Source: Lachnospiraceae bacterium (GTDB taxonomy: Bacteria; Bacillota; Clostridia; Lachnospirales; Lachnospiraceae). Taken from it: 64,000 nucleotides of DNA. This document shows positions 1 through 64,000 of this stretch, in pieces. The DNA lies in the NCBI GenBank assembly GCA_024404675.1, contig JAKSPO010000009.1, positions 16,196 to 80,195 of the forward strand, in the 5' to 3' direction. The notes beneath the pieces were generated by a model. The model did no database searches and was not told the DNA's origin. It saw nothing but the letters and a program-made list of their open reading frames with translations. Positions within the stretch are counted from its first letter, which is position 1, and each line of letters opens with the position of its first letter. The position numbers were made by a program, and so were the translations under genes.

Positions 1-29
1 TGTCGGCGCAATCAGGGAGGTATTTTGTT

Positions 30-2936
30 ATGAAAAGAGGTCTGCTTTGCATTCTGATCGCGGTTACGCTTATCGTCGGAATGATGCCGGTTCACGCCTG
101 TGCTGTGGAGAAGGTTTCTGAAAGCATCGGTACGGAGAGGGTTTCCGGAAGCTCTGAAAAAGGTGCATATGGCAGCTTTACGAGCGGTAGTCAGGTTCTG
201 GCCGATATGATTGCCAATAACGAGGCAAGAGGTACGGCCCATCCGCGAATCATCATGACGGAGGATAAGTTCGCAAAGCTTCGGGCGCACATCGGCGACG
301 GTTCCCAGACGGCGCGGCTTCTGGAGGAGCTCCGTGGTGAGGCGGACAGACACGTCAGTGAGGATCCGGTTTGCGTGTATGATGCATACGGGGATAAGCA
401 TCTTGTTGAAACCTCCAAAACGATACAGCGCCGTGTCTGTGCGCTTGCCCTTGCTTATAATATTTTTGGCGATGATGCGTATGCCCTGCGATGCTATCAG
501 GAGATGAAGGCGGCCTGCAAATTCCCGGATTGGAGCCCGAAGCATTTCCTCGATACCGCTGAGATGTGTACGGCACTTGCACTCGGTTATGACTGGCTCT
601 ACGACTGGTTAAACGATGACCAGAAGGAGATGATTCGAGATTCCTTGATTGTAATGGGACTGAGACCGGTTATGGAGGATTATACGGATACCCCGAGCGA
701 TCGCAAACGTACCTACAAATGGTATCAGGACCTCGAAGGAGACAACTGGCAGCTTGTGTGCACCGGCGGAACGAATCTTGCGGCGCTTGCCATCGGCGAC
801 GAGCCGGAAGCAAAGGATATTGCGGCGAAGGTTCTTACCTATGGTTACAAAAGAGCATACACATTTGTCCGTAATGCTTACCGGGTTAAGGACGGTACCT
901 ATATCGAGGGACTTGGCTACTGGGACTACGCAACATATTATCTCGGTATGCAATCGAGTGCGCTGATCAGTGCGACGGGAACCGACTACGGCCTTGCGGA
1001 TTTTGAGGGGATTCTTAAATCAGCAGAGTTCGTTCGCTATATGAGTTCGAATACACCGAAATCGTTCAGCTTCGGTGATGACAGGGATAGCCGTGACACC
1101 GGCTGGCCTGTATTTCTGTGGCTTGGCGAGCATTATGATCGACCGGACCTTTCCGCAATCCGCCTTGGAAAGATTGACGAGGATAAGGAGTTCCGTTATT
1201 GGGATGTTCTCTGGATTGATGAAAGCAAGCAGACCGGCGTGAAGCTTGAAGAGCCGACCGAATGGGGCTCTGTCGGCGCATGTAACGCAAGCTTCCGTGA
1301 TACCTGGGAAGTGAAGGACGGACTTGTAACGGCGCTTCATGTAGGTGAGAACTGTTATAAATATCATGGTCATTATGACCTGGGCACCTTCTATCTTGAA
1401 TCAAACGGTAACCGGTTCTTCACCGATCTGGGAAATGAAAAATATGACCTGAAGAATCGCCAGTATGCGTACCGAATCAAGGCGGAAGGCCACAATACAT
1501 TGGTAATTAACCCGAAGGACGATATCGACCAGAAGGAAGGCGCGAACTGCCTGATTACCGATTATCGAAGCGGCGACGAGCCCTATGCTATTACCGATCT
1601 TACGGAGGCATACGAGCCAAGCGGCGCGACGAGTGTCGTGCGCGGCCTTAAGATGATTAAGGATAAGAAATGCGTCATTATTCAGGACGAGATCTCGCTG
1701 CAGGCGAAGGGAGAGCTCTACTGGTTCGGTCATACGACGGGAGACATCGAGGTTGCCGCAGACGGTCGAAGTGCAATCATAACGGTCAATGGGGATCGTA
1801 TGTGGGTAGGCATTCTCAGTGAGGGCGGTTGCTTTACCGCGATGGATGCAGTGAAGCTTGATACCTCCCGTAATGTATCGGGACAGACGGACAATGAAGG
1901 CTACCGTAAGCTTGCGATTCATCTCACGAACATCAAGGACACGACCATTTCCGTAGCATGCATCCCGCTAAAGAAGGGGGAGAAGGCGCCGGCATGGACA
2001 CCTGTGGTTACACCGCTTAGCGAATGGGCCGATGATGCAGATATCAGATACTGCAACATCTCACTTTCCGACAATATTGGCCTGAATTTGTATGCCCGTC
2101 TTAAGGACAGTATTGCGAATGCCTCAGGCGCAAGCATGGTATTTACCCTTGACGGAAAGAAGGTTTCCGTTAAGGTTTCTGATGCGGAGAAGGTTAATAT
2201 CGAAGGCGAATCGTTATATAAGTTTACCTGTCCGGTACCCGCATCCCGTATGACCGGTGATATCACCGCGCAGCTGCAGGTGCTTTCCGACGGTAAGCTT
2301 ACAGAGGTTGGCGAGACGTATCATTATTCGGTACGAAATTATGCAGATGAGATTCTTGGTCATTCTGACCGATATGATGCTGAAACGCTTGAGGTCGTAA
2401 AGGCGATGTTAAACTACGGCGCATATGCGCAGGAGTATTTTTCGGTCAATACCGACAGACCGGCCAACAAGAATATATACAAAGAAGCGGAGGATCCCGT
2501 ACTTCTCTTTGACCAGGATCTTTCAGGCATGGAGCTTGGCGACATCGCGACAAAGGGTGACCTCGTATTCTACGGCGCTTCTCTTCTTTGTAACGGTGAA
2601 ACAAGCCTGAAACTGTATTTTCTGAATAAGTCAGGCGCTGCTGTTTCGAGTGGACGTTATACCGTGAAGGCTGTATCCCTTGGTCAGGCGAGAGAATGTA
2701 GCGGTGTAGCGGACGGCAATATGTATGTTGTGACGCTTAGCGGCATTACAGCGCCGGAGCTTAATCAGACCTACGAGTTTACGATTACGGACAGTAAGAG
2801 TAGCAGCAACCGCTTCAGCTTCACATATTCTCCTGTGAATTACATGGCCAATGCGCAGAATTCACCCGATCGTACACTTGTAAATCTTGCAAGAGCAATG
2901 TATCTTTACAACCGCGCAGCTCTTGACTGCCGCTAA
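30..2936 (+). CDS. secreted heparinase II/III-like protein with additional C-terminal domain
   Basis: 968-aa ORF with AGGGAGG RBS upstream. N-terminal signal peptide (MKRGLLCILIAVTLIVGMMPVHA). Central block 'YKYHGHYDLGTFYLESNGNRFFTDLG...AEGHNTLVI' is typical of the heparinase II/III family. Confidence 0.7.
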   Translation: MKRGLLCILIAVTLIVGMMPVHACAVEKVSESIGTERVSGSSEKGAYGSFTSGSQVLADMIANNEARGTAHPRIIMTEDKFAKLRAHIGDGSQTARLLEELRGEADRHVSEDPVCVYDAYGDKHLVETSKTIQRRVCALALAYNIFGDDAYALRCYQEMKAACKFPDWSPKHFLDTAEMCTALALGYDWLYDWLNDDQKEMIRDSLIVMGLRPVMEDYTDTPSDRKRTYKWYQDLEGDNWQLVCTGGTNLAALAIGDEPEAKDIAAKVLTYGYKRAYTFVRNAYRVKDGTYIEGLGYWDYATYYLGMQSSALISATGTDYGLADFEGILKSAEFVRYMSSNTPKSFSFGDDRDSRDTGWPVFLWLGEHYDRPDLSAIRLGKIDEDKEFRYWDVLWIDESKQTGVKLEEPTEWGSVGACNASFRDTWEVKDGLVTALHVGENCYKYHGHYDLGTFYLESNGNRFFTDLGNEKYDLKNRQYAYRIKAEGHNTLVINPKDDIDQKEGANCLITDYRSGDEPYAITDLTEAYEPSGATSVVRGLKMIKDKKCVIIQDEISLQAKGELYWFGHTTGDIEVAADGRSAIITVNGDRMWVGILSEGGCFTAMDAVKLDTSRNVSGQTDNEGYRKLAIHLTNIKDTTISVACIPLKKGEKAPAWTPVVTPLSEWADDADIRYCNISLSDNIGLNLYARLKDSIANASGASMVFTLDGKKVSVKVSDAEKVNIEGESLYKFTCPVPASRMTGDITAQLQVLSDGKLTEVGETYHYSVRNYADEILGHSDRYDAETLEVVKAMLNYGAYAQEYFSVNTDRPANKNIYKEAEDPVLLFDQDLSGMELGDIATKGDLVFYGASLLCNGETSLKLYFLNKSGAAVSSGRYTVKAVSLGQARECSGVADGNMYVVTLSGITAPELNQTYEFTITDSKSSSNRFSFTYSPVNYMANAQNSPDRTLVNLARAMYLYNRAALDCR

Positions 2937-2961
2937 AGTTTATAGGCAATAATATACTACG

Positions 2962-3001
2962 GGCAAATGGTCAGCAATGATCATTTGCCTGTTTTTTTTT
3001 A
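2962..3001 (+). terminator. rho-independent terminator
   Basis: GGCAAATG (2962-2969) pairs with CATTTGCC (2982-2989), followed by a T9 run. Confidence 0.8.
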
Positions 3002-3108
3002 CAGTATCGGTGGCGGAGGCTTCCGATGATGGAAGGACATCGGAGACGTGATCGAAAAGCCCTTTTTCGCGCCTGAAAAATTTTTTCTAAAAAATATGTA
3101 AATACCTA

Positions 3109-3137
3109 TTGACATAGTAGGTAAGTAGGTGTATTAT
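3109..3137 (+). promoter_or_regulatory. sigma-A-type promoter for the metY-cysK leader
   Basis: TTGACA (3109-3114), 17-nt spacer, TATTAT (3132-3137). Confidence 0.6.
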
Positions 3138-3179
3138 AAGCGCATAGACAGAGAGCCGAACAGAAAGGAGATATATAAA

Positions 3180-3296
3180 ATGACAAGTCGTAATATTACA
3201 GTTGATTTTCGAATGTGTAACTGTCGAATGTGTTTCTCCCGGGCATGTCAGTATGGCCAGGTGCATTCGTGTTGCGCGCCGTGCACCGATAGGTAG
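3180..3296 (+). CDS. candidate Cys/Met-rich leader peptide (38 codons)
   Basis: AAAGGAG (3165-3171) lies 8 nt before the ATG at 3180. Translation is MTSRNITVDFRMCNCRMCFSRACQYGQVHSCCAPCTDR, with 7 Cys and 2 internal Met. It lies between a promoter and a terminator hairpin upstream of sulfur amino acid genes. Too short for the supplied ORF track. Confidence 0.45.
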   Translation: MTSRNITVDFRMCNCRMCFSRACQYGQVHSCCAPCTDR

Positions 3297-3328
3297 GTAT
3301 CAAGGAATCAGGATATCTGTTAAGCCAT

Positions 3329-3362
3329 ATGCCCGGGAGGTTAATTACCCCCGGCTTTTTTA
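3329..3362 (+). terminator. leader terminator (attenuator) upstream of metY
   Basis: GC-rich hairpin GCCCGGGAGG...CCCCCGGC (3331-3355) followed by a T-run (3356-3361). Its 5' arm (GCCAT ATGCCCGGG, 3324-3337) can instead pair with CCCGGGCAT (3238-3246) and ATGGC (3253-3257) inside the leader ORF. Confidence 0.6.
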
Positions 3363-3455
3363 TTGAAAAGCTTTTTCGAGAAAGCCGCGGCAGATGCGCA
3401 TCACAGATTATAAATCAATTATAGAAAAGTTAGATACGAAAAGGAGATTACAATT

Positions 3456-4736
3456 ATGAGTAACTATAAATTCGAAACACTTCAGCTTCATGTAGGTCAG
3501 GAACAGGCAGATCCGGTAACCGATTCCCGTGCGGTTCCGATTTACGCAACCACCTCTTATGTATTCCACAATGCCAAACATGCTGCAGACCGCTTCGGTC
3601 TTGCAGACGCAGGCAACATCTACGGTCGTCTTACCAACAGCACGCAGGGCGTATTTGAGCAGCGTATCGCAGCACTTGAGGGCGGCACCGCAGGACTTGC
3701 GGTTGCATCCGGTGCGGCAGCAATTACCTATACAATTCAGGCACTTGCAAAGCAGGGCGAGCACATCGTAGCACAGAAGACAATCTACGGCGGTACAAGC
3801 AACCTTCTGGCACACACCCTTCCGCTTTACGGTATTTCCGCAAGCTTCGTAGACGCGCATAACCTTTCGGAGGTTGAGGGTGCGATTCAGGAGAACACCA
3901 AGGCAATCTACATCGAGACGCTTGGCAATCCGAACTCCGATATTCCGGACATCGATGCAATCGCCGAGATCGCACATAAGCACGGACTTCCGCTTGTTAT
4001 TGACAACACCTTCGGCACCCCTTATCTGATTCGCCCGATCGAGCATGGCGCGGACGTTGTAATCCATTCCGCAACCAAGTTTATCGGCGGCCACGGCACA
4101 ACGCTCGGCGGTGTAATCGTAGACGGCGGCACCTTTGACTGGGCAGCAAGCGGACGTTATCCCTGGATTTCCGAGCCGAACCCGAGCTACCACGGCGTAA
4201 AGTTCACCGAGGCGGCAGGCAAGGCAGCATTTGCTACCTACATCAGAGCAATTCTGCTTCGTGACGAGGGCGCATGCATTTCTCCGTTTGCAGCATTTCT
4301 TCTTCTGCAGGGCACCGAGACGCTTTCCCTTCGTCTTGAGAGACATGCGGAGAACGCTAAGAAGGTTGTAGAGTTTCTTACCAAGCATCCGAAGGTTGCG
4401 AAGGTTAATCATCCGAGCCTTGCGGATCATCCGGACCACGCACTGTATGAGAAGTATTTCCCGAACGGCGGCGCTTCCATATTCACCTTTGAAATCAAGG
4501 GCGGCCAGGCAGAGGCCTTCAAGTTCATCGATAACCTGAAGATCTTCTCCCTCCTGGCAAATGTTGCCGATGTTAAGTCACTTGTAATTCATCCGGCAAC
4601 CACGACGCATTCCCAGCTTACCGACGAGGAGCTTTCTGAGGTTGGCATCAGCCGCAGCACGATCCGTCTTTCCATCGGCACCGAGCATATCGACGATATT
4701 ATCGCCGACCTTGCACAGGCATTTGACGCAGTATAA
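3456..4736 (+). CDS. metY: O-acetylhomoserine (thiol)-lyase / sulfhydrylase, PLP-dependent
   Basis: 426 aa. N-terminus 'FETLQLHVGQE..DP.T.SRAVPIY.TTSY.F' and PLP-lysine motif 'HSATKFIGGHG' are characteristic of the MetY/CysD family. Confidence 0.9.
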   Translation: MSNYKFETLQLHVGQEQADPVTDSRAVPIYATTSYVFHNAKHAADRFGLADAGNIYGRLTNSTQGVFEQRIAALEGGTAGLAVASGAAAITYTIQALAKQGEHIVAQKTIYGGTSNLLAHTLPLYGISASFVDAHNLSEVEGAIQENTKAIYIETLGNPNSDIPDIDAIAEIAHKHGLPLVIDNTFGTPYLIRPIEHGADVVIHSATKFIGGHGTTLGGVIVDGGTFDWAASGRYPWISEPNPSYHGVKFTEAAGKAAFATYIRAILLRDEGACISPFAAFLLLQGTETLSLRLERHAENAKKVVEFLTKHPKVAKVNHPSLADHPDHALYEKYFPNGGASIFTFEIKGGQAEAFKFIDNLKIFSLLANVADVKSLVIHPATTTHSQLTDEELSEVGISRSTIRLSIGTEHIDDIIADLAQAFDAV

Positions 4737-4840
4737 GGACGGCAAATGTGAAAAATAATCTTTCGTTATTGTAATATCGACGAAGAGAATGTATTCTGTA
4801 GAAAGAATCAGTTATCACAAGTAAAGAGAGGACTATTATT

Positions 4841-5773
4841 ATGGCTAAGGTATATACAGCAGTTGATCAGTTGATTGGAGGCACTCCGCTTCTTGAAGTA
4901 AAGCACATTGAGGAGGATCAGGCACTTGCGGCTAAGCTTCTTGTGAAGCTTGAATATTTTAATCCCGCGGGAAGCGTTAAGGACCGTGTTGCAAAATCAA
5001 TCATTGATGACGCAGAGGCGAGCGGAGCCCTGAAGCCCGGGGCAACGCTTATCGAGCCCACCTCCGGTAATACGGGAATCGGTCTGGCTGCAGTTGCGGC
5101 GGCGAGAGGCTACCGATTGATTATTACGATGCCTGAGACGATGAGCATTGAGAGAAGACAGCTGATTAAGGCATACGGTGCAGAAATCGTGCTTACCGAG
5201 GGCGCTAAGGGCATGAAGGGTGCGATTGCAAAGGCAGAGGAGCTGGCGGCAGAGATTGAGAACAGCTTTATCCCCGGTCAGTTTGTGAATCCGGCCAATC
5301 CGAAGGCACATCTTCTTACGACCGGTCCCGAGATCTGGCAGGATACCGACGGCGAGGTTGACATCTTTGTAGCAGGCGTTGGTACCGGCGGAACGATTAC
5401 CGGTGTCGGCGAATATCTGAAGTCCAAGAATCCGAATGTAAAAGTTATTGCTGTTGAGCCTGCAGGCTCTCCGGTTCTTTCTAAAGGCGTTTCCGGCGCA
5501 CATAAGATTCAGGGTATCGGCGCAGGCTTTGTGCCGGATGTTCTGAACACCTCGATTTACGACGAAATCATTCCGGTTGAGAATGAAGATGCTTTTGCAA
5601 CCGGCAAGCTTCTCGGTCGTAAGGAGGGCGTACTGGTCGGCATCTCCTCCGGTGCTTCTTTGTGGGCAGCCATTCAGGTTGCGAAGCGTCCCGAGAATGC
5701 AGGCAAGACGATTGTTGCGCTTCTTCCGGATACCGGAGACCGATATCTTTCCACACCGCTTTTTGCAGACTGA
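4841..5773 (+). CDS. cysK: cysteine synthase A (O-acetylserine sulfhydrylase)
   Basis: 310 aa. Contains '[14 protein letters not shown]', '[12 protein letters not shown]' and '[12 protein letters not shown]' motifs. Confidence 0.92.
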
Positions 5774-5808
5774 TAATCTGCAGAACGGCAATTTCAAAAA
5801 AATATAAG

Positions 5809-5843
5809 TACAAGCGTCGGGGCAACCGGCGCTTGACTTTTTA
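5809..5843 (+). terminator. rho-independent terminator after cysK
   Basis: AAGCGTCGG...CCGGCGCTT hairpin followed by GACTTTTT. It overlaps the -35 of the next promoter. Confidence 0.55.
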
Positions 5844-5861
5844 TCCGAATAAGAGTATCAT
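5833..5861 (+). promoter_or_regulatory. sigma-A-type promoter
   Basis: TTGACT (5833-5838), 17-nt spacer, TATCAT (5856-5861). Confidence 0.55.
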
Positions 5862-5984
5862 ACACAAAAATGCTTTATTCGAGACATCTCGGACGATGGG
5901 AATTTTCCGACGAAGTGATAGAAGAATAATCGTTCTACAAAAGTAGAACAGATTGTGTTCTAATTGAAGAGGAGGTACAATCCA

Positions 5985-6470
5985 ATGAATAGCAAAGTGA
6001 AGTCTTTAAGTATCGGCGCATTGATGATGGCAGCCGTTTTCGTTGTGACAACATATATACAGGTTCCGATTCCGCTCGGATATTTCAATGTCGGCAACAG
6101 TGTGATCATTCTGTTTTGCTTGTTTTTCAGACATCCGTATGCTATAGTGGCATCAAGCCTTGGTTCCGGACTTGCCGATCTTCTGACATATCCGGTTTAT
6201 ACGATTCCGACCGTTTTGATTAAAGCGGCTTTCCCGCTTCTGTTCTTCTTTCTGCTTAAGAAGCTTAAGGGCAGAAAGCTTTCGGTTATTATTGCGGCAG
6301 CGGTTTCTACGCTGATTCCGCTTTTTGGTTACACGCTGACCGGTGCATTTCTCTACGGTGGTCTGGCTGCGGGAATCGCGCAGTTCCCCGGGCTTTTACT
6401 TGAGTATGCTGCCAACCTCGTAATTATCGCCGCGCTTTCCGAGCCGGTGAAGCGTATCGGCAGACTGTAG
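5985..6470 (+). CDS. small polytopic membrane protein, probable ECF-transporter S component (vitamin B6-family substrate guessed from context)
   Basis: GGAGG lies 9 nt before the ATG at 5985 (the track ORF starts at an upstream TTG, 5964). About 160 aa with 5-6 hydrophobic helices. Sits immediately upstream of pyridoxal kinase. Substrate assignment rests on context only. Confidence 0.45.
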   Translation: MNSKVKSLSIGALMMAAVFVVTTYIQVPIPLGYFNVGNSVIILFCLFFRHPYAIVASSLGSGLADLLTYPVYTIPTVLIKAAFPLLFFFLLKKLKGRKLSVIIAAAVSTLIPLFGYTLTGAFLYGGLAAGIAQFPGLLLEYAANLVIIAALSEPVKRIGRL

Positions 6471-6499
6471 GATGTCAGATGAAGGAGTGAAGAAAGTCT

Positions 6500-7357
6500 A
6501 TGGAGACTGTGAATCACAATTTGCAGAAGAAGGTTGCGCTGATCAATGATTTCAGCGGCTTCGGACGTTGCTCCATCGCTGTGGAGCAGCCGATCATATC
6601 CGTTATGGGAATTCAGTGCTGCCCGGTTCCGACGGCAATTTTCTCCAATCATACCGGCTTTCCGAGCTTCTTTCGTGTGGATTATACACCGCACATCGGA
6701 GAGTATGTTGCGGAGTGGAAGAAACTTGATCTTCGCTTCGAGGGTATCTCGACGGGCTTCCTCGGTTCTGAAGAGCAGATCGAACTGGTGAAGCAGTTTT
6801 TGAAGGATTTTAAGACGGAGCAGACCATCGTAGTGGTAGACCCGGTAATGGGAGACTACGGGCGGCTGTATCCTTCCTATTCGGAGAAGCTTGCAGACAG
6901 AATGCATGAGCTTGTGCCGTATGCGGATGTGCTTCTGCCGAATCTGACAGAGGCGTGTATTCTTACGAAGACTCCTTATAAGGAGCATTTCTCTGAAGAG
7001 GAGCTATATAAGATATGCAGTGCGCTTTCCGCGCTCGGCCCGACGAAGATTGTAATATCCGGAATCAGTAACGAGCATAGCCTTGGTAATTACATCTGGG
7101 AGAGCGGTAAGGAAGCGTCGATTCTGTGGACAGAGAAGATCGGCGGCTATCGTTCCGGCTCCGGTGATGTGTTCTGCGGAATCATTACTGCGGATGTTGT
7201 GAACGGGGTACCGTTTGCGAAGGCAGTTCGAAAGGCGGCTGCATTTATCTCGGATGCAATCCGCGAGTCGCTGAGGCTCGGTCTTCCGCTTACAGACGGA
7301 CTTGCAATTGAGCCGTGTCTATGGAAGCTTGGCTCTGATTATTACGATAAGATCTGA
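6500..7357 (+). CDS. pdxK: pyridoxal/pyridoxine/pyridoxamine kinase (ribokinase superfamily)
   Basis: 285 aa. Contains 'VVDPVMGD.GRLY', 'LLPNLTEA' and 'GSGDVFCG' motifs typical of the PdxK/PdxY type. Confidence 0.8.
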   Translation: METVNHNLQKKVALINDFSGFGRCSIAVEQPIISVMGIQCCPVPTAIFSNHTGFPSFFRVDYTPHIGEYVAEWKKLDLRFEGISTGFLGSEEQIELVKQFLKDFKTEQTIVVVDPVMGDYGRLYPSYSEKLADRMHELVPYADVLLPNLTEACILTKTPYKEHFSEEELYKICSALSALGPTKIVISGISNEHSLGNYIWESGKEASILWTEKIGGYRSGSGDVFCGIITADVVNGVPFAKAVRKAAAFISDAIRESLRLGLPLTDGLAIEPCLWKLGSDYYDKI

Positions 7358-7371
7358 CGGAGAATATTACG

Positions 7372-7974
7372 ATGACAATTACTTATCCCGTGAAGAACGG
7401 TATTTATGTGAATATGACCAACCGCTGCCCATGCGCCTGCACCTTCTGCTTAAGACAGAATAACCCGGGTGTGTTCGGCTCCGATTCTCTCTGGCTTGAA
7501 AGAGAGCCTTCGGTGGAGGAGGTCTGCGAAAGCCTTGCGCAGTGGAAGCTCGCTGAAAAGGATGAGATTGTATTCTGCGGCTACGGTGAGCCGACGGAAC
7601 GCCTTTATGAGCTCTTGCAGGTGGCTGCCTGGGTGAAGGAGCGTTACAATATTCCGATTCGATTGAATACGAACGGACTTTCCGATCTGATTTACGAAAA
7701 GGCTACCGCACCGCTTCTTGCGGGACTTATCGATACTGTTTCCGTTAGTTTGAATGCGAACAATGCGGAGGATTATCTCAAGCTGACGCGTGCAAAATTC
7801 GGCATCGGTTCCTGGCAGGCAATGCTTGATTTTACGAAGCAGTGTACGCTTTATGTGCCGAATGTTGTGATGACGGTAGTCGATCAGGTTACCACGCCTG
7901 CTGAGCAGGAGGAGGCCGGTCGGATCTGCGAGTCAATCGGCGCTACGCTTCGTGTAAGACCGTTTGAGAGCTAG
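7372..7974 (+). CDS. radical SAM protein (TatD-associated radical SAM family-like)
   Basis: 200 aa. CxxxCxxC within 'NRCPCACTFCLRQ'. 'LWLEREPSVEEV' and 'FCGYGEPT' resemble the small TatD-linked rSAM family. Confidence 0.65.
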   Translation: MTITYPVKNGIYVNMTNRCPCACTFCLRQNNPGVFGSDSLWLEREPSVEEVCESLAQWKLAEKDEIVFCGYGEPTERLYELLQVAAWVKERYNIPIRLNTNGLSDLIYEKATAPLLAGLIDTVSVSLNANNAEDYLKLTRAKFGIGSWQAMLDFTKQCTLYVPNVVMTVVDQVTTPAEQEEAGRICESIGATLRVRPFES

Positions 7975-8045
7975 GTGCCTTCTCTTATCGGGTGAATATT
8001 ACGGGGGACTGATTCCCTAAGAGACAATTTGTATTAAAGTAGGGT

Positions 8046-8079
8046 CGTGAGAATGGGCATCCATTTCACGGCCTTTTTC
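8046..8079 (+). terminator. probable terminator after the radical SAM gene
   Basis: CGTGAGAATGG...CCATTTCACG hairpin followed by GCCTTTTTCGTTT. Confidence 0.45.
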
Positions 8080-8132
8080 GTTTGATAGGCTCAGGACTTT
8101 CTCGCTAATTCGTGAGAATCGGAAGAGTGGCT

Positions 8133-8160
8133 TGTATTTTCCTTCGGACAATGCTATAAT
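8133..8160 (+). promoter_or_regulatory. sigma-A-type promoter
   Basis: TTGTAT, 17-nt spacer, TATAAT about 110 nt upstream of the 8271 start. Confidence 0.45.
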
Positions 8161-8270
8161 CCATATGTTACGAAGGGACGCTTCGGAGTGGCCTTTTGTG
8201 ACAGAGGAGATGATTATAGATGAAAAAATCGAAAGGAGTACGGAGTGCATAGGCACTCGCTGGAAGAAGT

Positions 8271-8726
8271 ATGAAGACTTTAAAAACACTTTTGACACTT
8301 GCGGTTCTTGCCGCTATCGTGATTGCAATTCTTTCCGGCATTATGCCGAAGATTGCCTACAATCAGAAGAAGGCGCTCTTCGATGGCTACAAGATTGCTA
8401 AGAAGCTGACGGATACGGACGATACCTACATCATTCGTGTGAATCTCTCAAAGGGTACCTGGGAAGACCTTGAGATGCAGCTTGACAGAGACGGCTGGAA
8501 GCCCGAAGCAGAAGCTAAGTACTGGAAGGCATCCCCGAACAAGGAGCTTTTCACCGCGAAGGAGATTCAGGCTTTTCAGAAGGAGTATGTGAGAATGTCC
8601 ACGAAAAAGCTTCCGATTCAGCAGAAGTATTTTGTGGAATATCTTGCTGTAATGCAGGACAGTGAAGGGGTATACCTTTACTTTGAGGTACAGATGCAGG
8701 ATTCGGAGGTTACTCCCTGCCACTAA
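8271..8726 (+). CDS. hypothetical membrane-anchored protein
   Basis: 151 aa with one N-terminal hydrophobic helix (LLTLAVLAAIVIAILSGI). No recognisable motifs. Confidence 0.5.
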   Translation: MKTLKTLLTLAVLAAIVIAILSGIMPKIAYNQKKALFDGYKIAKKLTDTDDTYIIRVNLSKGTWEDLEMQLDRDGWKPEAEAKYWKASPNKELFTAKEIQAFQKEYVRMSTKKLPIQQKYFVEYLAVMQDSEGVYLYFEVQMQDSEVTPCH

Positions 8727-8787
8727 CGTTGCATTTCCCGCTTTCACGCGGGTTTGTATAATATGTTTACGTGAAGGAGATTGATTT

Positions 8788-10002
8788 ATGAAGAAAACGC
8801 TGATTTTGTGCACGGCGCTTCTGGTGCTTATGTGCGGTATCATCGGTTGCGGCAAGAAGGACAATACGTCGACCGTGACACCGACCGTAGAAGCAACCCC
8901 GACGGCAACCGAGGCACCTACGGCGACCCCTACCCCCAGTCCTGTTCCGACCCCTCCGGAGGTGTATCTTCGTGAGCTTTTTGCGGAGCACGGAATGAAG
9001 GTTGGTACCTGTCTTACCACACAGATGATCAACAATAAGCTGATGAGTGAGCTGATTGTTGAGCAGTACAGCAGTGTTACCATGGAGAACTCCATGAAGC
9101 CTGATTACATCTTCAACAAAGAGAAGAGTATTGAGGCCGGTGACCTGGTTGTAGAATTCAATACCGATATGGTGCAGATGCTTGACTGGGCCAAGGAGAA
9201 CGAGATGGCTGTTCGCGGTCATACACTTGTATGGTACAGCCAGACCCCTGCGTGGATCTTCTATGAGGATTTTGATCAGTCGAAGGAGCTTGTAAGCCGA
9301 GAGGTTATGCTTGCACGTCTTGACAGCTACATGAAGCAGGTATTTTCGATGCTTGAGGAACAGGGATATTCCGATATCATCTATGCTTACGATGTTGTAA
9401 ACGAAGCAATCATGGAGGATGGAAAGCTTCGTATGCAGATGAACAACTGGTATGCTACAATCGGTGATGACTTCATCCTGCAGGCATTTATCACGGCCAA
9501 CCGTTACGCTCCCGAGAACATTGCTCTGTTCTATAACGACTACAATGAGCAGTTCAAGACGCAGGCACTTGTGGACCTTGTGAAGTCCCTTGTGGACGAG
9601 GATGGGAACTCCCTGATTGACGGTATCGGTTTCCAGGCACACCTCTATACAGAGGATAATCTTACGACCTACTTTAAGACTGTTGATGCCCTTGCCGAGC
9701 TTGGCATTACGGTTGAAATCACCGAGCTTGATGTATCTCTTGGTGCATGGCAGCATGAGAAGAGAGCCAATGAGGAGACGCTTGCGGAGCAGGGTCGTTA
9801 TTACTACAACCTGATTAACGGCATTCTTGAGAGAAAGGATTCCGGAAAGCTGAATATCGATGCGCTTACCTTCTGGGGTGTGTCCGACGGACAGTCCTGG
9901 AGAAAGTCGGCAAGCCCGCTTCTTTATAATTCTGCTTTCATGAAGAAGCCCGCCTTCTACGGCGCAGCACAGCTTAAGGATTTCGCAGGCTTTACGGAAT
10001 AA
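8788..10002 (+). CDS. GH10 endo-1,4-beta-xylanase, lipoprotein
   Basis: 404 aa. Lipobox 'LMCGIIGCGKK', Thr/Pro linker, 'YAYDVVNEA' (acid/base region) and 'ITELDVS' (nucleophile region). Confidence 0.88.
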   Translation: MKKTLILCTALLVLMCGIIGCGKKDNTSTVTPTVEATPTATEAPTATPTPSPVPTPPEVYLRELFAEHGMKVGTCLTTQMINNKLMSELIVEQYSSVTMENSMKPDYIFNKEKSIEAGDLVVEFNTDMVQMLDWAKENEMAVRGHTLVWYSQTPAWIFYEDFDQSKELVSREVMLARLDSYMKQVFSMLEEQGYSDIIYAYDVVNEAIMEDGKLRMQMNNWYATIGDDFILQAFITANRYAPENIALFYNDYNEQFKTQALVDLVKSLVDEDGNSLIDGIGFQAHLYTEDNLTTYFKTVDALAELGITVEITELDVSLGAWQHEKRANEETLAEQGRYYYNLINGILERKDSGKLNIDALTFWGVSDGQSWRKSASPLLYNSAFMKKPAFYGAAQLKDFAGFTE

Positions 10003-10057
10003 GCTTGAGGGACTTCGGATTTTCAGGACAATAAATGGCTTAATTAGCATTTCTAAG

Positions 10058-10100
10058 ACGGACCGATGGTTTGGGTGACTGAATCGTTGGTCCGTTTTTT
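10058..10100 (+). terminator. rho-independent terminator
   Basis: ACGGACCGATG (10058-10068) pairs with CGTTGGTCCGT (10085-10095), 11 bp including G-U pairs, followed by T6. Confidence 0.7.
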
Positions 10101-10168
10101 GCTTCCATAGTGCAGATTTTGATGGAAAATAAAACTGCAATTTTACGCACATGACGGCGGGAAGAAAG

Positions 10169-10197
10169 TTGCATTTACAGTCCTTTCATGGTATAAT
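10169..10197 (+). promoter_or_regulatory. sigma-A-type promoter of the tldD-like operon
   Basis: TTGCAT (10169-10174), 17-nt spacer, TATAAT (10192-10197), with TG two nt upstream of the -10. Confidence 0.6.
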
Positions 10198-10226
10198 AGA
10201 TAAAATGCTTTTCGGGGGAGAACGAA

Positions 10227-11573
10227 ATGGAAAGAGAGTATCAATACCCCGTGAATCTGTTCACGGAGGTCAGAATCGAAAATCGCTGGACGGCGGTTTA
10301 TGTTGTGCAGAACGGAGAGGTCATGCGGAACCTTGAGACCGAGACCACCGGTGCAATTGTTCGTGTATATGACGGGCAGATGTGGTACACGAGTGTGACG
10401 AACGCAATGGAGGATATCCAGAAGGAGATTGACGGTCTTGCGGCACTCGCAACACCCAATCCTGAGATCTATGAGCATCCGACGGTGCGCAATTTCGGCG
10501 ATTGCCGGGATACCGTGCTTCGTTATCAGGGGGAGGACAGTTTAAGAAAGGTTTCCGAGGAAGAGCGAGAGAAGCTAGTCTGGGACTATGTTAAGGTTTG
10601 TGAAGACAATCCGATTCCCGAGGTTGCGTCCTATCGTGCTATACTTAATCTCGAGAATCTGAAGAAGGAATACTATTCGAGTAAGGGTGCAGCAATCTGT
10701 CAGGATCAGCAGTCGGCTTTGTTTTTCCATGTGTCCGGCATTCTGATTGACGGTATTACCACCGGAGCGGCTAAGGGCTATTCCGTTACAAGCTTTGCGG
10801 AGCTTAAGGGACATGAAGAGGAGATTTTAGCGGAGCGGGAGCGTTATCTTCGCTACGCTAAGGAGGCTGTCGATGTTAAGCCCGGTGACTACACCTGCGT
10901 ACTCGCACCGAGTGTTACGGCGATGTTTACACACGAGAGCTTCGGTCACAAGAGTGAGTCCGACTTTATGCTGAACGATAAGACCCTTCGCGAGGAGTGG
11001 ATTCTTGGAAAGAAGGTCGGCAGCGAGCTTGTATCCATCAGTGATGACGGCGCCCTTCCGTATAGCGGCTATGTGCCTTATGACGATGAAGGCAACCGTG
11101 CGGTAAGAACGGATCTGATTACGAAGGGTGTTCTGACGGGACGGCTTCACGACAGCCATTCCGCAGCGGTGCTCGGTGAGACGATTACCGGCAATGCAAG
11201 AGCCCAGAGCTATTATTTTTCGCCGGTAGTGCGTATGACCAATACGATTATGGCAGCGGGCGAAAGCGATCCCGAGGATATTATCGCAGGCGTTCAGGAC
11301 GGCGTGTATATCTACGGTGTAAACTACGGAACCGGTTCCGCAACCTTCACGCTTCAGCCGAACTGCTGTTATAGAATTCGCGACGGAAAGCTTTGTGAGC
11401 CGCTTCGCGTCAATGTTGTTACCGGCAGTGTTTTTGAAGCGCTGTTCGATGTGGATGCAGTCGGAAATGACCTTCGGATTATCAACGAGGGCGTGTGTGG
11501 GAAGAACGGTCAGTCCGTGAACGTTTCGATGGGCGGACCGACGATTCGTGTGAAGAAATTATCCGTTAACTAG
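10227..11573 (+). CDS. tldD: TldD-family metallopeptidase
   Basis: 448 aa. HExxxH in 'THESFGHKSE' and C-terminal 'CGKNGQSVNVSMGGPTIRV' are typical of the TldD/PmbA fold. Confidence 0.8.
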   Translation: MEREYQYPVNLFTEVRIENRWTAVYVVQNGEVMRNLETETTGAIVRVYDGQMWYTSVTNAMEDIQKEIDGLAALATPNPEIYEHPTVRNFGDCRDTVLRYQGEDSLRKVSEEEREKLVWDYVKVCEDNPIPEVASYRAILNLENLKKEYYSSKGAAICQDQQSALFFHVSGILIDGITTGAAKGYSVTSFAELKGHEEEILAERERYLRYAKEAVDVKPGDYTCVLAPSVTAMFTHESFGHKSESDFMLNDKTLREEWILGKKVGSELVSISDDGALPYSGYVPYDDEGNRAVRTDLITKGVLTGRLHDSHSAAVLGETITGNARAQSYYFSPVVRMTNTIMAAGESDPEDIIAGVQDGVYIYGVNYGTGSATFTLQPNCCYRIRDGKLCEPLRVNVVTGSVFEALFDVDAVGNDLRIINEGVCGKNGQSVNVSMGGPTIRVKKLSVN

Positions 11574-11581
11574 GGGGAGCC

Positions 11582-12790
11582 ATGAAAGAGAAATATACCT
11601 ATCGATGCGTATCCGCGCAGGTGCGTTTTCAGGAGAACGCCATCGAGACATTTGCCAAGAATACAGAAATATCCTACTCCTTCCGTGTACAAAGGGACGG
11701 CTATCTCGGTGTACACTATCAGGAAGGGGAGATGACGGACGAGGAGGGCTATCGCCTCGCTACCGAGAATCTGAAGCGGAAGCGCCCGTACAAATACGCA
11801 CCGGAGACCGGTGTGCGCGAGCGTGACAAGTCCGAGCAGGAGATGAGCGACAGAGAGCTTCTTGACTTCGGTCGGGAATTGATTACAACACTCCACGAGA
11901 AGTATCCGGACTTTACCTTAAGCGGCAGTCTTCACAGCAGTCGCGAGGAGTCCGGAATGTATAACGACGCCGGGCTTTCCTATCGAAACAGAGATTGCAC
12001 CTACGGCATGGATATCATATTCAAGCATAAGGACAGTAAGGATCTGATGGACGGCTCCTTCTCCTACGGCTTCCGCAGGCTTGAAAAGGAAAAGGCGTAC
12101 AGAACGGCCGAGAATTATCTTTCGGCTTTTGTAAAGAAAGCGGAGCTTCCGGAGGAACTGATTATTCAGATGCCTGTATACGGCTTCATCGGAAAGCTCG
12201 TAAACCAGCTCGAGGGAGAGAATATGGCGCGCGGCACATCGCTTCTTTCCGGCAGAATCGGTGAGAAGGTATTCTCCGAGAAGCTGACGCTTTATAATGA
12301 CCGCTCCGATCTGACGACCTGGGCTACGCCTTTCTTTGACGGCGAGGGTGTTGTGATGGAGGGCGACAGGCAGGTATTTATCGACAAAGGTGTGGTTGTG
12401 CGGGCATATGCCGACAAGGCAACCGCAGAGCGCTACGGCATCGAGCATACTGCAACGGCCGGAAGAGTATTTGCCGATATTCCGACGAACGGGAATTTCT
12501 CCGGATACATCGAGCGTTCCGAGAAGACTACGAAGGAGCTTCTTCAGGGCAGACTTTCCGTTGTGCCGCTTTACTACGATGGCGGCGGCTTTAACGAGAA
12601 GGGTGATTATGTGATGCCTGTGCAGAGAGCATATCTGTGCGACGGTGAGAAGCTGATCGGTATGCTTCCGGAGTTTACGATGACCTCGAACCTGTTTGAC
12701 ATGTTCGGAGATGACTTCATCGGAATCGGAAGCGATGAGCCGGTATATAATGATAAGTGTATCTTAATACGTATGAAATACGGACATTAA
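11582..12790 (+). CDS. pmbA: PmbA/TldE-family partner protein (no HExxxH)
   Basis: 402 aa, starting 9 nt after tldD. TldD/PmbA-like length and C-terminal Gly-rich region. Lacks the metal-binding motif, as expected for the TldE partner. Confidence 0.65.
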   Translation: MKEKYTYRCVSAQVRFQENAIETFAKNTEISYSFRVQRDGYLGVHYQEGEMTDEEGYRLATENLKRKRPYKYAPETGVRERDKSEQEMSDRELLDFGRELITTLHEKYPDFTLSGSLHSSREESGMYNDAGLSYRNRDCTYGMDIIFKHKDSKDLMDGSFSYGFRRLEKEKAYRTAENYLSAFVKKAELPEELIIQMPVYGFIGKLVNQLEGENMARGTSLLSGRIGEKVFSEKLTLYNDRSDLTTWATPFFDGEGVVMEGDRQVFIDKGVVVRAYADKATAERYGIEHTATAGRVFADIPTNGNFSGYIERSEKTTKELLQGRLSVVPLYYDGGGFNEKGDYVMPVQRAYLCDGEKLIGMLPEFTMTSNLFDMFGDDFIGIGSDEPVYNDKCILIRMKYGH

Positions 12791-12801
12791 AGGAGACGAA
12801 G

Positions 12802-13584
12802 ATGAGACGATTTTGGTTAATGGTTGTAGCGCTTCTGCTTCTGTGGATCGATGTCGGATTCGTGACGGATATCAAGTATCCGGAGTATATATTCGACGAG
12901 GACTACGGCAGAGTGACGCAGAGCTTTGTGATGAATGAGGTGGTCGGAGACCATATGCGGATTGATCTGGTTACCGATATCCCGGGGCTTTTGATCCTCG
13001 CGTGGCTTGTGGTTACCGGCGGTCCCGGCGTTCGCCCGCTTGTTATTGAGGAGCAGGACGGTAAGCGAATCTCGCGTCATATCGGCAAGATGACGAAGCT
13101 ATCCAAAACGCATCTCAGGGATTCGATTCTTGGCTTTCTGCTTAGCATCGCGTCGGCCGGCTGCATCGTTGCGATGCGTATCCTGCCGCTTTATACAAAC
13201 GGCGTTCGCTGCTACGGCGCGGAATATATCATTCATCTGGTGGATATCATTCTTCCGCTTCTTGCAGTATATTATGTGATGATCGAATGGATTGAGCGTA
13301 CCGACCTGCGTACGACGCATCGAGAGACTGACGTAGCGGCACTTCTGATGATGGTTTCGCTGTTCGCCGGCTTCTTCTCTCGCTTTGCGAGACTGTACGG
13401 CTTCCATGGTGTTGATCGCTTTTCGTGGTACATCGAGGGCTTTTTGATGCTCATTGCGCTGTATTCGATGTGGGTCAGCCTGAAGGAAAATGCGAGAAAG
13501 CTTCAGCTCGGAGAGCTCGAATCACTCTACGAGAAGCGTAAGAAAAAGGACGATGATTCGAATTACGTTGACTACTATATGTAA
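12802..13584 (+). CDS. hypothetical polytopic membrane protein
   Basis: AAAGGAG lies 7 nt before the ATG at 12802 (MRRFWLMVVALLLLW...). About 260 aa with at least 6 hydrophobic segments and an acidic/basic C-terminal tail. Sits 12 nt downstream of the pmbA-like stop. Confidence 0.6.
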   Translation: MRRFWLMVVALLLLWIDVGFVTDIKYPEYIFDEDYGRVTQSFVMNEVVGDHMRIDLVTDIPGLLILAWLVVTGGPGVRPLVIEEQDGKRISRHIGKMTKLSKTHLRDSILGFLLSIASAGCIVAMRILPLYTNGVRCYGAEYIIHLVDIILPLLAVYYVMIEWIERTDLRTTHRETDVAALLMMVSLFAGFFSRFARLYGFHGVDRFSWYIEGFLMLIALYSMWVSLKENARKLQLGELESLYEKRKKKDDDSNYVDYYM

Positions 13585-13680
13585 AGAAACACATGCCGGC
13601 AGGTGGGGCCATAGCGCTTGTGCTTATATTTGGAACAACACAATCGGGACGTCGTAGGAGGTTTCGGTGTTGCAAGATAG

Positions 13681-13904
13681 AATCATCCTTTTGCTTCGCA
13701 AAAGCATGACAAAGGAATCATCCTTTTGCTATGCAAAAGCATGACAAAGGAATCATCCTTTTGCTACGCAAAAGCATGACGAAGGAATCATCCTTTTGCT
13801 TCGCAAAAGCATGACAAAGGAGCACACGCTGAATGAATACTCGCTCCGCGAGTAAGCGTGTACGTAGGTCATCCTTTTGCTTCGCAAAAGCATGACAAGA
13901 AAGG
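13681..13904 (+). repeat. five copies of a 35-nt hairpin-plus-AAGGA unit (4 tandem, 1 separated by a 48-nt nested palindrome)
   Basis: Copies at 13681-13715, 13716-13750, 13751-13785 and 13786-13820 (AATCATCCTTTTGC-TTC/TAT/TAC-GCAAAAGCATGACAAAGG), and a fifth at 13869-13904. Each holds a 12-bp imperfect inverted repeat TCATCCTTTTGC/GCAAAAGCATGA with a 3-nt loop. 13821-13868 holds nested inverted repeats ACACGCT..TACTCGC-TCC-GCGAGTA-AGCGTGT. Confidence 0.9.
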
Positions 13905-13915
13905 AAGGTACTTGT

Positions 13916-15898
13916 ATGCTGTATTATGTTAATCAGGCAGCTGCCTGTGAGGGGGATGGAAGTAAGAACCGGCCGTTTAAGCGCATCAGTGATGCCGCAA
14001 GAGTTGCAATGCCCGGCGACGAGGTAATCGTTGCAAAGGGTGTATATCGTGAGTACGTGAATCCGTTCCGTGGCGGTACGAAGGATGCAAGAATCGTATA
14101 TCGTTCGGAGGAGCCGCTTGGGGCGGTTGTAACCGGCGCCGAAAAGCTGTCCGGCTGGACACGGTATCAGGATTATGAGAATGTCTGGACCGTCCGTGTG
14201 GACAACGGTATCTTCGGGGATTACAATCCGTACACGACCGAGGTTTACGGCGACTGGTATTTTGCTCCGGCAGTGAGACACACCGGTGCGGTATATCTGA
14301 ACGATGTTATGCTTTACGAGACGGAGTCCTTAGAGGAATGTATCGAGGGAAAGGTCTACACGCCTTCCTGGGACCCGGACAAATCAATCTACAAATGGTA
14401 CACCGAGCAGGATAACGGTGAGACCGTTTTGTACGCGAATTTCCAGGGCTATGACCCGAATAAGGAAAATGTCGAAATCAACGTTCGTCGCCGTTGCTTC
14501 TTCCCGAGCAACACCGGCAGAGGCTACATCACCGTAAGCGGCTTTGTTTTCACAAAGGCTGCAACGACCTGGGCGCCTCCGGCAGCCTTCCAGGACGGCA
14601 TGGTTGGCCCGCACTGGAGCAAGGGCTGGATCATCGAGGATTGTGAGGTTTCCAACAGCAAATGCTGCGGTATCTCCCTCGGTAAGTACTATGACGCAGA
14701 GAATGACCACTACTTCACAAAGAAGCATATGAAGAGCCCCACGCAGATGGAGCGTGATGCCGTATGCCGCGGTCAGTATCATGGCTGGCTGAAGGAGAAG
14801 GTTGGTTCCCACATCGTACGTCGCTGCCACATCCATCATTGTGAGCAGACCGGTATCGTAGGACGTATGGGCGCCGTATTTTCCCTGATTGAAGACAATC
14901 ACATTCACCATATCAACAATATGCAGCAGCTTGGCGGTGCTGAGATTTCCGGTATCAAGCTTCACGCTGCAATCGACGTAGTAATCCGCCGTAACCACAT
15001 CCATCATTCCACGATGGGTATCTGGTGTGACTGGGAGGCACAGGGCACCCGCATCAGCCAGAACCTCCTGCATGACAACTATCGCCCGGATTTCTGCACC
15101 TGGGCCGAGGGCGGTATGGGCAGCCAGGATATCTTCGTTGAGGTTGGTCACGGTCCGACCCTGATCGACAATAACATCATGCTCTCAAAGGCATCGCTGA
15201 TGATTGCTACCGAGAGTGTTGCGATGGTACATAATCTGATTCTTGGTGCATTTCTCAATGTCGGTGCCGGAACCGGAGAACGTTATACGCCTTATCATAT
15301 CCGTCACCGGACAGAGGTTGCGGGCTTTATGACGATTCTTCACGGTGATGACCGCTTCTACAACAACATTTTCGTCCAAAAATGGCCGATCATCGTTGAC
15401 AAGGAGACCGGCGAGAAGAAGGAGAAGGATTCGCTTGTCGGAACCTGGCAGTTTGACGAGTATCCGACCTACGAGGAGTGGATTCCGCACTTTGATCTGG
15501 ATGTTGCAAGACCGGATATGGGCAAGCTTGCACAGTGGCACGAGAGAGAGCATCTTCCGGTTTGGGCCGGCGGCAACGCTTATCTCGGCGGTGCAAAGCA
15601 GTGGAAGAAGGAGACAAACTACTTCTTCGACGATGCGCAGGAGATTCAGGTTGAGCTTGTCGAAAAGGATGGTCAGTACATGCTTGAGACCAACGTTTAC
15701 GACATCATCAAGGACTACACCGCAGGAATTATTACCAGTGATATTCTTGGCAAGGCATTCCAGCCTGAGCAGCGTTTCGAGAATCCGGACGGCTCGGCAA
15801 TTACCTTCGACAGAGATTATTTCGGCGATGCGAGAGGACTTCGTACCGTACCCGGTCCCTTCGTTTCCGCGGACAGCTTAAAAAAGAAGGTCTGGTAA
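13916..15898 (+). CDS. right-handed beta-helix glycoside hydrolase, GH120 beta-xylosidase-like (XylC-like), no signal peptide
   Basis: About 660 aa. RBS AAAGGAAGG before the ATG at 13916; an in-frame ATG also exists at 13892. Motifs 'NPYTTEVYGDWY', 'YANFQGYDPNKENVEINVRR', 'GIKLHAAIDVVIRRNHIHH..GIWCDWEAQGTR' and 'HGDDRFYNNIF' match my recollection of the GH120 family. Family call is from memory, not from a search. Confidence 0.6.
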   Translation: MLYYVNQAAACEGDGSKNRPFKRISDAARVAMPGDEVIVAKGVYREYVNPFRGGTKDARIVYRSEEPLGAVVTGAEKLSGWTRYQDYENVWTVRVDNGIFGDYNPYTTEVYGDWYFAPAVRHTGAVYLNDVMLYETESLEECIEGKVYTPSWDPDKSIYKWYTEQDNGETVLYANFQGYDPNKENVEINVRRRCFFPSNTGRGYITVSGFVFTKAATTWAPPAAFQDGMVGPHWSKGWIIEDCEVSNSKCCGISLGKYYDAENDHYFTKKHMKSPTQMERDAVCRGQYHGWLKEKVGSHIVRRCHIHHCEQTGIVGRMGAVFSLIEDNHIHHINNMQQLGGAEISGIKLHAAIDVVIRRNHIHHSTMGIWCDWEAQGTRISQNLLHDNYRPDFCTWAEGGMGSQDIFVEVGHGPTLIDNNIMLSKASLMIATESVAMVHNLILGAFLNVGAGTGERYTPYHIRHRTEVAGFMTILHGDDRFYNNIFVQKWPIIVDKETGEKKEKDSLVGTWQFDEYPTYEEWIPHFDLDVARPDMGKLAQWHEREHLPVWAGGNAYLGGAKQWKKETNYFFDDAQEIQVELVEKDGQYMLETNVYDIIKDYTAGIITSDILGKAFQPEQRFENPDGSAITFDRDYFGDARGLRTVPGPFVSADSLKKKVW

Positions 15899-16013
15899 TC
15901 AGACCGAGTGATTATAGGGGCGACAGTCATCGTGGCTGCCGCCCGTATATGTTCCGGCGCTTTGAAGGAGCCGGAGCATTTCATTTTTCAGTGTCAGGAA
16001 GGTGGAGAAAAGG

Positions 16014-16739
16014 ATGAGTAAGGTACTGTTTTGCTCGGATATACACGGCAATATGCCTGCGGCGGAAGCGTTGGAAGCAGAAATCGAAAGGCTGAAACCG
16101 GATGATATTTATTTCCTCGGTGATGCGGTCGGCAAAGGACCGGAGAGCCATAAGGCAGTCGACTGGGTGCAAAGAGTGTGCCGGCACGCCATAAAAGGTA
16201 ACTGGGACGATTCCGTATGTAAGAGTATCACGCGGGTAACTTCCATGGATGAGCTATTCTATGCACCGCAGATCGGTCCCGAACGTCTTGCCTGGCTTAA
16301 TAGCCTGGCGCTTGAGGATGAGGTGCTGATCAGCGGAGTGTGGTTTCGACTGGTGCACGGCAGACCGGGCGACAGGTTGTATCAGGCCTACGACAGCTTT
16401 GCCGAGATGGAGGAAGGCTTTGTTTCAAAGGTAAGTAACCGTACCTACGGCGGCTATGTGTGCGGGGACTGCCATATGCCATACGTGCGCGAGAGCAGCA
16501 AAGGATATGTCGTGAATTGCGGAAGCGTCGGCAATAATCTTGGGGTTCCCAAGGTACATGCGGCGCTCATTGAAGGAGAGCTTGGGAGCACGGAACCGGG
16601 GACGATTCGGATTCAGATTCTTAGCATCCCCTACGATAACCGGAGGGCTGCGGCGCTTGCGGACGAGTATCCGGATATGCCAAACATGGAGGCCTACAAG
16701 CATGAGGTCATGACGGGTGAATATGTCAGAAGACAGTGA
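16014..16739 (+). CDS. metallophosphoesterase family protein
   Basis: 'VLFCSDIHGN' and 'YFLGDAVGKGP' motifs. GGTGGAG RBS before the ATG at 16014. Confidence 0.75.
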   Translation: MSKVLFCSDIHGNMPAAEALEAEIERLKPDDIYFLGDAVGKGPESHKAVDWVQRVCRHAIKGNWDDSVCKSITRVTSMDELFYAPQIGPERLAWLNSLALEDEVLISGVWFRLVHGRPGDRLYQAYDSFAEMEEGFVSKVSNRTYGGYVCGDCHMPYVRESSKGYVVNCGSVGNNLGVPKVHAALIEGELGSTEPGTIRIQILSIPYDNRRAAALADEYPDMPNMEAYKHEVMTGEYVRRQ

Positions 16740-16752
16740 AGGAGAGAGAACG

Positions 16753-17778
16753 ATGCTTTGTTTTACAAGTGATTATATTGCGGGAGCGCATCCCGAGGTT
16801 TTGAAACGGCTGAATGAGACCAACCTGGAGACGCTTCCCGGCTACGGAAGCGATCGTTACTGTGACAGTGCGGCCGAGAAGATTCGCGCGGCCTGTGCCT
16901 GCCCCGATGCAGAGGTGTTCTTCTTAGTCGGAGGGACGCAGACGAACCAGATTGTGATCGATACGATGCTTCAGCCCTACGAGGGTGTGATTGCTGCTTC
17001 GACCGGACATGTCAATGTTCATGAGGCCGGCGCAATCGAGTTCAGCGGGCACAAGGTACTCAGTGTGGAAAGCAGAGAAGGAAAGCTCAGTGCTGACTCT
17101 GTGGCAAAGCTTTGTGCGGGCTTCTATGCGGACGGAAGCCACGAGCATATGGTATTTCCGGGAATGGTTTATATCTCGTTTCCGACGGAATACGGTACGC
17201 TTTACAGCCTTTCCGAGCTTGAGGCAATCGCTGCGGTCTGCAGAAGCTATGAAATGCCTCTGTATATTGACGGCGCCCGCCTTGCATATGGTCTTTCGGG
17301 AATGGGCAATGATGTGACGCTTCCCGATATTGCAAGGCTTGCGGATGTGTTCTACATCGGCGGAACCAAATGCGGCGCGCTTTGCGGTGAAGCGGTTGTA
17401 TTTACAAAGCACAACGCACCGAAGCATTTTACTACCCGTATGAAGCAGCACGGCGGTCTCCTGGCAAAGGGAAGAGTGCTTGGAATCCAGTTTGATGCGC
17501 TCTTTTCAAACGGCTTATACGACCAGATCGGCGCGCATGCGCTTACATTGGCAGCACGCTTGAAGGCTATGTTCGCCGCCAAGGGCTATCGGCTTTTCAT
17601 CGATTCACCGACCAATCAGCAGTTTGTTATCCTTTCGAACGACAAGCTTGAGGCGCTTTCTTCGCTTGTGGCCTGTGAGGTGTGGGAGCAGTACGATTCG
17701 GAGCATACGGTTGTGCGCTTTGCGACCTCGTGGTCAACTACGGCGGAGGAGCTTTGCGAGTTAGATAAGCTTCTGTAG
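16753..17778 (+). CDS. low-specificity threonine aldolase / beta-eliminating lyase family PLP enzyme
   Basis: About 341 aa. 'FTSDY..GAHPEVL..L', 'GGTQTNQ' and 'GGTKCGALCGEAVVF' (PLP Lys) motifs. AAGGAGAG RBS. Confidence 0.7.
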   Translation: MLCFTSDYIAGAHPEVLKRLNETNLETLPGYGSDRYCDSAAEKIRAACACPDAEVFFLVGGTQTNQIVIDTMLQPYEGVIAASTGHVNVHEAGAIEFSGHKVLSVESREGKLSADSVAKLCAGFYADGSHEHMVFPGMVYISFPTEYGTLYSLSELEAIAAVCRSYEMPLYIDGARLAYGLSGMGNDVTLPDIARLADVFYIGGTKCGALCGEAVVFTKHNAPKHFTTRMKQHGGLLAKGRVLGIQFDALFSNGLYDQIGAHALTLAARLKAMFAAKGYRLFIDSPTNQQFVILSNDKLEALSSLVACEVWEQYDSEHTVVRFATSWSTTAEELCELDKLL

Positions 17779-17839
17779 GTTATGCCGGCGCGGCTGTTGG
17801 GCTGCAGAGGCGGTCTGCGAGGGGAGATGTGACACGGAT

Positions 17840-18703
17840 ATGATGGATTTTGAAGCATTTGTCAAAGACATATCAGACAATGGCTGGGCGGTGCACGGCG
17901 CGGAGGTTTATGAGAACGGAGTGCTGCTCAATAGCTTTGGCGATACCTGTGACAATATTTATGATTTATATTCTGCAACCAAGGCAGTTGTTTCCTGCGC
18001 TTGCGGTATTCTGTACGATCGCGGAATGCTCGATTTGCACGCGCCGATTCTTACCTATATGCCGAAGGCAAGGCTTGGGAGGATGTCTGCCGAGCAGCGG
18101 GAACGCTTTGCGGAGATTACCGTGGAGCGTCTTCTGACGATGTCGGTTGACGGCTTTCCCTTTCGACCGGAGGGGGACAGCTATCTGGATTTCAGCCTTG
18201 CTTGTTTGATTACGAATCCTTCGGCAGTTGTTTTCAATTATAACAACATTAACGCCTACCTGATCGGTGTGGCGCTTACCGAAATACTGGGAAGGGACCT
18301 TGGCGCATTTATCGAGGAGGAACTGTTTAAGCCTCTCGGCATTGCAAACTATACGTACGGCCGCTGCCCGGAGGGATACTTCTACGGTGCCAGCAAGCTG
18401 AAGCTTTCCGTGCATGATTTCAGCCGTTTCGGGTTGATGCTTTGTAACGGCGGCGTGTATAACGGAAAGCGCATCCTGTCGGAGGAATATATTCGACTCG
18501 CCACTTCCGGACACCTCCTTGTTCGGGAAGGACACTACGGTTATTTTATCTGGGGACTGCCAGCCGGCGGCTTTCGCCTGAGCGGCAAATGGGGCCAGAA
18601 ATGTTTCTGCTTCCCGGAGAGAGGCCTTGTAATCACTTACCTTAGCAATATGGAGGAAGGCTCTGAAGCGGTTGCACAGAGTATGGAGCGGCATCTTTTA
18701 TAG
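17840..18703 (+). CDS. serine hydrolase, beta-lactamase/transpeptidase-like family
   Basis: 287 aa. S-x-x-K motif 'YSATKAV' near the N-terminus, with class C beta-lactamase/esterase-like length. Confidence 0.6.
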   Translation: MMDFEAFVKDISDNGWAVHGAEVYENGVLLNSFGDTCDNIYDLYSATKAVVSCACGILYDRGMLDLHAPILTYMPKARLGRMSAEQRERFAEITVERLLTMSVDGFPFRPEGDSYLDFSLACLITNPSAVVFNYNNINAYLIGVALTEILGRDLGAFIEEELFKPLGIANYTYGRCPEGYFYGASKLKLSVHDFSRFGLMLCNGGVYNGKRILSEEYIRLATSGHLLVREGHYGYFIWGLPAGGFRLSGKWGQKCFCFPERGLVITYLSNMEEGSEAVAQSMERHLL

Positions 18704-18764
18704 AACCGATGGGATCTGAAGGAAGCGTATGCAGATCGGAAATCCCTAAAACGTAAAAGCATAT

Positions 18765-18839
18765 AAAAACCACCCTTTCGGTGTTCGGGCCTACCGGTTG
18801 AACGGTTAAGTCCCGACACTGTTGAAAGGGTGGTTTTTT
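18765..18839. terminator. bidirectional terminator between convergent genes
   Basis: AAAAACCACCCTTT (18765-18778) and AAAGGGTGGTTTTT (18825-18839) close a long stem, with A/T runs on both sides. Confidence 0.75.
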
Positions 18840-18862
18840 AGTTCTGTGGAATCAGCCCACGA

Positions 18863-20461
18863 TTATTTCTCTACCAGAATGACGTTGAAGGACAACGGTT
18901 TTACATGTGTCTTCAGAACGCCTGCCTTGATGGCAGCTTCCTTGTTGGCCTTCGGTGTGAAGAGCTCATCGTTTCCAAAGCTGCTCTTGGCATCCGGATC
19001 CTCGGTGGCAATCTCAAGGTGCGTGCAGCTCTTGTAGCCGGTGAAGCCCTTAACGTCAAGCTCGAGCGCGTAATCATCGGTTTCGTTACGGTTGATTACG
19101 AAGATGGCGAGACGGTCATTGGCCTTATCCCATGCACAGGCGCTGTCGATATAGTTGAGGCCTTCCTTACCGGTGTATTGCGAGGTGTCATCAATCGCAT
19201 AGCCGGGGATGTCAAAGGTTTCACTGTCCACGCTTACCTGCATGGAAGTGCCCTTTGCATAATTGAGAAGGGACATGAATGCGTAGTGGGAAGCGGAACG
19301 CCATACATTGTCATGGTTAGAGGAGCAAAGTGCGCCGAGGCCGCCGGTCATGCAGCCAATCTTCACGCGGTCTGCGTGACGAAGGAAGGCGAGCTGAATC
19401 GAAGCCATGGAAAGCATATGGATGCGGTCTCCGCCGGGCCACTGACGATCGGGCATCTTGTCCGGGTCGTGGAGAATGTATTTGCGGTTCGGGTCGAAGC
19501 GATAGTGGCTTCTTGTCATATTGTAGCGTCCCCAGCCGGGATTTAACGGGCTGTTCGGACGAATCATTCCGCCGTACTCGTCGAAGGAAATCATAATCTT
19601 CTTCGGGGAGCGATGCTTGGACTGCACGAAGTCGCACATTGCGATTTCCGTGTTGATGAAGTCCTCGTAGTATTCTGCGCCGCCGAGAAGAGAGAGAACG
19701 TCTCCGGGAGGTGCGCTGTGATAGTGGTGTACGGACAGGTAATCAACTGCATCGTAGCATACGTCAAGAACCTTCTCGTCCCACTCCGGAAAATGCTCCA
19801 TGAACGGTGCGGAGGAGCCACATACGCCGAGCTCAATCGTCGGATCAATCCACTTCATTGCCTTACCGGTTTCGTTACACATTACACCGTAGCCGAAGGG
19901 ATCCTTGTCCCACGAGCCAAGCTGCCAAGGGCCGTCCATCTCGTTTCCGAGATACCAGGTCTTAACGCCGTAGGGCTTCTCGTGGCCATTCTTGCGGCGA
20001 AGGTCGGACCAGTAGGTGCCGCCCTCGTGATTGGTATATTCCAGAAGGTCAAGTGCATCCTGGGTTCTGCCGATACCAAGGTTGACGGTGTACAAAGGTT
20101 CAGTCCCAATCTTCTCAGCCCACTGCAGGTACTCATCGTGACCAACCTCGTTGGTGATGTACTGATACCAGGCGGGATCAAGGTGAACCTTTCTTTCCGA
20201 CTTCGGGCCGATGGAATCCTTCCACTGCCAAGCGGAAACAAAGTTGCCGCCGGGAAGACGAACAGCCGGGAGACCGGTACTCTTCAAAGCATTGATGACG
20301 TCGGTACGAAAGCCCTGCTCATCGGCGGTCGGATGCTTCGGATTGAACATCGTGCCGTTGACCATGGTTCCGATCGGCTCAAGAAATGCCGAGAACAGGC
20401 GGTTTGAAATTTCCCCGATTTCAAACCTGGGATGAACCGTAATGGTTGCTTTCTTAGCCAT
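18863..20461 (-). CDS. GH51 alpha-L-arabinofuranosidase
   Basis: 532 aa. 'RLFSAFLEPIG', 'LPGGNFVS.W.W.D.IGP' and 'WYLGNEMDGPWQ' (acid/base Glu region) are typical of AbfA. Confidence 0.88.
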   Translation of the reverse strand: MAKKATITVHPRFEIGEISNRLFSAFLEPIGTMVNGTMFNPKHPTADEQGFRTDVINALKSTGLPAVRLPGGNFVSAWQWKDSIGPKSERKVHLDPAWYQYITNEVGHDEYLQWAEKIGTEPLYTVNLGIGRTQDALDLLEYTNHEGGTYWSDLRRKNGHEKPYGVKTWYLGNEMDGPWQLGSWDKDPFGYGVMCNETGKAMKWIDPTIELGVCGSSAPFMEHFPEWDEKVLDVCYDAVDYLSVHHYHSAPPGDVLSLLGGAEYYEDFINTEIAMCDFVQSKHRSPKKIMISFDEYGGMIRPNSPLNPGWGRYNMTRSHYRFDPNRKYILHDPDKMPDRQWPGGDRIHMLSMASIQLAFLRHADRVKIGCMTGGLGALCSSNHDNVWRSASHYAFMSLLNYAKGTSMQVSVDSETFDIPGYAIDDTSQYTGKEGLNYIDSACAWDKANDRLAIFVINRNETDDYALELDVKGFTGYKSCTHLEIATEDPDAKSSFGNDELFTPKANKEAAIKAGVLKTHVKPLSFNVILVEK

Positions 20462-20527
20462 AAAAAACCTCCAAACAAATATAGTTTATTAATACCGTAA
20501 TCGGTAGTAATCATAAGTAAGTCCGGT

Positions 20528-21985
20528 CTATCGGCCGGTGGAAATCTTCTTAATCCAGCGCTCACTCTTAAGACGGAAATAGCACCAGACTGTCTTGATA
20601 ATCTGGTCGGACTTCAGACAGATGTATACGAAGAAGGGTGAAAGCTTCAGAACAAAGCCTGCTACCGCACCGAGCGGAAGAGCAATCGCCCAGAGGTAGA
20701 TATTGTCCATCAGCATCAGCATCTTCGTGTCGCCGCCGCCGCGGAGCACGCCCTTGGTCATAATACTGTTGGCAGCCTGGAAGATGATGATCAGGCTGAT
20801 GGCATCCATCAGATGATTGGCAATTTCCTTATCGGAAGCGGTAATATCGTAGCCGGAAAGAATCAGCGAGCGGAAGCTGAAGATGAAAAGTGCCGAAATC
20901 GCACCGAGTGCAAGTCCGAGACCAAAGAACATCCAGCCCTGACGCATTGTCTTCTCGCGGTCGCCGGTTCCGAGCGTCTGACCCGTCACGATTGCACCGG
21001 CCTGGCTGACACCCTGAATACCGACCGTACTCATCTGCTGGGTTACGGCGGTTACCGAGTTCGCAGCGCCGAAGCCGAGCTTACCGATAATCATGGCAAA
21101 TGTGTTATTACCGAAAGCAAGCAGACCGTCGCTGATGAGTACCGGAATACAGATACGGATGTATTCCCCGATCAGGCTTATGCAGGACATAAACATGTGT
21201 CTGATGCGGAAGGCAATCTTCTTATCCACAACGAAGAGATAGAAGAGGATGCAGGAAGCTTCGAATATTCTTGCAATCAGTGTTGCAAGTGCGGCACCCT
21301 CGACCTCCATACGGGGCGCGCCCCATTTGCCGAAGATGAGCATATAGTTCGCAATCAGGTTTACAAAAAGTGCGCCGATGGAAACGAACAGGGGATAAAG
21401 TGCCTGTCCGACGCTTCGAAGCACGATTGTGGTTGTAAGCGATGTGCCGAGGAAGAAATATGTTACAACGGAATAGCGCAGATAGCCGGAACCGCGGGCA
21501 ATAATATCCGAGGCCTGTGAATCCTTAAGGTTGACGTAGGACTTCATAATGGACTCGGGCATTGCCAACGTGATAACGGCGAAGATGAGCGCGAGACCGA
21601 TTGTCAGGCGAAGCATCAGGCTTATGGTCTGTCTCAAGGCGTGTTCGGCCTTGCCGTTACCGGTTACGGGATCGAGCTCGTCGCCCTTCTGCTTCATACC
21701 CCAGTAACGGGATACAAGCACGGAAGCACCCATACCGAGTCCCATGCAGAGAATGTGATAGATGCTGATGAAGGAGTTGGCAAATGCGGCCGCCGACACC
21801 GAGTTACTGCTGACAATCTTGGAGGCCTCCTCACCGATGGTCGGCGCAAGGCTGCTTCCGATTCTTCCGAGCATGATGGTATCAAGCATATTTACGCCGA
21901 CCGTCAGAAGGCTCTGCAGGGCAATCGGCAATGCAAGAATCAGAACGCGTTTGTAAAATGGCATGTCTTTTTGAAATAACTTCAT
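20528..21985 (-). CDS. MATE family efflux transporter
   Basis: 485 aa with 12 predicted helices. N-terminal 'LALPIALQSLL...NMLDTIMLGR' signature. Confidence 0.8.
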   Translation of the reverse strand: MKLFQKDMPFYKRVLILALPIALQSLLTVGVNMLDTIMLGRIGSSLAPTIGEEASKIVSSNSVSAAAFANSFISIYHILCMGLGMGASVLVSRYWGMKQKGDELDPVTGNGKAEHALRQTISLMLRLTIGLALIFAVITLAMPESIMKSYVNLKDSQASDIIARGSGYLRYSVVTYFFLGTSLTTTIVLRSVGQALYPLFVSIGALFVNLIANYMLIFGKWGAPRMEVEGAALATLIARIFEASCILFYLFVVDKKIAFRIRHMFMSCISLIGEYIRICIPVLISDGLLAFGNNTFAMIIGKLGFGAANSVTAVTQQMSTVGIQGVSQAGAIVTGQTLGTGDREKTMRQGWMFFGLGLALGAISALFIFSFRSLILSGYDITASDKEIANHLMDAISLIIIFQAANSIMTKGVLRGGGDTKMLMLMDNIYLWAIALPLGAVAGFVLKLSPFFVYICLKSDQIIKTVWCYFRLKSERWIKKISTGR

Positions 21986-21997
21986 ATCCTTTGTCCT

Positions 21998-24196
21998 TTA
22001 TATGGATTTCTTTTGATCACTGACTTTATATTCGCCGGAAATGATGTGCAGGCGAAGCTCGTGCGCGAAGGAGCGGTCTCCCTGCTTCGCTACCGTGATC
22101 TTCTTTCGTCCGCTGTCGTAGTGAAGCTTTGACAGGCAGCAGGCGCCGTTTTCATAATCATATCCGTCACCGGCGTCATCATATAAGAGAAAATCACCGT
22201 CGGCGCCGTCATAAACATACACCTCGTAGGGGGCATTCGGAACCTCGTCCGTGTACTGCATGGTCCGGACGGTCGGGATGATCGCACCGGCACGCGCGAA
22301 GACGGGAATCGTCTGAAGCGTGACAGAAACGGTATGTAAACCGCCCTGCAGGCAACGGCCGCTGTATAAATCGTACCAGAGTCCCTCCGGCAGGAAGATC
22401 TCCATCGAGGTGATACCGGGCTTTGTTACCGGGCATACTAACAGATCACCAAGCATAAACTCCTCGTACGCCTTATGGTGCGTAACACCGGGGTACGAAA
22501 GCGCCAGAGGCTTGATCATCGCTTTTCCATACATCGAATAGGCGGCACTCAAAGAGTACAGGTACGGTACAAGTCTGGTACGGAACCGGATTGTCTCGGC
22601 AATCGCATCGTAGAACGGCGTTCCGGCTTCGCCAAAATGCCAGATTTCTCTTGGTGTGTCACTGCCGTGGGAGCGCATCATCGGGGTAAATGCGGCAAAT
22701 TGCAACCATCTCGTGTAGAGCTCCCGGTACAGAGGATCCTCGCAGCCATTTGTGTATTCGCCCTTTCGGAACCAAAGCGGCGCGGAGGCTGTGAAGAAGC
22801 CGCCGATGTCGCTGTTCCAGTAGGCCTCACCGGAGGAGCAGTAGTTCTGTAGAATATGTACCTGACGCCGTAGCGTCTCCCAGGACGCGCTTACATCGCC
22901 GGACCAGACGACGGTGCCGTAGCGATGCTGTCCCGCAAAGGCGGAACGGGTCAGGTTCAGAACTCTCTTCGTGCTTACCCTCCGCTGGTTTTCGTAGATG
23001 CCGCGGGAGTGAAAGAGCGAGTAGGCATTGATCAGGGAATCGTCAATATTATTCTTGAATTCGGAAACGGAGCGGGCGCATGACTCGGCAGCCTCCGGTC
23101 GCACCTCGCCACCCCAGACAGCATCGTAGGGCTCGGAGGAATCACACCACCAGGCATCGATTCCGTGACGGAAAAGTCCCTCCTCGGCCTGCTTCCAGTA
23201 AAGTGCCCTTGCCTCTTCGGAAAAAGCGTTGTAGACGCTTCCGTCCGGTAACAGAAAGCCGGCCTCCTCCATCTCCCGATGGTTACTGCCGCCGATCATA
23301 TTCGGCCAGATGGAAATCATCGCATGTGCGCCCATATCGTGGACGCGGCGGAGACAGTCGGCTAAGTCTTCGTAGCGTGCGGGGTCGAGCACCTTCTCGC
23401 CCCATTGACCGTCCTTCCAATAGAACCAGTCCTGCACGATTCCGTCAAGCGGAACCCTTCGTTTACGGTATTCCGAAACAACCTCCGGAAGCTCGGAGGC
23501 ACGGACGTAGCGTTCCTTTGATTGAATGTAGCCGAAGCTCCATTTCGGAAGAAGCGGCGCGGGGCCGGTTAGCTCCCGATAGCTTTGGCATATATGATCA
23601 TAGCTGCCGGTCAGAAGATAAAGTGTCACATTCTCGGCGGCGTCAATGTAGAGTCGGATGGTAGAGGGCTCGGAATTGTCAAAACACATATAAGAGGCGT
23701 TGTCAATGAGACAGGCATAGCCCCTTGCGGAAACGAAGAAGGGAACGGCAATCCGCATATTTTCCTGATAAAGCCGCACGGTACGGCCATTCAGACAGGC
23801 ATAGCCCTCCTCGTGGCTACCGAGTCCGAAGAGCGGCGCGTCGTCTACGGTGAAGGAAAAGCGGGCGTGACGGTCGGTTCTTACGGTATGTGTCTTACCT
23901 TCGGTGCGCATGGTGCGAACACCATCGACCGTGTCCCTCGTAAGGATGCTGCCGCCTCCCTTACGGGTAACCTCGTAGGGCTCAAATTCCGGTGCGGAGA
24001 GTACGGTGAGTACCTCGCCCTGAAAGCGAAGCGTAAGTGTGCCTCCATCGTCCGTAAGTGTATAATCGGACGAGCCCAAAGGCAGTTCTTCGCAGGACCA
24101 ATCCTTCGTAACGGCAAGTCCTTTGGCGGAAGAATCTCCGAGTGAGATTCGGAATACGCCCGGCATACATTCATAAAAAGAATACTGTTCCTGCAA
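21998..24196 (-). CDS. GH31 alpha-glycosidase (alpha-xylosidase/alpha-glucosidase type), cytoplasmic
   Basis: 732 aa. 'PKWSFGYIQSKERY', 'PLDGIVQDWFYW', 'IDAWWCDSSEP' and 'VVWSGD' blocks resemble the GH31 catalytic domain. Substrate not determinable by eye. Confidence 0.75.
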   Translation of the reverse strand: MQEQYSFYECMPGVFRISLGDSSAKGLAVTKDWSCEELPLGSSDYTLTDDGGTLTLRFQGEVLTVLSAPEFEPYEVTRKGGGSILTRDTVDGVRTMRTEGKTHTVRTDRHARFSFTVDDAPLFGLGSHEEGYACLNGRTVRLYQENMRIAVPFFVSARGYACLIDNASYMCFDNSEPSTIRLYIDAAENVTLYLLTGSYDHICQSYRELTGPAPLLPKWSFGYIQSKERYVRASELPEVVSEYRKRRVPLDGIVQDWFYWKDGQWGEKVLDPARYEDLADCLRRVHDMGAHAMISIWPNMIGGSNHREMEEAGFLLPDGSVYNAFSEEARALYWKQAEEGLFRHGIDAWWCDSSEPYDAVWGGEVRPEAAESCARSVSEFKNNIDDSLINAYSLFHSRGIYENQRRVSTKRVLNLTRSAFAGQHRYGTVVWSGDVSASWETLRRQVHILQNYCSSGEAYWNSDIGGFFTASAPLWFRKGEYTNGCEDPLYRELYTRWLQFAAFTPMMRSHGSDTPREIWHFGEAGTPFYDAIAETIRFRTRLVPYLYSLSAAYSMYGKAMIKPLALSYPGVTHHKAYEEFMLGDLLVCPVTKPGITSMEIFLPEGLWYDLYSGRCLQGGLHTVSVTLQTIPVFARAGAIIPTVRTMQYTDEVPNAPYEVYVYDGADGDFLLYDDAGDGYDYENGACCLSKLHYDSGRKKITVAKQGDRSFAHELRLHIISGEYKVSDQKKSI

Positions 24197-24445
24197 GCTG
24201 TTATTCTCCTCTCCGTAAAATCGCTTCTGTGAGTCGCGTCCCGAGTTAGTATAACATTGAAAATATCAAAAAACAACCTCTCTGATGCGAAAGAATTGAA
24301 AGTATGGAATCCTTTTGTAGTATGTTATCTTTTTCGGGGCAGGGGTTGAGGGTTTTTCTTTAAAATGTTATAATGATTATAATGTACGGGCGGTATTATT
24401 CGGCGCCCGGCGGATTAGAATTTTTATGGAAAGGATATAGATCGA

Positions 24446-26530
24446 ATGGCTGAGAAAACAATTCTTAACGAGGTCTACAAGGACTATTTCAAAATCGGCG
24501 TTGCTGCGGAGAGAGTGCATGAGCGCAATCCTAACAACGAGATTGGCAATCCCGCGAAGGAGGCAGTGATTGCCGAGCAGTTCGGCAGTATGACCTTCTG
24601 TAACGAGTTAAAGCCGATGTACAATATGGGCTTTACCGCACCGGAGGCTAAGGAGGATTATCTTCCCTTTGTCATCAATGAGAATGCAAAGGAGCTGCTT
24701 GACTGGGCGAAGGCGAACGGAATGCCCGTGCGCGGTCATGTGCTTGTATGGCACAGCCAGTGCCCGAAGGAGGTATTCTGTAAGAATTATACCCCGGTTA
24801 CCATCCCGACCGATCCGGAGCTTCTTAAGGAGCGTCCGATGCTTAAGCACTTCGAGAAGCTTGATCCGGTATGCTATGTGGACCGCGAGACGATGCTTAA
24901 GCGACTCCGCAGCTATATCTATTCTCTGATGGAATATATGTATGCGAACGATTATGCAACCACCATTTATGCGTGGGACGTAGTTAACGAAGCAATCGAG
25001 CTTGCCGACAAGACTGAGACCGGACTTAGAAATTCCTACTGGTATCAGGTAATCGGTGATGATTTCATCTACTGGGCATTTCTCTATGCAAGAGGCGCAG
25101 AGCTTGAGATGTCTGCCCGCTATGCGGCACGCTACGGCATCGATCCGAAGGACGAAGCCGGACTTAGGAAGATTCAGCCGAAGCTTTTTTATAACGATTA
25201 CAACGAGTGGATGGCCGACAAGAAGGCAGCCATCATCGGTGCGCTGACAAGAGAGACCGCCGAGCACGGAAGCATCGTTTCGGAGGGACTGATCGACGGT
25301 ATCGGTATGCAGGGACACCTGTCCGATAACAACAATATCGATGAGTATATCGCAGCACTTGAGGAGTACGCAAAGCTTGTTTCCGAGGTTCATATTACGG
25401 AGCTTGACGTCAAGTGCACCTGTACGAACCGCAATGCGGAATACTATCAGGCTTTGTTCTACAGAAACCTGTTTGAGCGCTTGCTTCAGGCAAAGCGTGA
25501 GGGCAATAATCTGACGGCGGTTACGCTTTGGGGTCTCACGGACGATAACTCCTGGATTCGTGGCGCAAACCCGCTTCTCTATCATGCGGACCTCTCTACG
25601 AAGAAGGCTTACGATGCTCTGATTTATGCGGTACAGGGCGGCGACCTCGGACAGCCCGAGAAGATTATTCTCGATCTTTCCGATCGTCACTTCGACTTTG
25701 AGCCGAAGGCAGACGGAACGCCTGTTAAGCTTGAGGAGCTTGGCTTTAAGATGCGCGGCTTCGGTGAGATTGAGCTTACCGATAAGGTGGTTCACAGCGG
25801 TAAGTATGCGCTTGCCAACGAGAAGCGTTTCGGTGACTGGTGCGGCATCAGCCTGAATGTAAGCGATTTCATCGGCCAGACGATTCGCGTAAGCGGCTAT
25901 GTCAAATCCGCAGCAGAGGCTGTCAATCTGACCGCAGATCTCGGAAACGAGTATCCGTTAATCTGTACGGCGAAGACCGCAGACGGCGAGTGGGCATATA
26001 TGGAAGGCACCTACACGATTCCCAGTGATGTTTATGCGATGTTTTTGAACTTCAGTGCGGTTGAGCCTGCGGGGCAGAACAACGCTGTTTATGTGGATGA
26101 TATGGAGATCAAGCTCCTCGGTCTTTACGAGAGCTTTGAGGGACGTGCCAATATTGCGGCAATCAGAGGCGCAGGCCATCTGCCGTTCCTCTATGTAAAC
26201 GATAAGGAATCTCGCGACGGAAAGAGCCATTCGCTCTGTGTAACCCGTCAGGAGAAGGACGCTACCGTGAAGCTGAATATCGCACCTTATATCGGTCATA
26301 CCGTTTCGGTAACCGTATTCGTAAAGACAACCGACAAGGTTGCCCGTATCGGTCTTGACGGTGCCGTTCCGACGAAGCTTACCGAGATTTCCGTAGTGCC
26401 CGGAGAGTGGAACGAGATCAAGGCTTGTGTAACGCTTCCTGAGGAGCTCAACTCTGCGGAAATCTATGTGGAGACAGACGGCAATGCCGACCTTTATCTG
26501 GATGACATTTCCGTTGTTATGTGCGAATAA
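24446..26530 (+). CDS. GH10 endo-1,4-beta-xylanase with two C-terminal CBM4_9/CBM22-like modules, no signal peptide
   Basis: 694 aa. 'YAWDVVNEAIE' and 'HITELDV' motifs. Two ~140-aa C-terminal modules end in 'VYVDDMEIKL' and 'LYLDDISVV', typical of CBM4_9/22. The N-terminus MAEKTILNEVYKDYFKIG is not hydrophobic. Confidence 0.85.
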   Translation: MAEKTILNEVYKDYFKIGVAAERVHERNPNNEIGNPAKEAVIAEQFGSMTFCNELKPMYNMGFTAPEAKEDYLPFVINENAKELLDWAKANGMPVRGHVLVWHSQCPKEVFCKNYTPVTIPTDPELLKERPMLKHFEKLDPVCYVDRETMLKRLRSYIYSLMEYMYANDYATTIYAWDVVNEAIELADKTETGLRNSYWYQVIGDDFIYWAFLYARGAELEMSARYAARYGIDPKDEAGLRKIQPKLFYNDYNEWMADKKAAIIGALTRETAEHGSIVSEGLIDGIGMQGHLSDNNNIDEYIAALEEYAKLVSEVHITELDVKCTCTNRNAEYYQALFYRNLFERLLQAKREGNNLTAVTLWGLTDDNSWIRGANPLLYHADLSTKKAYDALIYAVQGGDLGQPEKIILDLSDRHFDFEPKADGTPVKLEELGFKMRGFGEIELTDKVVHSGKYALANEKRFGDWCGISLNVSDFIGQTIRVSGYVKSAAEAVNLTADLGNEYPLICTAKTADGEWAYMEGTYTIPSDVYAMFLNFSAVEPAGQNNAVYVDDMEIKLLGLYESFEGRANIAAIRGAGHLPFLYVNDKESRDGKSHSLCVTRQEKDATVKLNIAPYIGHTVSVTVFVKTTDKVARIGLDGAVPTKLTEISVVPGEWNEIKACVTLPEELNSAEIYVETDGNADLYLDDISVVMCE

Positions 26531-26551
26531 ATGGCGTGAGCCAACTATGAT

Positions 26552-26584
26552 ACCGAGAATGTCAAAAGGGCATTCTCGGTTTTG
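26552..26584 (+). terminator. rho-independent terminator
   Basis: ACCGAGAATG (26552-26561) pairs with CATTCTCGGT (26571-26580), followed by TTTG. A second hairpin GCCGCTTGCGGC with a T7 run follows. Confidence 0.7.
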
Positions 26585-26654
26585 TGCCCGTATGGCAAGC
26601 CTTGCCGCTTGCGGCATGTTTTTTTGAATGAAATGTATTTTGGAGGGATGAAAG

Positions 26655-27308
26655 ATGAGATCAATAAAAGTAACCGGTAAGGGCCTTCTGAAGGTTAAGC
26701 CGGACACCATGAGACTTTTGCTAACAACAACGGATACGAAGAAGGATTACGCGGATGCGCTTCAGGCCTCTGCGGATATGACCGGAATTCTTCGCGGTGT
26801 GGCAGCAGAATGCGGGTTTACGGAAGAGGAGCTTAAGACGACAAGCTTCGTTGTGGACCCGGACTATGAGGGCTATCAGGATAAGAACGGCAACTGGCGT
26901 CAGAAGCTTAAGGGCTACCGCTATACTCATGAGCTGAAGCTTGAGTTCCCGCTTGACAATGAGCGACTCGGAAGACTCCTGTATGCGCTTTCAAAAAGCG
27001 GCAGTAAGGCGGAGTTTCGCATTCAGTATACCGTAGCCGATATGGAGGCAAGCCGCAACGAGCTCCTTCGCCTTGCGGTAGAGGATGCAAAGCGGAAGGC
27101 AACGATTCTTGCGGAGGCAGCCGGCGTTTCGCTTGGTGCGCTGAATACAATTGATTATTCCTTCGGTGCAAGGGACTTTGTTGCGGAGCCGATGGCATTT
27201 CGCGAGTGCAGCAAGGCATCCGATGGGGTGTACGGCATGGCGCTTGACATGACGCCGGACGAGATTCGTGCGGAGGACAGTGTAACCGTTCTCTGGGAGA
27301 TCCGTTAA
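26655..27308 (+). CDS. SIMPL (DUF541) domain protein
   Basis: 217 aa. 'IKVTGKGLLKVKPDTMRLLL' start and overall beta-alpha pattern are typical of the SIMPL/26-kDa periplasmic immunogenic protein family. Confidence 0.6.
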   Translation: MRSIKVTGKGLLKVKPDTMRLLLTTTDTKKDYADALQASADMTGILRGVAAECGFTEEELKTTSFVVDPDYEGYQDKNGNWRQKLKGYRYTHELKLEFPLDNERLGRLLYALSKSGSKAEFRIQYTVADMEASRNELLRLAVEDAKRKATILAEAAGVSLGALNTIDYSFGARDFVAEPMAFRECSKASDGVYGMALDMTPDEIRAEDSVTVLWEIR

Positions 27309-27408
27309 TGTATTTATAGAGAATAGTACAACTTCCCGATGAAAACAGCTAACATTCTTTGCGAAGAATGTAGTATAATGAACTCTGCCAAAGGAGGGCG
27401 CGTAATAT

Positions 27409-29856
27409 ATGGATAAATGGGCAAGAGCAAAATACTGTCCGAATCTTCCCGTCGGATTGGACGGACAGTACGTAACAAGCAGTAAGGAACACAAGGAGCT
27501 TTCTAAGTATGCGGCAAAGTGCGGCATGGTGCTTCTTGAGAATGTGAACAACACACTTCCGCTTAAGGAGGGCACGAGGGTGGCCCTTGTCGGCAAAGGA
27601 ACCTTTGACTATGTTAGAGGCGGCGGTGGAAGCGGTGACGTATACTGCGAGTATTCAAAGAATATTTATGACGGTTTGAAGGAGCTTGGTAAGACCTCGA
27701 TCTTCGAGCCCCTTTGCGATTATTATCGCGATGCGGTTAATGCGCAGTATGAAAAGCATATCGCACCGGGAATGACCGAGGAGCCCGGTGTGCCGGAGGA
27801 GCTTCTTTCGGAGGCTGCGGCTTATGCCGACACCGCAATCGTAACCATCAGCCGTTTCAGCGGCGAGGGCTGGGACCGTTCCGAAGTATCCTTCTATGAG
27901 GACGAGGTCAATCCCTGGATTATCGGTCAGGATGACGGCGAGAGCTTTGAGAACCTTGTAACACCGATGAATGAGCTTTCGGCGAGAATTTTCCCGAAGA
28001 GAGACTTCTACCTGACGGATGCGGAGGAGCAGATGCTTGCTAAGACCCGCGAGGCATTCAAGAAGGTAATCGTTCTTCTGAATGTCGGCGGTATGATGGA
28101 TTTAAGCTTCCTTCGCAGGATGAAGGTTGATGCGGCAATGTTTCTGTGGGCACCCGGTATGGAGGGCGGCACGGCTGCGGCTGAGCTGCTGCTTGGTTTA
28201 GACAATCCTTCCGGTAAGCTTCCGGATACCTTCGCCGACTCCCTCGATGCATATCCGTCGACCGCACGCTTCCACGAGAGCGGACGCTATGCACCTTATG
28301 ATGAGGACATTTATGTAGGCTATCGTTATTTTGAGACGGTGCCCGGCGCAAAGGAGCATGTGGTATATCCCTTCGGCTACGGTCTCAGCTACACAAGCTT
28401 TGAGATTACCTGTGACGAGATGAAGGTGAACGAGAAGGAGGTTTCCGTTCTGTTCGCTGTATGCAATACCGGTAATGTTCCCGGACGTGAGGTCGTACAG
28501 CTTTATGTTGAAGCACCGCAGGGCAAGCTGGGAAAGGCAAAGCGCAGCCTGATCGGCTTTGCGAAGACAGAGCTTCTTATGCCCCGTGAGCGTAAGCATA
28601 TCGAGCTGATTGTTCCGACCTCGTCCTTTGCGAGCTATGATGATCTGGGAAAGGTTTCGAAGAATTCCTATGTACTTGAGGCAGGCAAATACAGCTTCTA
28701 CCTCGGCAATTCCGTAGAAGACGCAGAAAGACTTCCGGTTACTTTGACGATTGCTACGGATACAATCGTGGAGAAGCTTTCGAGTAAGCTTGCACCGACC
28801 TCTCTTTCGGAAAGACTTCTTGCGGACGGCAGTATGGAGAAGCTTCCTACCTCCGAACCGCTTGATCCCGATGAGGATGCAATCGGTCGAGTTGCCAAGG
28901 GTGCCGATGCGGGCTACACTCCTTATATCCGTTCAAGAGAGCAGCATCTGATCAACAGACCTTATCGTGACGGCGTAACGCTTCCTACGGAGATGGGCGG
29001 CAAGGCAACGCTTGATGAGTTTATTTCCGATCTGACAGACGATGAGCTGATTCACCTGCTCGGCGGACAGCCGAATACCGGTATGGCCAACACCTTCGGT
29101 ATGGGTAATCTTCCCGAGGTTGGGCTTCCGTCCTTTATGACCGCGGACGGTCCTGCAGGACTTCGTCTTGGAGAGTACTGCGGTGTTCATGCGACCTGCT
29201 GGCCGTGCGCATCGTTACTTGCATCCAGTTGGGATGAGGAGCTGATGCACCATGTCGGTACGGCAGCCGGTGCTGAGGTGAAGGAGTGCAATATCTTCAT
29301 GTGGCTTGCTCCTGCAGTCAATATTCACCGGAATCCGATGTGCGGACGTAACTTTGAGTATCTTTCCGAGGATCCGCTTCTTGCCGGCAAGCTGGCAGCA
29401 GCCGAGGTACGCGGTATTCAGAGCAACAAGGTAGCTGCAACGATTAAGCATTTTGCCTGCAACAATAAGGAGACCAACAGAATCTACTGTGACGCGCTTG
29501 TTTCCGAGCGTGCGCTTCGTGAGATTTACCTGAAGGTTTTTGAAATCATTGTTAAGGAAGCAGATCCCTGGTGCGTGATGAGCTCCTATAATCTGATTAA
29601 CGGCCGTCGCTGCTCCGAGTCTAAGGAGCTTCTTACCGACATCCTTCGTGATGAGTGGGGCTTTAACGGAATGGTTATGACCGACTGGTGGAACCGTGGT
29701 GAGCACTATAAGGAGGTTCTTGCCGGCAACGATGTGAAGATGCCTACCGGCTTCCCGGATCGTCTTAGAAGAGCCATGGAGGTTGGCGTCCTCAAGCGTG
29801 AGGACCTGGAGCGAAGCGTCAGAAGACTCCTCACACTTCTCTTCAAGTTTGAGTAG
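27409..29856 (+). CDS. GH3 beta-glycosidase with permuted domain order
   Basis: 815 aa. The alpha/beta-sandwich ('LLENVNNTLPLKEGTRVALVGKG') and Fn3-like ('VVQLYVEAPQGKLGKAKRSLIGFAKT') modules come first. The (beta/alpha)8 catalytic module with 'KHFACNN' and nucleophile motif 'GMVMTDWW' is C-terminal. Confidence 0.85.
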   Translation: MDKWARAKYCPNLPVGLDGQYVTSSKEHKELSKYAAKCGMVLLENVNNTLPLKEGTRVALVGKGTFDYVRGGGGSGDVYCEYSKNIYDGLKELGKTSIFEPLCDYYRDAVNAQYEKHIAPGMTEEPGVPEELLSEAAAYADTAIVTISRFSGEGWDRSEVSFYEDEVNPWIIGQDDGESFENLVTPMNELSARIFPKRDFYLTDAEEQMLAKTREAFKKVIVLLNVGGMMDLSFLRRMKVDAAMFLWAPGMEGGTAAAELLLGLDNPSGKLPDTFADSLDAYPSTARFHESGRYAPYDEDIYVGYRYFETVPGAKEHVVYPFGYGLSYTSFEITCDEMKVNEKEVSVLFAVCNTGNVPGREVVQLYVEAPQGKLGKAKRSLIGFAKTELLMPRERKHIELIVPTSSFASYDDLGKVSKNSYVLEAGKYSFYLGNSVEDAERLPVTLTIATDTIVEKLSSKLAPTSLSERLLADGSMEKLPTSEPLDPDEDAIGRVAKGADAGYTPYIRSREQHLINRPYRDGVTLPTEMGGKATLDEFISDLTDDELIHLLGGQPNTGMANTFGMGNLPEVGLPSFMTADGPAGLRLGEYCGVHATCWPCASLLASSWDEELMHHVGTAAGAEVKECNIFMWLAPAVNIHRNPMCGRNFEYLSEDPLLAGKLAAAEVRGIQSNKVAATIKHFACNNKETNRIYCDALVSERALREIYLKVFEIIVKEADPWCVMSSYNLINGRRCSESKELLTDILRDEWGFNGMVMTDWWNRGEHYKEVLAGNDVKMPTGFPDRLRRAMEVGVLKREDLERSVRRLLTLLFKFE

Positions 29857-30141
29857 AATGTCCCTTAGAAATTATTGATTTTTTGTGCCGCCGAACCGGT
29901 TTCGTTCGGTGTCAATCGGGCCCTGAAGAATGCATTGCATGATTCGGGGCCTTTTTTATGTGAGGTGGCAGGATTTCTTACGCAAAAACACTGATTTTGC
30001 TTGCTTTTTCGAAGAAAATGTGTTGAATGTTTCCTTTTATTCGTGTATTATTTATAGTAAGGTTTTTGTGTGGTGAGAGAGGAATTCTTCGGGGGAATGT
30101 GCATTTTTCGTGCGCGAAAATATGACGTCGGAGGGATTTTT

Positions 30142-32031
30142 ATGGCAGGAGGAATGTATGGCGGACTCGGTCCGCGCGGACATCTCACAGACGAAGAGAA
30201 GGCGAACAAGCCGCATGTCACAAAGGGCTTGCTGCTTCGCATTCTTGGCTATTTGAAGCCTTACTGGATTCAGTTTGTCTTCGTATTCATCACCATCCTT
30301 ATTTCTGCGGTGGTCGGACTGCTTCCGTCCATCATCACCGGACGAATTGTCGATGAGGCACTTGTTCATCCGAATATGAAGCTTCTGTTGGAGCTTTGTC
30401 TTGCAGCATTTGCCGCAGTCGGTGTGAGCCAGATCATCGGCGTACTGGAGAGCTATATCAATGCCTGGATCAGCCAGCGCATTATCTTTGATATGAAGAA
30501 CCAGATGTATTCGCATCTTCAGCGAATGCCGCATGCGTTCTTCACCTCTGAAAAGCAGGGCGATATCATCACCCGAATGAATACCGATATCAACGGTGTC
30601 AGCTCCGTTATCAGCGGAACGCTTACAAGCATTGTAAGTAATGTAGCGACGCTTGTTACCACGCTTGTCGCACTTTTCATGATGAGCTGGAAGCTTGCAC
30701 TGATCGGTATGATTGTTATTCCGCTTCTGATTATTCCTTCCCGTGTGGTGGGAAATACCCGTTTCAAGCTTGTCACCAAGAGCCACGAGAAGCAGGACGA
30801 GATGAACCAGATCATCAACGAGACACTGAGTGTCAGCGGTTCCATGCTCGTTAAACTTTTCACAAGAGAGCAGAAGGAGTATGACAGCTTTGTTAAGAAG
30901 AACGAGGAGGTCACGAAGCTTTCTCTTCGGGAAGCCCAGAGCGGACGCTGGTTCCGTGTAGTCATGGGTATGTTCACACAGATCGGACCCTTGCTCATCT
31001 ATCTTGCCGGCGGATATTTCCTGATTCGTGGCAACGATCCCGGCTTGAGCGTCGGTACGATTACCGCAACGGTAGCCCTGATCAACCGTTTGTATAGGCC
31101 GGTGGAATCGCTTTTGAATCTCGGCGTGGATTTCACCCGTTCCCTTGCTTTGTTTACGAGAATATTCGATTATCTTGACAGACCGATTACAATCTCTTCG
31201 CCGGAGAACGGCAAGAAGCCAGAGCTTGCGAAGAAGGACATCACATATCAGAATGTGGAATTCTATTACAGCGAGGATAAGCCGCTTCTGACCGATGTGA
31301 ACTTTACGGTTCCCGGCGGCTCGATGTATGCAATCGTCGGCCCGTCCGGTTCGGGTAAGTCGACCGTAGTCAATATGCTGCCGCGTCTTTACGATGCAAT
31401 CAGCGGTACGGTTTCGGTCGGTGGTGTGGATGTCCGTGAGATGGATCTGACATGGCTTCGTTCGCAGATCGGTGTTGTTACGCAGGATACATACCTGTTC
31501 AACGGAACCGTTCTTGAGAACCTTCGTTATGCGAAGGAGGATGCGACCATGGAGGAAATCGAGGACGCCTGCAAGAAGGCAAGCATTCACGATTTCATCA
31601 TGTCTCAGCCGAAGGGCTACGATACCGAGGTCGGTAACCGCGGTTTGAAGCTTTCGGGCGGTGAGAAGCAGCGTCTTTCCATTGCACGTGTCATTCTGAA
31701 GGATCCGAAGATTCTGATTCTTGACGAAGCAACCTCGGCACTCGATTCTATTTCGGAGAATGCGATTCAGGGTGCACTCGAGACGATGATGGTCGGGCGC
31801 ACCAGTCTTGTTATTGCGCACCGCCTGTCAACCATTCTGAAGGCGGATCGTATTCTGGTAGTTTCCGGCGGTGTCATCGCGGAGCAGGGTACGCACGAGG
31901 AGCTGCTTTCGATGAACGGCGTATATCGTGAACTCTATGAGACGCAGTTCCGTACGGTTATTACCTACGAAACGAACGGTCACGAGGAAGAGAAAGAGGA
32001 TAAGAGCAAGCAAAAGGAAGTAATGGGATAA
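30142..32031 (+). CDS. ABC exporter, fused permease/ATPase (MsbA/lipid A-type family)
   Basis: GGAGGG RBS before the ATG at 30142. Six N-terminal helices, Walker A 'GPSGSGKST', signature 'LSGGEKQR', Walker B 'ILILDEATS'. Confidence 0.85.
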   Translation: MAGGMYGGLGPRGHLTDEEKANKPHVTKGLLLRILGYLKPYWIQFVFVFITILISAVVGLLPSIITGRIVDEALVHPNMKLLLELCLAAFAAVGVSQIIGVLESYINAWISQRIIFDMKNQMYSHLQRMPHAFFTSEKQGDIITRMNTDINGVSSVISGTLTSIVSNVATLVTTLVALFMMSWKLALIGMIVIPLLIIPSRVVGNTRFKLVTKSHEKQDEMNQIINETLSVSGSMLVKLFTREQKEYDSFVKKNEEVTKLSLREAQSGRWFRVVMGMFTQIGPLLIYLAGGYFLIRGNDPGLSVGTITATVALINRLYRPVESLLNLGVDFTRSLALFTRIFDYLDRPITISSPENGKKPELAKKDITYQNVEFYYSEDKPLLTDVNFTVPGGSMYAIVGPSGSGKSTVVNMLPRLYDAISGTVSVGGVDVREMDLTWLRSQIGVVTQDTYLFNGTVLENLRYAKEDATMEEIEDACKKASIHDFIMSQPKGYDTEVGNRGLKLSGGEKQRLSIARVILKDPKILILDEATSALDSISENAIQGALETMMVGRTSLVIAHRLSTILKADRILVVSGGVIAEQGTHEELLSMNGVYRELYETQFRTVITYETNGHEEEKEDKSKQKEVMG

Positions 32032-32072
32032 GGCTTGCATTGGGGATAAGCAGCGAAGGAGGTATTGGTTAT

Positions 32073-33089
32073 ATGAAGTGTGCAATATACGGAGCAGGTT
32101 CTCTCGGAACCGTGCTTGGAGCATATATGAGTCGTGCGGGTGTACCCGTTGAGCTTGTCAATCGGAATAAGGCACATATTGCCATCCTGAAGGAAAAGGG
32201 TGCAACCATTCGCGGCACTGTGGATTTTAACACTCCGGTGTGCGCATTGACGCCGGAGGAGATGCAGGGATCTTATGATGTCATCTTCCTGATGACGAAG
32301 CAGCTACAGAACCGCGAGGTTGTTACATTTTTGAAGCCGCTTCTTTCCGAAACGGGCGTTGTGGTTACCTTCCAGAACGGTATTCCGGAGCCCGGCATTG
32401 CCGAGATTATCGGCAGTGACCGTACCATCGGCTGTGTCGTTGAGTGGGGTGCTACGCTCTCAGAGCCCGGTGTTTGTGTGATGACGAGTGATCCGTCCGC
32501 CCTGTCCTTCCATATGGGACGTATGGAGGGTATTACTGATGCGCAGTTCGAGCTTGTTAAGGGCCTTCTGACGAAGATGTGTCCCGTAGACGTAGAGGAG
32601 AATCTGATTGGCGCTCGCTGGTCGAAACTTTTAATCAACGCCACATTTTCCGGCCTCGGTACGGTAATCGGCGGTCTGTTCGGTGATGTGTCCGGTTCGT
32701 CTTCGGGCCGTGAGCTTGCTATCCGTACGATGAAGGAGTGTATCGATGTCGGACATGCAGCCGGCGCAAGCTTTGTTCCGGTTCAGGGCAAGGACATCAC
32801 GAAGCTTTTTTACTATAAGTCCGCAGCGAAGAAGGCCTTCGGCAAATTCCTGCTTCCGATTGCTATGAAGAAGCATCGTCTGATTGAGCCTTCGATGTAT
32901 CAGGATATCAAGAAGGGCAAGCCCTGTGAGATTGATGCCATCAACGGCGTGGTATGCGAATGGGGCAGAAAATGCGGTGTCCCGACACCCTTCAACGATC
33001 GCATCGTAGAAATTGTTAAGAAGATCCAAAATGGCGAGCTTAGCTGTTCGAAGGACAACTTCGGGCTTTTCGCCGACTTGATAAAATAG
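32073..33089 (+). CDS. panE: 2-dehydropantoate 2-reductase (ketopantoate reductase family)
   Basis: 'MKCAIYGAGSLGTVLGAYM' Rossmann start, 'RWSKLLINA' and 'QDIKKGKPCEIDAINGVV' motifs typical of ApbA/PanE. Confidence 0.75.
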   Translation: MKCAIYGAGSLGTVLGAYMSRAGVPVELVNRNKAHIAILKEKGATIRGTVDFNTPVCALTPEEMQGSYDVIFLMTKQLQNREVVTFLKPLLSETGVVVTFQNGIPEPGIAEIIGSDRTIGCVVEWGATLSEPGVCVMTSDPSALSFHMGRMEGITDAQFELVKGLLTKMCPVDVEENLIGARWSKLLINATFSGLGTVIGGLFGDVSGSSSGRELAIRTMKECIDVGHAAGASFVPVQGKDITKLFYYKSAAKKAFGKFLLPIAMKKHRLIEPSMYQDIKKGKPCEIDAINGVVCEWGRKCGVPTPFNDRIVEIVKKIQNGELSCSKDNFGLFADLIK

Positions 33090-33111
33090 TGGTACCCGGA
33101 GGAATGCATTT

Positions 33112-33699
33112 ATGGCATTGAAGAAACTGATTCTGATCAGTGGATCACCGTGTGTGGGCAAATCAACGGTGGGGAAGAGAATTTTTGAGCATTATGAGAA
33201 CAGTGCCTTCTGTGACGGTGACTGGTGCTGGTGCGTCAATCCGCTTTCGATAGAGGATACCCGTGTTCGTAACGGGGACAGAAATATGGCATATCTTGTG
33301 TCAAATTATCTGAAATCGGATTTTGAATATGTTGTCTTTGCCTCGGTGGTACTGACCGACCCGACGGCGCGCGAGAATATACTTAATAACATCGATGCAG
33401 AGGATTATGAGGTGTTAAGCTTTCAGCTGACATGTACGGAGGATTATCTGAAGCCGCGTCACGATGAGCGCGGACTTAGTGACGAAGTATCCTTCTGCTG
33501 GCTGCAGCTGCCGCCTTATCCCGGTGAGACGGTCATCGATACGGATGCGAAGACCCCCGACCAGGTGTGCGATGAGATCTGCCGTTTGATCGATTCGAAG
33601 AAGGTTAAGGCGTTGAAAACGGTGAAGAAGACTGCGAGCAGTAAGAAAGCTACTGCGAAGAAGACTACCGCTAAGAAGAGTGCTTCGAAGGCGGAGTAG
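33112..33699 (+). CDS. P-loop NTPase/kinase-like protein with Lys/Ala/Thr-rich C-terminal tail
   Basis: 195 aa. Walker A 'GSPCVGKST'. The last ~35 aa are 'KKVKALKTVKKTASSKKATAKKTTAKKSASKAE'. Confidence 0.55.
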   Translation: MALKKLILISGSPCVGKSTVGKRIFEHYENSAFCDGDWCWCVNPLSIEDTRVRNGDRNMAYLVSNYLKSDFEYVVFASVVLTDPTARENILNNIDAEDYEVLSFQLTCTEDYLKPRHDERGLSDEVSFCWLQLPPYPGETVIDTDAKTPDQVCDEICRLIDSKKVKALKTVKKTASSKKATAKKTTAKKSASKAE

Positions 33700-33717
33700 G
33701 GGTGCATTTTCCGTGTA

Positions 33718-33746
33718 TTGCCAGAATCGGGAATGTGTGTTATAAT
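33718..33746 (+). promoter_or_regulatory. sigma-A-type promoter of the B12-regulated operon
   Basis: TTGCCA (33718-33723), 17-nt spacer, TATAAT (33741-33746), with extended TGT. Confidence 0.65.
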
Positions 33747-33771
33747 CCGAAATAATTGAATATTGATATGG

Positions 33772-33950
33772 AAGATACGGTTTGAAAGTTGTAATAATGA
33801 GTAGATTAATAGGGAATCCGGTTTGAGTCCGGAACAACCGCCATTACTGTATTTGATGAAGAGGGCACGGAATACCATTGGTGCAAGCCGAGAAGGTGTG
33901 CCTTCGCGCAGGAACTGCTATACCATAAGTCAGGAGACCTGCCGTATCTT
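33772..33950 (+). promoter_or_regulatory. cobalamin (B12) riboswitch aptamer
   Basis: P1 is AGATACGG (33773-33780) paired with CCGTATCT (33942-33949). Conserved core 'AATAGGGAATCCGGTTTGAGTCCGGAACAACCGCCATTACTGTA' and B12 box 'AAGTCAGGAGACCTGCC' (33927-33943). Confidence 0.85.
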
Positions 33951-34065
33951 TTTAGGTTTTTCACGCTTGGGCAATGGGAGAGTGCAGCCGGTATATCGTT
34001 ACAGGGCCTTGACACTTTTCCGAGGGAACGTGTTGTGTGCCTGTTTTTGCTTGCGATTTATCAGT

Positions 34066-34098
34066 TGCTCCTCAGTTTTGAGGAGCATTTTTATTTTT
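34066..34098 (+). terminator. riboswitch expression-platform terminator
   Basis: TGCTCCTCA (34066-34074), GTTT loop, TGAGGAGCA (34079-34087), followed by TTTTTATTTTT. Confidence 0.8.
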
Positions 34099-34196
34099 AG
34101 ATATTTGGTCGCTTGCCGTTCAGCCGGCTGGTGACCGGGGCGAACCTGCCCGGAGCTTAGAATCTGTGTTGTGTGCTTTCAAAGAGGAGGAAATGT

Positions 34197-35072
34197 ATGG
34201 CTTACGAACGAAGGCATCCGTCGGTACTTCTTGTCTATTACCTGTCGGTGACCTTGTTTCTGATGTTTACTTCCCATCCCTTACTCCGACTGATTGCTTT
34301 ATGTGGTGCAGTACTTCTGATGCTTTCGACCGGGGAGCGGGCGCCTAAGCTAAGAACGGTACTTTTTCTTAGCGGAATGGTCGTTCTGACGATTATCATA
34401 AATCCGCTTTTTTCGCACCGCGGAGCGACGGAACTGTTCTTTTTCAATAACCGGCCAATTACCCTCGAGGCGATTATGTACGGCGCAGGCGTCGCCTGTC
34501 TGATGCTTTCGGTTATCCTTTGGTTTCACCTTCTTAGCCGGATGCTTGACAGTGAGAAGCTTCTGACGCTTCTTGGCGGGGTGATGCCGAAGACGGCTTT
34601 TCTCGTCTCCTCGGCGTTACGAATGATTCCCTTTCTTCGAAGGCGTGCGGAAGCGATTCAATCGACGGGACGGTCGATGGGACTCTACGGAACCGAAAGT
34701 ATTCCGGAGAAGCTTTCGGGTAGCGGCAAAGCATTCTCGGCGCTTGTGACCAATTCAATGGAGCACGCGATGGATGCGGGTGCTTCGATGAAGGCAAGAG
34801 GCTACGGATCGCATAAAAGAACACATTATAAAAGATATCGTTTTCGGCGGGGTGACCTTGCTGCAATTGTCCTTATTCTTTGTTTGGATGCGGGAATCTC
34901 GGTAGGGCTTGCAAGCGGGGAGGTTTGGTTCACCTACTACCCAAGACTTGCGATGCATACCGGTCCTATGACTAATCTGGTGCTTATTCTCTATGCGCTG
35001 CTTGTGTTACTTGGTCCCGTAGCAGAGTGGAAAGAAAGACTGAAATGGAAATATTACGTGTCGAAAATCTGA
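34197..35072 (+). CDS. ECF transporter T component (CbiQ/EcfT family)
   Basis: GGAGG lies 6 nt before the ATG at 34197. About 290 aa, polytopic, with an 'ALRMIPFLRRRAEAIQSTGRSMG' CbiQ-type coupling-helix region. Confidence 0.75.
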   Translation: MAYERRHPSVLLVYYLSVTLFLMFTSHPLLRLIALCGAVLLMLSTGERAPKLRTVLFLSGMVVLTIIINPLFSHRGATELFFFNNRPITLEAIMYGAGVACLMLSVILWFHLLSRMLDSEKLLTLLGGVMPKTAFLVSSALRMIPFLRRRAEAIQSTGRSMGLYGTESIPEKLSGSGKAFSALVTNSMEHAMDAGASMKARGYGSHKRTHYKRYRFRRGDLAAIVLILCLDAGISVGLASGEVWFTYYPRLAMHTGPMTNLVLILYALLVLLGPVAEWKERLKWKYYVSKI

Positions 35073-36721
35073 CCTTTTCTTATCCGGAAGCGGCTAAGCC
35101 TGCGCTTTCGCAGGTGAGCTTTTCGCTGAAGGAAGGGGAATTCGCAGTTTTGTGCGGGTTGTCGGGCTGTGGCAAGTCAACGCTTTTAAGACTTCTAAAA
35201 AAAGAGCTTGCCCCCTACGGCAGTTGTACGGGAGAGATTACAATCGGTGTTCTGTCCGGGAAGGATAAGGATGCTTCTATGGCTACGGAGACGGCGCTTC
35301 TTCGGCAGAATCCGGACAGCCAGATCGTTACGGATGTTGTGTGGCATGAGCTGGCATTTGCCCTTGAAAATATGGGAACGCCGCAGGAGATTATTCGAAA
35401 GCGTGTGGCGGAGATTGCCACATTCTTCGGAATGGAAGGCTGGTATCATCGTAAGGTGGATGAGCTTTCCGGCGGACAGAAGCAGCTGTTGAATCTGGCT
35501 TCTGTGATGACGCTTGCACCGCAGGTGCTTCTTTTGGACGAGCCGACTGCGCAGCTCGATCCGATTGCAACGGGGGAGTTTATTCATATACTGGAACGGC
35601 TTCATCGGGAGCTTGGCATCACGATTCTGATTGCGGAGCATCACCTCGAGGAGGTGCTGCCGCTTGCGGATCGGGTGCTGATACTCGAGGAGGGAAGACT
35701 TTCCTATGACGGTAGTCCCGCAGCGCTTTCTGACTTCTTTCAAGATAAGGTGGAGCATCCGTTGCTTCCTTCCTTGCCTGCTGCCTCGAGAGTGTTTCGC
35801 GCCCTTTTGGGAGAAGGTGCGCTTCCGATTTCGGTTGCCGACGGGCGAAGCTTTGTAAGAGCGCATTACGGACAAGGCATTCCTAGACTTGAGAGAACTT
35901 CGCATATACCGAAGAACGAGCCGGCAACGGTTTTAAAGGAGATCTGGTTTCGTTACGAAAGAAATGCGCCGGATGTACTTCGTTCGGCAGAGCTTACCAT
36001 ATATCAGGGAGAGCGGCTGTGCCTTCTTGGCGGAAACGGAAGCGGTAAGACAACCCTACTTTCTCTCTTAGCAGGCATCCGTAAGCCCTATGCCGGAAGT
36101 ATCACGCTGTTCGGGCGAAAGCTTTCCGGGTACCGGCCGGAAGAACGGTATCGAAACAACATCGGGTATTTGCCGCAGAATCCGCGTGAGGCCTTCGTCG
36201 GAGAGACAGTGCTTGAGGATTGGAAGCTTGCGTGCCGCGCCATGGAGTATTCCACGGAGGAAGGCGATGCGCAGATTGCAGCGATGGCTGAGAAGCTGTC
36301 GCTTACGGAGCTTCTTCGGCGTCATCCGTCCGACCTGAGCGGCGGAGAGCTACAGCGGGCAGCGCTTGGAAAGGTACTTCTTCTTAAGCCGAGACTTCTT
36401 CTTTTAGATGAGCCGACTAAGGGCATTGACGCCAGGTTTAAGATGGAGCTTACAAAGCTTCTGAAAGCACTTTCGGAAGATGGCATAACAGTTGTTACGG
36501 TAACACATGATGTGGAATTTGCCGCAGAAACCGCGGAGCGTGTCGGACTGGTCTTCGACGGAGAGGTTACCTCCGTACAGGAGACGACGGACTTCTTTAC
36601 GGGCAATACCGTTTATACAACAGAAGCGGCGCGCATCGCGAGAAATTATTACGAAGAAGTGACACGGACGGAGGAGCTGATTGCTTTGTGCCGGTTGAAT
36701 GGACGGGGTGAGCAGGCATGA
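35045..36721 (+). CDS. ECF/ABC transporter ATPase, duplicated (A1-A2 fusion)
   Basis: Two ABC cassettes: Walker A 'GLSGCGKST' with 'LSGGQKQ', and 'GGNGSGKTT' with 'LSGGELQ'. Start is ambiguous (GTG 35027 or ATG 35045) and overlaps the T-component stop. Confidence 0.85.
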   Translation: MEILRVENLTFSYPEAAKPALSQVSFSLKEGEFAVLCGLSGCGKSTLLRLLKKELAPYGSCTGEITIGVLSGKDKDASMATETALLRQNPDSQIVTDVVWHELAFALENMGTPQEIIRKRVAEIATFFGMEGWYHRKVDELSGGQKQLLNLASVMTLAPQVLLLDEPTAQLDPIATGEFIHILERLHRELGITILIAEHHLEEVLPLADRVLILEEGRLSYDGSPAALSDFFQDKVEHPLLPSLPAASRVFRALLGEGALPISVADGRSFVRAHYGQGIPRLERTSHIPKNEPATVLKEIWFRYERNAPDVLRSAELTIYQGERLCLLGGNGSGKTTLLSLLAGIRKPYAGSITLFGRKLSGYRPEERYRNNIGYLPQNPREAFVGETVLEDWKLACRAMEYSTEEGDAQIAAMAEKLSLTELLRRHPSDLSGGELQRAALGKVLLLKPRLLLLDEPTKGIDARFKMELTKLLKALSEDGITVVTVTHDVEFAAETAERVGLVFDGEVTSVQETTDFFTGNTVYTTEAARIARNYYEEVTRTEELIALCRLNGRGEQA

Positions 36722-37407
36722 GAAAGGGAATCACAATCTTTCTCGAGCTGATTCTGATTCCGCTTATCATAATAGGCGGAGCGCTTCTGTTTCGTGAGAA
36801 ATACTATGTCTGGATCGCATTTTGTGTGGCGGTTATTTCGGTCGTTCCGCTTCTTTATAGCTTTGAGAGGCGGGACAGCACGGCGAAGGAGCTGATGGTG
36901 CTAGCGGTATTGATTGCACTGTCGGTTGTCGGTCGCTTCGTGTTCTTTGCACTGCCGGGCTTTAAACCGGTGGCTGCGCTTGTAATCATTGTCGGCGTAT
37001 GGCTCGGCGGTGAGGCAGGCTTTGTCGTTGGTTCGCTGACGGCACTGGTATCCAATTTCTATTTTGGACAGGGTCCGTGGACACCCTTTCAGATGTTTTC
37101 GTGGGGTGTGATCGGACTTGCGGCGGGAATGCTAAGCGGTATGCTTAAAAAGCATCGCCTGCTGCTTTATGGCTTCGGTATCTTGGCGGGCGTCGCCTTC
37201 TCGCTTATGATGGACATCTGGACGGTCCTGTGGGCGGACGGGCAGCTGCTTCCGTCAAAATATAAGGCGGCTCTGCTTGCAGCGCTGCCGGTTACGGTGG
37301 AATACGCCGTATCAAATGTTCTCTTCCTGATGCTCCTTGCGGAGCCTATCGGAAGAAAACTTGACAGACTCAAAAAAAGAGACGGATTATTTCTGTCTCA
37401 AAAATAG
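36718..37407 (+). CDS. ECF transporter S component (predicted cobalamin-specific from riboswitch context)
   Basis: 229 aa with 6 helices, 'NFYFGQGPWTPFQM' motif, ATGA overlap with the ATPase gene. Substrate inferred only from the upstream B12 riboswitch. Confidence 0.7.
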   Translation: MRKGITIFLELILIPLIIIGGALLFREKYYVWIAFCVAVISVVPLLYSFERRDSTAKELMVLAVLIALSVVGRFVFFALPGFKPVAALVIIVGVWLGGEAGFVVGSLTALVSNFYFGQGPWTPFQMFSWGVIGLAAGMLSGMLKKHRLLLYGFGILAGVAFSLMMDIWTVLWADGQLLPSKYKAALLAALPVTVEYAVSNVLFLMLLAEPIGRKLDRLKKRDGLFLSQK

Positions 37408-37480
37408 CGGAGCACATGCGGGCAACCGTAAATCTACTGTGCTTCGTCGGGTAGAAAATACCCGAAGCAATGGAGGTAAC

Positions 37481-38275
37481 ATGAAAAAGTTTCTCACAAT
37501 GATGCTGATGCTTTCCATGCTTCTGTGCCTTTTAGGTGTTGCAAGCGCGGAAGATGGCGGGGATGCGGGCATCAAAGTAACCGTTTCTTTCTCTAAGGAG
37601 GGAAATGCGGTAGTTAATCGTAAGTCCATCAATGTTGTGGATGCAGATAGCGACGGCGCATATACCTTTTATGATGTATTCGTAGCACTTCACGAAACCT
37701 GCTATTCCGGTCAGGACGGCTTTGCGGCATCTCAGAGTGGCTGGGTTACCAAGTTCTGGGGCGTAGAAAATCCGAGCATGGGCTATATTCAGAACAATAC
37801 CGTACAGCCCTACAGCGCAATGGATCCGGTTCAGGCAGGAGATTTCGTCAATGTATTCTTCTATCAGGACACCCTCGGCTATTCCGATCAGTGCACCTTC
37901 TTCAATAAGGTCAGCACGAGCGGTAAGGTTGATACCCCGATTGAACTTAAGGTTTCCGGCGCAGGCTATGATGCAAGCTGGGCATTTGCCGTAAATGGAC
38001 TTGCAGACACCCCGATTAAGGTAAATGGCGCTGCTTCCGAGTACACGACCGACAGTGAGGGTAATGTTACCGTTACCTTTAACGAGCCCGGTACCTATGT
38101 CCTTAGCGTATCCGGCACCAATCTTGTGCCGTCTACCTGCACGGTAATTGTTACCGCAGGCAACGATCCCGCACCGCCGACCGGTGATGTAACCTCTATG
38201 CTGATTCTTTGCATGGTTGCTGCATTGGCTATGGCCGGTATGATTGTGGTTGTCAGAAGACGTAACGCTTTATAA
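37481..38275 (+). CDS. cell-surface DUF4430 (transcobalamin beta-domain-like) protein with LPXTG-like C-terminal sorting signal
   Basis: GGAGG RBS before the ATG at 37481. Signal peptide MKKFLTMMLMLSMLLCLLGVASA. 'SGWVTKFWGVEN...AGDFVNVFFY' resembles the DUF4430 signature. C-terminus is 'APPTGD' + hydrophobic helix + 'RRRNAL'. Confidence 0.65.
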   Translation: MKKFLTMMLMLSMLLCLLGVASAEDGGDAGIKVTVSFSKEGNAVVNRKSINVVDADSDGAYTFYDVFVALHETCYSGQDGFAASQSGWVTKFWGVENPSMGYIQNNTVQPYSAMDPVQAGDFVNVFFYQDTLGYSDQCTFFNKVSTSGKVDTPIELKVSGAGYDASWAFAVNGLADTPIKVNGAASEYTTDSEGNVTVTFNEPGTYVLSVSGTNLVPSTCTVIVTAGNDPAPPTGDVTSMLILCMVAALAMAGMIVVVRRRNAL

Positions 38276-39891
38276 TGCGCAGACTGTTTCAAAAACTGAG
38301 CTATCTCCTGTGCGTACTTTTCGTTCTTACGATGGTTGGAACGGGGCACGCACAGGTGTTAAAGAAGAGCCGGCAGGAGGAGGCAATCCTTGGCCGGCTT
38401 TTCGGCATGTCCGGGGCAATGGATGCGCAGACCTGGCTTGACCGCGCATCGGAGCAGTATAAAAGCCTTCCGCTCTCCTGGTACTATCCGGCGATCAGAC
38501 AGAGCGGCGAGGCATATGATTATACGGCCTTTGGCGACTTTTATGAGGCTTATGTAAAAGAGGCCGGGGACAATATGGCGGCAGCCTCCTGGCTGAACGC
38601 ACAGCTATTCCTGTATTCTCTCGGGCGGGAGCTTCCGGACCGGGAGACCGTGCTTTCCCGTATCAGTGAGCGAAGTATTATGAGCCTTATCTACGGGCTG
38701 CATCTGTCGAACAACACCGGAGAGGAATATGTAAGAATAGATTCGGTGCTTTCGTTACAGTGCCCGGACGGCGGCTTTGGCTTTGGCGGCGAGAACGGAG
38801 ACGTGGATGTAACGGCGATGATGCTTGCGGCACTTGCACCGCATCAAAAGGATGCCTTGGTTTCGGCAGCTGTGGAGCGTGCCCTTACCTTTCTTTCTAA
38901 TCGGCAGCTCATGGACGGTGGCTTCTTCACCGCGGGAAGCTATAACAGTGAGAGTATCTCTGTTGTCATCATCGCCCTTTCTTCGCTTGGCATCGACTGT
39001 GAAACGGACAGCCGTTTTCAGAAGGGAGAGGGCCTTCTCGGAGCCTTGTTACGTTTTTACAGCGAGGAGGGCGGCTTTCGTCATACAAGCGACGGAAATG
39101 TGAATGAGCTTGCGACGGCCGAAGGGCTTTGTGCGCTCGTTGCGATGCGTAGAAATGCTTCCGGTCAGAAGAGCCTGTATCTGATGGATCCGCTTCCGAA
39201 GGAGCCTTCACACGAAGAGGGGCCGACATCCGACGTTGAGAAGCCGACACCCGGTGCGGACCGGCCTACAGAGGGACCCATGGAGAAGCCCGCGGAGGAA
39301 TCGAATACGGTTGCGAAGACGCCTGCCTTATCCGGCTACAAGCTTTATGCTTCGGTGGGAATCATCCTTGCGGGAGCGCTATTACTTATCGTTTTGGCAC
39401 TTCGGAAAAGGCTTCGCCGAGGAAATGTGCTTACCATATTCATTCTTATGGCAGCAGCGCTTGCCTTTGTACTTCTTACGAATTTTGAAAGTGTGGATAA
39501 GCACTATTCTACGGACAAATCACCCGTAGACTTCGTAGGTGAGGTAACGCTTTCGATACGATGCGATACCGTAGCCGGGAAGAAGGGTGCACCGAAGGAG
39601 GAGTATATGCTTTCTGTAGGTACGTACCGGATCGGGAGCGAAACGACAGTCTTTGAGGTGCTCTCTGAGGCCTGCAGACAGAATCGTATCGCATTGTCCT
39701 ACACGAGTGTGGGCGGTATTTATATAAAGGGCATCGGAGAGCTTTATGAGTTTGATTTCGGCGATCTGTCCGGCTGGATGTACGCAGTCAACGGAACCTT
39801 TCCGTCCGTTGGCGCGGGCGATTACCGCCTAAGCCCCGGCGACAGCATCGAGTTTCGATATACCTGCTCCTTGGGAAACGATCTGCAGTGA
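38275..39891 (+). CDS. prenyltransferase/terpene-cyclase-like alpha/alpha-toroid domain + 2 TM helices + C-terminal DUF4430 domain
   Basis: 538 aa. Signal peptide (..VGTGHA/QV). Repeats 'LQCPDGGFGF', 'RQLMDGGFF' and 'YSEEGGFRH'. Pro/Glu linker. TM pair 'LYASVGIILAGALLLIVLAL-RKRLRRGN-VLTIFILMAAALAFVLLTNF'. C-terminal 'LSGWMYAVNGTFPSVGAGDYRLSPGDSIEFRY' matches the DUF4430 signature. Confidence 0.7.
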   Translation: MRRLFQKLSYLLCVLFVLTMVGTGHAQVLKKSRQEEAILGRLFGMSGAMDAQTWLDRASEQYKSLPLSWYYPAIRQSGEAYDYTAFGDFYEAYVKEAGDNMAAASWLNAQLFLYSLGRELPDRETVLSRISERSIMSLIYGLHLSNNTGEEYVRIDSVLSLQCPDGGFGFGGENGDVDVTAMMLAALAPHQKDALVSAAVERALTFLSNRQLMDGGFFTAGSYNSESISVVIIALSSLGIDCETDSRFQKGEGLLGALLRFYSEEGGFRHTSDGNVNELATAEGLCALVAMRRNASGQKSLYLMDPLPKEPSHEEGPTSDVEKPTPGADRPTEGPMEKPAEESNTVAKTPALSGYKLYASVGIILAGALLLIVLALRKRLRRGNVLTIFILMAAALAFVLLTNFESVDKHYSTDKSPVDFVGEVTLSIRCDTVAGKKGAPKEEYMLSVGTYRIGSETTVFEVLSEACRQNRIALSYTSVGGIYIKGIGELYEFDFGDLSGWMYAVNGTFPSVGAGDYRLSPGDSIEFRYTCSLGNDLQ

Positions 39892-39946
39892 CCCGAGCGA
39901 TGTCGCATACGACTTGCTTTGTACAAAGGAAGTATAAGGTTGTCTA

Positions 39947-39976
39947 TTGAATCGGCAAGAAATCACATTGTATAAT
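39947..39976 (+). promoter_or_regulatory. possible sigma-A-type promoter
   Basis: TTGAAT (39947-39952), 18-nt spacer, TATAAT (39971-39976). Confidence 0.45.
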
Positions 39977-40005
39977 GACCATAGCGTCCGTTACTGCGCG
40001 TACGG

Positions 40006-41094
40006 ATGGAGAGAAGGTTTATACAGTCGACTGTCGACGGAAAGGGACATATCGTGAATGTAGCAATTCTTGGAACGGGAACAATCGCCCGCGCTATGGC
40101 AACGGCGTTGAACGGCATTAAGGAGGAGGTTACTGCTTATGCGGTAGCATCCAGAAGTCTTGAAAAGGCACAGGCATTTGCCGACACATGGGGTTTCGAA
40201 AAGGCATACGGCTCCTATGAGGAGTTAGCAAAGGATCCGGCAATCGATCTGATTTATATTGCGACGCCGCACTCCGAGCATTTTTCAAATACGAAGCTTT
40301 GCCTCGAGAACGGACGCAACTGTATCGTTGAGAAGGCATTCTGCGCAAACCGCAAGCAGACACAGATTCTTATCGACCTTGCGAAGTCGAAGGATCTTCT
40401 TTTGGCTGAGGCAATGTGGACAAGGTATCTGCCGTCTACGGCGATGATTCAGAATCTCCTTGCGGAGGGAAGAATCGGCGAGCCGAAGTATCTGGAGTCT
40501 GATTTCTCGGTGAATGCAGAGCAGGTAGAGCGTATGTGGAATCCGTCTCTTTGCGGCGGTGCACTTTTGGACCTCGGAATCTATTCTCTGACCTCCTGCG
40601 CACTGTTCTTTGGAACGGATATTGTGAAGATCCATTCGGACGTAAAGATGTATTCTACAGGAGTAGACGTTACTAACGAAACGACTTTCACTTATAGAGA
40701 TGGCAAGGTTGCCAAGGCGATTTCTTCCTTCAGCGGACGCGAATGCAACGCTTGTAGGATTGAGGGAACGAACGGTAGTCTTGTATTCGGACCGATCAAC
40801 AACCCGGAGTATCTTCGTGCCTACGATCTGAACGGAAACCTTACGGAGGAGTTTGTGATTCCGCCGCAGGTGAACGGCTATGAGTATGAGATTCTTGCCT
40901 GCAAATGTGCGATGAATCACGGCAAGAAGGAGTGCCGCTCCCTGCCGCACAGTGAGATGCTTCGTATGATGGGCTGGATGGACAGCCTGCGTAATCACTG
41001 GGGCATGGTATATCCTTTTGAGGAGGCTACGGATATCGCACTTACCGATGAGGTTGTCTGGGGCGTAAAAGACATTTTCGATGATGCGAAATAG
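40006..41094 (+). CDS. Gfo/Idh/MocA family NAD(P)-dependent oxidoreductase
   Basis: 'VAILGTGTIARAMA' Rossmann motif and 'EKAF' motif region. The true start may be GTG at 40054 (GAAAGGG RBS) rather than ATG at 40006. Confidence 0.75.
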   Translation: MERRFIQSTVDGKGHIVNVAILGTGTIARAMATALNGIKEEVTAYAVASRSLEKAQAFADTWGFEKAYGSYEELAKDPAIDLIYIATPHSEHFSNTKLCLENGRNCIVEKAFCANRKQTQILIDLAKSKDLLLAEAMWTRYLPSTAMIQNLLAEGRIGEPKYLESDFSVNAEQVERMWNPSLCGGALLDLGIYSLTSCALFFGTDIVKIHSDVKMYSTGVDVTNETTFTYRDGKVAKAISSFSGRECNACRIEGTNGSLVFGPINNPEYLRAYDLNGNLTEEFVIPPQVNGYEYEILACKCAMNHGKKECRSLPHSEMLRMMGWMDSLRNHWGMVYPFEEATDIALTDEVVWGVKDIFDDAK

Positions 41095-41172
41095 CATTCT
41101 CTGATTGACAACCTTCCCCGAATTGAATACAATGAAATTAATCGTATTTCTTAATGTGAGGAGGATTTTGTC

Positions 41173-41988
41173 ATGTTGTTTGGAATGCCTACTTTGATTG
41201 AGCATAAGTCACTTGCAGAGGACGTAAAGCTCTGTGAGCGTCTTGGGCTTGCTTTTGTAGAACTGAATATGAATTTTCCTGCTTATCAGATTGATAAGCT
41301 TGAGAATACCGCATATTTTCGTGCGGAGGCCGAGAAGGCCGGTATCTTTTACTCGATTCATCTTGAAGAGGGCTTTGATGTAGCGAACAGTAACCCGCTT
41401 GTTTCGGAGGCATATCTTGAGACAATGCGCAGAGTGATTCGTGTAGCGAAGAAGCTTTGCGAGCTGAATCCCGAGGACAGTCCGTTCATCATCAATATGC
41501 ACCTGGTACACGGTGTGCATATTACACTTCCGAACGGACGTGTGATGATCTATGACACCAACAAGGAAGCATATCTGAAGGCTTTTGAGAACTTCCGTAA
41601 TCTGGTGGAGGAGTGGATTGGAAACGAGAAGATTCTTGTTACCGTAGAGAATAACGACGGCTTCACCCCTTATGAGATGGAAGCAATCGATGTTCTTCTG
41701 AAGAGCTCTAAGTTTGCTATGACCTGGGATATCGGACATTCCAAGGCAACCGGCGAGGCTGATATGCCTTTCCTTTTGAAGAATTGGAACCGTATCGTTC
41801 ATTTCCATGTACATGACGGAAAGGACAACCCGCCCACCAATCATCTTGGACTCGGCGACGGTGATATCGATCTTCAGACGAGACTTGAGTTTGCACAGAA
41901 GTGTAACGCAAACTGTGTGCTTGAGACGAAGACCGCGGATGCGCTTGAGCAGAGTAAGACCTGGCTGATCGGTCATAACTGGGCATAA
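41173..41988 (+). CDS. sugar phosphate isomerase/epimerase (xylose isomerase-like TIM barrel)
   Basis: 271 aa. '...VELN...', 'SIHLEE', 'VTVENN', 'WDIGH' and 'HFHVHDG' metal-ligand pattern typical of the AP_endonuc_2 family. Confidence 0.7.
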   Translation: MLFGMPTLIEHKSLAEDVKLCERLGLAFVELNMNFPAYQIDKLENTAYFRAEAEKAGIFYSIHLEEGFDVANSNPLVSEAYLETMRRVIRVAKKLCELNPEDSPFIINMHLVHGVHITLPNGRVMIYDTNKEAYLKAFENFRNLVEEWIGNEKILVTVENNDGFTPYEMEAIDVLLKSSKFAMTWDIGHSKATGEADMPFLLKNWNRIVHFHVHDGKDNPPTNHLGLGDGDIDLQTRLEFAQKCNANCVLETKTADALEQSKTWLIGHNWA

Positions 41989-42031
41989 GCGATGGTCTGC
42001 AGCGGCAGAGCATAATAGCATGTAATTCATT

Positions 42032-42065
42032 GGGTGGATACCATTTTTATGGCGCCACCCTTTTT
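42032..42065 (+). terminator. probable terminator
   Basis: GGGTGG (42032-42037) pairs with CCACCC (42055-42060), followed by TTTTT. Confidence 0.45.
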
Positions 42066-42122
42066 GGCTGTAAATGGGGCTATCATTTCCCGATACAGTG
42101 AGAGAAGAAAGCTGGTAGGAAT

Positions 42123-42584
42123 ATGAAAAAATGTGAGTATGAAATCAGAGTTATGACGATGGATGATTACAAGGCAGTGTATGCGCTTTGGCAGAGCATT
42201 CACGGCTTCGGTATTCGTTCAATCGACGATTCGGAGGAGGGCGTCAGAAGATTTATCGACAGAAATCCGAATACCAGTATGGTAGCGGTTTGCGAGGGTC
42301 GAATCATCGGCGCGATTCTGTGCGGTCATGACGGACGCCGGGGAACCTTCTACCACGTATGCGTGCAGGAGGAGTATCGTAAGCAGGGTATCGGTAAAGC
42401 AATGGCGGTTGCCTGCATGCGTGCACTGAAGGAGGAGCATATCAACAAGGCAACGCTTGTTGCCTTCACGAGCAACTCACTCGGAAACCAGTTCTGGAAG
42501 GGCGCAGGCTGGACGTATCGTGAGGATCTGAATTACTATGATTTTACGTTAAATGAGGCCAATATTACGGAATTCAACAAGTAA
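42123..42584 (+). CDS. GNAT family N-acetyltransferase
   Basis: 153 aa with acetyl-CoA binding motif 'RKQGIGKAMAVA'. Confidence 0.75.
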   Translation: MKKCEYEIRVMTMDDYKAVYALWQSIHGFGIRSIDDSEEGVRRFIDRNPNTSMVAVCEGRIIGAILCGHDGRRGTFYHVCVQEEYRKQGIGKAMAVACMRALKEEHINKATLVAFTSNSLGNQFWKGAGWTYREDLNYYDFTLNEANITEFNK

Positions 42585-42619
42585 TGAATGCAATTTGTAA
42601 CCTGAGTGGGGAGTATAAC

Positions 42620-44125
42620 ATGCGAGGTAAGTTTCTTGCCGGTGTGCTTCTTGTGCTGACGATGCTTTTAATCGGTTGCGGCAAGAAGACAGAGTTCAAG
42701 CCGGCGGATGATTCGACAATCGAAGAGCCTACGGACACCCCGATGCCCGAGCCGACACCGCAGCCGATTACGGAGGAGTATGCGGGGCGTATTTCCTATG
42801 TCTACGGGAACAGTATGGTTTGGGATGTGTCGGGAAAGCTGCACTTTGAAGCCATCGAGCGAGGCACCGGGAAGGACGGCGACTGGAGCATTCCGGCGCT
42901 GCTTTTGGGGTATGAAGCGGAAAGTACGGCCGGGGAAGAGCTGTTTCGGATTACGACCGAGCAGTCTACGGAGGGTGTATCCTTCACCCTTCGGATTGGA
43001 ACGATGGAAGGCTTGCTACTGACAATTCCCGCGGGGGAAGCGTGGGATTTTACGCTTTACCATGACGGCAACCGCTACACATTTGTCCAGAACGGTTTCA
43101 CGCTTCTTTCCATCGCAGCGGATGCCGAGTTTATGACGGTGATGGTAGGAAGCGAGCAGAACGCGACGGCTTACCGTTACCCGGTCAGACAGTTTGCGGT
43201 AAGACCGCTTCCGCAGGGCAATATCGTAAGTGCTGAGAGGAGCAGATTGCTCCCGACGCTTCAGACGCTTACGGATATTTATGACGGCAAATACCTTGGT
43301 TCGATTGTAGACTCCGTGCGAAAGAATGCACGCGAGGAGTGGCCTGCCGATTATGTGCAGATTACGAAGGAGCGAATCAACGCAAACGGCGGCTGGACGG
43401 AGTATAATGTCATCTATAAGGCCAATACCGTTGTGGTGGACCGTACCGACAGCAGTGCACCGAGCACAATCACGGAGTATGCCTTCAATGAGCTCTCGGA
43501 GGGCATCCCGAACGTGGAGTATTACATTTATGAGGGACTTTCTGAGAAGCTTCGTTACACCTTTGACGGTGCTGCACTGGACCGCTACCGCTTGGCAATC
43601 TACGAGGAAGAATCGGCAGAGCTTAGGCGTATGGAGAGTATCGGACTCGGGAAGATTCCGCTTCTTTTAGAGTGGACCGACTTCGGCTTTGTGGAGCGCG
43701 GCATCGTGGAGGCTTCGGAAGAAGAGCAGGAATATGTTAGATTCCATTATGCCGACGGAACGGTATACGGTGACGTGTGGGCAGTTTACGCGGACGGAAC
43801 CAGACCGGTTACGGTGTATATCGATAGACTCGGCGCGAAGGATTGCTTTTACGCGGACGGGCGCATCATACCGGGAACGTATCCGAACCGTGAGCTTGTC
43901 AGAAGAAGCTACGACAAATACGGTGTGCTGACCGAGGAAACCAATGCCGCCGGTGTGATACGATATAGCTATACCTTCAGCGATTTCGCCTATGGCGGGG
44001 CGGACGATACGATTCGCCATGAGTGGCAGAAGCTGATGCCTTATCTGGAGAAGGCGGACAAAAAGCCTGCGGAGGAGCCTGACGACGGGGAGAACGAGAT
44101 TCACGAGGAGTTTTTAAGTGAGTAG
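42620..44125 (+). CDS. hypothetical lipoprotein
   Basis: GGGGAG RBS before the ATG at 42620. Lipobox 'LTMLLIGCGKK' and Pro/Thr/Glu linker. About 500 aa with no recognisable catalytic motif. Confidence 0.6.
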   Translation: MRGKFLAGVLLVLTMLLIGCGKKTEFKPADDSTIEEPTDTPMPEPTPQPITEEYAGRISYVYGNSMVWDVSGKLHFEAIERGTGKDGDWSIPALLLGYEAESTAGEELFRITTEQSTEGVSFTLRIGTMEGLLLTIPAGEAWDFTLYHDGNRYTFVQNGFTLLSIAADAEFMTVMVGSEQNATAYRYPVRQFAVRPLPQGNIVSAERSRLLPTLQTLTDIYDGKYLGSIVDSVRKNAREEWPADYVQITKERINANGGWTEYNVIYKANTVVVDRTDSSAPSTITEYAFNELSEGIPNVEYYIYEGLSEKLRYTFDGAALDRYRLAIYEEESAELRRMESIGLGKIPLLLEWTDFGFVERGIVEASEEEQEYVRFHYADGTVYGDVWAVYADGTRPVTVYIDRLGAKDCFYADGRIIPGTYPNRELVRRSYDKYGVLTEETNAAGVIRYSYTFSDFAYGGADDTIRHEWQKLMPYLEKADKKPAEEPDDGENEIHEEFLSE

Positions 44126-44684
44126 AACAGGGCTTACGGGCAATAGAAAAAAGAATAGACGACGCAGAATCTGCATTGCGGCAGCACTCCTTTTGATATC
44201 GGTGCTGCTGCTTTCGATTTATATCAGGCGGGACGGCTTTGGGCTTCTTTCACGCGGTAGAAGTGAGATTGACGAGGTCGTTCTTACGGAGGTCTACGAC
44301 GGAGACACTATCCGGGTTCGCTTCCGGGACGGGCGTGAGGAGACAGTACGCCTTCTGATGATTGATGCGCCGGAAAGCGTTCACCCGGACGAGGAGCGGA
44401 ACACCGAGGAAGGACGAAGGGCAGCAGCCTTTCTTAGAGAGCTTCTTCCAAAGGGGACGAAGCTATACCTCGAATATGAGCAGGGCAAGAATAGAAAGGA
44501 TATCTACGGACGTACGCTTGCGTATGTATGGTTAACGGATTCTACAAGTGTAGAACCAAATAATATAAAGAATAATATGGTGAATGCGATTCTGCTTCAA
44601 AGGGGACACGCGGTATTTCACCTATACGATAACGGCAATCCGATCAATGAAAAGTATCGGCGGGTTTTGGAGGGAATTCGATGA
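44118..44684 (+). CDS. membrane-anchored thermonuclease (staphylococcal nuclease family)
   Basis: GTG start overlaps the previous stop by 8 nt. Arg-rich N-terminus plus TM helix. 'VYDGDTIRV...VRLLMIDAPES...GRTLAYVW' SNase motifs. Confidence 0.75.
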   Translation: MSRTGLTGNRKKNRRRRICIAAALLLISVLLLSIYIRRDGFGLLSRGRSEIDEVVLTEVYDGDTIRVRFRDGREETVRLLMIDAPESVHPDEERNTEEGRRAAAFLRELLPKGTKLYLEYEQGKNRKDIYGRTLAYVWLTDSTSVEPNNIKNNMVNAILLQRGHAVFHLYDNGNPINEKYRRVLEGIR

Positions 44685-45868
44685 CAGAAAGACTTTATGA
44701 GGAGCAATCCTATGCGGTGACATTTGACGCTAGTGTCGCTAATGCAGAGTACGACGGTGATAAGACGAAGGTGGTGCTCACCCGCACGCTGTTCTTCCCG
44801 GAGGAGGGTGGACAGTCTGCGGACAGAGGCACGCTGAACGGCCTTCCGGTCCTCGATGTGCAGCTTCAAAACGGCGAACCCGTCCACACTGTCGCCGGCC
44901 TTTTGAACCCTGGGGACGGGGTTAAGGGCTCACTTGACTGGGACTTCCGCTTCCGCAATATGCAGATGCATTCCGGCGAGCACGTATTTTCCGGCCTGGT
45001 GCACACCCTGTTCGGATATCGAAACGTCGGCTTTCACCTGAGCGAGAACAGCGCGACGATGGATTATAGCGGCAAGCTCACCGAGGACGACATTCACATG
45101 CTCGAGAGAAGGGCAAATGCGGTGATCGCCGAGAATCACGCGATTCGCGCCTGGTATCCGACCGCGGAAGAGCTGTCAAAGCTTGACTATCGAAGCAAGA
45201 AGGAGCTCGACGGTCCGATCCGACTTGTGGAAATCGAAGGCGTCGATCTGTGCGCCTGCTGCGTACCGCACATTCGCTCCACCGCGGAAATCGGTTGCCT
45301 GAAGATTACTGCTTTCGAGAATTATAAAGGCGGCGTCCGCCTGCATTATCTGTGCGGCCTTCGTGCGATGGAGCACTACTATGATTGCCTGACTTCCTTA
45401 ACCGAGGTCGGCCGTATGCTTTCGGTGAAGCCGGAGGCGGTATGTGAGGCGGTTGATAAGCTTAAAAAGGAAGCGAAGGAGCTAACCTTTCGCGTAACGG
45501 CTGCGGAGAGAAGGGTAGTGGCTTCGGAAATCAGACTTCGCTACTTCGCGGACGGCGGAACCGATGAGGGTGCACCGCTTATTAAGGCACCGCTTCTCTT
45601 TCTTAACGGGGAGGCCGGCCTTTTGCGATTTGCCATGGATGAACTGAAGAAATATTACAGCAAGGCCTGTGCAATCTTCTGCGGTGAGGACGGCCAAGGC
45701 TACCGCTATCTGGTAGAATGTGCGGGTGGTGGCATCGGCGCGCTTCAGGCAGTGCTTCGCACTGAGCTTGCCGCAAGGGGCGGCGGTTCGGACATCTCCG
45801 TCAGCGGCAGTGTGCAGGCGAGCGAAGAGCAGATCAGAACGATTATGAATAGGTATGGAATCGATTGA
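44681..45868 (+). CDS. alaX: alanyl-tRNA editing protein (AlaX-L type, tRNA_SAD + DHHA1-like)
   Basis: 395 aa. 'HSGEHVFSG' (HxxxH) and 'CACCVPH' (CxxxH) zinc motifs of the Ala/Thr-tRNA synthetase second additional domain. ATGA overlap with the nuclease gene. Confidence 0.75.
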   Translation: MTERLYEEQSYAVTFDASVANAEYDGDKTKVVLTRTLFFPEEGGQSADRGTLNGLPVLDVQLQNGEPVHTVAGLLNPGDGVKGSLDWDFRFRNMQMHSGEHVFSGLVHTLFGYRNVGFHLSENSATMDYSGKLTEDDIHMLERRANAVIAENHAIRAWYPTAEELSKLDYRSKKELDGPIRLVEIEGVDLCACCVPHIRSTAEIGCLKITAFENYKGGVRLHYLCGLRAMEHYYDCLTSLTEVGRMLSVKPEAVCEAVDKLKKEAKELTFRVTAAERRVVASEIRLRYFADGGTDEGAPLIKAPLLFLNGEAGLLRFAMDELKKYYSKACAIFCGEDGQGYRYLVECAGGGIGALQAVLRTELAARGGGSDISVSGSVQASEEQIRTIMNRYGID

Positions 45869-47058
45869 TGAAAAATGACAGAGGGACTATTTTAGCGAGC
45901 TACCTTGGCTTTGTGGTGCAGGGAATCGTCAACAACATAAACCCGATTTTTTTTGTAATCTATCGGGAGCGGTTCGGTTTGAGCTTTGCGCAGGTCGGCG
46001 CACTGATTACCGTCAATTTCGGCGTGCAGATACTGGTTGATTTCACGGCGGCGCAGGTGGCCGGGAAGCTTTCCTATCGGAAGGGTATGATTGCTTCAAG
46101 CATCTGCAGCTTCACCGGCTTGTGCGGCATCGGCTGCATGGCATTTCTCCGCTCCGGGCATTTTGCCTGGATTCTCGGCTGCGTCATCTTAAATGCCATC
46201 GGCGGCGGGCTTTTGGAGGTGCTCGCAAGTCCTCTAGTAGAGGCGGTACCTTCCTCTTCGGCAAAGGATAAGGCGATGAGCCTGCTGCATTCCTTCTACT
46301 GCTGGGGCTGTCTCACATTTGTCGGTGTATCCACAATCCTATTGAAGCTGCTCGGTGACGAGCGCTGGTACATCATACCGTTTCTCTGGGCGATATTACC
46401 GCTTCTTGACGGAATTGCCTTCTGCTTCGTGCCGATCTACACGCTTCCTTCTGATGCGCAGATTGTTAAGCGGCGCAGTTTGTTTGGAAATCCGATGTTT
46501 CTATTACTGATGTTTATGATGCTGATGGCAGGGGCGTCGGAGATGGGAATGTCGCAGTGGGCCTCCTATTTTGCTGAGACCGGACTCGGGGTGGATAAGA
46601 CAATCGGCGATTTGTGTGGTCCGTGCTTCTTCTGCCTGATGATGGGACTAGCGAGACTTCTGTTCGGTCGTTCCGGTGACCGTCTTCCTTTGAGACGCTT
46701 TTTTGTGTACAGTTGCCTGCTGGGCGTTGCGACATACCTGCTCGCTGCACTTTCCCCGCTTCCGTGGCTCGGGCTTCTCGCTTGCGGCTTCTGCGGTCTG
46801 TCGGTCGGAATTATGTGGCCGGGAACGTACAGCATCGCCTCGGTGGAATGCAAGGAGGGCGGCACGAGAATGTTCGCATTTCTCGCATTGGCGGGTGACC
46901 TGGGGTGCACAGGTGGCCCGAAGCTTGTGGAATTCGGTGCAGAGCTCTTTCCGGAGAAGGGACTTTCAGCGGGGTTACTTCTGGGAGCGATCTTTCCGTT
47001 TCTACTTCTGTGCTCGGTGGTCGTTCTTGGTATGATGACGAACAAAAAAGGACAATAA
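45868..47058 (+). CDS. MFS transporter
   Basis: About 396 aa with 12 hydrophobic segments. The start overlaps the alaX stop. Confidence 0.7.
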   Translation: MKNDRGTILASYLGFVVQGIVNNINPIFFVIYRERFGLSFAQVGALITVNFGVQILVDFTAAQVAGKLSYRKGMIASSICSFTGLCGIGCMAFLRSGHFAWILGCVILNAIGGGLLEVLASPLVEAVPSSSAKDKAMSLLHSFYCWGCLTFVGVSTILLKLLGDERWYIIPFLWAILPLLDGIAFCFVPIYTLPSDAQIVKRRSLFGNPMFLLLMFMMLMAGASEMGMSQWASYFAETGLGVDKTIGDLCGPCFFCLMMGLARLLFGRSGDRLPLRRFFVYSCLLGVATYLLAALSPLPWLGLLACGFCGLSVGIMWPGTYSIASVECKEGGTRMFAFLALAGDLGCTGGPKLVEFGAELFPEKGLSAGLLLGAIFPFLLLCSVVVLGMMTNKKGQ

Positions 47059-47074
47059 AGGAGAACAGGCGATT

Positions 47075-47761
47075 ATGAAGAAACTTGTTTACGCATTGCT
47101 TCTGATTACCGTACTTATCACATTTTCCGCCTGTGGAGGAAGTGATGACGAAGAGAGCAATATGATTTCAGCGGTTAAGGTTAACCGAAAATGGATGAAA
47201 AAGCAGGCTAGTAAGCTTGCTGAGGAGCTGACCACGGAGATGAAGGACGGCCGGATGTACACCCTTTCGTACCGGGATTATGAATCGGCGCTTCGGACGG
47301 CGGGGGTGGCCGATATTGAATTTGATGAGAAGAAGGATATCATGGTGCTTGAGCTCTCCGAGAAAATGCTTCGCCGGAAATATCTGGAGGCCTTCGAGGA
47401 TACAAAGGAGCTTCCGGAGGAGTATTACGAAAGGATGCGCGCACTTGTATATGCGTCCGCTCCTATGAGCCTTACCATGGCAACCGGAGAGAACAGACTT
47501 GAGCCTGTGAACGAGAGAATCGTTCTGTGCAGCGCAAGCAGAACCGGATGCTCCTATGCGACGGTCGAAAAGAGCGGCGAGACGGAGTACTGGCTTCTTC
47601 CCACCAATTGTGACAACGCGTACATTTCAGTTGCTTTCGAATACAGTGGGGATCATGTGATTCAGCTCACCGCATCGCTTGTACTTCTTGCAAAGGATCT
47701 TAGCCTCGAGGAGGCTGCCGAATGCATTGATTTTGAATTGAAGAAGCTTTCCGAAGAATAA
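47075..47761 (+). CDS. hypothetical lipoprotein
   Basis: 228 aa. Lipobox 'ITFSACGGSDD'. No known motifs. Confidence 0.55.
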   Translation: MKKLVYALLLITVLITFSACGGSDDEESNMISAVKVNRKWMKKQASKLAEELTTEMKDGRMYTLSYRDYESALRTAGVADIEFDEKKDIMVLELSEKMLRRKYLEAFEDTKELPEEYYERMRALVYASAPMSLTMATGENRLEPVNERIVLCSASRTGCSYATVEKSGETEYWLLPTNCDNAYISVAFEYSGDHVIQLTASLVLLAKDLSLEEAAECIDFELKKLSEE

Positions 47762-47790
47762 CGGTCGGAAGGCCCGAACGGGGGAACGGA

Positions 47791-49404
47791 ATGGAACGAA
47801 TCAAGGGACGCAGCCTTTCGGCGCAGATTGTAATGGGAAATATCCGCATATGCGGCAGAACCCTGAGACGCCCGGCACCGGCTACGGTTAAGGACGTCGA
47901 AGCGGAGGTACTGCGCTATGAGGAGGCGGTTTCGGTTGCCGCGAAGGAGCTTCGCGCGCTTTCCGTTCAGGCGGGGCAAAGCGTCGGCAGCTGGAACGCA
48001 CGTATTTTCGATGTGCATGCGATGATGGTGGAGGATCCGGAATACCGCGAGCAGGTTGTCGGAACAATCCGCCAAAGCGGATTTGACGCTGCCTATTCCG
48101 TGATGCTCATCGGAGAGCGGTACGTCAGTCTTTTCGATGGCATGGAGGATGAATATTTTCGCGCGCGGGCGCAGGACGTGGCCGATATCACAGAGAGACT
48201 TCTGCGGATTCTTCTCGGGGAAGCGGGGGAGACGGCAGCGGAGGCTCCGGCGATTATCGTTACCAAGGAGATTACGCCCGGCGAGCTTGTGCAGCAGGCA
48301 AATGGCAGCGTTCTCGGGGTGGTAACGTCTCAGGGCGCTTATTATTCCCACGCCTCCATTCTTGCAAGAAGTATGGAACTGCCGGCAGTTGCAGGCATCA
48401 CGGTCAATGCATCCATGAATGGTCATCCGGCAATTCTTGACGGTGTGAAGGGGGTTCTGATCCTTGACCCGGACGAGGCAACAATCGAGGAATATACGAG
48501 GCTTCTTTCGGAAAGAGAGCATAACAAAGCAGTACTTCTTGCGGGCGGCAATGCGCCTACTGTGACAAGAACCGGAAAGCATATTCCACTTCGTGCAAAT
48601 ATCGGGGAGCTTTCGGAGCTTAAGACCGCTTTGGAGCTCGGCGCGGATGGAATCGGGCTTCTTCGTACGGAGTTTCTCTTCCTGAACGCAGAGCATCTGC
48701 CGAACGAAGAGGAGCAGTTTCTTTTCTACAAAAAAGCGGTGGAAGCGATGTCCGGGCGTAAGGTTGTGATTCGGACTTTAGATATCGGCGCAGACAAGCC
48801 TATGCCGTATCTTAAGCAGGATGAGGAGCAGAATCCGGCACTTGGCTGTCGGGCAATTCGTTATGCGTTATCGAATCCGTCGCTGTTAAAGACGCAGCTT
48901 CGTGCGATCAGACGTGCTTCCCTCTATGGCGATGTTTTGGTACTGTATCCGATGATCAGTGCGGAATGGGAGCTTACGGCGCTTGCGGCAATCGAGGAGG
49001 AGGTTGAGGCAGCTCTTATTGCGGAGGGCTATACCCTGCCCCGGGCAGCTCGAGGGATCATGATTGAAACACCGGCAGCCGCAATCCTCAGTGACCGACT
49101 TTCGGAGCGGGTCGATTTTTTAAGCATCGGTACTAACGATCTGGCACAGTACGTTCTTGCGGTGGACAGACAGAACAGCAGTCTTTCCGACTATTACGAC
49201 CCGGGAAGCGAGGCGGTGCTTCGGATGATTTCTATGGTAATCGGCAATGCACACCGAAAGGGTATACCGGTTTCCGTGTGTGGCGAGCTTGCCGCAGATG
49301 CTACGGCCACGGCGAAGCTGATCGAAATGGGGGTGGATGAGCTTTCGGTAACACCGATGCATTTACCTGCAGTTCGAAAGGCAATCCGTGACTGTGAAGC
49401 ATAG
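47791..49404 (+). CDS. ptsI: phosphoenolpyruvate-protein phosphotransferase (PTS enzyme I)
   Basis: 537 aa. Phosphohistidine region 'GAYYSHASILARSMELPAV', 'GLLRTEFLF' and 'IGTNDLAQY' motifs. Confidence 0.9.
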   Translation: MERIKGRSLSAQIVMGNIRICGRTLRRPAPATVKDVEAEVLRYEEAVSVAAKELRALSVQAGQSVGSWNARIFDVHAMMVEDPEYREQVVGTIRQSGFDAAYSVMLIGERYVSLFDGMEDEYFRARAQDVADITERLLRILLGEAGETAAEAPAIIVTKEITPGELVQQANGSVLGVVTSQGAYYSHASILARSMELPAVAGITVNASMNGHPAILDGVKGVLILDPDEATIEEYTRLLSEREHNKAVLLAGGNAPTVTRTGKHIPLRANIGELSELKTALELGADGIGLLRTEFLFLNAEHLPNEEEQFLFYKKAVEAMSGRKVVIRTLDIGADKPMPYLKQDEEQNPALGCRAIRYALSNPSLLKTQLRAIRRASLYGDVLVLYPMISAEWELTALAAIEEEVEAALIAEGYTLPRAARGIMIETPAAAILSDRLSERVDFLSIGTNDLAQYVLAVDRQNSSLSDYYDPGSEAVLRMISMVIGNAHRKGIPVSVCGELAADATATAKLIEMGVDELSVTPMHLPAVRKAIRDCEA

Positions 49405-49519
49405 AGCGTAGGACCGGCAGGAGCCCTGGATGATTTGTTGGATAATCCCCCTCGGAAGTATCGGTAGTACCGAACATAGGCAGATAGCTTCCGAAGGGGC
49501 AACAATATAGAAAAAAATG

Positions 49520-49548
49520 TTGACAAGCATATATAATCGTGGTAATTT
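49520..49548 (+). promoter_or_regulatory. promoter of the cold-shock gene (long 5' UTR)
   Basis: TTGACA (49520-49525), 17-nt spacer, TAATTT (49543-49548) with TGg extension. This leaves a ~130-nt leader, as is common for csp genes. Confidence 0.55.
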
Positions 49549-49685
49549 TAAAATGCAGTCAGGTGAATAGACAGACCCACAAGTTGTGTGTATTACATGA
49601 TTTGTCGGTTTGTTTTTTATTTTTAGGGAGTAATATCTTTAGAACGTTTGATGTGCAAGATTTTTTATGAAGGAGGTACTGGTTC

Positions 49686-49895
49686 ATGACTGGTACAGTT
49701 AAGTGGTTCAACGCTCAGAAGGGTTATGGTTTCATTAGCAACGATGAGGGCGGCGAGGATGTATTCGTACATTTCTCCGCTATTCAGAGCGAAGGCTTTA
49801 AGACTCTTGAAGAGGGCCAGAAGGTTTCTTTCGAGACCGAGCAGGATCCTAAGGATTCCAAGAAGCTTCGTGCTGTAAATGTTGTTGCTATGTAA
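49686..49895 (+). CDS. cold-shock protein (CspA family)
   Basis: 69 aa. '[15 protein letters not shown]' (RNP1) and 'DVFVHFSAI' (RNP2). Confidence 0.95.
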
Positions 49896-49933
49896 TATAT
49901 CAATAACAGCGAACAGAATGCGAACTTGAAAAG

Positions 49934-49965
49934 GGCTGCACACATAGTTGTGTAGCCTTTTTTTC
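49934..49965 (+). terminator. rho-independent terminator after csp
   Basis: GGCTGCACA pairs with TGTGTAGCC, followed by T7. Confidence 0.75.
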
Positions 49966-49999
49966 TTTATGGGAAGGTTCGATTTTTTTTTATAAAAAA

Positions 50000-50027
50000 T
50001 GAATGTCAGGACTGTTTCATTCGTCTA
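50000..50027 (+). promoter_or_regulatory. ECF-sigma-type promoter candidate (copy 1)
   Basis: TGAATG (50000-50005), 16-nt spacer, CGTCTA (50022-50027). A near-identical element recurs at 51814-51841. Confidence 0.55.
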
Positions 50028-50061
50028 TCAGATGTCCGAAAGGAACGACGAATAAAGGAGA

Positions 50062-51651
50062 ATGATGAATATGGATTCAAAAATGGATTTTGAGAAGCTT
50101 TACAGGGATAATTATCAGGCGGTATATTATACCGCGCTGCAGCTGATGGGGGATTCGTATGCAGCGGAGGATATCACGCAGGAAGTGTTTATTACGGCAT
50201 TTACCAGATATGAGAGTCTGCGGGATACGGACAGCTTTCAGGCGTGGGCGAAGAAAATCGCTGCGAACAAATGCATCGATGAGCTGCGAAAGAAGCGCCC
50301 GATCGCCATGGAGGATTCGGATCTGGAGGCTGTCGCAGAGCTCGAGCCGGAGGAGAATTTTCTTCCGGAGGAATATGTGTTGAACGCAGAAAAGCGTCAG
50401 ACAGTTCTTGGAATTATGAAACAGGTGCTCTCAAAAAAGCAGTACGAAACCGTGTTTCTTTACTATTTCGATGAGCTTTCCATGACGGAGATTGCAAAGC
50501 TTCAGAACATTCCCGAGGGAACGGTACTGTCCAGATTATCGAATGCGAGGGCGAAGATCAAAAAGGGAGTTCTGGAGCACGAGAAGAAGCATGACGAGAA
50601 GCTTTACAGTACGGCAATCGTTCCGCTGCTTGCGCTTCTGTTCCGCTATGAGGCCGAGTCGGTAGGAATTCCTGCAGCTATGCCGCCGGCTGTTGCGAGT
50701 GCGATTTCATCCGGCAGCTCAGCGGCGGAGGGAGCCGGTTCGGCGGCAGGTGTAACGGCAGGCGGCGCGTCGGCCGGAGCAGCCGCAGGAAAGGGACTTA
50801 GTATGGCAATCATTGCTGCCGTTACGGTATTGGTTGCCGGAGCTGTTCTGGCAGCAGTTCTTTTTTTCAACCGCGGCGGGGAGCAGGACACGAAATCTAA
50901 GGCTGAAACCGAACAAAGCGGTGTAAAGCGTGAGGAAAGTAACCCGACACCGGAGGCTGAACCGACTATAGAGGTGACGCAGCAGCCGAGTCCCGCTGTA
51001 ACAGCAGTGCCCACCGAAGAACCGATTCTGACACCGACACCGGAACCGACATCAACACCCGGTGCGATTATAGAGGGAATTACGGTCTCCTTTGACGGCC
51101 TCAGCATTGAACTCGGAAAGACGACCGTTCGCGATATTATCGACGATGAGAAGACCGACTGGGTATCCGATCTGTGGTACCGGGAGGAGGGGATGCTTCT
51201 GCCGGGAACGGAGGGTATGTATCCATTGAAGAGCTATTATTGGCTCAGTGTTTCTCAGGGGGAGAACTTCGACAGCCTGAGCGAAGAGGACAAGAAATAT
51301 CTTTATGGTGACGGGGAAGAATATCTCTTCGATATCTGCAACCTGTCGGAGAAGGAGGTCGCGGAGGCTGACGGGGTCATCATCGGATTTTCCTTCACGG
51401 CTCCCGAATCCGACTGGCGTCGTTCACCGTCCATCGAGGTAAACGGTCTGCGCTTCGGAAACAGTATGGATGAGGTCAGAGCGACTATGGGAGATCTTTC
51501 CGTTACACACAGCGAAGCATTCGATGGAACTGAAACCTGGTATTATTCAGACGGGCATGACTGCTTATATTTCCATTTTACGGAGGATGGCAGAGTGAAC
51601 GGCATCAGCTTCAGCTATGATTATGAGGGAAAGCCGGTGGAACGCGAATGA
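50062..51651 (+). CDS. ECF-type sigma-70 factor fused to a TM segment and ~260-aa extracytoplasmic domain
   Basis: 529 aa. Region 2 ('EDITQEVFITAF...FQAWAKKIAANKCIDELRKKRP'), region 4 ('YETVFLYYFDELSMTEIAKLQNIPEGTVLSRLSNARAKIKKG'), an Ala/Gly-rich stretch, TM 'MAIIAAVTVLVAGAVLAAVLFF', a Pro/Thr/Glu linker and a C-terminal globular part. The start could be ATG at 50062, 50065 or 50071. Confidence 0.75.
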   Translation: MMNMDSKMDFEKLYRDNYQAVYYTALQLMGDSYAAEDITQEVFITAFTRYESLRDTDSFQAWAKKIAANKCIDELRKKRPIAMEDSDLEAVAELEPEENFLPEEYVLNAEKRQTVLGIMKQVLSKKQYETVFLYYFDELSMTEIAKLQNIPEGTVLSRLSNARAKIKKGVLEHEKKHDEKLYSTAIVPLLALLFRYEAESVGIPAAMPPAVASAISSGSSAAEGAGSAAGVTAGGASAGAAAGKGLSMAIIAAVTVLVAGAVLAAVLFFNRGGEQDTKSKAETEQSGVKREESNPTPEAEPTIEVTQQPSPAVTAVPTEEPILTPTPEPTSTPGAIIEGITVSFDGLSIELGKTTVRDIIDDEKTDWVSDLWYREEGMLLPGTEGMYPLKSYYWLSVSQGENFDSLSEEDKKYLYGDGEEYLFDICNLSEKEVAEADGVIIGFSFTAPESDWRRSPSIEVNGLRFGNSMDEVRATMGDLSVTHSEAFDGTETWYYSDGHDCLYFHFTEDGRVNGISFSYDYEGKPVERE

Positions 51652-51794
51652 TGACGGAAGGAATGGGTGAAGCGGAGGAGCCGATTCTTACACGCATTTT
51701 CCGGGCAGAGGCTGAAAGGATAGAGGTTCCGAAGGATATTCCGGAGACTCTTATAGAGGAATTATTGCGGAAGCAGTCGGGTTATGAGAAATAA
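51648..51794 (+). CDS. possible small acidic protein (48 aa), translationally coupled to the sigma-fusion gene
   Basis: The ATG at 51648 overlaps the TGA of the upstream gene (ATGA). Translation is MMTEGMGEAEEPILTRIFRAEAERIEVPKDIPETLIEELLRKQSGYEK. No independent RBS and no known family. Confidence 0.3.
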   Translation: MMTEGMGEAEEPILTRIFRAEAERIEVPKDIPETLIEELLRKQSGYEK

Positions 51795-51813
51795 AAATTT
51801 TTTTCAAAAATAA

Positions 51814-51841
51814 TGAATGCAGGACGCGTTTATTTCGTCTT
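51814..51841 (+). promoter_or_regulatory. ECF-sigma-type promoter candidate (copy 2)
   Basis: TGAATG (51814-51819), 16-nt spacer, CGTCTT (51836-51841). Flanks (AATGAATG..CAGGAC..CGTCT.ATCAG.TGTC) are shared with 49998-50035. Confidence 0.55.
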
Positions 51842-51878
51842 ATCAGTGTCAGAACAAAAAACAAGGAGAACATGAAGT

Positions 51879-53234
51879 ATGTTTAGAAAAAAATTGATGA
51901 AACCGCTTCTTCTGGTTTGTATGGGAGCAATGCTTCTTACCGGGGTAACGGGTTGCGGAAACAGCTCGGACGGTACGAGCAATTCAAAGACCGGGAAAGG
52001 CGAAGAAAGTGACAAGAAGGGTTCCCTGTTCGAAAAGGAGGACCCGGATGCGGAGGGCAGGCTGACGCTTGCCGACGGAGACCTTAGCTATACGGATTAC
52101 CCGGATTATAACGCAAAGGGAGAATATGCCGGAAACCTTCGTGTATATACGAATCATACCGATAGGGATATCGAGCTTCTTATCACGAACGAAGGCAATG
52201 AGACGCCGCTTCCGATGTTTCTTCCGGCCGGCGGAACTACCTGCCGCTATTTTGGTAACGCGGTGAAGCTTGGGATTACCGATGTTGCCGGCTTCAAAAT
52301 CGTTGAGGTGCCGTATGCCTACGCGGGAGGAGAGGCACATGACGCCGCGGAAGAATACAAGCTTATGCTCTGGAAGACGAGGTCCTCTCTGGAAATGACG
52401 ATTGAGTATGTCGGAAACGATACGGAGCCGTTTGATTGTATGGGCAACTACTATGTCGTTTTTTATGACGCCGACGGACAGGTGCTTTGTGTAAATCATG
52501 TCACCTATACCGATTTCCGAAACACGAAAAAGGGCGACCGTACCGCGGGCTTTTCGACCTTCTTCCGCTGGGCGGACAAGACCTATGACCATGTTGAGGT
52601 ATTCTATCAGCCCGGTGTGAAATTCTACAACGCTACCGACTACAAGGATGCAATCACGATGAGTGAGCTTGCTGTTTATAAGCGATCCAACACTGAACTG
52701 GAAGCGCTTCTTGCGGTGAAGAACACTACCGATGAGCCGTTGTCCGGAAGCTTTTCCATAATCGGATACGATAAGGAGGGAAATGTTGCTGCAACAGCTG
52801 CCGTAGTGGATACGCTTGTTCTGGAAGCAGGTGCCGACACATATATCACGGAGCGAATGAGCCTGTGGCAGGGTTACGACAGCGCAGACTGTATTGACCA
52901 TCTGGAATTCCGTCTGAATTATGTTAGCAGGGTGGAAAAGGATTCAAAACTGTACTATTATGACCTGACCGATAAGCTGACCTGGGGTGCCCCAGAGAAG
53001 GATCCATACATAAACTCCTGGCACATTGATATGAAGAACAATGCGGACGAGCAGGCGGACGTACGCGGCTGCTTCCTGTTCTATGATGCGGCCGGGAATC
53101 TGATCGGCGGCAAATCCTCCAGAACCAGTCTGAAAGCGGGAGAGGATACCGAATTCCGCGTCCTCCCGGACGAGGAGCTTGTAGGCGATGCCGACCATTG
53201 CGAATGCTTCATCCGGGCTACGAAGTCTCATTAA
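51879..53234 (+). CDS. hypothetical lipoprotein
   Basis: 451 aa. Lipobox 'LTGVTGCGNSS'. AAGGAG RBS. No known motif. Confidence 0.6.
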   Translation: MFRKKLMKPLLLVCMGAMLLTGVTGCGNSSDGTSNSKTGKGEESDKKGSLFEKEDPDAEGRLTLADGDLSYTDYPDYNAKGEYAGNLRVYTNHTDRDIELLITNEGNETPLPMFLPAGGTTCRYFGNAVKLGITDVAGFKIVEVPYAYAGGEAHDAAEEYKLMLWKTRSSLEMTIEYVGNDTEPFDCMGNYYVVFYDADGQVLCVNHVTYTDFRNTKKGDRTAGFSTFFRWADKTYDHVEVFYQPGVKFYNATDYKDAITMSELAVYKRSNTELEALLAVKNTTDEPLSGSFSIIGYDKEGNVAATAAVVDTLVLEAGADTYITERMSLWQGYDSADCIDHLEFRLNYVSRVEKDSKLYYYDLTDKLTWGAPEKDPYINSWHIDMKNNADEQADVRGCFLFYDAAGNLIGGKSSRTSLKAGEDTEFRVLPDEELVGDADHCECFIRATKSH

Positions 53235-53252
53235 TAGAAGTGTATCGGATAT

Positions 53253-53312
53253 AAAAAAAGGATCAATGGCTTTGGTGACTTTTTGGGGCACCAAAGACCA
53301 TTGGTCCTTTTC
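53253..53312. terminator. bidirectional terminator between convergent genes
   Basis: AAAGGATCAATGGCTTTGGTG (53257-53277) pairs with CACCAAAGACCATTGGTCCTTT (53289-53310), flanked by A-run and T-run. Confidence 0.75.
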
Positions 53313-53328
53313 GTAGTTAAACAGTAAT

Positions 53329-54522
53329 TCATTCGCCTTCCATGGGGACGCCGGTACCGCTCCAGCCATCTTCGAAATCAGGACCGATTGTCGGCTCCGG
53401 GGACTGTGTCGGCGTCTCGGCTGCAGTCGGTGTCGGAGTAGGAGTAGGCGTCAGGGAAAGGGCAGGCGTAGGCGTCAGGGTAGGCGTCGGTGTAGGCGTC
53501 TCGGTAGGAGCCACGGTAGGTGTCGGCGTCTCGGTAGGAACCTCAGTCGGCTCCGGCGTGGGAGTCGGCGTGGGCGTCGGTGTCGGAAGCTTCGGATGCG
53601 GTGTCGGAATCGGTTCACCGTTCTTGTAAGCGACATACTCCTCGAGGCACATGCCAAGCTCCTTGATCTCTGCGGCGGCCTCTAAGCCGACATAACGGAA
53701 ATGCCACTGCTCGTACATGATACCGGTAATTCTTGTCTTGTTGGAAGGATAACGAAGGATGAAGCCGTACTTGTAGCAGTTCTGGTGCAGCCATTCGTAA
53801 TCATACTCGATCAACCAGACATCTACACCAAGACCGGTACGGTGCTCGCTCGCATTGCCGGGAATCGTTCGCGGCGGATTGTTGTAGGGGTCGAAACCGT
53901 AGTTCGGATCCTCCGAAATATGAGACTGCCAGAAGCCGTCCTGTGTTGCAAAGGTACGATAGCCGCCTGTGGTGGAAATCTTAACCTTAGAGCAGCCCGC
54001 AGCCCGTGCATCGCGGCACATCTTATCGAGCGCCTCGAGCGCAACGCGGTTCAGGCGTCCGTTCTCCTTGTCCTCGATGATATATTCATTCGTATCAAGA
54101 ACATCCGTAAGCTTGCAAAGTCCTTCGGGGTTGCCGGAATACTTTAAGCGACTCTCCCAGTTTACAAGCATCAGATAGTCAATCTCCCAGTTGTCTCCGG
54201 GAAGCGGTGCGGAAGACACATCGGTCGTAACACTACTGCACTGTCCGTATATATAAACGGTCGGCGTCGGTGTCTCGGTCGGCGTGTCACTCGGGGTATC
54301 ACTCGGCGAAGCACCGGGACTCAGGGGAGCGCCGCTCGCCGGACGATCCGGCGTATTCGTTGCAGGATCCGCTCCGGGAGTGTCCTTTTTATGACAGCTG
54401 ACAATAATCAGCACAATAATCAGAATTATAATAACCAAAAGCAGCGAAAGCTCCAGACGACTGGTGGCAAATGCCCGTCTGAGAAATGCCTGAAGGCCGC
54501 TTTCCTTACGTCGATTGCTCAT
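53329..54522 (-). CDS. membrane-anchored M15B (VanY-type) D-alanyl-D-alanine carboxypeptidase with Pro/Thr-rich N- and C-terminal linkers
   Basis: Start chosen at MSNRRK (54522, GGAAAGG RBS); the track ORF extends to 54633. TM '[15 protein letters not shown]'. '[12 protein letters not shown]' and 'EQWHFRYVG' zinc-ligand motifs. C-terminal ([11 protein letters not shown]...) tail. Confidence 0.75.
53400..53600 (-). repeat. low-complexity Pro/Thr-coding repeat inside the VanY-like gene
   Basis: Imperfect GGCGTCGG/GGTGTCGG iterations encode PTPTPTP...ETPTPT on the minus strand. Confidence 0.7.
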
Positions 54523-54760
54523 ACCTATTACCTTTCCGGCGTTCGATCCTTCAAGACGAAGGGCGTCTTTTACTAATCTTGTATTCTTTATACATCGCGC
54601 AAAAAATGAAAATACACCAAAATTATACCACATATTAAATAAAAAAGATAGTTTTTTTTACGGCGGGGATGTGTTATACTATGGGTAGTGTCGGCGCGGG
54701 TACGCTCCTTTCGGAGATACGGCGCAGAATATGACAGTAATGATAAAGAGAGGCATAACA

Positions 54761-56107
54761 ATGGCTAATGTAACATTTGACAGCTCCTTCGCAGCAAAGT
54801 TTATGCGTGAGGATGAGCTGGCACAGATCAAGACCGCTGCAGAGGCAGCAAAGAACGAGCTCGTGAGTAAGTCCGGCGCAGGCAATGATTTCCTTGGCTG
54901 GATTGATCTCCCGGTTGCTTACGACCGTGAGGAGTTCGCACGTATTAAGAAGGCAGCAGAGAAGATTCAGAGCGATTCCGAAGTACTCCTTGTTATCGGT
55001 ATCGGCGGCTCCTATCTCGGCGCAAGAGCTGCAATCGAGTTCCTTCGTCACAGCTTTTATAACAGCGTTTCCAAGGAGATTCGTAAGACTCCCGAGATTT
55101 ATTATGTAGGTAACAGCATCAGCTCCACCTACATCGCACATCTGAAGCAGGTAATCGGCGACCGTGATTTCTCCATCAATATGATCAGTAAGTCCGGTAC
55201 CACGACCGAGCCCGCTATCGCTTTCCGCGTATTTAAGAAGATGCTTATCGAGAAGTACGGTAAGGAAGAGGCGAACAAGCGTATCTATGCTACCACCGAT
55301 AAGGCAAGAGGAGCCCTCAAGAAGGTTGCCAACGAGGAAGGCTATGAGAGCTTCGTTGTTCCGGATGATGTAGGCGGCCGTTTCTCCGTTCTTACCGCAG
55401 TAGGTCTTCTGCCGATTGCAGTAAGCGGTGCCGATATCGACCAGCTGATGGCCGGTGCGGCAGCAATGCGTGAGCAGTGCCTGAACAATGCTTATGAGAA
55501 GAATGATGCCGTGAAATATGCGGCTGTTCGTAATATTTTATATCGTAAGGGTAAGGGTGTTGAGGTTCTTGCAAACTATGAGCCCTCCCTGCACTTTGTT
55601 TCCGAGTGGTGGAAGCAGCTTTACGGTGAGTCCGAGGGTAAGGATCAGAAGGGTATTTTCCCGGCAAGCGTTGATCTTACCACCGACCTTCATTCCATGG
55701 GTCAGTTCATTCAGGACGGCGCAAGAATCATGTTCGAGACCGTTATTGAGCTGACGAAGAGCACCGAAGAGATCGTTCTCGAGGCTGAGGATGTAGACCT
55801 CGACGGTATGAACTATCTTGCAGGCAAGACCGTAGATTTCGTAAACAAGAGTGCTATGAAGGGTACTCAGCTTGCACACATCGACGGCGGTGTTCCGAAC
55901 CTTATGATCAGAATTCCCGAGCAGAATGAGTTCTGCCTCGGCCAGCTGTTCTACTTCTTCGAGTTCGCCTGCGGCGTAAGCGGATATATGCTTGGCGTGA
56001 ATCCGTTCAACCAGCCCGGTGTTGAGAGCTACAAGAAGAACATGTTCGCTCTTCTTGGTAAGCCCGGCTACGAGGAGATGCGCGAGGAGCTTTTGAAGAG
56101 ACTGTAA
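54761..56107 (+). CDS. pgi: glucose-6-phosphate isomerase
   Basis: About 448 aa from MANVTFD (AAGAGAGG RBS). '[11 protein letters not shown]', 'SKSGTTTEP' and '[14 protein letters not shown]' motifs. Confidence 0.92.
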
Positions 56108-56116
56108 TGTAGTGTA

Positions 56117-56144
56117 AAGGGGCTGCTTCGGCAGTCCCTTTTTG
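56117..56144 (+). terminator. rho-independent terminator after pgi
   Basis: AAGGGGCTGC-TTCG-GCAGTCCCTT followed by TTT. Confidence 0.7.
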
Positions 56145-56204
56145 GATAGTTCGGGAGACGCTTTAGCGAGATTCCCGGGTAAGAAAATGGATCGGAGGCA
56201 ATGT

Positions 56205-56960
56205 ATGTATCAGTTTAATGCAGAGCAGGCGGCAAATGCCTGCATCGAATGGATTCGTCGTTTTTTTGATGAGAACGGAAAGGACTGCAATGCAGTGCTT
56301 GGCATATCCGGCGGAAAGGACAGCACCGTGTCCGCCGCACTTTGTGCAAGAGCACTCGGACCGGATCGGGTAATCGGTGTTCTGATGCCGAACGGAGACC
56401 AGGCGGATATCGACTGCTCCTTCCAGATCTGTAAGCACCTGGGAATCCGTCATTATGTCATCAATATCAAGGATAGCTTCGACGGACTTAAGAAGGCACT
56501 TTCCGAGCAGATGGAGCTTTCCGCACAGACGACCATCAATATGGCACCAAGAATCCGTATGACTACGGTATATGCGGTTTCGCAGAGTCATAACGGTCGC
56601 GTAGTAAATACCTGCAATCTTTCCGAGGACTGGGTCGGTTATTCTACACGCTACGGCGATTCGGTCGGCGATTTCAGCCCGCTGTCGCATTTTACGGTAC
56701 AGGAGGTTAAGGCAATCGGTCGTTACCTCGGGGTTCCGATGAATCTTGTCGAGAAGGCACCTTCAGACGGTCTGTGCGGCCGTACCGATGAGGATAACCT
56801 CGGCTTTACCTATGCAGAGTTAGACCATTACATCCGTACCGGTGAGATCGAGAACGAAGAGCACAAGGCACTGATCGATCGGAAGCATCGCATCAACCTT
56901 TTTAAGCTTGCCCTGATGCCGTCCTTCGATATGGGTATCGAAGTAGCAATTCCGGAATAA
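56205..56960 (+). CDS. nadE: ammonia-dependent NAD+ synthetase
   Basis: About 251 aa from MYQFNAEQ (GGAGG RBS). PP-loop 'GISGGKDSTV' and 'EDWVGYSTRYGD' motifs. Confidence 0.88.
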   Translation: MYQFNAEQAANACIEWIRRFFDENGKDCNAVLGISGGKDSTVSAALCARALGPDRVIGVLMPNGDQADIDCSFQICKHLGIRHYVINIKDSFDGLKKALSEQMELSAQTTINMAPRIRMTTVYAVSQSHNGRVVNTCNLSEDWVGYSTRYGDSVGDFSPLSHFTVQEVKAIGRYLGVPMNLVEKAPSDGLCGRTDEDNLGFTYAELDHYIRTGEIENEEHKALIDRKHRINLFKLALMPSFDMGIEVAIPE

Positions 56961-56962
56961 AG

Positions 56963-56989
56963 AAAGCCGCCCTTTTGGGGCGGCTTTTG
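56963..56989. terminator. bidirectional terminator
   Basis: AAAGCCGCCC (56963-56972) pairs with GGGCGGCTTT (56978-56987). Confidence 0.8.
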
Positions 56990-57016
56990 TAACCTGAGTT
57001 AAATATTTACGCGTCA

Positions 57017-57592
57017 TCAACCCTTCTCGTGGCCGGCCATAAAAAGACCGAAGGTGCCGCCGCAGCAGCCGCCGACGATATGCGCGAGCTGGGAGATGTT
57101 GTCCTGACGGAAGCAATCCATAATCTGTCCGCCGAGGAAGATGATGCAGATGATGATAAATGTGATCGGAATCTCACCGCTCTTTACATTGGAAATAGAG
57201 GAGAGAATGATCAGCATGAATACAACGCCGCTTGCACCGAGAAGACCGTACTGCGGGAAGAAGATGCCATGGATAATGGCGGTCAGAACGATCGTGACGG
57301 CCATCATTTCCGCAAGTCCCTTGCTGCCGTACTTCTCCTCAACCAGAGGTCCGAGCAGAAGAATATAAGTGATGTTGCCGGCGAAATGTTCCCAGTTTGC
57401 ATGGCCGAAAGCATAGCCGATGGCACGAATGTAGGTCATCGGATTCAGAAGACCGGAATTGTAGGTAGAGAACAGTGTCCGGTTGGCCCAGCCGTTTGTA
57501 AGATTGTCTAGCAGAAGGGCAAGACCGCACATGCCTGCGAAGAAAAGTGTAACCGGTGCGTTAAAGCGAAAACGTCCCAAAAACTTTTTCAT
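57017..57592 (-). CDS. rhomboid family intramembrane serine protease
   Basis: Start at MKKFLG (AAAGGAGG RBS). 'HANWEHFAGN' (HxxxxHxxxN) and 'GASGVVF' (GxSG) motifs, with 6 helices. Confidence 0.8.
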   Translation of the reverse strand: MKKFLGRFRFNAPVTLFFAGMCGLALLLDNLTNGWANRTLFSTYNSGLLNPMTYIRAIGYAFGHANWEHFAGNITYILLLGPLVEEKYGSKGLAEMMAVTIVLTAIIHGIFFPQYGLLGASGVVFMLIILSSISNVKSGEIPITFIIICIIFLGGQIMDCFRQDNISQLAHIVGGCCGGTFGLFMAGHEKG

Positions 57593-57745
57593 GCGTGTTC
57601 CTCCTTTGAAACAGATTTTTTTAGATCCACACAAGTTCAATTTATCATAAGCGGCTGTGAATGTCAATGACTTTTACATTTGCCGCACTTGAAATCATAC
57701 CCGGAAGACGATATAATAATAGAATAATAAATCGGAGGCTTTGCA

Positions 57746-58417
57746 ATGAAGGCTGTTATTTTCGACATGTTTGAAACCCTGGTTTCCCTGTTCCATGGAA
57801 GAACGTATTTTTCGGAGGATATTGCTAAGGACCTGGGCATCCCTGAGGAGGAATTCAGAACTGCCTGGCATGCAACGGAATATGCCCGTACAATCGGTCA
57901 GTACACGATGGAGGAGGGCGTTTCCTTATCCCTTAAGGCAATCGGCAGATATTCCGAGGAGGCGGTGCGCCTTGTGGTCGAAAAGCGCCTTGCGGCACTG
58001 ACGGATACCTTTCAGTCTATCCCCGAGGAGACATTTGCACTTCTTACAGAGCTTCGGCAGCGTGGGCTTTATGTAGGGCTCATCAGCAACTGCTTCTCCG
58101 ATGAATGTGCCCTGATGCAGGCCTCGCCGTTATATCAATATTTCGATACGACGAAGCTTTCCTACGAGCAGGGCATCGCAAAGCCGGAGCAGACGATTTT
58201 CTTCCGCGCAATTGATGAACTCGGTATTGAACCGGAGGACTGCCTGTATGTCGGCGACGGCGGCTCGGGTGAGCTGGAGGCGGCAACCGCAATCGGTATG
58301 AAGGCGGTGCAGGCACAGTGGTTTCGAAAGGGATTTTATGAGCCGCACGTACCGTGCCCGGTGAAGACAGAGTTTGCACAGGCGCAGCACTGGCAGGACG
58401 TTCTTAAGTATCTCTAG
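57746..58417 (+). CDS. HAD superfamily hydrolase (subfamily IA)
   Basis: 223 aa. Motif I 'VIFDMFETLV', 'GLISN' and 'VGDGGSGEL'. Confidence 0.75.
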   Translation: MKAVIFDMFETLVSLFHGRTYFSEDIAKDLGIPEEEFRTAWHATEYARTIGQYTMEEGVSLSLKAIGRYSEEAVRLVVEKRLAALTDTFQSIPEETFALLTELRQRGLYVGLISNCFSDECALMQASPLYQYFDTTKLSYEQGIAKPEQTIFFRAIDELGIEPEDCLYVGDGGSGELEAATAIGMKAVQAQWFRKGFYEPHVPCPVKTEFAQAQHWQDVLKYL

Positions 58418-58435
58418 TTGGAAGGTTTCTTTGGT

Positions 58436-59479
58436 ATGAATAAGCTTTCGAACCGAACAATCGGATGGATATATGCCTATATTCATTTTACGGTAGAGGT
58501 TGTGTGCTTTCGGTGGTTTTACCTGCACGCGCACGACTGGGATGTGAATGCGGCATGGACCTACGCGCTTTTATATGACTGCCTGGCCTTCGTGCCACAG
58601 GCTTTGCTTGGAAGAATTACCGACCGTTATCCGAAGCTTCGCATCGGACCTGTCGGGGTAGCTTTATTGGCGGCGGGAATGTTTACGCCGTGGAATCCGC
58701 TTGCGTTACTCCTTCTTACGGCCGGCAATTGTGCCCTTCATGTAAGCGGTGCCAATGCTTCGCTTCGCGGGGCGAACGGGAAGCTTGGTCCAAGCGGAAT
58801 CTTCGTTGCGGGCGGTTCGGTCGGCGTGGTTTTGGGAACGCTTCTTGGGAGGTATCGGTATAGTTATGCACCGGTTCTTCTTTCTATTCTGTTAATAGCA
58901 GCCTTTTTGCTTACGATGTATCTTTGCAACCATACTGATATGACAAAGGATGCAGAAGGGTTTCACATTGCGGCCGATAAGCCGGTGCTTGCGATCATTC
59001 TTCTGACCTTTTTGGTCGTCTGCGCAAGGTCCTATGTCGGCTATGCGATTCCGATCGGCTGGAAGAAGGAGGACTGGCAGACGGTCATGCTCTTTTTGTG
59101 TATGGCCCTCGGCAAAGGAGCCGGTGGCGTTCTGGCGGACCGATTCGGTGCAAGAATAACGGCGGTTATGAGCCTTACTATTGCACTTCCGCTTCTGTGC
59201 TTCGGCAATTCCCTGATGCTTGTGTCGCTTCTCGGGGTGGCTTTGTTCAGCATGACGATGGCCATAAGCCTCGGTGCGTTGGTGTCTGTGATGCCAAGGG
59301 AGCCGGGCAGGGCGTTCGGAATTACGACGGTTGCGTTGTTTCTAGGAAGCCTGCCTCGCTTTTTTGTGAAACCGGAGGGGCTTACGGCACAGATTATAAT
59401 TGTTATTGTACTTTCACTTGCGGCAATCCTTTGCTGCATGCTTTCGCTGCGCGGTAGACGCGATAAGGAGATTATATGA
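58436..59479 (+). CDS. hypothetical polytopic membrane protein
   Basis: About 347 aa with roughly 10 hydrophobic segments. Begins 19 nt after the HAD stop. No family recognised. Confidence 0.55.
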   Translation: MNKLSNRTIGWIYAYIHFTVEVVCFRWFYLHAHDWDVNAAWTYALLYDCLAFVPQALLGRITDRYPKLRIGPVGVALLAAGMFTPWNPLALLLLTAGNCALHVSGANASLRGANGKLGPSGIFVAGGSVGVVLGTLLGRYRYSYAPVLLSILLIAAFLLTMYLCNHTDMTKDAEGFHIAADKPVLAIILLTFLVVCARSYVGYAIPIGWKKEDWQTVMLFLCMALGKGAGGVLADRFGARITAVMSLTIALPLLCFGNSLMLVSLLGVALFSMTMAISLGALVSVMPREPGRAFGITTVALFLGSLPRFFVKPEGLTAQIIIVIVLSLAAILCCMLSLRGRRDKEII

Positions 59480-59661
59480 TTGATTGGATGCTTTTTCTGG
59501 ATGAGGTTGTGATAGACAGACCCGATGCCCTGCTTGGGGAGAAGGGCATCGTTGCCCTGATTATCGCAGGAGCACTTACGTTACTTTCGCTTTTGGCTCT
59601 TTTCTTTACAAAGGGAAAGAGTGCGAAGAAGCGTGAAGATGCGGAAGAAGAGAAGAACTGA
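59476..59661 (+). CDS. small membrane protein (61 aa), hypothetical
   Basis: ATGA overlap with the upstream gene. One TM (IVALIIAGALTLLSLLALFF) and a charged tail. Confidence 0.45.
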   Translation: MIDWMLFLDEVVIDRPDALLGEKGIVALIIAGALTLLSLLALFFTKGKSAKKREDAEEEKN

Positions 59662-59666
59662 GTGTT

Positions 59667-60017
59667 ATGCGAAGCTTATACTATCTGATGCTTGCACTGC
59701 TTGTGACCATCCTTGTCGAAGGGTGTATCGTAGCGCTTTGGAAGCGAAATCGTCGCTTTCTTATGTGCAGTGTACTTTGCAATATCGCAACCAATCCGCT
59801 TCTGAATGTTTTCTTGCTGATTCTTCGCGAGCAGTTTGGAATCGGTGGAGCATACCATGCGATGGTTGCGGCAGGAGAGATACTCGTTGTTTTGTTTGAA
59901 GCCTTTCTCTATTCGGTATATATGGGAAGGAGCTACCGGAGCTGTCTTTTGGTTTCCCTTGTACTGAATCTTTCGAGTTACGGCTTCGGAATTGTGTTCG
60001 GAGATTTGATATGGTAA
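59667..60017 (+). CDS. hypothetical membrane protein (116 aa)
   Basis: Four hydrophobic segments. Overlaps the next gene by 7 nt. Confidence 0.5.
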   Translation: MRSLYYLMLALLVTILVEGCIVALWKRNRRFLMCSVLCNIATNPLLNVFLLILREQFGIGGAYHAMVAAGEILVVLFEAFLYSVYMGRSYRSCLLVSLVLNLSSYGFGIVFGDLIW

Positions 60018-60553
60018 AGCTGAGAGCTTATTCGAAAAGTGATGCGGAGACGATCGTACGGTGGATCTCCGATGAGAAGATGTTTTATTTGTGGAGCGCG
60101 GGACGTCACGGCGTATACCCGCCTACGCCGGCTACAATCAACAGAACCTATGCCGGCTCGGATACGGACAATGATTTCTTCCCATTTACCGCCTACGATG
60201 AGACGGGAATTGTCGGGCATATGATCATGCGTTATCCCGATTCGACCGACCGGACGAAGCTTCGTTTCGGTTATATTATTGTCGATTCCGCAAAGCGCGG
60301 GAAGGGCTACGGCGCGAAAATGCTGCGGGAGGCTCTCCGCCTTGCGTTTGAACAGTATGCAGTCGAGCAGGTAAGCCTCGGTGTATTCAGAGACAATACG
60401 TCTGCTTCGCTATGTTATCTATCCGTCGGATTCCATGTTCCTACGGAGGGCGAGCTGCCCGCGCAGGAACGGGAGATGATTCAAAACGAGGAATGGATTG
60501 TCTATAATCTGGTCATGAACAGAGAAGATTACTACAAGAGTAGAACGCGGTAA
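60011..60553 (+). CDS. GNAT family N-acetyltransferase
   Basis: 180 aa with 'KRGKGYGAKMLREAL' acetyl-CoA motif. Confidence 0.75.
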   Translation: MVKLRAYSKSDAETIVRWISDEKMFYLWSAGRHGVYPPTPATINRTYAGSDTDNDFFPFTAYDETGIVGHMIMRYPDSTDRTKLRFGYIIVDSAKRGKGYGAKMLREALRLAFEQYAVEQVSLGVFRDNTSASLCYLSVGFHVPTEGELPAQEREMIQNEEWIVYNLVMNREDYYKSRTR

Positions 60554-60588
60554 ATGCAGGAACGTCCGACGTTTCCAGGAAGCTCCCC

Positions 60589-61725
60589 TTAGTCCTCGGG
60601 AAGCTTCAGATCGTTCTCCTTGATCCAGCCGAGCTTACGAAGCAGTTCGCAGAGGGCTACGGAGATGACTGCGGGAAGCACGAAGCTGATCAGGACAAGA
60701 CCAATCCAGTCCATGGCAAGCGGTGTATGTCCGGTATTGCTCCAACCGGTGATGACACCGATCTGGCCGACAAGACCACAGGTACCCATACCGCCGCATA
60801 CGCCGGCGCCGTCCATACGAAGCTTGAAAACACAGGTCGAAAGCGGACCGGTGATTGCGGAAGCAATAATCGGCGGGAGCCAGATGCGGGGATTTCTGAT
60901 GATATTGCCCATCTGTAGCATACTGGTGCCAAGACCTTGGGAAAGAAGACCGCCGACGCGGTTCTCACGGAAGCTCATAAAAGCAAAACCGATCATCTGC
61001 GCAGAGCAGCCGGCAACCGCCGCACCACCTGCAAGACCGGAGATACCGATTGCAGCACAGATTGCGGCACTGCTGATCGGAAGCGTTAAAGCAATACCGA
61101 TAACAACGGCAATCAGAAGACCCATCACGAACGGAACCTGCTCCGTTGCCCAGTTGATGAAGGTACCGATCTCACTCGCCCATTTGCCGATGGTAGGAGC
61201 GCAAAGGATTGCGAGAATGCCGCCGGTGAAGATTGTTACGAACGGTGTAACAAGGATGTCCACCTTGGTTTCTTTTGAAACGAGCTTACCAAGCTCGACT
61301 GCAATGATTGTGATCAATAGAACCGCGAGCGGACCGCCTGCGCCGCCTTCTGCATTGGCGGCTACGCCGACAGCGAGAGACGAGAACAGAACAAGCGGCG
61401 GAGCCTGCAAGGCATACGCGATGGCAACTGCCATGGCAGGACCTGCGGCATTCTTTGCAAAGCCGCCGATCTTAACGAAATATTCGCAAAGCCGCTGAAG
61501 CCAGGTGATATCTGCGGGCAATGCCTTGGCACACTGCTCACCGAGTGTAGCGATAATGGTGCCGATTAATAAAGATGCGAATAAGCCATGCGCCATTGCA
61601 CCGAGTGCATCGATGCCGTAACGCTTGCCGGATATCACGATATTCTTCTTCGTGAGAAAATGTCTGAAGCCGCCCTTATTCTCCTGCTTAGGGGTGCTTA
61701 CAGCTTCTGTGTCGTTCTTTTTCAT
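60589..61725 (-). CDS. polytopic membrane protein, PTS EIIC_2-like (putative permease)
   Basis: 378 aa, Gly/Ala-rich with about 10 helices. 'GIDALGAMAHGLFASLLIGTII' resembles stand-alone EIIC_2 family proteins as I recall them. Low certainty. Confidence 0.4.
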   Translation of the reverse strand: MKKNDTEAVSTPKQENKGGFRHFLTKKNIVISGKRYGIDALGAMAHGLFASLLIGTIIATLGEQCAKALPADITWLQRLCEYFVKIGGFAKNAAGPAMAVAIAYALQAPPLVLFSSLAVGVAANAEGGAGGPLAVLLITIIAVELGKLVSKETKVDILVTPFVTIFTGGILAILCAPTIGKWASEIGTFINWATEQVPFVMGLLIAVVIGIALTLPISSAAICAAIGISGLAGGAAVAGCSAQMIGFAFMSFRENRVGGLLSQGLGTSMLQMGNIIRNPRIWLPPIIASAITGPLSTCVFKLRMDGAGVCGGMGTCGLVGQIGVITGWSNTGHTPLAMDWIGLVLISFVLPAVISVALCELLRKLGWIKENDLKLPED

Positions 61726-61966
61726 AGTCAGTCCGCCTTTCTGATACGGATTTCCGACGCTACGCGTCGAATCGGTACGAAACGTGGGTACGCTTCGGTT
61801 GAATAGATAGTATCATATTGCTACCAATGAAGCAATGGTAAATATTTACATAAAAAAATGTTTGGCTAAACGGTATTTCGGCATTTTCCCAAACGTAAAA
61901 ATAGTATGCTATAAGGGTATGGTTTTATTTTCTCCGAAGGGACTTCGGAGGGAAATGTGAGGCAGA

Positions 61967-62542
61967 GTGCAGATGGACGGAGATTTGTTGGAACTGAAGG
62001 AGCAGGCCGCCGCAGCAACGGAGGAATTGATTGCCCTTGCGGGACTTAGCGCAGGCAGTCTTTTGGTTGTCGGTTGTTCCTCAAGTGAGATTGCGGGCAG
62101 CAGAATCGGAAGCGATTCGAGACCGCAGGTTGCCGATGCGGTATATGAAGGAATCGCAGGCGTCCTTTCTAAGCACGGAATCTATCTTGCGGCACAGTGC
62201 TGTGAGCATCTGAACCGTGCGCTGATTGTTGAGAAGGAATATTTCGACCGTGAGCTTCGGTTCTTCACGGAACGCGTGAATGTCATTCCGCAGCCGAAGG
62301 CAGGCGGTTCGTTTGCAACAGCCGCATACCGGGAGATGAAGGCCCCCGTTGCGGTAGAGGAGGTAAGAGCCGACGCCGGCATGGATATCGGCGGAACGCT
62401 TATCGGAATGCACCTTAAGCGGGTGGCGGTTCCGGTGCGCCTCAAAGTAAAGCAGATCGGTGAGGCTTCCCTTCTGGCGGCAAGAACGAGACTTAAGTTT
62501 ACCGGTGGTCAAAGAGCCGTGTATGATGAAAGCCTGAACTGA
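61967..62542 (+). CDS. TIGR01440/DUF436 (UPF0340) family protein
   Basis: 191 aa. 'LLVVGCSSSEI.G..IG' and 'AAQCCEHLNRAL' motifs typical of this family. Confidence 0.6.
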   Translation: MQMDGDLLELKEQAAAATEELIALAGLSAGSLLVVGCSSSEIAGSRIGSDSRPQVADAVYEGIAGVLSKHGIYLAAQCCEHLNRALIVEKEYFDRELRFFTERVNVIPQPKAGGSFATAAYREMKAPVAVEEVRADAGMDIGGTLIGMHLKRVAVPVRLKVKQIGEASLLAARTRLKFTGGQRAVYDESLN

Positions 62543-62624
62543 TTTTCAGATAGGTTATAGCTATTTTACGAAAGCGGTATCATAGCATTTTACAACGAAA
62601 ATATTTGGAAGAGAGGAACGGAAT

Positions 62625-64000
62625 ATGGGCGGATTTTTTGGAGTAGCAGCGAAAGAGGATTGTGTTTTTGATTTGTTCTTCGGAACGGACTATCATTCAC
62701 ACCTTGGAACAAGAAGAGCCGGAATGGCGGTTTATGACAAGGAGGAGGGCTTTGCGAAGGCAATCCACAAGATTGAGAATTCTCCCTTCCGTACCAAGTT
62801 TGACAAGGAAGCCAACACGATGCACGGTTGCTACGGAATCGGTTCCATCTCCGATTTCGAGCCCCAGCCGATTATGGTACATTCGCACCACGGTACATTT
62901 GCCGTAACAACGGTCGGTAAGATTAACAACGCCGATACGCTGGTGGAGGAGATTTTGAAGAATCATTCTCACTTCTTTGTAATGAGTAACGGCAATGTCA
63001 ACCCGACTGAGCTGGTTGCCGCGCTGATTGATCAGAAGGAGAACTTTATTGACGGTATCCGTTACGCCCTCGATGTTATCGACGGAAGCCTTTCTGTTTT
63101 AGTACTTACGGAGCGCGGTATCTATGCGGGTCGTGACAATCACGGACGTACGCCGATCAGCATCGGTCGTAAGGACGGCGCAATCTGCGCAACCTTCGAG
63201 AGCAGTGCTTTCACGAACCTTGGTTATGCACCGCTTCGCGAGCTGAAGCCCGGTGAGATCGTTGTATTCGACTCCGAGAAGCTGCATACCCTTTCCGAGC
63301 CCGAGAATGCCCGCATGAAGATCTGTACCTTCCTTTGGATCTACTACGGCTATCCGTCAACCTCTTATGAAGGCATCAGTGTTGAGAAGATGCGTTATCA
63401 TTGCGGTGAGAAGCTTGCAGGACGTGACAATGTTAAGGCTGACATCGTTGTCGGCGTTCCGGATTCCGGTACCGCACATGCAATCGGCTATTCCAACGCC
63501 GCAGGCATTCCCTTCTCAAGACCGCTCATCAAATATACCCCTACCTGGCCTCGTTCCTTTATGCCGACGATGCAGCAGAACCGTGACCTGATTGCTAAGA
63601 TGAAGCTGATTGCGGTTCCCGACCTCATCAAGGGCAAGAGCATGGTAGTAATTGACGACTCCATCGTGCGCGGAACACAGCTTCGCGAGACCGCTGAGTT
63701 CCTGATCGAAAGCGGTGCAACGGAGGTACATGTAAGACCTGCCTGCCCGCCGATCATGTATGGCTGCAAATACCTGAATTTCTCCCGCTCCAAGTCCGAG
63801 ATGGAGCTGATTTCAAGAAGAACCATCGTTGCGCTTGAGGGCACCGAGGATGTCAGCAAGGAAGTACTGAAGGAGTACTGCGATCCGGATTCCGAGCGTT
63901 ACCAGCGTATGGTTGACAGCATTTGCAAGCAGTTGAATTTCACATCCTTGCGTTATCACCGTTTGGATGATATGATAGAATCTGTGGGTATTGAACCTGA
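62625..64000 (+). CDS. purF: amidophosphoribosyltransferase-like class II glutamine amidotransferase (3' end beyond window)
   Basis: The ATG at 62625 (GAGAGGAA RBS) stays open to the window end, so it is not in the ORF track. 'MGGFFGVAAKEDCVFDLFFGTDYHSHLGTRR', PRPP motif 'MVVIDDSIVRGTQ' and 'VGVPDSG'. Confidence 0.75.
   Translation, partial: MGGFFGVAAKEDCVFDLFFGTDYHSHLGTRRAGMAVYDKEEGFAKAIHKIENSPFRTKFDKEANTMHGCYGIGSISDFEPQPIMVHSHHGTFAVTTVGKINNADTLVEEILKNHSHFFVMSNGNVNPTELVAALIDQKENFIDGIRYALDVIDGSLSVLVLTERGIYAGRDNHGRTPISIGRKDGAICATFESSAFTNLGYAPLRELKPGEIVVFDSEKLHTLSEPENARMKICTFLWIYYGYPSTSYEGISVEKMRYHCGEKLAGRDNVKADIVVGVPDSGTAHAIGYSNAAGIPFSRPLIKYTPTWPRSFMPTMQQNRDLIAKMKLIAVPDLIKGKSMVVIDDSIVRGTQLRETAEFLIESGATEVHVRPACPPIMYGCKYLNFSRSKSEMELISRRTIVALEGTEDVSKEVLKEYCDPDSERYQRMVDSICKQLNFTSLRYHRLDDMIESVGIEP

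Follow-up and report, generated by a model that had tools for sequence, protein, structure and literature searches.

The metY-cysK operon of this Lachnospiraceae bacterium is preceded by a leader that is probably a ribosome-mediated (leader-peptide) transcription attenuator, which would read the supply of both methionine and cysteine; the mechanism is proposed from sequence comparison and modeled folding. Within the window, as the whole 64-kb stretch of DNA analyzed here is called, the leader combines a Shine-Dalgarno (SD)-led open reading frame (ORF), enrichment of regulatory codons, an intrinsic terminator, a mutually exclusive antiterminator located at and after the regulatory codons, and, in equilibrium folds, a stall-dependent switch. 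Clostridia and their neighbors have a large family of upstream ORFs (uORFs) before metY, metN, and metQ, of which this leader would represent the variant with Met/Cys codons. An earlier note on this DNA had proposed that the position of the ribosome selects between terminator and antiterminator, and both comparative and masking-fold evidence now support that proposal.

Leader architecture

The two regulated genes are metY (3456-4736, plus strand; O-acetylhomoserine sulfhydrylase, TIGR01326, 628 bits) and cysK (4841-5773, plus strand; cysteine synthase A, TIGR01139, 452 bits), matches that bear out the earlier assignment of the operon to homocysteine and cysteine synthesis. The operon is closed by a plus-strand terminator at 5811-5835 with a 10-bp stem (7 GC pairs) and a T-run. 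Upstream, the sigma-70-type promoter TTGACA-17-TATTAT spans 3109-3137 on the plus strand (-35 box at 3109-3114, 17-nt spacer, -10 box at 3132-3137), exactly as first read from the sequence. With an 11/12 match it is the top-scoring promoter-like site within 2800-6200, and its position is kept in relatives. Transcription would start near 3144. The strong SD AAAGGAG at 3164-3170 lies 9 nts 5' of the ATG at 3180, and would drive translation of the 38-codon leader ORF (3180-3296), MTSRNITVDFRMCNCRMCFSRACQYGQVHSCCAPCTDR; SD, ORF, and promoter are all on the plus strand.

The leader peptide indeed contains the 7 Cys and 2 internal Met counted previously. The Cys codons are dispersed, at positions 13, 15, 18, 23, 31, 32, and 35, and against the codon usage of the window itself, where Cys accounts for 2.0%, the probability of at least 7 Cys in 38 codons is ~1e-5; on the same background the 2 internal Met, taken alone, are not significant. 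At the heart of the ORF is a regulatory codon cluster at 3210-3233 (plus strand), CGA AUG UGU AAC UGU CGA AUG UGU, encoding R11-M12-C13-N14-C15-R16-M17-C18. It holds two copies (3210-3215 and 3225-3230) of a CGA-AUG codon pair that is invariant in the family. The nearest relative of this ORF is the leader of locus L004, from Anaerovibrio lipolyticus DSM 3074.

Just downstream of the cluster, and still within the ORF, is the antiterminator 5' strand (3236-3257, plus strand), which consists of CUCCCGGGCAU (3236-3246) and AUGGC (3253-3257). The former pairs with AUGCCCGGGAG at 3329-3339 and the latter with GCCAU at 3324-3328. That the 5' arm of the terminator is complementary to CCCGGGCAU and AUGGC inside the ORF had been recognized by eye, and the full helix comprises 16 pairs, all of them Watson-Crick in the window, with a duplex energy of -29.9 kcal/mol. 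The shared strand (3324-3339, plus strand) can pair with either the antiterminator strand or the terminator 3' arm, its segment 3329-3339 being common to both structures. The intrinsic terminator itself (3333-3361, plus strand) pairs 3333-3340 with 3348-3354 around a bulged A3338, closes on a UUAAUUA loop (3341-3347), and ends in a run of six U's (3356-3361). This is the GC hairpin and U-run described earlier, now defined as a bulged terminator with a computed energy of -13.3 kcal/mol, ~95 nts 5' of metY. The bulge in its stem is the reason that an automatic terminator scan overlooked it. The leader ORF extends 16 codons past the antiterminator strand.

Ribosome position and the predicted RNA switch

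The switch was evaluated by equilibrium folding with the footprint of a ribosome masked, while the real decision is kinetic. Free of ribosomes, the window RNA favors the antiterminator (P = 0.81), and a fold in which the antiterminator is forced reaches -67.1 kcal/mol, versus -62.3 kcal/mol when the terminator is forced. Because the naked RNA prefers the antiterminator, termination would require a translating ribosome, unlike in trp-type superattenuation. No trp-type 1:2 hairpin, which causes termination when the leader is untranslated, is present in the window; its absence sets the window apart in regulatory logic, but leader-peptide attenuators as a class do not require such a hairpin.

Masking the footprint codon by codon reveals a sharp boundary. 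With the A site at codons 1-16, the probability of the antiterminator in the window is 0.8-0.96; it falls to 0.60 at M17, to 0.17 at C18, and to 0 at codons 19-26. Averaged over 22 leaders, this probability is ~0.5 for ribosomes up to the AUG and ~0 at +1 to +10, where that of the terminator is 0.93. All family members carry the invariant in-frame CGA-AUG, placed at the last codon where a ribosome still allows the antiterminator. Since the antiterminator is permitted with a ribosome at or before the AUG and the terminator is forced 1-10 codons further on, a starvation stall at M12, C13, or C15, and partly at M17, would yield read-through. The earlier note was unsure whether stalling at codons 13-18 gives the correct regulatory sign. 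The masking folds predict the correct sign for M12, C13, C15, and in part M17, and an inverted sign for C18 as well as for C23.

These folds suggest the following sequence of events. With an ample supply of Met-tRNA and Cys-tRNA, the leading ribosome would move beyond CGA-AUG and onto the antiterminator 5' strand (A-site codons ~18-27), covering it while RNA polymerase makes the terminator, which would then form and halt transcription ahead of metY. Under a shortage of charged tRNA-Met or tRNA-Cys, it would instead stall at the regulatory codons just upstream of the antiterminator strand, such that the antiterminator could form and metY-cysK would be transcribed. A ribosome located between codon 28 and the stop codon again permits the antiterminator in the window, so termination under replete conditions would need RNA polymerase to be ~100-125 nts ahead of the first ribosome, a lead that is plausible under this model.

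Conservation across relatives

An SD-led ATG uORF containing an in-frame CGA-AUG occurs at 57 of 81 metY loci. When the strongest SD and ATG are picked regardless of frame, they prove to be in frame with CGA-AUG, and the frame open, in 44 of 46 loci. The same uORF is also found upstream of genes for MetN, MetQ, and a cystine-like binding protein, and a search for its motif elsewhere in the fetched loci (L001-L089), on both strands, found none. In 22 metY leaders (the window and 21 others), antiterminator and terminator are kept in register. The 10-bp core of the antiterminator is 97.7% paired across these leaders, with three compensatory pairs, a level reached by none of 500 shuffles. The terminator helix is conserved with five compensatory pairs, the spacing from CGA-AUG to the CUCCCGG of the antiterminator 5' strand is 5 nts in 22/22, and in a four-way footprint, the only leader blocks to survive are those of these elements. 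The comparison of metY relatives, a check that the earlier note had suggested, bears out the uORF and the compensatory changes in both helices. In most relatives, the Met/Cys codons themselves are replaced by a conserved peptide.

Could the RNA act alone, as a new riboswitch or protein-binding leader in which the CGAAUG, CUCCCGGGCA, and AUGGCCGGG blocks and a multi-helix junction serve as the binding site of a ligand or a protein, the ORF being incidental? The codons of the antiterminator region are constant down to the nucleotide (Ser is always UCC, Arg always CGG), with changes compensated in the partner strand; the whole-leader fold is more stable than shuffles (z = -3.8); and antiterminator and terminator are on average nearly isoenergetic, as in a riboswitch. 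Yet the SD and ATG stay in frame and open, the synonymous variation upstream of CGA-AUG bespeaks selection on protein, some relatives have the uORF with no trace of the RNA junction, Met-run leaders occupy the same position, and no Rfam family matches. An attenuator independent of the ribosome is, on this balance, improbable.

Nor is the ORF readily explained as a functional small Cys-rich peptide, be it metal-binding, redox-active, or the precursor of a RiPP. Its composition (7 Cys in 38 residues) invites this idea, as does a small radical-SAM gene (7372-7974; TIGR04100/TatD-associated) ~4 kb downstream. This gene, however, is separated from the operon by the terminator at its end, and in other loci it is unlinked to the leader. 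The tail of the peptide is conserved in neither sequence nor length, many relatives stop just after R-M, the uORF always lies directly upstream of metY, metN, or metQ, and no Pfam or NCBIfam family match was found, nor a conserved core peptide flanked by genes for a maturase or partner. The earlier note had kept a genuine Cys-rich peptide as its own alternative; we give it almost no credence.

The family signal would primarily be methionine, because the AUG is invariant, metN and metQ belong to the regulon, and leaders with Met runs (MAMWMVMYMCAMYM and MMWMCMWICQMC, seen in loci L031, L049, and L062) precede, together with terminators, other metY genes. Sensing of cysteine appears to have been added where cysK sits in the operon, as judged from the sequences: a metY-cysK operon follows 12 of 17 leaders of the Met/Cys-codon type versus 4 of 24 of the peptide type, counts that are uncorrected for phylogeny. 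In a position-specific analysis of 110 leaders, Cys and Met are enriched at -5 to -2 and at +1 to +4 around the invariant Met.

The family is large: clustering its proteins at 50% identity yields at least 144 clusters. Besides A. lipolyticus (L004), candidate carriers in culture are Lachnospiraceae bacterium YSD2013 (L059), Ruminococcaceae bacterium YAD3003 (L018), Agathobaculum sp. (L061), and Erysipelatoclostridium sp. AM42-17 (L023). One of the family's peptides is listed in 401 blocks of an assembly index, mostly from human-gut and rumen assemblies; the window's own leader peptide is not on record in public assemblies in an exact-sequence look-up. The uORF cassette appears to have moved between phyla. 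Moreover, the family shows the same sensor coupled to at least two arrangements, namely the terminator/antiterminator platform and a short uORF, ending R-M-stop, without the platform. Sequestration of the metY SD is a candidate output of the short uORFs, and several minimum free energy folds pair this SD with uORF codons. Footprint-mask folds of this group are heterogeneous: the mean accessibility of the metY SD rises from 0.36 to ~0.5, and ~8 of 22 respond. In the window, a degenerate second uORF after the terminator (3329-3424, where "FFIEKLFRESRGRC" resembles FFEKLVRENFRFGRMC) was considered but is not supported, as an nhmmer profile of short uORFs placed 3363-3382 only fourth in the window, at E = 6.5.

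The invariant CGA-AUG pair

Codon bias alone explains neither the invariant CGA-AUG nor the peptide conserved in relatives, and a plain hungry-codon model requires neither that peptide nor an unvarying CGA. In codon-agnostic searches, CGA-AUG is present in 19/19 leaders of the Met/Cys type. In leaders of the peptide type, an 11-residue peptide ending at R-M, L[LV]RxN[FY]RxG-R-M, is conserved at the amino-acid level and typically reads LLRxNFR[FC]G-R(CGA)-M, an example being MKGYFEKLVRANFRFGRM-stop. Its codons vary synonymously, with all six Arg and five Leu codons in use upstream of the final Arg, which itself is CGA in 27 of 29. Pairing was considered as the cause of the CGAAUG invariance and rejected, since the complementary YRUUCG occurs in only 6 of 58 long and 0 of 93 short leaders. 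A CAUUCG does lie downstream of CGAAUG in the window and in L004.

These features raise the prospect of a sensor based on nascent-peptide arrest. Instead of several codons merely running short of charged tRNA, a stall at CGA-AUG that depends on the nascent chain (LLRxNFR[FC]GR in relatives, ...FRMCNCR in the window) would set the RNA switch by its position, the trigger being a sulfur metabolite (methionine, SAM, homocysteine, or cysteine) or A-site Met-tRNA. Such a sensor would account for the amino-acid-level conservation of the 11-residue peptide and its near-invariable final CGA, for the breadth of the family with its 144 clusters, for the many uORFs that end R-M-stop with no other Met or Cys codon, and for a CGAAUG devoid of a conserved pairing partner. 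In addition, tRNA-Arg(ICG) decodes CGA by an I:A wobble (PMC3711424). Against this, the window leader carries Met/Cys codons in place of the conserved peptide, whose profile gave no match to 3180-3296, and a stall upon ligand abundance would produce the wrong sign, unless the AUG were in the P site, where the ribosome masks the antiterminator. For the window, an arrest sensor is therefore unlikely.

A broader conjecture about the family is tentative, and we think it somewhat doubtful: CGA-AUG together with the nascent LLRxNFR[FC]G may constitute a new class of ribosome-based methionine sensor, either an arrest peptide or a "sensor codon pair." A P-site Arg codon read by I:A wobble, in conjunction with the nascent chain, could turn one Met codon into the slow step of translation, or render its decoding sensitive to a sulfur metabolite, and thereby drive a terminator/antiterminator or a translational platform. 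In many Clostridia of the gut and rumen, this sensor might have replaced the S-box riboswitches that control metY, metN, and metQ, and it might have spread to Treponema, Coriobacteriaceae, and Negativicutes. The window leader would then be a derivative in which the peptide was swapped for Met/Cys codons, adding cysteine sensing for metY-cysK.

A probable second layer at the promoter

The -35 box is enclosed by an operator-like palindrome, CCTATTGACATAGTAGG (3105-3121, no strand assigned), which is probably a transcription-factor site that adds a second regulatory layer. Its pattern, CCTA-N8-10-TAGG, is found in 40 of 81 metY upstream regions versus 1.3 expected from shuffles. The palindrome is invariant in the four-way footprint and occurs just once in the 64-kb window. 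One could posit that this palindrome is the real regulator, and that the leader hairpins form a mere constitutive partial terminator or stabilizer. The operator-like CCTATTGACAnnGTAGG is, after all, present at metY loci devoid of any uORF and in metN promoters. However, control by a transcription factor only would leave unexplained why the uORF is kept in frame and at a fixed spacing, why two exclusive helices both show compensatory changes, and why the codon content is as it is, all of which makes it very improbable. Operator and attenuator do not conflict, and probably both are in use. An Rrf2/CymR-like regulator was considered as the cognate factor and set aside: its gene lies near metY in loci L085-L088, but the window contains no homologue.

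Relation to annotated families and significance

In Firmicutes, the described controls of sulfur amino-acid genes are S-box riboswitches, T-boxes, and CymR-type repressors, and leader-peptide attenuation is rare. The absence of a T-box and of a SAM-I core from this leader, reported earlier by eye, agrees with Rfam, which has no match in the leader, neither in a scan of the whole window at gathering score nor in one of 2930-3470 even at E <= 10. At gathering score, the leaders of 40 related loci likewise contain no Rfam match, SAM riboswitches and T-boxes included. Neither Pfam nor NCBIfam matches the window peptide or 23 leader peptides. In a full-text literature search, no Met or Met/Cys leader peptide of Firmicutes turned up, nor did methionine leader-peptide attenuation in any organism. 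With no published description of the family found, gut and rumen Clostridia probably sense Met/Cys supply with the ribosome, and not with the usual riboswitches. This suggests that a Met/Cys sensor based on the ribosome is widespread. The uORF family accounts for many unnamed "hypothetical" small ORFs and defines a metY/metN/metQ regulon. It also offers a compact, testable system, in which a rare codon and a single Met codon, in some leaders aided by a conserved nascent peptide and in others not, could set an RNA switch.

Comparison with known systems

The closest parallels are the classical leader-peptide transcription attenuators of Escherichia coli, i.e., the trpL, hisL, thrL, leuL, pheL, and ilv leaders. 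Shared with these are a short ORF near the promoter, with its own SD and many codons for the end product of the pathway, exclusive antiterminator and terminator helices with one common strand, an intrinsic terminator ahead of the biosynthetic genes, and the predicted freeing of the antiterminator strand by a ribosome stalled at the regulatory codons. Unlike the classical leaders, that of the window would sense Met/Cys in a Clostridia-type Firmicute; its regulatory codons are few and interspersed, forming no long run; its ORF continues well beyond the antiterminator strand; its naked RNA favors read-through, with no trp-like 1:2 hairpin or superattenuation; and its family places an invariant CGA-AUG at the boundary codon.

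Leader peptides are on record in Firmicutes as well, namely histidine leaders before hisS/hisZ paralogues in bacilli (PMC2965389) and a leucine-rich attenuator peptide in the Staphylococcus aureus ilv operon (PMC5794164). As proposed for the window, ribosome-dependent attenuation takes the place of T-boxes or riboswitches in these Gram-positives, using runs of amino-acid codons. They differ in amino-acid specificity, bear no sequence relation to the window family, and have neither a conserved non-regulatory peptide motif nor an invariant codon pair. In Actinobacteria, cysteine leader ORFs precede the cys operon of Mycobacterium and Propionibacterium and cbs of Bifidobacterium (PMC1262725), and polycysteine leaderless sORFs have been described (bioRxiv 10.1101/834739). 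These too are short upstream Cys-codon ORFs before cysteine-synthesis genes, acting as cysteine-responsive attenuators. Theirs, however, are consecutive Cys runs near the stop codon, often leaderless and with no intrinsic terminator, for which a Rho-dependent or translational mechanism has been proposed. The window leader has no such Cys run near its stop and is neither leaderless nor terminator-less; it features an SD, dispersed Cys and Met codons, and a conserved terminator/antiterminator pair.

The S-box (SAM-I) riboswitches, Met/Cys T-boxes, and CymR of Firmicutes have the same targets (metY, cysK, metNQ) and the same output of premature termination in the leader. The window differs in having no aptamer or T-box, the proposed sensor being the translating ribosome. 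Sensory ribosome-arrest peptides include TnaC, SpeFL, ErmCL/ErmBL, MsrDL, and, for SAM, Arabidopsis CGS1, and those known to respond to small molecules stall when the ligand is abundant. Like these, the window's relatives encode a peptide of ~11 residues that ends at a fixed codon, often just before the stop, upstream of the regulated gene, and whose conserved residues would fill the upper exit tunnel. The window leader lacks that peptide, and its predicted sign, in which a starvation stall switches the operon on, is distinct from that of ligand-induced arrests.

Architecture of the leader

The leader of metY (TIGR01326) and cysK (TIGR01139) bears out the architecture claimed in the earlier note: a promoter, a Shine-Dalgarno (SD) sequence with a Cys-rich leader ORF, and a hairpin whose 5′ arm is also complementary to the ORF interior. 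The promoter, TTGACA (3109-3114) and TATTAT (3132-3137) with a 17-nt spacer, matches at 11/12 positions and is the top promoter-like site of 2800-6200. The terminator of the preceding gene lies upstream (2959-2992), and an operon-end terminator lies 3′ of metY-cysK (5811-5835). By direct reading, the SD sequence AAAGGAG (3164-3170) is situated 9 nt upstream of the ATG at 3180, which opens a 38-codon ORF (3180-3296) encoding MTSRNITVDFRMCNCRMCFSRACQYGQVHSCCAPCTDR. This product contains seven Cys; at least seven in 38 codons is expected with P ~1e-5 given the codon usage of the window itself (2.0% Cys), by which the two internal Met, taken alone, are not significant.

The terminator, claimed at 3331-3362, consists of a stem with a bulge (3333-3340/3348-3354), a UUAAUUA loop and U6 (3356-3361), at -13.3 kcal/mol; because of the bulge, it was overlooked by a pattern scan. 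The 5′ strand of the antiterminator, CUCCCGGGCAU (3236-3246) plus AUGGC (3253-3257), lies within the ORF, and its 3′ strand, AUGCCCGGGAG (3329-3339) plus GCCAU (3324-3328), is the perfect complement, giving a duplex of -29.9 kcal/mol. The leader folds better than its shuffles (z = -3.8). As the earlier note held, there is no T-box or SAM-I element: no Rfam family matches the leader, even at E <= 10. The SD region AAGGAGAUAUAU (3165-3177) is itself complementary to AUGUGUUUCUCC (3228-3239), a segment that reaches four bases into the antiterminator strand; the two are paired in both the MFE and the terminator-forced folds of the window, and could form an extra layer tying leader translation to the switch.

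Ribosome position and predicted regulatory sign

When a ribosome footprint was masked at each A-site codon of the window leader and the remainder folded, P(antiterminator) was 0.8-0.96 for codons 1-16 (M12, C13 and C15 among them), 0.60 at M17, 0.17 at C18 and 0 at codons 19-26, where P(terminator) was ~0.7; from codon 28 to the stop it was ~0.8. Averaging 22 leaders, with the AUG of the in-frame Arg-Met codon pair CGA-AUG as the reference point, gives the same picture: P(antiterminator) is ~0.5 up to the AUG, over the next 1 to 10 codons it is ~0 and the terminator rises to 0.93, and beyond +11 the antiterminator is in part regained. CGA-AUG is therefore the final codon position that allows the antiterminator. 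The unmasked window RNA also favors the antiterminator (P 0.81; -67.1 kcal/mol when forced, versus -62.3 for the forced terminator), and termination would therefore require a ribosome on codons 18-27 as polymerase arrives at the U-run. A polymerase lead of ~100-125 nt would be needed for this.

Together with helix conservation, these folds support the proposal that ribosome position selects between the two structures. The regulatory sign of stalling at codons 13-18, which the earlier note could not establish by eye, comes out correct only in part. A stall at C13 or C15, and at M12 as well, is predicted to give read-through, the right sign for biosynthetic genes, and M17 is intermediate, but a stall at C18, or at C23, would have the opposite effect and favor termination.

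Conservation of the proposed switch and its relatives

In an alignment of both core regions from 22 sequences, 97.7% of cells in the 10-bp antiterminator core are paired, a value that 0/500 shuffles attain and that slid controls approach to at most 55%. Three antiterminator pairs are altered on both sides (e.g., G-C to A-U in five sequences), as are five pairs of the terminator helix. The spacing from CGA-AUG to CUCCCGG is exactly 5 nt in 22/22. A four-way footprint of diverged leaders retains as invariant blocks the -35/operator, GUCGAAUG, CUCCCGGGCA, UGGC..GG, GCCCGGGAG and CCGG-Un, and nothing else. Since ORF codons in the antiterminator part are fixed as nucleotides, with changes matched in the partner strand, this part is constrained as RNA, not protein.

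Searching for MetY relatives, with each species represented by one genome, yielded 80 loci, or 81 upstream regions counting the window. Most are from Lachnospiraceae, Oscillospiraceae/Ruminococcaceae and other Clostridia; a few come from bins or isolates of Treponema, Coriobacteriaceae, Anaerovibrio and Erysipelatoclostridium. In 57/81 there is an ORF that starts with ATG, has a good SD and contains CGA-AUG in frame. The strongest SD+ATG 5′ of the hexamer, picked irrespective of frame, is in frame and open in 44/46. On both strands of the fetched related loci L001-L089, the motif is confined to sites directly upstream of metY.

Three leader designs occur. Long leaders, like that of the window, carry Met/Cys codons immediately 5′ of CGA-AUG (e.g., MMCC-RM), followed by CUCCCGGGCA, AUGGCCGGG, a variable region, GCCAUnUGCCCGGGAG and the terminator. 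Short upstream ORFs (uORFs) encode M..FEKLVRxNFRFG-RM, then a stop or a few codons (often Cys), 60-90 nt from metY; hybrids combine conserved peptide and RNA switch. A post-terminator ORF of the window, MPGRLITPGFFIEKLFRESRGRCASQIINQL (3329-3424, especially 3363-3382), resembles the short-uORF consensus FFEKLVRENFRFGRMC, at a chance-level DNA profile score (E = 6.5), and was rejected.

A tandem layout, terminator AACCGGGAG...CUCCCGGUUUU followed by a short ...NFRFGRM-stop uORF abutting the gene, is found at three metY loci (L031, L049, L062) and one metQ locus (L175). In the metY loci the terminator is preceded by a Met/Cys-run leader of the classical Met-run kind (MAMWMVMYMCAMYM; MMWMCMWICQMC), and these loci appear to hold two ribosome-dependent devices in series. 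Beyond Clostridia, the uORF-metY cassette occurs in Treponema (L016, L025, L070), Coriobacteriaceae (L022), Anaerovibrio (L004/L032) and Erysipelatoclostridium (L023); the 76-88% identity of these MetY proteins to that of the window suggests horizontal transfer of metY together with its leader. At locus L055, an Rfam Gut-1 RNA of unknown function (2619-2694; 58.5 bits) sits ~300 nt 5′ of metY, immediately before the promoter and uORF.

The invariant CGA-AUG and the conserved peptide

A codon-agnostic search covered 29 peptide-type leaders, in which all six Arg codons occur at the two upstream Arg positions and five codons at Leu. This synonymous variation indicates that the peptide L[LV]RxN[FY]R[FC]G, absent from the window's own leader, is under protein-level selection. 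The Arg preceding Met is nonetheless CGA in 27/29, and the Met itself is found in 29/29; both exceptions are in Treponema bins (CGC in L025, Val GUC in L070). All 19 Met/Cys-type leaders have CGA-AUG. Of the window's Arg codons, 8.8% are CGA. No conserved pairing partner for CGAAUG was found in the leaders. CGA is decoded by tRNA-Arg(ICG) via I:A wobble (PMC3711424). Codon bias leaves the CGA invariance and the peptide conservation unexplained; as a tentative and rather doubtful reading, the family may contain a genuine arrest peptide, or CGA-AUG may act as a "sensor codon pair." A word-indexed database search returned 82 small unnamed ORFs of this peptide family, and an exhaustive profile search 144 clusters at 50% identity; every genomic context examined is directly 5′ of a PF01053 metY.

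Probable regulon and sensed amino acids

A codon-degenerate DNA pattern for N-F-R-[FC]-G-R-M matched metagenome contigs 120 times, with metY next in 87; the rest are mostly contig ends or chance occurrences within genes. Other matches precede MetN (L102, L138, L156), MetQ (L143, L159, L177, L185, L175, L176), a cystine-like binding protein (L201) and a ThiF/TcdA-like enzyme (L146), the last two with the full terminator/antiterminator platform. Methionine is the likely core signal of the uORF family, given the invariance of its Met codon, the existence of Met-run leaders and a regulon that covers both synthesis and uptake of methionine. Cys codons concentrate at -3, -2, +1, +3 and +4 relative to R-M. 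The metY-cysK operon follows 12/17 Met/Cys-codon leaders versus 4/24 peptide-type leaders (Fisher's P 0.0009, kinship ignored). These patterns fit an added sensing of cysteine by the window leader.

Operator-like palindromes and other window features

Around the -35 of the window metY promoter lies a palindrome, CCTATTGACATAGTAGG / CCTATTGACAnnGTAGG (3105-3121), which occurs once within the 64-kb window. CCTA-N8-10-TAGG is present upstream of metY in 40/81 cases, where chance predicts 1.3; it lies at the -35 in L028, L029, L054, L074, L078, L138, L156 and others, and also occurs at metN promoters and loci devoid of any uORF. A transcription factor serving a methionine regulon probably binds it as an operator, which would add a second layer of control; no Rrf2 homologue was found within the window. 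A second short palindrome, CCTAT-N6-8-ATAGG (e.g., CCTATCGGAAGGATAGG), is located in the 5′ UTR immediately 5′ of the uORF SD in L138 and L156 (metN), L049, L062, L026 and L016, with no clear copy in the window.

Elsewhere in the window, a cobalamin riboswitch (33761-33960; 90 bits) upstream of an ECF-type transporter (34173-37407; CbiQ-like T component, double ATPase and S component) looks ordinary. Downstream of the operon, genes for a TIGR04002-family protein (5964-6470) and a small TIGR04100/TatD-associated radical-SAM protein (7372-7974) stand on either side of a pyridoxamine kinase gene; in other loci they show no linkage to the leader.

Comparison with known systems

Among Firmicutes, leader peptides are on record for histidine in bacilli (PMC2965389) and, as a leucine-rich peptide, in S. 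aureus (PMC5794164). No description of the present family was found in the literature searched, Rfam, Pfam or NCBIfam, an absence that is not proof of novelty. By its sequence features, the window leader appears to be a variant of a known regulator type, in a large family for which we found no published description, and we consider it quite likely to be a ribosome-mediated Met/Cys attenuator. Cysteine leaders are known in Actinobacteria (PMC1262725; bioRxiv 10.1101/834739), where they lack terminators, whereas the window leader has one. With the classical leader-peptide attenuator the window element shares its working principle and the sequence-level marks of the class. It differs in amino-acid specificity and host phylum, its regulatory codons are few and interspersed, its untranslated RNA defaults to read-through, and its CGA-AUG is invariant.

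Follow-up and report, generated by a model that had tools for sequence, protein, structure and literature searches.

A copy-number-variable array of palindromic 35-nt units in the gap before a GH120 beta-xylosidase gene of a Lachnospiraceae genome

Introduction

Why do five near-identical hairpins stand in the short gap before a beta-xylosidase gene of a gut Lachnospiraceae MAG? The 64-kb stretch of DNA that we analysed as a whole, hereafter the window, is an unremarkable piece of chromosome with many xylan-related hydrolases (two of family GH10 and one each of GH120, GH51, GH31 and GH3). Phase and dosage variation in gut and rumen Lachnospiraceae is usually ascribed to invertible promoters. 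Intergenic palindromic tandem repeats are already known as a kind, and what is new is this array, in the putative leader of a GH120 gene, among them. The locus raises two questions: what kind of repeat the array is, and whether it could affect the gene that follows it.

Results

Anatomy of the array

TRF called a tandem repeat at 13680-13821 with a period of 35, 4.1 copies, 94% matches and a score of 256, and a separate repeat search returned the same families as this call and as our reading by eye. We found that four abutting 35-nt units occupy 13683-13822, each composed of a 27-nt imperfect palindrome (the hairpin) followed by an 8-nt purine-rich linker, and that a fifth hairpin, at 13869-13895, stands 3' of a nested palindrome (Table 1). 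The hairpin can be written as TCATCCTTTTGC-NNN-GCAAAAGCATGA. Its 12-bp arms are identical in all five copies, with one C-C mismatch each, and variation among the five is found mainly in the 3-nt loop, which reads TTC, TAT, TAC, TTC and TTC from hairpin 1 to hairpin 5. The 27-nt pattern has five sites on the + strand, versus none in 100 dinucleotide shuffles.

These boundaries differ in part from those of a first-pass annotation of the same DNA. Its 35-nt units, five hairpins, loops and C-C mismatch all stand, but the tandem span is 13683-13822 rather than 13681-13820. The 8-nt linker that it described is found after units 1 and 2 (CAAAGGAA), whereas unit 3 is followed by CGAAGGAA and unit 4 by CAAAGGAG. 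What it took to be a nested palindrome of 48 nt is a palindrome proper of 38 nt (13824-13861; outer stem ACACGCT/AGCGTGT, inner stem TACTCGC/GCGAGTA, loop TCC) inside the 46-nt spacer between units 4 and 5. We agree with its statements that the array is not a CRISPR, there being no spacers (a constant 8-nt linker lies between abutting units) and no cas domains in the window, and that it is not a coding repeat.

Table 1. Features of the array and its surroundings, in coordinates of the window
Feature	Position	Strand	Basis or property
GH10 xylanase	8788-10002	+	
TldD/PmbA pair	10227-12790	+	
254-aa hydrophobic membrane protein, no family match	12820-13584	+	Pfam scan
Unit 1 hairpin, arms TCATCCTTTTGC / GCAAAAGCATGA, loop TTC	13683-13709	+	-9.4 kcal/mol alone; covariance model 62 bits
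Linker 1, CAAAGGAA	13710-13717	+	weak SD-like, -6.2 kcal/mol; contains ACA..GGA
Unit 2 hairpin, loop TAT	13718-13744	+	sequence, pattern search, covariance model
Linker 2, CAAAGGAA	13745-13752	+	sequence; anti-SD energy
Unit 3 hairpin, loop TAC	13753-13779	+	sequence, pattern search, covariance model
Linker 3, CGAAGGAA	13780-13787	+	sequence; anti-SD energy
Unit 4 hairpin, loop TTC	13788-13814	+	sequence, pattern search, covariance model
Linker 4, CAAAGGAG	13815-13822	+	best SD-like linker, -8.4 kcal/mol; 10 nt 5' of ATG 13833
Nested palindrome, 38 nt	13824-13861	+	-17.5 kcal/mol
Possible 20-codon upstream ORF (MNTRSASKRVRRSSFCFAKA)	13833-13895	+	read from sequence; speculative
Unit 5 hairpin, loop TTC (TAC or TAT in other strains)	13869-13895	+	sequence, strain alignment, covariance model
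True Shine-Dalgarno, AGAAAGGAAGG	13898-13908	+	-13.9 kcal/mol; P unpaired 0.93-0.96
GH120 beta-xylosidase gene, 660 aa	13916-15898	+	Pfam PF21258; PDB 3VST
Metallophosphoesterase, then beta-eliminating lyase, then beta-lactamase-fold protein	3' of GH120	+	

Genomic setting

The neighbouring genes are all on the + strand. The GH120 product is a full-length homologue (PF21258 in Pfam; PDB 3VST at E = 7.5e-136), and the gap between its ATG (13916) and the stop codon of the 254-aa gene (13584), 331 nt of untranslated DNA, holds the array. A consensus scan from 13585 to the array found no promoter-like or terminator-like site on the + strand, and the only hits of a relaxed promoter scan within the units were poor ones, with spacers of 19 nt. 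Because no such site lies between the upstream gene and the array, the simplest reading is that the array is an intercistronic or leader RNA segment. The first-pass annotation had called it the leader of a GH120-like gene; the position holds, and from gene context the status of an intercistronic or 5' leader RNA segment is plausible. The gene for the 254-aa membrane protein is probably co-transcribed with the array. A promoter missed by the consensus scan could sit upstream of the array or inside it.

A Pfam scan of candidate ORFs of at least 120 aa over the 64-kb window identified no transposase, recombinase, cas, csrA, fliW or flagellar gene. There was no RAYT (Y1 transposase) among the ORFs scanned, and no DNA-binding regulator within ~10 kb of the array. 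Some other readings of the palindromes were considered and dropped. The stems are AT-rich, with neither a U-tract nor a convergent gene to suggest a terminator. A serine-recombinase or dif-like site was entertained, as the 12-3-12 layout resembles hix/res, but the window encodes no recombinase and the centre is an odd 3 bp. An invertible segment was set aside because the array has one orientation in every strain.

Ribosome binding sites and small ORFs

The energies of Shine-Dalgarno (SD) pairing given here were computed against a generic Firmicute anti-SD, which may not be the host's, and were compared with those of random 13-nt windows of this DNA. The true SD of the xylosidase gene reaches -13.9 kcal/mol, a value attained by under 2.3% of random windows. 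ACAAG (13895-13899) and CTTGT (13911-13915) pair as a weak 5-bp stem, at -2.4 kcal/mol, whose loop contains this SD. Linkers 1-3 reach -6.2 to -6.6 kcal/mol, as do 17% of random windows, and linker 4 (AAAGGAG) reaches -8.4 kcal/mol, as do 7%. It had been proposed that the translation-initiation region of the xylosidase gene was amplified upstream. The linkers share only AAGGA with the true SD, and the amplified element is a hairpin with a weak purine tract rather than an initiation region. Because the SD strength of the linkers is this low, the accompanying suggestion that they are ribosome standby or decoy sites is also weak.

ATG 13892 was considered as an alternative start of the xylosidase. 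It is in frame in the window, but an 11-nt indel puts it out of frame in three conspecific assemblies (L123-L125, see below), and the orthologues in the relatives L134 and L135, which we read directly, start M-x-Y-Y-V-N. We rejected it on these grounds.

The leader also contains small ORFs. A 12-codon mini-ORF (ATG...TGA) is found in each unit and shares ATGA with the following one, because 35 = 36 - 1. The chain begins at ATG 13593, with the stop of the upstream gene 9 nt before it, passes through three 12-codon ORFs linked by ATGA and a 14-codon ORF, and ends at 13855; the ATGA overlaps are solely unit-to-unit. A translational relay along this chain was dropped, as the ORFs have no SDs and the chain is interrupted ahead of the xylosidase start. 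In our judgement the chain results mostly from the presence of ATGA in a repeat whose period is 3n-1, for which we estimate a chance of ~8%. The possible 20-codon upstream ORF behind linker 4 extends across the nested palindrome and through hairpin 5, and 20 nt separate its stop from the xylosidase ATG; both it and the unit mini-ORFs are probably incidental.

RNA folding

On its own, a unit folds as a hairpin at -9.4 kcal/mol, which accounts for 62% of its ensemble. The whole leader has a z-score of -4.5, with 0 of 100 shuffles as stable, and single units and the nested palindrome are likewise more stable than shuffles. Since the unit is near-palindromic, however, an arm can pair just as well with an arm of another unit. 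Computed over 13640-13960, the closing pairs of the local triloop hairpins have ensemble probabilities of only 0.01-0.32. For helices between units, where a 3' arm is paired with the 5' arm of the following unit and CAAAGGAA lies in an 8-nt loop, the probabilities are 0.15-0.35. The picture of hairpins with single-stranded GGA between them, as drawn previously, is one among several near-isoenergetic folds, and there is no single defined fold at equilibrium. Co-transcriptional folding would favour the local hairpins. The GGA motifs differ in their probability of being unpaired: those of linkers 1 and 2 and of the true SD have values of 0.61-0.96, while linker 3 (~0.24-0.38) and the middle G of linker 4 (0.30) are mostly paired.

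A hairpin just 5' of the SD was also considered as a conserved feature of GH120 leaders. One was found in 3 of 7 relatives, with mixed z-scores, and the idea was dropped. The orthologous leaders of related species have no consistent hairpin, which indicates that the GH120 gene does not need one.

Variation among conspecific strains

Four Logan assemblies (L123-L126) with 98% nucleotide identity to the window cover the locus. Because these four independent conspecific assemblies contain the hairpins, the array is not an assembly artefact. L123 spans the gap and is shorter by exactly 105 nt, or three units; what it keeps is a single unit with a TAT loop, the palindrome, and a last unit whose loop is TAC. 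The loop of the last unit is TAT in L124 and TTC in the window, L125 and L126. The contigs of L125 and L126 begin exactly at 30-mers common to a TTC-loop unit and another unit, which points to the presence of several units, as a k=31 graph would branch there. Counting the tandem units and the last unit separately, the copy number is 1+1, at least 2+1 or 4+1 depending on the strain, an indirect estimate in that it comes from short-read k=31 assemblies. Such assemblies break at the array, and three of the four conspecific contigs end there.

Other parts of the gap vary as well. An 11-nt insertion, AAGGTATGACA, present in L123, L124 and L125, duplicates ATGACAA beside the SD, and the non-repeat part of the gap has 5 SNPs in 96 nt, versus a background of 2%. 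The nested palindrome is identical in L123 and L126, where it is whole, and so is the part of it that L124 contains.

In an alignment of eight copies of the unit, 24 of 24 stem positions were invariant. Across tandem units, positions 2 and 3 of the loop and position 2 of the linker vary; a further change affects the last linker base of the unit adjoining the palindrome. Of these three variable positions, the 3-nt loop contains two (p ~0.02 by our own calculation), which is suggestive only. Hypermutability of the loop would produce an equal concentration of variable sites. The loop alleles of the last unit are the three that also occur within the tandem part, and they are found at different positions in different strains, which suggests ongoing slippage together with conversion or recombination among units. 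The identity of the stems can be explained by recent duplication and conversion among units, and selection is not required.

Distribution beyond the locus

Neither the unit, nor its 17-nt core, nor its 12-nt half-sites have another copy in the 64-kb window. A covariance model built from the eight aligned copies was run over 169 kb from the window and from conspecific and related loci, and no diverged copy came up. Rfam gave no match at the gathering threshold or at E up to 10, and none to the Csr/Rsm families. Among 185,579 species-representative genomes, the exact unit had no match in the Lachnospiraceae and one singleton elsewhere, in a Pedobacter MAG. We treat the singleton as a coincidence: read on the opposite strand, it apparently lies in a small coding ORF (no ORF of at least 80 aa covers it). 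The plasmid and phage collections contained no match to the unit, and no gene call among 5.8 billion proteins overlapped it in a six-frame translation of the array. A metagenome scan with the self-complementary pattern ATSCTTTTGCNNNGCAAAAGSAT listed matches at 120 or more loci, which are unrelated perfect palindromes; the array is in none of the matches listed.

The first-pass annotation had proposed searching relatives for the 35-nt unit. Run on GH120 loci at 80-88% protein identity, this search found the unit absent; these orthologues have other gene contexts, and the hairpin is absent upstream of them. The closest relative, L134, is a marginal exception, with the 12-mer ATCATCCTTTTG ~90 nt upstream of its gene (E = 0.036). 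The resemblance of GGAATCAT..GCAAAAG in the L131 leader is not significant. Other repeats have landed upstream of the GH120 orthologues in the relatives L135 and L130. As for the idea that the unit is a genome-wide REP-like element, no copy was found off-locus in the 64-kb window, at the conspecific loci or in the relatives. In the sequences compared, only one species has the array, and its copy number differs from strain to strain; neither point was within view of the earlier annotation.

Discussion

What, then, is the array? Its identity as a young, recombining, locus-specific minisatellite of variable copy number, restricted to one species, is well supported. The copy-number differences between strains, the slippage indel and the shuffled loop alleles all point to a young and recombining repeat. 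A 35-bp unit was duplicated head-to-tail, likely via slippage or unequal recombination, and recombination among units keeps the stems identical while moving the loop alleles about.

What the array does is a separate question. By analogy with REP hairpins (PMC12306157) and with Firmicute 5' stabilisers (PMC5737220), we lean towards a cis-acting RNA role as a structured block, at somewhat short of even odds. The reading that we prefer, and offer tentatively, is that the minisatellite is a transcribed structured spacer that modulates the stability or translation of the xylosidase mRNA, with copy number as a tuning knob. Transcription would run through the array and its neighbouring genes, which would make it part of an intercistronic or 5' leader RNA, and it would act in cis. 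Its stable stem-loops and central nested hairpin would together make up a structured block that guards the processed xylosidase message against exonucleases. The same block could also protect the upstream message from 3' exonucleases, and it could insulate the strong, unpaired SD from structure further 5'. Gain or loss of units would alter the length of the leader and the number of barriers, and might in this way tune xylosidase expression between strains.

The main rival to the structured spacer, and nearly as likely, is a neutral minisatellite, in which a palindromic 35-bp unit slips, the gap tolerates it, and no effect on expression is visible to selection. Taken on its own, we find this reading rather unlikely, though a serious one. 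It agrees well with the variation of copy number and of neighbouring indels among strains that are 98% identical, with the absence of the unit from all relatives, with the fast evolution of the non-repeat gap, and with the lack of compensatory changes in the stems, which leaves no evidence of covariation. It accounts less readily for the proximal hairpin being kept in every conspecific strain that covers the region, for the nested palindrome being unchanged in L123, L126 and (in part) L124, and for variation being concentrated at loop positions; a 140-nt structured insert in a leader is also unlikely to be without any effect. More specialised mechanisms have been proposed for the array (a CsrA sponge, an operator, a REP element), and these are unsupported. 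As a platform for CsrA or another GGA-binding protein, five ACA-AA-GGA linkers together with the SD would bind several dimers and either repress xylosidase translation or titrate the protein in the manner of a cis-encoded CsrB/RsmZ, which we consider improbable. There are indeed five GGA motifs spaced 35 nt apart, linkers 1 and 2 and the true SD leave theirs mostly unpaired, ACA precedes each GGA in the manner of the SELEX consensus RUACARGGAUGU, the alternative register places CAAAGGAA in an 8-nt hairpin loop (P ~0.15-0.35), the true SD is in the loop of a 5-bp stem, and CsrA sites that overlap an SD are known from Bacillus hag (PMC7652899). High-affinity CsrA sites, however, present GGA in ANGGAN hexaloops whose stems have no more than 4 bp (PMC7652899), whereas here GGA is in 8-nt linkers (in the local fold) or in an 8-nt loop on a 12-bp stem, and ACAAAGGAAU fits RUACARGGAUGU only with a 1-nt insertion (PMC7652899). 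Firmicute CsrA is dedicated to flagellin and is antagonised by FliW rather than by sRNAs (PMC7652899), and the window has no csrA or flagellar gene. Further points against this platform are that the array has no promoter-like or terminator-like site of its own on the + strand, that there is no Rfam Csr/Rsm match even at E = 10, and that some strains carry just 1+1 units.

A DNA operator array had also been put forward; in this reading a dimeric transcription factor on each 12-3-12 palindrome would control transcription into the xylosidase gene. Invariant half-sites around a variable centre are what would be expected of 27-bp palindromes whose half-sites are contacted by a protein, and the sites lie just 5' of a sugar-utilisation gene. 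But neither a site nor a half-site precedes the other xylan genes of the 64 kb (two GH10, GH51, GH3 and GH31), no DNA-binding protein is encoded within ~10 kb, the palindromes overlap no promoter-like site, and copy number differs among strains. Moreover, a spacing of 35 bp corresponds to 3.3 helical turns, which means that the palindromes are out of phase and do not lie on one face of the helix. We give this reading little credence. The last of the specialised readings, that a mobile palindromic element of the REP or MIRU type, spread across the genome, happens to have formed a cluster here, seems to us similarly doubtful. The imperfect stem of the unit resembles the sites that Y1 transposases use, which counts in its favour, as do the other repeats upstream of the orthologues in L135 and L130. 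Like REP elements, the copies are extragenic, palindromic, within 14-40 nt and highly similar (PMC12306157), and the unit mini-ORFs overlap by ATGA, which recalls the -4 coupling of MIRUs (PMC12548453). Against mobility, all copies are at one locus in the 64 kb plus ~12 kb of conspecific DNA, the 185,579 species genomes contain no exact copy apart from the one probably coding singleton in the Pedobacter MAG, the window has no transposase, the unit is overlapped by none of the gene calls among 5.8 billion proteins, whatever the frame, and the units are strictly direct and abutting, which BIMEs are not.

A further idea is that of a contingency locus for polysaccharide use, in which the number of hairpin-plus-GGA modules, driven by slippage, would switch or grade xylanolytic output between cells or strains, through either a GGA-binding protein such as CsrA or ribosome loading and the blocking of exonucleases. 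We think this quite unlikely; were its CsrA route true, the array would be the first cis-encoded sponge-like platform in Clostridia. If copy number does affect expression by whatever route, the array would represent a simple, heritable and reversible way to tune a carbohydrate-active enzyme in an abundant gut and rumen family. Without any such effect, the array would be no more than an ordinary young minisatellite. The array could be used as a strain marker.

Among known systems, the array is in several respects like the intergenic minisatellites, or VNTR loci, that are used in MLVA typing. Its units of tens of bp are arranged head-to-tail in a non-coding gap, its copy number varies between near-identical strains, slippage indels are found nearby, and the units are homogenised by recombination. 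It departs from the average VNTR in that its unit is a 12-3-12 palindrome with an SD-like purine tract, and because it abuts a ribosome-binding site, effects on expression are likelier than for the average VNTR. In common with the REP elements and BIMEs of enterobacteria and pseudomonads, it consists of short (27 nt), extragenic, near-identical imperfect palindromes, and it lies between co-directional genes, a position in which REP hairpins are mRNA-decay barriers (PMC12306157). REP elements are dispersed in tens to hundreds of copies, however, and BIMEs alternate in orientation, whereas the copies of the array are direct, abutting and found at one locus in the sequences searched. The mycobacterial MIRUs share with it tandem units in an operon gap, variable copy number and 4-nt (ATGA) overlaps of mini-ORFs (PMC12548453). 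MIRUs are 40-100 bp long, occupy ~40 loci and are coupled to the flanking genes; for the array a single locus was found, its ATGA overlaps are unit-to-unit only, the chain is broken at the nested palindrome, and the mini-ORFs are without SDs.

The array can also be compared with RNA elements. CsrB/RsmZ sponges and CsrA-bound leaders resemble it in having regularly spaced GGA motifs after ACA, flanked by stems, with one that overlaps the SD. It differs from CsrB/RsmZ in not being an independent sRNA gene, in having no Rfam similarity, and in carrying its GGA outside short-stem hexaloops; sponge RNAs are, moreover, unknown in Firmicutes, where the antagonist of CsrA is FliW (PMC7652899). Another comparison is with the 5' mRNA stabilisers of Firmicutes, which comprise the cryIIIA STAB-SD, the ermC polypurine tract, the aprE and gapA 5' stem-loops and hbs. 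At these stabilisers bound ribosomes or structure block RNase J1 (PMC5737220 and its references 13-16). Whereas such stabilisers are single and near the 5' end, the SD-like tracts of the array are repeated and weak (-6.2 to -8.4 kcal/mol against the generic anti-SD), but in both cases stem-loops and SD-like purine tracts stand in an untranslated leader, and in the array they precede a strong SD.

Repeats upstream of GH120 orthologues in related species

We examined the DNA upstream of the GH120 gene in two related species whose loci, L135 and L130, encode orthologues of the β-xylosidase. In L135, the MITE-like element is bounded by 23-nt terminal inverted repeats (GCAGGAAACTTGCGTAAGTGACC), with two partial copies internally, and is followed immediately by a strong promoter of the extended -10 type (TGTTATAAT, ~947-955). 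The L130 leader contains three kinds of direct repeats, namely CACATCCATAGACCGGCAGGGC (two copies), GAGTACCAA(A)AGAAAC-like sequences (three copies) and GGAACTCAA (two copies). Repeats seem to accumulate in the gaps upstream of the GH120 gene in several species.

The gene order also differs. In the window, a TldD/PmbA metalloprotease pair intervenes between the GH10 gene and the ~254-aa membrane protein gene (10227-13584), whereas in L130 (1-1348) the GH10 gene is followed directly by a gene for a 259-aa protein, with no TldD/PmbA pair between them, and then by an Xre-TPR regulator, an ABC exporter and GH120. Like the 254-aa protein of the window, the 259-aa protein has no Pfam match.

Features of the window and of related loci
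Feature	Location	Strand	Details
Small-ORF chain	window 13593-13855	+	ATGA stop/start overlaps between members
GH3 enzyme, permuted domain order	window 27409-29856	+	
Cobalamin riboswitch (RF00174)	window 33761-33960	+	90 bits
ECF-type sigma factor domain fusion	window 50062-51651	+	regions 2 and 4, residues 13-168
Clustered tandem repeats (units of 6, 12 and 30 nt)	window 53444-53614		within VanY-domain ORF (53329-54633, - strand)
MITE-like element, ~170 bp	L135 731-901		upstream of GH120 orthologue (85% identity)
Repeat-bearing 500-nt leader	L130 4560-4960		GH120 orthologue (86% identity)

Other repeat families and a single match to the unit

Two repeat families were seen among the metagenome matches listed. 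One is a GC-rich, multi-hairpin intergenic repeat found on human-gut contigs (L017 690-990, L005, L019, L027, L057 and many others), with the core AAATGCTTTTGC-NNN-GCAAAAGCATTT, which often occurs as two copies ~210 nt apart. It adjoins a tRNA gene, with a lysine riboswitch nearby. The gut repeat shares with the xylosidase-leader unit the 12-3-12 hairpin architecture and 10 nt of the 3' arm, beyond which there is no relation between them. The other family, GGCATGCTTTTGC-TGC-GCAAAAGCATGGCACCC, is present on many sediment contigs (L002, L010, L020, L021, L044, L085; Ga0315275 / Ga0315294) and is unrelated to the unit.

A single site in a Pedobacter MAG (L001, DATFQH010000315.1, 3628-3654) agrees exactly with the unit at each of its 24 specified bases, the C-C mismatch included, where ~0.004 matches would be expected under a uniform model. 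This site is a singleton that lies, on the opposite strand, within a likely small membrane-protein ORF. We treat it as a coincidence.

Other features of the window

Downstream of the cobalamin riboswitch lies what looks like an ECF-type transporter (34173-36721), encoded by a gene for a CbiQ-like protein together with a duplicated gene for an ABC ATPase, and beyond it are DUF4430 and prenyltransferase-like proteins. The tandem repeats in the VanY-domain ORF probably encode a low-complexity linker. The ~360-aa C-terminal extension of the ECF-type sigma factor protein has no Pfam match. In the GH3 enzyme, the GH3 C-terminal and Fn3-like domains lead, and the N-terminal catalytic domain is at the end.

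Small ORFs across the array

The small-ORF chain opens with a 38-codon ORF starting 9 nt past the stop of the gene upstream of the array, continues through three 12-codon ORFs (MTKESSFC[YF]AKA) and finishes with a 14-codon ORF. None of these ORFs has an SD ahead of it. The ATGA linkage arises because the 35-nt period equals 36 - 1, and the resulting overlaps are reminiscent of MIRU coupling.

Follow-up and report, generated by a model that had tools for sequence, protein, structure and literature searches.

A cobalamin riboswitch heads a probable ECF-CbrT-type corrinoid importer operon encoding two surface proteins in a Lachnospiraceae bacterium

Introduction

The ECF transporter ECF-CbrT (6FNP) transports cobalamin and cobinamide, and hemin does not compete for this transport (Santos et al. 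2018, PMC5997447). Bacterial transcobalamin-like SLBB surface proteins were predicted to serve in B12 scavenging by Burroughs, Balaji, Iyer and Aravind in 2007 (available text of PMC1796856). The scavenging idea is therefore already known, and the layout that they predicted is common in Clostridia. An operon of related composition, L. sakei lsa1836-1840, was assigned to heme uptake by whole-operon deletion (10.1101/864751); this single experimental study of a related operon counts against a corrinoid function for the one described here. A 2026 review called Gram-positive surface cobamide binders 'entirely uncharacterized'. Here we compare with these systems a five-gene operon of a Lachnospiraceae bacterium of gut or rumen origin, located within the window (the whole 64 kb stretch of DNA analysed); all features described below lie on its plus strand.

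Results

The operon leader contains a genuine cobalamin aptamer and, downstream of it, a terminator. The original prediction had proposed a canonical aptamer and called for an RF00174 scan; when this was run, the aptamer (33761-33960) matched the full model (positions 1-189 of 189) with a score of 90.4 bits compared to a gathering score of 31.5 (E 4.6e-21). It was the sole Rfam match within the window, and relatives carry homologous aptamers at the equivalent position. Alignment to the RF00174 consensus placed the B12 box, AAGUCAGGAGACCUGCC, at 33927-33943, exactly as predicted. Downstream, an intrinsic-terminator-like element (34066-34098), the presumed expression platform, consists of a 9-bp hairpin with a GTTT loop (34066-34087) and a T-run, TTTTTATTTTT, ending at 34098. 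This agrees with the terminator predicted there, the hairpin being present in both the MFE and centroid folds of the leader. Equivalents of the hairpin and T-run were found in 45 of 57 related leaders, with a conserved position and with stem sequences that differed and covaried. The overall fold energy of the leader was unremarkable (z = -1.06), which counts against the functional interpretation given below. A promoter-like site (33718-33746; -35 TTGCCA, 17-nt spacer, TG-extended -10 TATAAT) lies 15 nt 5' of the aptamer start. Its 11/12 matches and extended -10 are in line with the strong promoter proposed earlier, although the site is a pattern match only; shuffled sequence gave a similar number of sites in the promoter scan, and the weight given to this one rests on its position relative to the aptamer.

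Five co-directional genes follow, encoding EcfT, a fused A1A2 ATPase, an S component and two surface proteins (gene 4 and gene 5), with starts that recur in a gene call made independently on another contig. As anticipated, the genes are tightly linked or overlapping, with a 28-nt overlap at the gene 1/gene 2 (T/AA') junction, a 4-nt overlap at gene 2/gene 3 (AA'/S), a 73-nt gap containing a GGAGG ribosome-binding site at gene 3/gene 4, and a 1-nt overlap (TAATG) at gene 4/gene 5. A possible internal promoter-like site before gene 4 (37361-37390; TTGACA-18-GATTAT, 10/12 matches in the promoter scan) is noteworthy because in other genomes the gene 4-gene 5 pair stands apart as a unit under riboswitch control.

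Gene 1 (34197-35072, 291 aa) encodes an ECF T component of the EcfT/CbiQ family, matching Pfam CbiQ with 34.4 bits (cut-off 25); it is named EcfT by NCBI (MCQ2422679.1), and its start is backed by the independent gene call. Gene 2 (35045-36721, 558 aa) encodes a fused A1-A2 ECF ATPase with two Pfam ABC_tran stretches and a match to TIGR04520 ECF_ATPase_1 (340 bits, cut-off 315). Gene 3 (36718-37407, 229 aa) encodes a CbrT-like S component (PF07155, 35.5 bits vs 26.7) with a conserved N-terminal extension of ~50 residues, in which hydropathy indicated two extra hydrophobic helices. Its sole match in the PDB was 6FNP_A (CbrT, E 3.5e-8), and a profile of 46 gene 3 orthologues matched CbrT at 4.9e-18, with other S components at 4e-4 (the next) and 0.057. 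CbrT, a B12/cobinamide transporter subunit, is the closest characterized relative of the S component. These matches bear out the predicted T component, fused ATPase and S component, and the aptamer together with the CbrT-like S component favours a dedicated ECF transporter under riboswitch control.

Gene 5 (38275-39891, 538 aa) encodes a membrane-tethered, transcobalamin-like protein composed of a signal peptide (38275-38355), an alpha/alpha toroid (38407-39165), a disordered Pro/Glu-rich linker (39166-39336), a transmembrane hairpin of two helices joined by the cytoplasmic loop RKRLRRG (39337-39486; AF2 model and hydropathy) and a DUF4430/SLBB beta-grasp domain (39532-39888; Pfam PF14478, 67.1 bits vs cut-off 23.8, 1.8e-18). 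The toroid and DUF4430 domain of the original prediction were retained, while its transmembrane element was corrected to a two-helix hairpin, so that both domains face outward. When the AF2 model (pLDDT 87.5) was compared with the PDB by Foldseek, the top 15 matches were full-length transcobalamin, intrinsic factor and haptocorrin, covering both domains (E 6e-9 to 2e-6 for the B12-carrier matches), and the beta domain alone matched 5NO0 (TM 0.77) and 3U7Z. Gene 5 has both domains of the eukaryotic B12-carrier fold, an alpha/alpha toroid plus SLBB/DUF4430; along with the DUF4430 match, this supports a transcobalamin-like, surface-exposed protein, of which there are more than 584 full-length homologues. 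Gene 5 did not match the eukaryotic Cobalamin_bind Pfam family, and its toroid is closer in sequence to terpene-cyclase/prenyltransferase repeats. The domain orientation of the model allowed no rigid-body superposition on transcobalamin (rmsd 12-14 A), a further point against the favoured interpretation.

Gene 4 (37481-38275, 264 aa) encodes a secreted protein ending in a sortase-type tail. A signal peptide (37481-37552) precedes an N-domain with a strand-strand-helix-four strands arrangement (37562-37885), which contains a conserved EF-hand-like loop, DADSDGAYTFYD (37640-37675); a transthyretin/Ig-like beta-sandwich (37886-38164) and a sorting-signal-like tail (APPTG, hydrophobic helix, RRRN; 38171-38272) complete the wall-anchored protein (AF2 pLDDT 91). 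The signal peptide and tail upheld the sortase part of the earlier description, but its DUF4430 part was not demonstrable: even with the threshold relaxed to E<=5, PF14478 matched neither the window protein nor a single one of 60 family members, profile-profile comparison with DUF4430 gave an unstable probability (1-2% to 63%), and a whole-chain fold search returned generic Ig-like matches only. The proposal that gene 4 binds B12 had been derived from the DUF4430 label, which found no confirmation here. The family is large, its N-domain is covered by no Pfam model, and gene 4 had no demonstrable similarity to known corrinoid binders, which counts against the overall interpretation. Besides occurring in tandem copies, members of this family form part of giant multidomain surface proteins that carry SLH, Big_2 and cadherin-like domains, so gene 4 may be a generic surface module.

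The comparison of accessory genes with B12 riboswitches across genomes, also proposed earlier, was run on 80 related Clostridia loci, in 72 of which a riboswitch could be assessed. Gene 4 was immediately 5' of gene 5 in 74/80 loci, and ECF genes were adjacent to the pair in 69/80, in two gene orders. A B12-class riboswitch preceded the cluster in about 57-60 of the 72 assessable loci; its absence from about 12 counts against the interpretation. A second riboswitch lay between gene 5 and the T component gene in five loci, and in five loci a riboswitch preceded the pair with the transporter absent nearby. The gene 4-gene 5 pair is itself under B12 riboswitches in many genomes, and these patterns suggest a tight evolutionary link of the pair, ECF genes and B12 riboswitches across Clostridia.

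Discussion

We consider it likely that this operon encodes a corrinoid importer of the ECF-CbrT type, dedicated (group I) and accompanied by two co-expressed surface accessories, the whole being repressed by cobalamin via a transcription-terminating riboswitch. Corrinoid capture and import is well supported by comparative genomics because riboswitches, the gene 4-gene 5 pair and ECF genes are associated across related Clostridia loci. Of the complete system first envisaged, the riboswitch, CbrT-like S component and transcobalamin-like gene 5 are supported, and gene 4 as a B12 binder is not supported. At low intracellular cobalamin the terminator would be bypassed and the operon transcribed. 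We infer ligand binding and hand-off by gene 4 and gene 5: gene 5 would clamp a corrinoid between toroid and SLBB domain at the membrane surface, as in transcobalamin, and pass it to the CbrT-like S component, which the T-AA' module would topple with ATP, releasing the corrinoid inside the cell. Wall-anchored gene 4 probably serves in outer capture or relay, perhaps in a Ca2+-dependent way, and its ligand is the least certain step of this mechanism.

A corrinoid transporter to which gene 4, and perhaps gene 5, passes no substrate, acting instead as a surface reservoir or a competitive sequestration protein, or in which gene 4 is structural or adhesive and positions gene 5, is a minor possibility to be taken seriously. 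The tandem copies and giant surface proteins of the gene 4 family, its lack of detectable similarity to known B12 binders and the occurrence of the pair without adjacent transporter genes in some genomes are all consistent with it, as is Bacteroides BtuJ, described as an extracellular reservoir in the available part of its report. However, the strict adjacency of gene 4 and gene 5 (74/80) and the riboswitches directly 5' of gene 4 suggest that gene 4 function is tied to B12 status, and relay and reservoir roles can coexist.

B12 riboswitches commonly control cobalt uptake, and cobalt transporters are known members of the B12 regulon. A cobalt (CbiMNQO-like) ECF transporter, as the CbiQ/CbiO Pfam and NCBIfam names suggest, would fit the match of gene 1 to CbiQ and of gene 2 to the cbiO subfamily TIGR01166, yet we regard it as very improbable: CbiM and CbiN are absent, the S component matches ECF vitamin-type S families and CbrT rather than CbiM, the TIGR02454 CbiQ score was 26.9 against a cut-off of 111.8, and the accessory proteins include the fold of B12 carriers. 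Import of heme, the substrate put forward for the similarly organised L. sakei lsa1836-1840, or of a different non-corrin tetrapyrrole also seems improbable, even though the toroid/SLBB cleft could in principle accommodate another macrocycle and the L. sakei deletion mutant accumulated less heme at micromolar hemin, an effect reversed by complementation/overexpression (10.1101/864751). That study used a whole-operon deletion, did not include B12 among the substrates assayed and obtained its phenotype at micromolar heme only. The present cluster and those of about 80% of relatives are under a cobalamin riboswitch, and the nearest relative of the S component is CbrT, for whose transport hemin does not compete.

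The corrinoid importer that we favour can be set beside several known systems. In Gram-positive Isd-type heme relays, wall proteins attached by sortase hand a tetrapyrrole inwards to a transporter in the membrane; the parallel is one of analogy alone, and that relay relies on a type II ABC importer and on NEAT domains, in contrast to the toroid/SLBB proteins and ECF transporter here. Bacteroides BtuG/BtuH/BtuJ are likewise similar in role, as surface accessory binders beside a riboswitch-controlled B12 transporter, but have unrelated folds and anchors, being outer-membrane lipoproteins that feed TonB-dependent BtuB (PMC8941943, PMC13616437). Searches gave no sequence or fold match between them and gene 4 or gene 5, and the BtuG/BtuH analogy drawn in the original prediction is reasonable for surface accessory genes next to such a transporter. 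Transcobalamin, intrinsic factor and haptocorrin (2BB6, 2PMV, 4KKI) share with gene 5 an alpha6/alpha6 toroid followed by a beta-grasp at 11-14% identity, their flexible linker being represented in gene 5 by the Pro/Glu-rich spacer and two-helix membrane anchor.

ECF-CbrT of Lactobacillus delbrueckii (6FNP; PMC5997447) has a homologous S component, the best and near-exclusive PDB match, and each system combines an ECF T component with two ATPase domains; the cobalamin/cobinamide substrate class would be shared. In L. delbrueckii, CbrT belongs to the group II S components, draws on a shared general ECF module and has no accessory proteins. The operon described here instead encodes its own dedicated module with fused ATPases, an S component carrying the N-terminal extension and the two surface proteins, all of them under a riboswitch. 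By component description, L. sakei lsa1836-1840 comprises S, AA', T and transcobalamin beta-like and alpha-like proteins with export signals; there two proteins supply the alpha and beta domains, here a single chain joins them via the membrane hairpin, and neither a riboswitch nor a gene 4 equivalent is described in that work (10.1101/864751). In the available text of Burroughs et al. (PMC1796856), the proteins resemble those described here: an alpha/alpha toroid is fused N-terminal to SLBB, the chains bear signal peptides and Gram-positive anchors, the operon encodes a further extracellular protein, there is linkage to CbiO/CbiQ-like genes, and a role in B12 scavenging was predicted. Riboswitches are never mentioned in that paper (0 occurrences); its available text does not mention an inter-domain membrane hairpin, and it describes paralogue pairs, whereas the partner protein here, gene 4, is no clear SLBB paralogue. 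This independent earlier prediction supports a dedicated corrinoid importer with co-expressed surface accessories (Burroughs et al. 2007, PMC1796856).

A riboswitch-headed five-gene operon

The sole Rfam match in the entire 64-kb window was a cobalamin riboswitch aptamer (RF00174) at 33761-33960 on the + strand, which covered the full covariance model (positions 1-189 of 189) and scored 90.4 bits against a gathering score of 31.5 (E 4.6e-21). The original prediction had proposed such an aptamer, and its B12 box, AAGUCAGGAGACCUGCC, aligned to the RF00174 consensus AGCCAGGAGACCuGCC in the 3' part of the aptamer at 33927-33943 (+), exactly where it had been placed. The promoter and terminator proposed on either side of the aptamer also had matching candidates: a sigma-70-type promoter-like site with an extended -10 (33718-33746, +; 11/12 match) lies 15 bases 5' of the aptamer, and a terminator-like 9-bp G+C-rich hairpin followed by TTTTTATTTTT (34066-34098, +) lies ~105 nt 3' of it. 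Since shuffled sequence yields roughly as many sites in the promoter and terminator consensus scans, we gave weight to the position of these two sites and not to their existence.

Both the MFE and the centroid fold of the leader contained the terminator hairpin, and neither held a convincing alternative pairing as an antiterminator. By eye, the B12 box pairs with the 5' arm of the terminator over 5 bp only, and the fold energy of the leader was ordinary (z = -1.06 and -1.31). A hairpin and T-run 3' of the aptamer recurred in 45 of 57 related leaders, typically 75-135 nt downstream and with differing stem sequences, and attenuation is the predicted conserved control mode of these clusters. Directly 5' of the riboswitch promoter, and outside riboswitch control, is a gene (33112-33699) whose 195-aa product is an AAA_18-like P-loop protein that ends in a tail rich in Lys and Ala.

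Five + strand open reading frames follow the leader, encoding an ECF T component (gene 1, 34197-35072), a fused AA' ATPase (gene 2, 35045-36721), an S component (gene 3, 36718-37407) and two further proteins (gene 4, 37481-38275; gene 5, 38275-39891). All five starts were the same in an independent gene call made on another contig, and the tight linkage read from the sequence was evident at the junctions, which are in order a 28-nt overlap, a 4-nt overlap that joins the S component gene to the ATPase gene, a 73-nt gap that contains the ribosome-binding site GGAGG, and an overlap of a single nucleotide (TAATG). Five identical proteins from a Lachnospiraceae MAG are deposited at NCBI (MCQ2422679-83) under the names EcfT, ABC protein, ECF S component, hypothetical protein and DUF4430 protein. 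The terminator scan found no terminator 3' of gene 5. A promoter-like site (TTGACA-18-GATTAT, 37361-37390) is present within the 3' end of the S component gene ahead of gene 4 and could allow riboswitch-independent transcription of genes 4 and 5.

The transporter and its probable substrate

The T, fused A1A2 ATPase and S component labels of the original prediction each passed a Pfam or NCBIfam cut-off. Gene 1 matched PF02361 (CbiQ/EcfT; 34.4 bits against 25), gene 2 contained two ABC_tran stretches in Pfam and matched NCBIfam TIGR04520 (ECF_ATPase_1; 340.2 bits against 315), and gene 3 matched PF07155 (ECF S component; 35.5 bits against 26.7). With the T component, two ATPase domains and the S component all encoded in one operon, the transporter is by its gene content an ECF transporter of group I, having a dedicated module.

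Searching gene 3 against all PDB chains returned a single sequence match, 6FNP_A, near full length (E 3.5e-8), and a profile built from 46 orthologous S components strengthened this match to 4.9e-18, with 4HZU_S (4e-4) and RibU (0.057) next. Chain A of 6FNP is CbrT, the S component of the Lactobacillus delbrueckii ECF-CbrT complex, which transports cobalamin and cobinamide in proteoliposomes and for which hemin does not compete (PMC5997447). By sequence comparison, CbrT is thus the closest characterised relative of gene 3. The alignment pairs gene 3 residues 57-223 with CbrT residues 10-177; CbrT has 182 aa and six helices, whereas gene 3 has 229 aa and so is not of the compact CbrT size. An N-terminal extension of ~50 residues (residues 1-50, window 36718-36870) with two hydrophobic segments is conserved in the 46 orthologues and absent from L. 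delbrueckii CbrT. As speculation, this extension could be a docking site for the membrane hairpin of gene 5.

Two other substrates were weighed against corrinoids. A cobalt transporter of the CbiMNQO type would share the CbiQ/EcfT family of gene 1, but gene 1 scored only 26.9 bits against the CbiQ equivalog cut-off of 111.8 (NCBIfam), the operon has no CbiM or CbiN gene, and its S component matches vitamin-type S families and is CbrT-like; we rejected this candidate as highly improbable. Heme import has been assigned by Verplaetse et al. to an L. sakei operon that encodes S, AA' and T together with separate beta-like and alpha-like proteins, and whose deletion reduced the uptake of heme at micromolar hemin; B12 was not among the substrates tested in that study (10.1101/864751). 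The riboswitch linkage and the relationship to CbrT argue against heme here, and we regard a heme importer as improbable. Corrinoids are very probably what this operon imports.

Gene 5 is predicted to be a membrane-anchored transcobalamin-like protein

Pfam placed DUF4430 (PF14478) at residues 457-530 of gene 5 (67.1 bits against 23.8) and gave weak, sub-threshold Prenyltrans and SQHop_cyclase toroid repeats at residues 150-290; there was no Pfam match beyond DUF4430, Prenyltrans and SQHop, and the protein did not fall into the eukaryotic cobalamin-binding family. An AlphaFold2 model built from 49 homologues was confident (pLDDT 87.5). In it an N-terminal signal helix precedes a helical toroid (residues 45-297), residues 322-352 form a disordered spacer rich in Pro and Glu, and a pair of long hydrophobic helices (355-376 and 382-401) is followed by a beta-grasp domain. 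The toroid and DUF4430 domain claimed for this protein were therefore borne out, and its membrane element took the form of a two-helix hairpin. The loop between the helices, RKRLRRG, would be cytoplasmic under the positive-inside rule, which places both globular domains outside the cell. We also considered whether the region before the first membrane helix was a degenerate sortase signal and rejected this, as the 49 homologues had no conserved xPxTG.

When the model was compared with the PDB by Foldseek, the top 15 matches were bovine, rat and human transcobalamin, intrinsic factor and haptocorrin (E 6e-9 to 2e-6), in alignments that spanned both domains at 11-14% identity; terpene cyclases and prenyltransferases came next and matched the toroid only. 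The C-terminal domain alone matched the isolated transcobalamin beta domain (5NO0, TM 0.77) and a DUF4430 structure from Ruminococcus gnavus (3U7Z, TM 0.7). When PDB sequences were searched with a HMMER profile for the SLBB domain of gene 5, neither was reached, and the link of this domain to them is by Pfam and fold search only. On the strength of the top Foldseek matches and the domain match, gene 5 is, as modelled, a bacterial two-domain transcobalamin-like protein. Transcobalamin is soluble, whereas in gene 5 the inter-domain linker is replaced by a membrane hairpin, and the protein resembles an alpha protein anchored at its C-terminus that has been fused to a beta protein anchored at its N-terminus. 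Its fold and its riboswitch linkage make it likely that gene 5 binds a corrinoid.

Several positions in gene 5 were strongly conserved. Within the toroid, residues 176-182 (window 38800-38820) lie in the motif GDVDVTAM, of which DVDVTAM is almost invariant and D178, T180 and M182 are invariant. This segment can be aligned to the DVDDT (DxDD) motif found in class II terpene cyclases, for example drimenyl diphosphate synthase; it may be left over from an ancestral enzyme or may contact the ligand. A toroid histidine (H270, window 39082-39084) and a cysteine at the start of the SLBB domain (C430, window 39562-39564) were invariant in the 49 homologues, and by analogy with the transcobalamin His or the BtuM Cys either could be an axial cobalt ligand. 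Cys514, the partner of C430, is conserved at 90%, but the window protein has Ala at this position.

Gene 4 is a candidate wall protein with a conserved calcium-type loop

The sortase signal proposed for gene 4 was present in full: an N-terminal signal peptide (MKKFLT...ASA-ED) and, at the C-terminus, APPTG, a hydrophobic helix (MLILCMVAALAMAGMIVVV) and the basic tail RRRN. Relatives carry SPKTG, NPKTG or VPATG; an xPxTG motif was found in the tail of 27 of 60 family members, and 11 of the 60 gave weak Gram_pos_anchor matches. Gene 4 is accordingly predicted to be a secreted protein anchored to the wall in the sortase manner. Weak matches to TcaA_3rd_4th (PF22820) were seen in 21 of the 60 relatives.

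The original prediction had counted gene 4 as a second DUF4430 protein, and this assignment could not be confirmed. PF14478 matched neither the window protein nor any of the 60 family members at E<=5, and a HMMER profile of the N-domain, which has no Pfam model, found nothing in the PDB. The AlphaFold2 model (pLDDT 91) consisted of an N-domain of strand-strand-helix-four strands, then a beta-sandwich of transthyretin-like type, and a C-terminal helix. Foldseek with the whole chain returned no SLBB match and only generic Ig-like matches, which came from the C-terminal sandwich and swamped the search. The predicted order of elements in the N-domain is the same as in the gene 5 SLBB domain, and hhalign aligned the two in register over ~80 columns with one gene 4 alignment (63% or 20-22% probability) but gave 1-2% with three others, so that the outcome depends on the gene 4 alignment chosen; reversed and wrong-domain controls gave <=5%.

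A canonical calcium loop of the EF-hand/dockerin type, DADSDGAYTFYD, occupies residues 54-65 of gene 4 (window 37640-37675) and separates strand 2 of the N-domain from the helix. The loop, with consensus DxDxDGxLTxxD, was found in 42 of 46 orthologues, and weak EF-hand_1, Dockerin_1 and lanmodulin matches occurred among relatives. Conservation of this Ca2+-type sequence suggests that a step involving gene 4 is metal-dependent. The family is large (1,946 clusters at 50% identity), and its members are often in tandem or part of giant surface proteins with SLH, Big_2 and cadherin-like domains. The module is tandemly duplicated in some related loci (e.g. L005, 6763-7983) and occurs two to five times per protein in family members of up to ~3,000 aa (P0127-P0154), which also include beta-propeller domains.

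Corrinoid binding by gene 4 has, in our estimate, slightly less than an even chance, and a role as a reservoir, sequestration or scaffold protein is a minor alternative that we consider rather unlikely. Homology of gene 4 or gene 5 to BtuG, BtuH or BtuJ was rejected, there being no such match among the PDB sequence matches or the top fold matches.

Genes 4 and 5 are paired and riboswitch-linked across Clostridia

Gene 5 had more than 584 full-length homologues, and its relatives were found in at least 560 species-level genomes, all of them Clostridia MAGs or isolates, mostly from rumen or gut, including Lachnospiraceae, Oscillospiraceae, Ruminococcus and Acutalibacteraceae. Among 80 related loci that we retrieved, a gene 4 homologue lay directly 5' of gene 5 in 74, and three of the remaining six were truncated where the contig ends. 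Adjacent T, AA' and S genes were seen in 69 of the 80, in the window's order (T-AA'-S-gene 4-gene 5) in 13 loci and as gene 4-gene 5-T-AA'-S in 56.

We surveyed riboswitches by scanning all loci with a covariance model made from nine aptamers and checking the negatives with Rfam. A B12-class riboswitch preceded the first gene in ~57-60 of the 72 loci having enough upstream sequence. Most were RF00174; the AdoCbl-II variant RF01689 heads the cluster in three Ruminococcus/Clostridia loci (L049, 866-945; L071, 935-1010; L073, 3036-3111). Five loci had two cobalamin riboswitches in one cluster (L009, 6784-6932 and 9574-9714; L032, L041, L045 and L061), the first ahead of genes 4 and 5 and the other, which is shorter, between gene 5 and the T gene. 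In five others (L027, L031, L035, L058 and L078) a riboswitch was followed by genes 4 and 5 only, with neither ECF genes nor those of any other transporter in the several kb downstream, and there the pair is, from its arrangement, a putative independent B12-regulated unit. The double riboswitches and the riboswitches without a transporter tie the gene 4-gene 5 pair to B12 status in its own right and not as a passenger of the transporter. In a related Ruminococcus cluster, group II intron domains (RF02001 and RF01998) directly follow the S gene (L038, 12309-12598).

No cob/cbi genes, other B12 biosynthesis genes or B12-dependent enzymes were recognised elsewhere in the 64-kb window, which otherwise encodes glycoside hydrolases, PLP enzymes, transporters and housekeeping genes. 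Four long open reading frames had no Pfam match at E<=1e-5: 42584-44125 (513 aa), 51879-53234 (451 aa), 12757-13584 (275 aa) and 8767-10152 (- strand, 461 aa), the last of which overlaps an opposite-strand open reading frame at 8788-10002, and either of these two may be the genuine one.

Discussion

The feature described in the original prediction is real and its interpretation was largely right: the riboswitch, the CbrT-like ECF transporter and gene 5 are all present. Taken as a whole, the operon probably serves dedicated corrinoid import with the help of surface accessory proteins. The mechanism we propose builds on the operon parts, topology, homologies and co-regulation seen here, and its steps draw on what is established for cobalamin riboswitches, ECF transporters and transcobalamin. 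When B12 is replete, the aptamer would bind the coenzyme, the terminator would form and transcription would stop at ~34098; when B12 is scarce, the operon would be read through. Gene 5 would then clamp a corrinoid between its toroid and SLBB domain beside the membrane and deliver it to the CbrT-like S component, which the T-AA' module would topple using ATP, freeing the corrinoid within the cell. Gene 4, which sortase would attach to the wall, would likely serve as a scaffold or as an outer element for capture or relay, and is the weakest link of the scheme.

Computational work predicted this widespread type of operon nearly 20 years ago, and the present locus is an ordinary example of it and not a new kind of system. 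Burroughs et al. (2007) defined the SLBB superfamily, noted bacterial toroid-SLBB fusions and Gram-positive anchors, described operons with a second extracellular protein and CbiO/CbiQ genes in hosts without B12 biosynthesis, and proposed B12 scavenging and a Gram-positive origin of animal transcobalamin (PMC1796856). Our literature searches found no biochemical characterisation of accessory proteins of the gene 4 or gene 5 type, and a September 2026 review calls Gram-positive surface cobamide binders "entirely uncharacterized". Surface capture of scarce cobamides by Gram-positive gut and rumen bacteria is an acknowledged gap. The operon is a well-defined test case for it: a CbrT-like ECF transporter stands behind a riboswitch together with a transcobalamin homologue tethered to the membrane and a partner from an unmodelled family. 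Across at least 560 Clostridia genomes, operons of this type supply expressible candidates in the form of a two-domain homologue of human transcobalamin and its invariably paired wall protein. If these proteins do bind cobamides, this would explain competition for B12 between Firmicutes and Bacteroidota, would settle the B12-versus-heme question arising from the L. sakei study, and would bear on the proposed bacterial origin of animal B12 carriers.

The likeness to BtuG, BtuH and BtuJ of Bacteroides is functional only. In the most far-reaching reading of the operon, which we hold to be doubtful, gene 4 would be an unmodelled corrinoid-binding module with a Ca2+ loop (~1,900 clusters at 50% identity, no Pfam model) that together with gene 5 makes up a two-tier cobamide relay through the Gram-positive wall to the ECF transporter. 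Such a relay would be the Firmicute counterpart of Bacteroides BtuG/H/J and of the Isd heme relays, and the gene 5 lineage would be the bacterial stock of animal transcobalamin, intrinsic factor and haptocorrin.
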